The notes below the pieces were generated by a model. It was not told where the DNA came from. It saw nothing but the letters and a program-made list of their open reading frames with translations, and made no database searches. A stretch of 15,396 nucleotides of DNA from Vitrella brassicaformis CCMP3155 (Eukaryota > Protista > Chromerida), in assembly GCA_001179505.1 (NCBI GenBank), contig CDMY01000852.1, forward strand, positions 1 to 15,396, in the 5' to 3' direction. A program made the translations under genes and the position numbers. Shown piece after piece: positions 1-15,396 of this stretch (within the stretch, counting starts at the first letter, position 1; every line of letters begins with the position of its first letter).

Positions 1-34
1 TTAAACAGCCGGCCCGCCTCGCGTCAAAAGGGAG

Positions 35-582
35 ATGGTCGGACGAGGTAAGGAGAGACTCCGAGCCTCAGGAACGGACAGAAAGAGGGCAGGACGGCTG
101 GGAGCGAGGAGGGCCATAGGGAGGCAGGACAGGGTAGGAGGGACAGAGCGAGCGGACACGCGTGTGCATGCGTCGACGGAGAGCACAGTCGCCTTCATTT
201 CCTTCTTCTCTGTGTGCTGTGCGTCGCTCCCAATGCTGCAGCCGTGATAGCGACCATCCCCAGCGACCGGCTGCTCATGGAGGGGATAAGGGAGCTCATC
301 GAGGACCGAGAATACGCGAAGGGTGAGACCAAGCTCCCGTCAATGTATGTGGACACGCCCACACGCTCTCTGTCTATGCAGCCCGCATCCAGGAGTTCAA
401 GGGGCGCCTTGAGGAGTTGTACGCACACATCCGAGAAATAAAGGGTCAGTCACAGTTGCACAATGGGGTCAGAGCAGCCACACACGAGGAGAGACAGACA
501 ATCCCTTGATCGATTCTTTGCGGCATGTCTGTGCATATCCGCCATTCATGCCGGCAGACGAGAAGAGGGAGCTGGAGCAGCA
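35..582 (+). pseudogene. Truncated paralog (copy A) of the N-terminal module of the gene at 9671; 5' end unresolved
   Basis: Exons ..47, 242-322, 382-444, 558-582 (all phase 1) give AVIATIPSDRLLMEGIRELIEDREYAKARIQEFKGRLEELYAHIREIKDEKRELEQQ. Exon lengths of 81 and 63 nt equal exons 2 and 3 of the 9671 gene, and the introns are nearly identical. Homology stops after DEKRELEQQ, where it fuses into copy B. An in-frame TAA lies at 2-4. Confidence 0.6.
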
Positions 583-1124
583 ATGGCCACAGCAGCAAGC
601 AGCCTGTGGGAGCTGCACCTCTGGCACATGGACCGCATCCCTCACTCTGCCAAGACAGACAAGGTCTGGCGAGGTACGCAAGAAAGGCCGTCTCACGATG
701 GCTGGGAACGAGGGGGGCCATAGGGAGGGCAGGACAGGGCAGGAGGGACAGAGCGAGCGGACGCGCGTGTGCATGCGTCAACCAAAAGCACAGTCGCCTT
801 TATTTCCTTCAGTGATGGCGGCCGTGTCCACCGACAAGCACTTCATTAGTGAGATAGTGTTGCTCGTTGAGGACCGAGACCGAGCCAAGAGTGACCAAAC
901 TCCCGTCCATGTAGTATGTGGACACGCCAACACGCTCTCTCTGTCTGTCTATGCAGCCCGCTTGAACCTGCTCGAAGACCGGCTCACGAGACGCATCGTC
1001 GACCTCGACCACACCCTGAAACAGCTGCAGGTGAGTGACCGCAGACAGGGCAGAGGCAGGCCGAGTGTTCCTTCATGCAGGAGGCCGAGGAGGTGGTTTT
1101 CGGCGCCTCACAGCCTGACTGCAG
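583..1124 (+). CDS. Paralog (copy B) of the same module, hypothetical protein; 3' end unresolved (possibly to ~1300-1420)
   Basis: ATG 583; exons 583-673, 813-890, 957-1030, 1081-1124 with GT-AG and consistent phases: MATAASSLWELHLWHMDRIPHSAKTDKVWRVMAAVSTDKHFISEIVLLVEDRDRAKTRLNLLEDRLTRRIVDLDHTLKQLQEAEEVVFGASQPDC. Exon 1 aligns with MAAAKGLYELGLWHMPLNPDSAKIDEIE at 9683. Confidence 0.55.
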
Positions 1125-1522
1125 GTAAACACACACACACACACACGAGACAATACACCCATAGAAGCGTGTATGTATGTGTGTGTTGTATGTGTGTGTT
1201 CCACCGTGTGTCTCTCTGTGTCTGTGTCTCTGCCTCTGCCCCTTTGAAGGCCCGAGGCATACCGCTGTCTACATTTTATATCTCGTCGACCGTTTTCTTG
1301 ATTTCCTCTTCCCAGTAGACGGCCGACAACGAGTCTGCTGATGTCTACGAGGCCACTCAGCGTGTCTGTGGTGGCTAATGTTGGTTGTATGTGTGCGTTG
1401 TCAGTCTGCGATTTCTGAGTCATGGCTTGTCTGGAAGACTCAGAGCCTGACTTACGCGAGGATTGAAGAGCGCTCATGAATGAGCACAAGATGAGTCATC
1501 ACACCTTGACCTAACGGCCATG

Positions 1523-1584
1523 GGTGCGGGCAGCTGGGTGTCGCTGGCCACCGAGCCGAAGCATCCCTTCCACCAGATGACTGT
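1523..1584 (+). repeat. Inverted copy of part of the last tadA exon (partner 2379-2440)
   Basis: 1523-1584 is the reverse complement of 2379-2440 at 61 of 62 positions (encodes GAGSWVSLATEPKHPFHQM). It ends exactly at the N gap. Confidence 0.95.
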
Positions 1585-1884
1585 NNNNNNNNNNNNNNNN
1601 NNNNNNNNNNNNNNNNNNNNNNNNNNNNNNNNNNNNNNNNNNNNNNNNNNNNNNNNNNNNNNNNNNNNNNNNNNNNNNNNNNNNNNNNNNNNNNNNNNNN
1701 NNNNNNNNNNNNNNNNNNNNNNNNNNNNNNNNNNNNNNNNNNNNNNNNNNNNNNNNNNNNNNNNNNNNNNNNNNNNNNNNNNNNNNNNNNNNNNNNNNNN
1801 NNNNNNNNNNNNNNNNNNNNNNNNNNNNNNNNNNNNNNNNNNNNNNNNNNNNNNNNNNNNNNNNNNNNNNNNNNNNNNNNNNNN
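1585..1884. other. Assembly gap (300 N)
   Basis: Run of N. Confidence 1.
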
Positions 1885-2136
1885 GGACCAGATGCAACAC
1901 CCCACAGCCATTCATTGCTCTGGATTGAGGTCAAACCTGATGTCCTGCCACCACACGAATGAACGCTGGCAATCTCATTTCCTCACTCTCATCGCCCGCC
2001 CACGCAAACCACAACGGCGCCACCTAACCCACTGCCCACAACACGACCAGAGCCCGTGTACAGGGCGCGCGCTACATCGCAGGGATTGACGGAAGGACAA
2101 ATGAAGCGCTTACACCTCCATCACGGCATACGTCAC

Positions 2137-2163
2137 GTCAGTCAGTCAGTCAGTCAGTCAGTC
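2137..2163. repeat. (GTCA)n microsatellite
   Basis: gtca repeated about 6.75 times, downstream of tadA. Confidence 0.9.
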
Positions 2164-2208
2164 GATCGGTCAAGGTGGGGATGCAGAGACGACCATGGCC
2201 GTTGTCAC

Positions 2209-2242
2209 CAACCCACTAAATGGGTCAACCCACTAAATGGGT
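2209..2242. repeat. Perfect 17-bp tandem duplication abutting the tadA stop codon
   Basis: caacccactaaatgggt at 2209-2225 and 2226-2242. Each unit contains accca-ctaaa-tgggt (5-bp stem, 5-nt loop). Confidence 0.9.
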
Positions 2243-3102
2243 TCATTCAGCTACACCGCTCCCTCCCCTGCCCTCCCCCGTCAGTGAAGGCACCCCACTC
2301 GCCCCTCGCCTCGCCCGCGCCTCCCTGAAGAAGGTGCGGAGCAGCTGCCTGGCCTCCGTGGCCATGACGCCCCCCCTCACAGCCATCTGGTGGAAGGGAT
2401 GCTTCGGCTCGGTGGCCAGCGACACCCAGCTGCCCGCACCGCCCATTCTGTTGTCTGACGCGCCGTAGACGAGTGTGTGGATGCGCGCCAGCTGCATGGC
2501 GCCCACACACATGGGGCAGGGCTCCAGCGTCGTGTAGAGGGTGCAGTTTAACAGACGCCACGTACCTGCACGTCGACACACAAGCATACATCAACGGGAG
2601 ATGGCTGTCCTCTGCCTGTGATTGTTCATTCAGTGCCTGCAGCACACCGAGTATCTGAGAGGCTTCGCGGATGCACTGCAGCTCGGCGTGTGCGGTGGCG
2701 TCGTGGGCGGCCTCCACGCCATTTCTGCCCACTGATAGGACCTCACCTGTGAAGACACACACATTCTTGCCTGCACACGTCTGCTTCCTTTTTGTGCTGA
2801 CCTTGCCCATCCACGAGCACAGCGCCAATGGGCACCTCTCCTCTCTCAGCCGCCATGGCCGCCTGCTGCAGCGCCAGCCTCATGTACCGCTCATCGGATG
2901 GATGTGTGTCTGCCGCGCAATGCCGCCTCATCCAGCACTGCCGACTCCTCGACGACGTCCTCATGTGCTGCCAATGAACCGGGGCGCCATCTGCAGGCCG
3001 GGTGACCACAAAGCAGTGAGCCGTCATGCTGAATGTGGTGATGGCGAGGCACAAGGATAGCAGGAAGCTTCTCCAGCCGGGAAATGGTTTTTTGTTTGGC
3101 AT
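2243..3102 (-). CDS. tadA: tRNA adenosine(34) deaminase, bacterial/plastid TadA type, with a probable bipartite plastid-targeting leader (240 aa)
   Basis: Exons 3102-2802, 2746-2648, 2565-2243 (723 nt, phase-1 GT-AG introns). The core DERYMRLALQQAAMAAERGEVPIGAVLV..HDATAHAELQCIR..WRLLNCTLYTTLEPCPMCVGAM..RIHTLVYGA..FF has the HAE and PCxxC Zn motifs and follows the bacterial TadA pattern. HPFH recalls chloroplast TADA (from memory). The N-terminus MPNKKPFPGWRSFLLSLCLAITTFSMTAHC|FVVTRP resembles a signal peptide with Phe at +1. An alternative in-frame ATG lies at 3147. Confidence 0.93.
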
Positions 3103-3247
3103 CAAGATGGATGAGTCGCTATGGTCTCTGGCATGCTGACGGGTCACTCCACCAAGGAATCAGCGCCTCGAAGTGCCAGATCTGGGCCCTTCATTACGGA
3201 TCGCAATCATCTGCGAGCTTGCAAGTGATGAAGATCTGCATCCAAGA
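3103..3247. promoter_or_regulatory. Putative shared bidirectional promoter / 5' UTRs of tadA and mnmM
   Basis: Only 145 bp separate the two divergent ATGs. No motif was identified; the call rests on gene geometry. Confidence 0.55.
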
Positions 3248-4389
3248 ATGGCTGTGGCGATGAGTGCCCTGCTGTCGATGCTGCATTTGCCTTTTCTTCA
3301 TCATTCGATGGATGGAACACTGCAGTCGGCGCGCCGTCCTTCCCTCTCTCAGCCGAGCTCTCCGCCGGGGCTTCGCATGAGAGGCGATGCGTCGTGGTGG
3401 TCCTCTCCCCTGGCCTCGCACCTGCCGTTGAGCCGCCTGCTGTGGAAACAAGGGCTCAAGGTGCGCAATGGACGAGCTCAATACACATCGTCCTTCCGTA
3501 TGTTTGGCTGTTGTCTGTCAGATAGCCTGGCGGCAGGGCTGTGGACGCCACATGTGGCAACGGGAAGGACTCTCTCTTTCTCAGCACGCTGATCTTCCCA
3601 TCTGATGGCGATGATGAGACGGAGGCCGAGCTGATCTGCATCGATGTCCAGCGAGAAGCTATCGGTGGGTGAGTCAGCAGCCGTGAGGTACACACACTTG
3701 ACACCGCCACTTTGCTGTGTGCTGTTTGCTTCGTTGCAGGTTCGACCCGGTCCCTCCTCGCCGAAGAGTTACGACCACCACATTTGGAGAGGTAGGTCGT
3801 CACAGAGACCAGCCAGGCGGCCTTGAGCTCGTTGACACATTAATCAATTGTGTGATGTATCGCCCCTGCTGTCCGTCCTTAGGATCCGTTTATTCCACCA
3901 AAGCCACGAGAGGTTCCCTGACTGCATCGCCGACAACAGCGTCGATGTGATAGTGTACAACCTCGGGTCAGTTCTGCAGCAATTCAGTGCCTTCATACGT
4001 CATGCATTGATCACGTGTGTGTGATGTACGTACAAATGTGTGGTGTGGTGTGGTGTTAGGTATCTGCCTGGGGGAGACAAGAGCGTGACGACGCGCCACG
4101 ACACCACCATCACGTCGCTGACGGCTGCTCTTAAGCTCATTGTCAAGGGCGGCCTCATATCGGTCATGCTCTACAGGTCAGAAGTGACGCACACAGACGT
4201 CCAGCTTGCTGATATGCCCTGCTGTGTCGTGTTGTGCGTTTCTGCAGGGGCCATCCCGAGGGCACGGTTGAGTCGGATGGCGTCATCAGCTGGGCCTCGC
4301 AGCTTCCGGCCGACGAGTGGCGTGTGTTTCTGCATGAGCCGCTTAATAGGCCGACGTCGCCTGCCCTGATGACTTTGTATAGACTCTAA
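3248..4389 (+). CDS. mnmM: Class I SAM methyltransferase of the YtqB/MnmM family (tRNA nm5(s2)U34 methyltransferase; older name putative rRNA methylase), with a probable organelle-targeting leader (248 aa)
   Basis: Exons 3248-3460, 3526-3664, 3740-3791, 3883-3966, 4060-4176, 4248-4389 (747 nt, all GT-AG, phases consistent). Motifs KPGGRAVDATCGNGKDSLFL, CIDVQREAI, RLFHQSHE, VYNLGYLPGGDKSVTT, GGLISVMLYRGHPEG match the B. subtilis YtqB pattern as recalled (VDATMGNGHDT, FNLGYLPGGDKSITT, YHGHPEG). A ~55-aa hydrophobic then Ser/Arg/Pro-rich extension precedes the domain. Confidence 0.88.
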
Positions 4390-5181
4390 GATGAAGGACA
4401 GATGTGTGCCTGTTGTGGCTGGGAGGGTGGGTGAGTGAGGTGGTCCATGGTCGGGTGTGCGCATGATCGGAACGCGTAGGGCGACGAGAGAGATGAGACG
4501 TGCCTGACGACTTGATGCAGCTACGGATGGCTTGGCCATTCATCGGATGGTTTGGCGATTCATCGCAAAGTGGGTGTGTGCAGTGATGGTATGTACAGTC
4601 TGGTGTTCGTGGGATATTTTCTTCACGGATTGACCCAAGCAACGGTTTCACCCATCCGTCAGCCAGTCCCAGTCTTCCCTCCGTCCCGCATGCACGTCAG
4701 TCCGGTGACGTCCCTCACCCATGCAGCCACCCATCCATCCGTCCACCCATTGCGCACACTCACTACAGCAGCCAGAAAAACACACGACGTCACACCCACA
4801 CATAACACATCCAGCCATTGATTGTCACCGCAGCCAACCAGAGACAATCGAAAAACTGCCAGCTTACGACGGACAGACACTCAACCACAAAGGTGTGAAA
4901 AGGGTGTGGTCCTAGCATAGCAGACTGATATCAAACCAGCCAGCTGCTTGAAAGAGAAAGGGAGAGCGTTGACGGGCTGTCTGTCTGTCTTTCTCTACTG
5001 TACACACGTCTGTCTGTCCCCACTGAATCTATCCGCTGAACCCATCCACCCGCTGAAACCAACGATCCATCCGTCGACCTGCACAACACAGCTCATGCAA
5101 GACGTAAGTGAGCGCATTGGTTTCTCGTGTCTCGCCTCTCCCTCCCTCACTCCCTCACTCACCCGTGCTGTGTGTGTGTGT

Positions 5182-7428
5182 TTAGTAGCGAGTCGTCTTG
5201 CCCTTCTTCTTCTTGCCCTTCTTCTTGTTGGCCTCCTTCTCGACAGCCGGCGCGGGCCTGGGGTCAATCTCGTCATCTCCCGGCGAGTCAGGCGACGAGG
5301 ACTGCTCCTGGGCAACTGCACACACGCACAACACCCACACCCACACACGACACCAGGCATGAGAATCGATTCATTGCGGGAGGGACACATGGCTGGATAT
5401 GTACTTGCTTACCGCGAGAGTTGAAGTTCTGCAGGGCCGCCCCCTTAAGGAGGAAGGATAGAGCAGAATATACACAAACACACACAGTGGTTGTTGGCAT
5501 GCACGTAGAAATGTGTGTATGTGTTTTCTTCCTCTCTGTCGCTTGCGTGCATCCGTACGGCCGCGGCGCCCTGAAATGCACGCCAGCATGTGTGTGTATG
5601 TGTGTGTGTGTGGTGGGTCTTCTCCCTCTGCGCACCTGTGCGGTGTCGTACTGAGCCGCGTCCTGACACACAACGAACTCATCCGCATGTGACTGGGTGG
5701 CTGTGTGTGTGTGTGTGGGGGGGGGGGGAGGTACCTCCAACTTGGGGAGGTAGATGTCGCCGTACGTGTCGTCGTTCAGCTTCTTGGCCAGCCACGTGTT
5801 CGTGTGCCAGTCGAGATACCACTCAAACCCCTCGTAGTCGCGGTAGTCGGAGTTCTCGGCCTCGGGGATGCTCTTGAGGTACTCGAACCAGGAACGCTGC
5901 ACGAAGGCAGGCAGGCCGACACACAAAGAGTGAGGGGCGAGCTGCTGGTTGGTGGAGTCCTTTTGTCTGTCTGTGTGCCCCCACCATCATCGGCATGGGA
6001 CTGATGGTGCGGAACATCGTTTTCTCAAACGAGAGCTCGGCGTCAAACTCACTGCAGCAGCCCAGCACCCATTCAAACCAACACACACACACACACATAC
6101 ACACATGTGCCCGTTTGTATGTGTGTATGTGTGGCGGCCGGCCGGCCGGCCGTACAGGTACCATTGCGCCCCGGCGAAGGGTCTAAGTGTTGTGTCGATG
6201 ATGTTGACCAGCGGGCAGAACACCTTGGGGGCCCAGGGCGAAAGCAACTCGACATACTGACATGACGCAAACACAGAGAGAGAAGCAAGGGACGCCACAC
6301 ACGCAGCTGTGTACACATGTCATCCACAGGTACACACGCGAATAGCGGCGCACCTGTTTCTTGTTGATGTACGTGAAGGCCATGAAGTAGTTCTGCCCAG
6401 CGAACGGCTCGCTGCCACAGGGCCCCTTGCGGCCACGACACGTCGAACTGTCCGCATGCGCGCACCCACACACACACACATGCAGGGGAAGAACACATTC
6501 ACACACGCGATGACCATGAGTCTGGTTGTCCGTCGGTCTGTCTGTCTGTCTGTCTGTCTGTCTTGCGTGTGTGTATGTGCTGTACATCCCCACCTGCTCA
6601 CGAGCTCTATTTTGATCCCCTCGTCCTTCTTGAGCTCAACTTCCTCCATCACCAGGTGGATGGATGAAGGCATAGCACATGTGCGGGCACGTCTGTGAGT
6701 GCATGTTCATCTGCATGTGTCTGTACCATGAGACCCTTGCAGATTTTCCAGTAGTGGAGCACACCCGACACACCCGTCACCAACGCACTGCCCTTCGCTG
6801 TGTGACATGGACAACCACACACACAGACAAATGCGCGCGTGGTTGTGGTCAGGTTTGTTTGTTCGGTCTTACACTCCGTGTCCATGGCCACCATCGTCCA
6901 GTTTTTGGCGAGCTCCATGCCACTGCACCCGGGGTGCAGGGGCGGCCAGTCGCCACGGCACACGAGGGGCAACTGACCTGACACTACACACACACACACA
7001 CACACTCTTGTGTTTCATCCGGACCACGCACATCAGTGTGTGAGTGTTATGTGGTCTCACGCAGTTCGATGAACTGCAGCAGCACTTGAAGCTGGTACCT
7101 GCACACAGCACACACACACACCGGACATACATTCATACAGCGGGCCACCTGCTTTGTCCAGTCACTTGGATAGGCCCTTGAGATCCTCGTAGTCGATTGC
7201 GGGGGGGTGCTTCTTCTTACGGCGAATCGTATCCGCGACCTCCTGCAACCACGATGGACGGACAGCACACGTGCAGCAATGTGCGCATTGCAAGGCAGCA
7301 GCCCCATCCCTCCCTCCCTCCCTCCTCCCCTCCCTGGTGACATGGATCTCTCCCTCCCTCACCTCCTCCTTGTGCATCTTGACCAGATCCGAGCAGGCCG
7401 TGGTGGTGGTGCCGGGCTGGTTGGTCAT
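5182..7428 (-). CDS. Multi-exon hypothetical protein, no family recognised; Lys-rich C-terminus (possible nuclear localisation signal)
   Basis: Phase-consistent exons 7428-7363, 7242-7166, 7098-7061, 6977-~6874, then 6447-6354, 6256-6162, 6051-5985, 5941-5735, then 5443-5413, 5315-5182 (ends EANKKKGKKKKGKTTRY*). Splicing in ~6594-6800 and ~5450-5730 is ambiguous. Confidence 0.7.
6536..6563. repeat. Intronic (GTCT)7 microsatellite
   Basis: Seen directly. Confidence 0.9.
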
Positions 7429-7654
7429 GACGCACTGACGGACTGCAGGAGAAGGGTGGCCTCCGTGCAAGCGACACAGGGGAGGAACTTGCGGGGCCTC
7501 CACCAAACGTATGGGTCGGCGGGTGCCTTTTGCGGGCAAAACCAGACAGAGTGACCTTTGCCAGACTCACGGACGAAAGAAATTGCCTCTGCAGAGTTTC
7601 GGCCGCGATTGAGAATCCTTGTCGAGCTCGTAAATTCTTGGGAGGCCTGTGAAA
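7429..7654. promoter_or_regulatory. Putative divergent promoter region between the hypothetical gene and the kinase
   Basis: 226 bp between divergent predicted ATGs (7428 minus, 7655 plus). Confidence 0.4.
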
Positions 7655-8431
7655 ATGGTCGATGAGGTTGGCGTGGTTGTGCAGGACACGTATGAGATTG
7701 TAGAGAAGATCGGCGAGGGCGGGTAAGGAATGAAAAAGGCCTTCCGACGTCACACATTTGATCTGTCTGCACGGCATTGTATGATGGTGTTGCAGGTGCG
7801 GAACGACGTACAAAGCCAAGCACCCCGCTCACGATGATTTGTTTGCACTCAAGAAGATGATGAAGTGAGGCCGCAAAGCGAGCACTCGTGCTGAGCAGCG
7901 CATGTATCTGGATGGGTCTGTCCTTCCACCTCATGGCCATACGTCAGGCAAGACAACATCCCCCGGTCGGTGTTCGACATCTACAAGCTCCTTTGTCGAG
8001 CGCAACACGGCAACATCGGCAAGATAGTTAAGGTGAGCACATGCGCACGACGTCAAAAGGCGTGGCATGCGGTTGTTTGTTTGTTTGTGTGTGTGTGTGT
8101 GGTAAGGTTATCGAGGAGGATGACTGCTACTGGGTGGTGATGGAGTTCATCGATGGGGAGCCGGTTGAGGACTACATCGATGATGAGGAGGAGGACAGTG
8201 AGGAGGAGGAGGAGGAGGAGGATGATGAGGATGATGGGGAGGAGGACAGCAAGGACGGTGATAAGGAGGAGGACAGTAAGGACAGCAAGACCATCTCCGT
8301 AGACGACTTCTGGCAGGTCGTGCGGGGGGTCCTCAGGGGCCTCAGGTACCTTCACGAGGATCGCAAGGTGAGCGAGTCATCTTCCACCCGCCATCCCTCC
8401 CTCCCCTGCACACACTGCAGGCAATGGCCGG

Positions 8432-8462
<31 letters not shown>

Positions 8463-9315
8463 CAGGTGTATCATCGTGACGTGAAGGCCGACAATGTGAT
8501 GATCACCTTCATAGATGATCAGCTGCGCCACGTGAGGCTGATTGACTTTGACCTCTGCCATGAGATCGGCAAGCCCATGACGGTCATACCCAGCGAGAAC
8601 GCCGTCCCCATTGGCACACTCCGCTACAAGGTGCGCCACCGAAGGACCGACCAACGCACACACACGCCTTCAACTGGTATGTATGCCCATCAGGCTCCCG
8701 AGTTGTATGCTGGCCATTTCGACAAGAGGTCTGACCTGTTTGCTGTGGGCGTCATAGCGTACGAACAGCATAACACAGCACTGACGCAAAGCAGCGCCGG
8801 CCACAGCCGAATGGGCACGTGTGTGTGTGTGAGACCTTGGTTGCTGCAGGTGGCGGCTGATAACAGGCAAGTGGCCGTATAAGTTGACCGACGAGAAGGA
8901 GGAGCAGATGGACAACTACGCGATCCGGGAGACCATCACCGAACAGCTGCAGCAGAGCCTCAGCAACCAGGTGGGTAGGGTCACGTATGGACGGACGGAC
9001 GGACGGACGCATTGAACAGCCAGCACAACCACTCATTCATATGCACTCTCCTTTGTTTGTATGCTCGCACTGTGTTCAGGACGAGACGGTTGCGAGCAAG
9101 CTGGCGATGTACCCGGGAGCCTCTTCTTTGTTGCCCCTGCTGCTGTCCCCCGACCCCAACGACAGAGCACCATCAGGTCACTCTTAATCAGACAGCCATA
9201 CAGACAGCCCAGCTGTGTGCGTGTCTGTCTTGTGCATTCTTTGATGACAATGAATGCAGCAATCGAGGCCTTATGGCATCTGGCTGGAATCCAAAGGGCA
9301 AGAAGCGAGGCTTGA
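7655..9315 (+). CDS. Ser/Thr protein kinase (328 aa) with a DFD motif and a long acidic insert
   Basis: Exons 7655-7722, 7796-7864, 7948-8032, 8107-8367, 8466-8630, 8694-8758, 8850-8970, 9080-9176, 9260-9315 (987 nt). Subdomains: YEIVEKIGEGGCGTTY, FALKK, HGNIGKI, VVMEFIDG, YHRDVKADN, LIDFDL, GTLRYKAPE, SDLFAVG, LLSPDPNDRAPSAIEAL. Confidence 0.92.
8434..8461. repeat. Intronic (GTCT)7 directly upstream of a splice acceptor
   Basis: Runs into gcag|GTG at 8462-8466. Confidence 0.9.
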
Positions 9316-9670
9316 TCTGCCCTTTGGATCCAGCCAAAGCGCTCGTCTGCCGACCTCCGCCAGCAGGCGGCTGGATGTGGGCGTAGCGTACGAATGGTCT
9401 GGTTGCCTGGCTGCGGCCAAGACGAGAAGTCAGCCTGGAGAGGGGAGGGGAGGGGACGGGAGAAGGGCTGTCCATGCCTGTGCATAGTGGGAATGCGATT
9501 GCGGACACTGCCAAAATGAATGTGGATGTCTGACTCATCTACCACTGCAAGCAAAGGCAGCAGTATATCTACATCGACATCGCGTCACCAAATTCAGCAT
9601 CCATGCTCTCAAAAGAAAGAAACTCCCTTGTCTGTGTATGCATGTTTCCGGGCAATATGGCATTAAAACA

Positions 9671-12600
9671 ATGGCAGCAGCAATGGCAGCAGCAAAAGGC
9701 CTATATGAGCTTGGGCTCTGGCACATGCCACTCAACCCCGACTCCGCCAAGATAGATGAGATCGAGGGAGGTACGCAGGAAAGGCCGTCTCACGATGGCT
9801 GGGAGCGAGGAGGGCCATAGGGAGGCAGGACAGGACAGGAGGGACAGAGGAGCGGACACGCGTGTGCATGCGTCGACGGAGAGCACAGTCGCCTTCATTT
9901 CCTTCTTCTCTGTGTGTGCTGTGCGTCGCTCACAATGCTGCACTACAGTTATAGCGGCCTTCCCCACGCTCGATGAAGCGCTCAACGAGGAGCTAATGTC
10001 CTTCATCGAGGACCGCGACCAGGCCAAGGGTGACAAAACTCCCGTCAATGTATGTGGACACGCACATGCTCTCTCTGTCTATGCAGAGTACATTCTGAAG
10101 CTCGAGGAGCGCACCGAGGAGCTGGACGACCTCTGGCGCAAAGTCCGTGGTGAGTGTCAGTTGCACAATGGGGTCAGAGCAGCCACACGCGAGGAGAGAC
10201 AGACAATCTCTTTATCGATTCTTTGCGGCATGTCTGTGCGTATCCGCCATCCATGCCGGCAGACGAGAAGAGGGAGCTTGAGCAGCAGCTGAGGGAAGAG
10301 CTGCAGAAGTACCGTGACGACATCGCTGCCAGGGAGGAGGCCCTGCAGACCATGGCTGCCCAGCGAGACAGCTTAGCCAAGTCGGTGTCGACTCTCAGCG
10401 AGGACCTCCGCAAGCAGGCCGACGAGGTGCTGGCGGCCAAGAGGGCAATGCAAGAGGCCAATGAAGCCAAGCTGGACGCGGAGAGGGACAAGGAGCGAGC
10501 AGTGGCGTCCCTCACCCACACCACGCGCGACAAGATCAGGCGCTTGGAGTCCGCCAACCATAGCCTCGAGGCACAGAGCGCCGAGATTCCTCGTCTGAAG
10601 CAGCAATTCAGCGAGCAGCTGGGCAGCGAACGAAAAGCCGCAGAAGCCGCAAGAAAGGAGAAGGACGACCTACAGCGCGATCGCAACCAGCTGGCCGAGA
10701 GGCTGGATCACGAGACAAGTGCACTGGAGTCGGCTCGGGCCAAGCTCGATCAAACGAGGCGAGAGAAGGCTGAAGTGGAGGCCAAGGACATCGAGACATC
10801 ATCCAAGATGGCCAGCCTCAAGGCACAGCTGGAGGGAGAGACGGCCGCACTGGAGGAAGCAAGAGAGGAGGCGCGGGCGGCCAAGGAAAGACAAGAAGAG
10901 CTTCTCAGTCAGGACGCACAAAATGCCGTCACCCTTGCGGAGATGACAGAGAAGCTCCACAAGCAGGCTGAGGGCGTCGCTGCGGCAGAGAGGGCTCTTC
11001 ATCAGGCCGAAGAGGAGAGGGACCGCTTGGCCGAGCAGCACAAGGATGCCGCTGACACGATTGAGGAGCTCACCAAGGAGGTCAAGAGCGCCACTGAGGC
11101 TCTGCGCAAGGCCGAGGAGGGCATGGAGGCGATTGCTCATGAGAGGGATGTCCTGGCCGACAGGCTGGCGAGCTACCAGGGGATGCCGCCCCTGCAGCCC
11201 ACCCACACACCCCACTGCCCCATGGCCCCCCAGCACCCCCCCATGCAGCAGCACCCCGCCCCTTTTCCGCCGCATCCCAACGTTCTCCCCACACCAGCCT
11301 TCGGCAATCCCAACGCTCCCTCCATCCAGCAGCAGCCCAAGGGTGGCATGGTCCAGGCCGCCAACGGGTATGGGGGCGGTCATGGCTCGCCGCAGTTGCA
11401 GCCCCAGCAGCCAGGGGGTGGAGGTGGGGGATATGGCTGTGTGAGCGGCTACTGGTCGCCCCCGCTAAATCTACTAGTCGCCCCTGCAATTCACGGATAT
11501 GGTGAGCGGAAGGAACAAGGAGACAGCGGCACACGCCCAAGAAGGCAGACACGCGAGGCCTTTCTCCTGTCTGTTCTGCAGGTGGGTCGCCCTTTCAAGG
11601 CCACCCTGCGCCGAGCCCGCCTCTGCAGAATCTGGTGAGACATCCCTCTGACATGCATTGAACATGTTAGTTACAGCAATGAGTATCTACCGTCTGTCAG
11701 GGGTTCGTCGATGCGCTGGCTGCACATGGAGGGGCCATGGCGGCGGATCCGTCATCTGCAGTGTGACCCATGGGCCAGGGAGTGTTGGTCGGGGGCAGCA
11801 GCACGCAACACCACTACCAGAGTAAGCAAGCCAACACAACACAAATGTGACGAAACGATTGCGATGAACACATGCTTTCGATCCGTCTTTGCGACGTGTG
11901 TGCAGATCAGCCACTCGCAGCGTCATCGCATCGTGGTGGCGGTCACGATGGCCACCCGTCCTACGGCGCCGGGAGCCCCTTCCAGCAGCCGGCCAATCCG
12001 TGGCCCCACATGACCCCCGCCATTGCACAGCGCGGCCACGAGATAGACATTGACCCTCTGGCGGGGCTAGACAGCGTCTCGTCGCGACCGCCTTTTGACC
12101 ATAACGCCCACAGAATGCCGCCACAGAGGTGAGCTACTGATTGACACTCACGACAGACACCACAAGCTGAGCTGTCCTTCATGCCCTCTCTCTCCCTTTG
12201 TGTGTCTCTGTACCAGTCATGTCGATCAGCTGCCGCGTCAGCAGCGGCCCCAGAACGGCTCGCAGGGAATCGGCATGGGTCTGTGGCTGGGCAGCCCCCC
12301 ACAACAGCAGCAGCAGACGGGCGTGAGGGCATCTTCGCCCGACGACTGGCTCAGCCCGCCCCCAGGCAGTGCAGTGCCGCCCTTCTCCCCTTACGGACAG
12401 CCTGCTGGTGGTGGTGCGATGGGCGACGGTTTGTTCGATGCTCCGCGCGGTGCCGTGGACATGAGTCTGTATGGTGTTGGGCCGCCGGTGGCGTATGTGG
12501 AGACGGGAGTGCGGTCGGGCGGCAGTGGGGGCGGTATGAGGACGGGCAGCGGCGGGAGCGGCCACGGCTCACAGGCGTCCGGTGGCATGGCTGCTACGAA

Positions 12601-13207
12601 CGATCCTGACGCCATCTCTGCTGGTACGTCGGGCGGAGAGAGGGAGGGAGAAGACCATCAGTGAGATGGGGCGGATACACTATGCTTATTCCTCTTGTGT
12701 GTGTGTGTGTGTGCAGACAGGAGTGGGTACGAGCTGTTCCCTCGCTCAGAGGCCCCCGGCGGTCTATTCGGTCGTCTCGGTCCCGCCGCCAGCCGCCCCC
12801 AGCCGTCTCATCCGCCATTCCCTCCACGAGCGTCTCCCTTCCCGCCCCTCATGCCCTCACATGACGCCGCCCAAGCGCCGCATCTCCACCCACACCCAGC
12901 TCCTGCCATCGGCGCCGCATCGTCTGCTGCCGACCCAAATCTGTTGTTTGGGAACTGGACCAATCGGCTCGGTGGGTATGGCGGTCAGCCTGAGGACCAC
13001 CGTGCGGCGGCAGCGGCGACGGCATCGGAGAGCCATCGCCACGTGCAGGGAAGGAGGGGGCTCGGTTCGGCGAGGAGAGAGGGCAGAGGAGCTGGTGGCC
13101 TCTTTGGCGGCGGGCAGACGTCAGCAGCACGAGAGCCGCACCAGATGCGGGACAGGTCGCAGAGCCCCCCTCAGAAGAAGGGGTGCCTCTGCGGCCTGTG
13201 GTGCTGA
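9671..13207 (+). CDS. Hypothetical protein (~900 aa; copy C): short N-terminal module, ~300-aa coiled coil, Pro/Gln/Gly-rich tail, C-terminal KKGCLCGLWC
   Basis: Exons 9671-9770, 9949-10029, 10087-10149, 10263-11501, 11582-11634, 11701-11760, 11911-12128, 12217-12623, 12717-13207 (2712 nt, in frame). An E/K/A/L heptad-like tract spans ~10263-11170. Junctions at 11441-11911 are least certain. Confidence 0.75.
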
Positions 13208-13253
13208 GGGCTTCGGCCCTCAGCACCCCACGAAGCCCCCACAGATGGGGGCT
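13200..13253 (+). other. Two tandem RNA hairpins at the stop codon of the 9671 gene
   Basis: ggtgctgagggc-TTCG-gccctcagcacc (13200-13227, perfect 12 bp, containing TGA 13205-13207), then agccccca-caga-tgggggct (13234-13253, perfect 8 bp). Confidence 0.75.
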
Positions 13254-13436
13254 GGGGGGGGGGAGGGGTGCGTAGCCGTGGTGGAGCGATCAGGTGCGTC
13301 ATGCACCGCACCCTTTAGTCTCGGCGATCGACGGGCGAGGCCATCCGGCGGACCCGTTGGTCGCAGCAACCCACACAAGAAGGCCAGCTCCACTACGAGC
13401 GAGATACTCTGCAGCCGCCCTACCTCCCCTCCCCAG

Positions 13437-14214
13437 GCGCACCATTCGGCCTCCGACCGGCGGCATCACGAGTAGCGTGCATGGGGACTACTGCTTTGCC
13501 ATCACGCCTGTCAAAACCATCAAGGAGGGAGAGCAGCTCAGGTGGGCAGCAGAGACACTCCTGATGGGATATGCACTGCACAGCCGACACACACATGAGT
13601 GAATGCTGGCTCTCGTCTCGTGGTGTGTGTTATGTGGGTGCTGCAGGTGGTCGACCGTGAGAAGGCCGACCACTGGTTCTTCTCAAAGGACGACGACAGC
13701 AGCTGGCCCATCATCCAATCCCCCCATGGAGCCCCGACTTCGATGCCGACGACCCATCGCAGCGCTTCATCCCCGAGGGCAAGAAATAGAAGGGCGGCAA
13801 GAAGAATGACCCTCACTCACAGTCGCGCCCACCGCACCCCCCAGACCCAGGCTGAGGGCGGCGAGCCCAGTGGGGAGGGCGGGGTCCCGTCGTGCAGCGG
13901 TTCGGACGGCCGTGCGTCCAAGAAGGCTAGGAGTGCTGGCAGCGCCAAGGAACGGGGAGGGGACAATCCGCGCAAGGAGGACGAAGACGCTCCTGCTGCT
14001 GCTGCTGCTGCTGCCGGTGAGAGAGGCGACGAGGAGACACACATGATAAGTGAATGTATTCGCATCCCGATTTGTGTCATTTCCTTCCTCAGGCTCATGT
14101 GAGCAGTCAGCTGCCGCAGCGGCGGCGTCATCGTCTTGGTTCGAGGCCGCCAAGCCCTTATCCACCGCTCTGCCGGCCGAGTACTGTACCATCCCTCTGA
14201 GCCTCTGGCGTTAA
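13437..14214 (+). pseudogene. Hypothetical gene or relic with a possible SET-domain C-terminal-like fragment; frames do not splice cleanly
   Basis: Exon-like blocks 13437-13541 (..GDYCFAITPVKTIKEGEQL), 13647-14016 (VVDREKADHWFF..EDEDAPAAAAAAA) and 14093-14214 (..PLSLWR*). Blocks 2 and 3 join in phase, but the block 1 donor is phase 2 and block 2 needs phase 0. Confidence 0.35.
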
Positions 14215-14463
14215 GGGCGTGCCGGAGCGATGCGTGGAGGTGCAGGGGGGACATGCGCATCAACTGAGATCAGGGATAGCGATGACGAGAATTCAACCAG
14301 ACGGACACGTAAGGCACACGAGGGAGGGGGGGCGAGACGGGACAATGGCGATCTGATCTGATGGGTGCCGGTCTGTGTCTGTGTCTGTGTCTGCAGAGTT
14401 TGTGTGGGGCAGGGTAGCAAGAAGGACGCCGCCAACGAGGCGACGAAAGCGCCGACGACAGCC

Positions 14464-15396
14464 ATGACGGTACGCACACCACACAGCGATGGGGAAACGA
14501 ACACAGCACACAAACAAGCTTCTCCCTCCCGTGTCTTTCGTGTCGATCAGAGGAGGTGCGGTGCGCATGTTGGACCACCCGCCATTGCTGGCAAGCGCGC
14601 CCGTGTCATCCTACTCGGGGCAAAGCGGCGTGTGGCACTCCGCGAGGAGGACGACGATGGGTCCCTCCGGCGTCGGTTCGACGTCACCGTCACCTCCTCC
14701 CCCCATCCCTCTCGCGAGAACCAGCTGGGTGTGGTGTGGCACGAGGACCAGCTGCAGTACGTGTTGGTGCGGGGCCACCGCAGCCCCAAGATCCTGCACA
14801 AGACACGGCCCCGCTCCGACACCATCGCCTCCCTCAAAATCGCCCTCTACTCCCTCCTCAAGCACCCCGACAAGTACCGCGCTGTGCAGGCCGCAGACCA
14901 GACGTTCCTCCGCACACTCGCACACAAGCAACAGAAGAAGGCGGCGCAGCAGCAGGAGCAAATCATCATCCAGGAGGGCAAGGAGGTGGCTGAGGGAGCT
15001 GCCGCGCCGGCCCCGCCATCCTACGGCATTGACGAGCAGCCCCTATCGGCTCAGGTGCAGGTGGATCAGCCCCGAGAGGAGCTCCCCAAACAACTACCCA
15101 TCCCACACTGGACCCACAGCAAGAAATCGAAGACTTTGAGTAAGTCAGACACAGACGCGCACACTCATCCAGACCGCCATCCCATGAACTGTCTCTCTGC
15201 CGCTTGTTTCTCTCTCGTGTGTGTCAGGCCGGTCGAGGTGTCGCCGCGTGAGGTGCCCAGGAAGGCCAGCGTCACCCAACTTCCACCCGCACCACAGGAA
15301 CAGTTGCGGCAGCAGGAGGTTGCCGTACCCACTCCATCCCTCGTCCCAGCAGCTGCTGCTGCAGGCCAGGCACAGCCACCAGCCCCGACCACCGGC
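14464..15396 (+). CDS. Hypothetical protein, 3' partial; start may lie upstream (ATG 14230)
   Basis: Exons ..14469, 14551-15060 (AIAGKRARVILLGAKRR..ENQLGVVWHEDQLQYVLVRGHRSPKILH..ASLKIALYSLLKHPDKY), 20-nt micro-exon 15120-15139 (QEIEDFE), and 15228-end (PVEVSPREVPRK, Pro/Gln/Ala-rich). This frame is absent from the ORF track. Confidence 0.6.
   Translation, partial: MTVRTPHSDGETNTAHKQASPSRVFRVDQRRCGAHVGPPAIAGKRARVILLGAKRRVALREEDDDGSLRRRFDVTVTSSPHPSRENQLGVVWHEDQLQYVLVRGHRSPKILHKTRPRSDTIASLKIALYSLLKHPDKYRAVQAADQTFLRTLAHKQQKKAAQQQEQIIIQEGKEVAEGAAAPAPPSYGIDEQPLSAQVQVDQPREELPKQLPIPHWTHSKKSKTLSKSDTDAHTHPDRHPMNCLSAACFSLVCVRPVEVSPREVPRKASVTQLPPAPQEQLRQQEVAVPTPSLVPAAAAAGQAQPPAPTTG

What the first reader, a model, noticed from the sequence alone, without database searches (positions are those of the whole stretch)
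2243..4389. Head-to-head pair of bacterial-type tRNA wobble-modification genes (TadA and MnmM) in a eukaryotic nucleus
Seen: two intron-containing genes diverge with 145 bp between ATGs, and both encode N-terminal extensions. Established: TadA makes I34 in tRNA-Arg(ACG), and MnmM/YtqB methylates nm5(s2)U34 to mnm5(s2)U34, so both act on anticodon position 34 in bacterial-type translation. Inference: two unrelated folds acting at the same tRNA position and sharing one short promoter suggests an operon-like co-regulated unit for plastid tRNA maturation. I am not aware of this linkage being described.
Basis: partly seen in the sequence, partly recalled or inferred. Interest (0 to 1): 0.82.

Follow-up and report, generated by a model that had tools for sequence, protein, structure and literature searches.

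The report
Back-to-back plastid tRNA-modification genes, Vitrella
Two real, expressed genes for bacterial-type tRNA wobble-base enzymes (TadA and MnmM) sit back to back in the alga Vitrella brassicaformis, but this tight arrangement is the norm in that genome and was found beside no relative's MnmM gene, so it is most likely an ordinary neighbour pair and not a special regulatory unit.

Summary
The window is Vitrella brassicaformis scaffold CDMY01000852.1. It carries a 3-exon TadA-like gene (minus strand, 3102-2246) and a 6-exon MnmM/YtqB gene (plus strand, 3248-4389), with 145 bp between their ATGs. All seven introns appear as joints in spliced transcript contigs. Both proteins have N-terminal leaders that look like signal peptide plus transit peptide, and the public annotation cuts both leaders off.

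MnmM passes NCBIfam's equivalog cut-off (163 vs 135 bits) and keeps all seven residues essential in the Bacillus enzyme. TadA matches the TadA model across all three exons, and its closest solved structures are bacterial TadAs.

The "operon-like unit" reading is not supported:
- The genome paper reports a median gene distance of 92 bp and an excess of head-to-head pairs.
- A second, unrelated divergent pair lies 226 bp apart in this same window.
- The spacer carries GCGAGCT, which earlier notes of this scan report in most divergent spacers of this genome on other scaffolds.
- TadA lies near MnmM in 1 of 200 bacterial loci and 0 of 8 eukaryote-type contigs, and none of 10 long MnmM relatives is fused to a deaminase.
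- The two enzymes act on different tRNAs.

Chromera could not be checked. Verdict: ordinary gene pair. The useful by-products are corrected N-termini and a chromerid MnmM that apicomplexans lack.

The parts
2246..3102 (-). TadA-like tRNA adenosine(34) deaminase gene. Three exons (3102-2802, 2746-2648, 2565-2246), 240 aa, with HAE and PCPMC zinc motifs.
   Evidence: Splicing model. Both introns are joints in X1 transcript contigs. NF008113 TadA matches run in order over the three exons at 25.6, 13.7 and 84.7 bits. Best solved structures for exon 3 are bacterial TadAs at 61-72 bits, against ADAT2 at 47 bits. Annotated in GCA_001179505.1 as a 194-aa product starting at 2964.
2899..3102 (-). N-terminal extension of TadA (residues 1-68). 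It has a basic start, a hydrophobic core (SFLLSLCLAITTF), a candidate cleavage site AHC|F, then a stretch rich in R, S and T.
   Evidence: Hydropathy maximum 2.24 at residues 13-23; residues 31-68 hold 6 R/K against 2 D/E. The transcript contig reaches 3192, so it includes this ATG. The public model starts at Met47 and omits the hydrophobic core. Targeting is inferred, not shown.
3103..3247 (.). 145-bp divergent spacer between the two start codons. The transcript contigs end at 3192 (TadA) and begin at 3238 (MnmM), leaving at most 45 bp outside both.
   Evidence: Contigs cannot prove transcription start sites.
3212..3220 (+). TGCGAGCTT (core GCGAGCT), the recurrent divergent-spacer word of this genome, inside the 45-bp core.
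   Evidence: It is the only perfect 9-mer in the window. The 7-mer occurs 4 times against 2.8 expected window-wide, or about 0.026 expected per 145 bp. Its genome-wide recurrence is taken from earlier notes and was not re-measured here.
3248..4389 (+). MnmM/YtqB-type tRNA (mnm5s2U34) methyltransferase gene. Six exons (3248-3460, 3526-3664, 3740-3791, 3883-3966, 4060-4176, 4248-4389), 248 aa.
   Evidence: Splicing model. All five introns are joints in X1. The annotated 205-aa product P0026 scores 163.2 bits against the NF053511 cut-off of 135. Best solved structures are B. subtilis and S. aureus MnmM (8h0s, 8h1a). Essential residues are kept.
3248..3415 (+). N-terminal extension of MnmM (residues 1-56). 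It has a hydrophobic start (MAVAMSALLSMLHLPF), then a stretch rich in S, P and R.
   Evidence: Hydropathy maximum 2.11 at residues 2-12; residues 19-55 hold 4 R/K, 2 D/E and 10 S/T. Homology to bacterial MnmM begins at residue ~57. The transcript contig starts at 3238. The public model starts at Met44 (3377).

Best explanation
These are two independent nuclear genes of Vitrella brassicaformis that encode bacterial-type tRNA wobble-base enzymes, probably imported into the plastid. TadA would deaminate A34 of plastid tRNA-Arg(ACG) to inosine. MnmM would methylate nm5s2U34 to mnm5s2U34 on plastid tRNAs that read split codon boxes. The genes are transcribed in opposite directions from one very short spacer of the generic Vitrella type, which carries the GCGAGCT word. 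Their adjacency is most likely a by-product of a genome in which most genes are packed head to head, not a selected operon-like unit. Shown here: the gene structures, expression, splicing, family membership and spacing; that short head-to-head spacing is usual in this genome, from the genome paper and one further pair in this window; and absence of the linkage in all relatives examined. Inferred: plastid targeting, the enzymatic substrates, and that the pairing arose by chance.
For: Gene models and splicing. Family assignment. All seven residues whose mutation abolishes B. subtilis MnmM activity are kept (K11->R63, D34->D86, N101->N161, Y104->Y164, K110->K170, Y141->Y201, H144->H204, residue list from PMC9976899). 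The window is scaffold CDMY01000852.1, whose six annotated genes run + - + - + +; its second divergent pair has 226 bp between starts. The genome paper reports a median gene distance of 92 bp and an excess of head-to-head pairs among close neighbours, and argues that such clustering stabilises transcription rather than co-regulating the pair (PMC4501334). GCGAGCT lies at 3213-3219, between the transcript contig ends, matching the motif earlier notes report in most divergent spacers of this genome. TadA lies within the fetched stretch in 1 of 120 bacterial MnmM loci, 0 of 80 metagenome loci covering 758 kb, and 0 of 8 eukaryote-type contigs covering 94.6 kb, including Discosporangium and Marchantia. 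None of the 10 longest MnmM relatives carries a deaminase domain. The two enzymes use different tRNA substrates and belong to no common pathway (established knowledge; PMC9976899 for MnmM).
Against: The prior chance that TadA's head-to-head partner is another plastid wobble-position enzyme is small: about k/22,817 with k around 10-30, or roughly 0.05-0.15% (my estimate). This is a post-hoc pick from thousands of notes on this genome. Head-to-head pairs in other eukaryotes are modestly enriched for co-expressed, functionally related genes. The nearest sequenced relative, Chromera velia, could not be examined. Only contigs of the runs were served, not raw reads, so co-expression was not measured.
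Confidence: 0.75

Rival explanations
1. The pairing is a selected, co-regulated unit. A shared bidirectional promoter couples the supply of two plastid wobble-position enzymes to plastid translation demand.
For: At most 45 bp lie outside both transcript contigs, so the two promoters must overlap physically. Both proteins carry similar signal-plus-transit-like leaders. Both act on position 34 of bacterial-type tRNAs. One bacterial MAG (Izemoplasmatales, L101) also has tadA and mnmM divergent and about 250 bp apart.
Against: The spacing and the motif are generic for this genome. The linkage appears in 1 of 200 bacterial loci and 0 of 8 eukaryote-type contigs. There are no fusions. The enzymes have different tRNA substrates and no shared pathway step. 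The genome paper itself says head-to-head pairs are only modestly co-expressed.
Confidence: 0.12
2. The two products go to different compartments, or one leader is not translated as modelled, so the genes share DNA but not a cellular function.
For: The MnmM leader lacks a basic start and is a weaker signal peptide than TadA's. The public annotation starts both proteins at internal methionines. A 10-codon upstream reading frame precedes the TadA start. No targeting predictor was available.
Against: Both transcript contigs include the upstream ATGs. The MnmM ATG at 3248 has A at -3 and G at +4, read from the sequence. Vitrella MnmM falls in a clade (SH-aLRT 98) that holds only sequences of algae with complex plastids, eukaryote-context contigs and unidentified sequences; those retrieved nearly all carry N-terminal extensions, at least one with a hydrophobic core ending in ...GTA|F. 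Plant MnmM is a chloroplast enzyme (PMC9976899). From my own knowledge, not checked here, chromerid mitochondrial genomes encode no tRNAs, so a bacterial-type TadA or MnmM would have no substrate there.
Confidence: 0.1
3. The juxtaposition is an assembly artefact that joins two unlinked genes.
For: A 300-N gap and an inverted repeat lie 0.8 kb away, at the 3' end of TadA.
Against: Independent DNA contigs in two runs span 2411-5133 with no differences, covering most of TadA, the spacer and all of MnmM.
Confidence: 0.02

Closest known systems
Chloroplast MnmM (Arabidopsis atMnmM, rice osMnmM) and B. subtilis MnmM/YtqB (Cho et al. 2023, PMC9976899)
   Same: Full-length PF06962 / NF053511 match above the curated cut-off. 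Identity to Bacillus MnmM is 38%, against 36-38% for the plant enzymes shown active in vitro. All seven essential residues are kept, and there is an N-terminal organelle-type leader.
   Different: It sits in a separate eukaryotic clade with ochrophyte algae, not with land plants (quick tree). The three residues that contact U35 (Q163, Q176, N178) are A, R and T here. The leader looks bipartite, not like a simple chloroplast transit peptide. Activity is untested.
Bacterial TadA and, from my own knowledge, the plant chloroplast tRNA-Arg(ACG) adenosine deaminase TADA (not read here)
   Same: HAE and PCxxC zinc motifs, a C-terminal helix with the FFR..R pattern, and best profile and structure matches to TadA rather than ADAT2/ADAT3.
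   Different: It carries a 68-residue N-terminal leader and a ~45-residue C-terminal tail with no counterpart in bacterial TadA. The summed exon scores (124 bits) are below the 150-bit equivalog cut-off, but the protein could only be scored in pieces.
Eukaryotic bidirectional (head-to-head) gene pairs, as described genome-wide for Vitrella and Chromera (Woo et al. 2015, PMC4501334)
   Same: Divergent orientation, a spacer far below 1 kb, and both genes expressed.
   Different: Nothing sets this pair apart except that both products modify tRNA position 34. The spacer uses the same GCGAGCT word noted elsewhere in the genome.
Apicoplast xm5s2U pathway of Plasmodium and other apicomplexans (PMC11702754)
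   Same: A related plastid lineage, with a bacterial-type wobble-uridine pathway encoded in the nucleus.
   Different: That study found no MnmC, MnmL or MnmM in six apicomplexans, whereas Vitrella keeps MnmM. The loss may therefore have occurred after the split from chromerids (inference).

Membership tests
MnmM / YtqB (NCBIfam NF053511, Pfam PF06962) | Whole-protein score above the curated equivalog cut-off | tested here: met
   P0026 (the annotated 205-aa product of this gene) scores 163.2 bits against a cut-off of 135 and covers profile positions 3-178 of 183.
MnmM / YtqB (NCBIfam NF053511, Pfam PF06962) | Residues essential for catalysis and U33/U34 binding in B. subtilis MnmM (K11, D34, N101, Y104, K110, Y141, H144) | tested here: met
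   They map to R63, D86, N161, Y164, K170, Y201 and H204. Six are identical and one is a conservative K-to-R change (residue list from PMC9976899).
MnmM / YtqB (NCBIfam NF053511, Pfam PF06962) | SAM-dependent methylation of nm5s2U34 to mnm5s2U34 on tRNA | not testable with these tools
   Needs an enzyme assay or tRNA mass spectrometry.
TadA (NCBIfam NF008113) | Deaminase zinc-binding motifs H-A-E and P-C-x-x-C in a CDA-fold domain | tested here: met
   HAELQC and EPCPMC are present in the spliced protein. PF00383 and PF14437 match in order over the three exons.
TadA (NCBIfam NF008113) | Whole-protein score above the equivalog cut-off (150 bits) | tested here: inconclusive
   The protein could only be scored exon by exon: 25.6 + 13.7 + 84.7 = 124 bits, covering profile positions 4-156 of 165. 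The spliced protein had no reference and was not typed in.
TadA (NCBIfam NF008113) | Closer to bacterial TadA than to eukaryotic ADAT2/ADAT3 or to guanine/cytidine deaminases | tested here: met
   Exon 3 scores 61-72 bits against the TadA structures 2nx8, 7cph, 2b3j and 1z3a. It scores 47 bits against ADAT2 and 34 bits or less against guanine, guanosine or deoxycytidine deaminases.
Operon-like or conserved co-regulated gene pair | Linkage conserved in related genomes | tested here: not met
   1 of 120 bacterial loci, 0 of 80 metagenome loci and 0 of 8 eukaryote-type contigs.
Operon-like or conserved co-regulated gene pair | Arrangement unusual against the genome background | tested here: not met
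   Median gene distance is 92 bp and head-to-head pairs are enriched (PMC4501334). The window holds a second divergent pair at 226 bp.
Operon-like or conserved co-regulated gene pair | Correlated expression beyond that of ordinary neighbours | not testable with these tools
   Only assembled contigs of the runs were available, and these give no usable expression levels.
Plastid-targeted protein of a complex red-lineage plastid | Bipartite leader: signal peptide followed by a transit-peptide-like region, often with F at the cleavage site | tested here: inconclusive
   The hydropathy and composition profiles fit, clearly for TadA and more weakly for MnmM. No SignalP or ASAFind was available and there are no localisation data.

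The most novel reading that the evidence does not exclude
The TadA-MnmM divergent pair is a selected module in which one minimal bidirectional promoter ties two plastid anticodon-position-34 enzymes to plastid translation demand. This would be a eukaryotic functional counterpart of an operon for organellar tRNA maturation, perhaps echoed by the divergent tadA-mnmM pair in one Izemoplasmatales genome.
Probability: 0.08. Interest if true: 0.45.

Novelty: new member of a known kind. Interest (0 to 1): 0.2.

Why it matters
As a regulatory unit it matters little, because the arrangement is what this compact genome does with most genes. There are three modest gains. (1) Both public gene models are truncated at the N-terminus and so hide leaders that look plastid-directed, which would make proteome-wide plastid predictions miss two tRNA-modification enzymes. 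(2) A chromerid keeps MnmM, which a recent study could not find in six apicomplexans, so the final methylation step of mnm5s2U may have been lost on the way to parasitism. (3) The eukaryotic MnmM sequences sampled fall into two clades nested among Chlamydiota and related bacteria, not cyanobacteria, which is relevant to the debate on chlamydial contributions to plastid function.

Tried and rejected
1. A word search with a stop-free pseudo-protein spanning exon 5 found nothing and wasted one search.
I replaced it with a degenerate DNA pattern for NLGYLPGGDK, which returned 120 bacterial loci, all true MnmM.
3. A profile search with bacterial MnmM plus the window's exons and a single-sequence search with P0026 were dominated by Chlamydiota-like metagenome proteins. 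Eukaryotic relatives surfaced only with a profile of the eukaryote clade against the representative library.
6. I considered a TadA-MnmM fusion (Rosetta-stone evidence). Ten long MnmM relatives show only PF06962 and generic methyltransferase domains, plus one fusion with Mur-ligase domains, and no deaminase.
7. I considered misassembly of the spacer and rejected it on the gap-free DNA contigs.
8. Run X2, labelled as another organism in the same study, holds 99-100% identical spliced MnmM contigs. I read this as the same organism or carry-over, not as a homologue.
9. I did not type the spliced proteins into any search tool. TadA was therefore scored only by exon.

Full report
**What is there**

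The 15,396-base window is the whole scaffold CDMY01000852.1 of Vitrella brassicaformis CCMP3155 (GCA_001179505.1). The MnmM-type protein P0026 is recorded on a single 15,396-bp contig, and the look-up returned that record.

On the minus strand I built a three-exon gene (3102-2802, 2746-2648, 2565-2246) encoding 240 residues, with the deaminase motifs HAE and PCPMC. On the plus strand I built a six-exon gene (3248-3460, 3526-3664, 3740-3791, 3883-3966, 4060-4176, 4248-4389) encoding 248 residues.

**Expression and splicing**

Contigs of run X1 skip precisely the seven introns I had predicted, all GT..AG on the gene's own strand. Run X2 shows four of the MnmM joints. DNA contigs of runs X3 and X4 cross 2411-5133 without one difference, so the head-to-head junction is real DNA.

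The TadA transcript contig extends up to 3192 and the MnmM contig begins at 3238. At most 45 bp of the spacer therefore lie outside both, although contigs cannot prove start sites.

**Identity of the proteins**

- **TadA, profile matches.** Its three exons match NCBIfam TadA (NF008113) in order, over profile positions 4-156 of 165 (25.6, 13.7 and 84.7 bits), and also Pfam PF00383 and PF14437.
- **TadA, structure matches.** Exon 3 finds bacterial TadA structures first (61-72 bits), ahead of ADAT2 (47 bits) and guanine, guanosine or deoxycytidine deaminases. The summed score is below the 150-bit equivalog cut-off, but the protein could only be scored in pieces, so that criterion is inconclusive.
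- **MnmM, profile and structure matches.** The exons match NF053511 and PF06962 in order. The annotated product P0026 scores 163.2 bits against a cut-off of 135. Its best solved relatives are the B. subtilis and S. aureus MnmM structures.
- **MnmM, key residues.** All seven residues whose mutation abolishes B. subtilis MnmM activity (PMC9976899) are kept, one as K to R. Identity to Bacillus MnmM is 38%, the same range as the plant orthologues shown active in vitro. The three residues that contact U35 differ.

**N-terminal extensions**

Homology to 120 bacterial MnmM proteins starts at about residue 57, and TadA homology starts at about residue 67-69.

- **TadA leader.** It has a basic start, a hydrophobic core (hydropathy 2.24) and a plausible cleavage site AHC|F, followed by a stretch rich in R, S and T.
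- **MnmM leader.** It has a hydrophobic start (hydropathy 2.11) and then a stretch rich in S, P and R.

Both fit the signal-plus-transit leader used for complex plastids, TadA more clearly than MnmM. This is inference from composition only.

The public annotation starts both proteins at internal methionines (Met47 at 2964 and Met44 at 3377). It therefore omits the hydrophobic parts, although the transcript contigs include the upstream ATGs.

**Is the pairing special?**

Several independent lines say no.

- **Genome background.** The genome paper reports a median distance between Vitrella genes of 92 bp and an excess of head-to-head orientation among close neighbours. It argues that such clustering stabilises transcription more than it co-regulates the pair (PMC4501334).
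- **This scaffold.** Its six annotated genes run + - + - + +. The other divergent pair, an unknown 338-aa protein and a protein kinase, has 226 bp between annotated starts.
- **The spacer motif.** Earlier notes of this scan report that GCGAGCT sits in most short divergent spacers of this genome. I tested only this spacer. TGCGAGCTT lies at 3212-3220, inside the 45-bp core, and is the only perfect 9-mer in the window. The 7-mer is expected about 0.026 times per 145 bp. The promoter therefore looks generic, not dedicated.
- **Bacterial relatives.** A DNA pattern for the motif NLGYLPGGDK fetched 120 bacterial loci, all with a full-length MnmM. TadA lay in the same stretch (up to 8 kb) in one of them, an Izemoplasmatales MAG where the pair is also divergent. 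A rough estimate of about 0.3 such cases by chance fits that count. Eighty metagenome loci (758 kb) had none.
- **Eukaryotic relatives.** Eight eukaryote-type contigs (94.6 kb) carry MnmM homologues. They include the brown alga Discosporangium, the liverwort Marchantia and several contigs with eukaryotic neighbour genes. None has a TadA-like sequence by tblastn or by Pfam listing.
- **Fusions.** Ten long MnmM relatives carry no deaminase domain.
- **Biochemistry.** TadA edits tRNA-Arg(ACG), whereas MnmM finishes xm5s2U on other tRNAs. They share a nucleotide position, not a substrate or a pathway.

- The prior chance of this particular partner is low, roughly 0.1% by my estimate. However, the pair was picked post hoc from thousands of notes.
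- Chromera could not be reached. None of the 20 clusters I looked up by name, and no named hit in the searches, was from Chromera.
- Co-expression could not be measured.

I give the selected-unit reading about one chance in ten.

**Side results**

- **Phylogeny.** In a quick maximum-likelihood tree, Vitrella MnmM falls in a clade (SH-aLRT 98) made only of ochrophyte sequences, eukaryote-context contigs and unidentified sequences. Land plants form a second clade, and both are nested among Chlamydiota and related bacteria. The best bacterial match is a Chlamydiae MAG at 45.6% identity.
- **Loss in parasites.** A recent study found no MnmM in six apicomplexans (PMC11702754), so Vitrella retains a step that the parasites lack.
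- **Duplicated 3' end of TadA.** It forms an inverted repeat next to the scaffold gap.
- **Upstream reading frame.** A 10-codon frame whose stop overlaps the TadA start (UGAUG) lies in the leader that the transcript contig covers.

**Verdict**

Both genes are genuine new members of known plastid-type families. The operon-like interpretation is not supported, and the arrangement is ordinary for this genome.

Noticed in passing
window 1523-1584 and 2379-2440, N gap 1585-1884: A 62-nt inverted repeat (98%) copies part of TadA exon 3 (residues ~176-196) onto the other strand and ends exactly at the 300-N gap. DNA contigs show about 2x depth over 1885-2440, 7 substitutions and small indels relative to the window, and a loose end at 2440 that continues into the sequence left of 1523. 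This points to a real inverted duplication of up to ~0.5 kb covering the TadA 3' end, so the TadA C-terminal tail is uncertain.
   Followed up: partly
window 2964 and 3377: The public gene models (194 aa and 205 aa) start at internal methionines. Transcript contigs include the upstream ATGs at 3102 and 3248, which add 46 and 43 residues holding the hydrophobic, signal-peptide-like parts.
   Followed up: yes
window 3134-3102, minus strand: A 10-codon upstream reading frame (MPETIATHPS) lies in the TadA leader. Its stop codon overlaps the main start (UGAUG), an arrangement that could allow termination-reinitiation if transcription starts upstream of 3134, as the contig reaching 3192 suggests.
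   Followed up: no
window 7428-7655: A second divergent pair lies on the same scaffold: an unknown 338-aa protein (minus) and a protein kinase (plus), with 226 bp between annotated starts. Its spacer holds the palindrome CGAGCTCG (6 of 7 letters of the GCGAGCT word).
   Followed up: partly
window 244-1318 and 9683-13207: Two genes share a paralogous segment (for example ...IDSLRHVCAYPP.MPADEKRELEQQ at ~506 and ~10154), and there are direct repeats of 83, 35 and 34 nt at 90-378 and 694-947. This is the subject of another note on this scaffold (s1-239513).
   Followed up: no
L101:24-1064 (Izemoplasmatales MAG, contig CAZCTR010000042.1): This is the only bacterial locus of 200 in which a TadA homologue (257-24, minus) and MnmM (510-1064, plus) are neighbours. 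They are also divergent, with about 250 bp between them.
   Followed up: partly
proteins P0026, P0121, P0127, P0139, P0164, P0211, P0229, P0234, P0243 and others (tree): Eukaryotic MnmM sequences form two clades: ochrophyte algae, unidentified sequences and Vitrella in one, land plants in the other. Both are nested among Chlamydiota/PVC-type sequences and not with Firmicutes. The study that identified MnmM (PMC9976899) reports that cyanobacteria carry MnmC instead.
   Followed up: partly
proteins P0234, P0236, P0243 (Cladosiphon, an unidentified eukaryote-context contig, Discosporangium): MnmM homologues of two brown algae and one unidentified eukaryote carry 170-200 extra N-terminal residues with no Pfam match, far longer than a targeting leader.
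   Followed up: no
run X2 on window 3551-4274: A run filed under a different organism label in the same study holds spliced MnmM contigs identical or nearly identical to the window (three at 99% or more, one at 95-99%). This suggests the same organism or carry-over between libraries.
   Followed up: no
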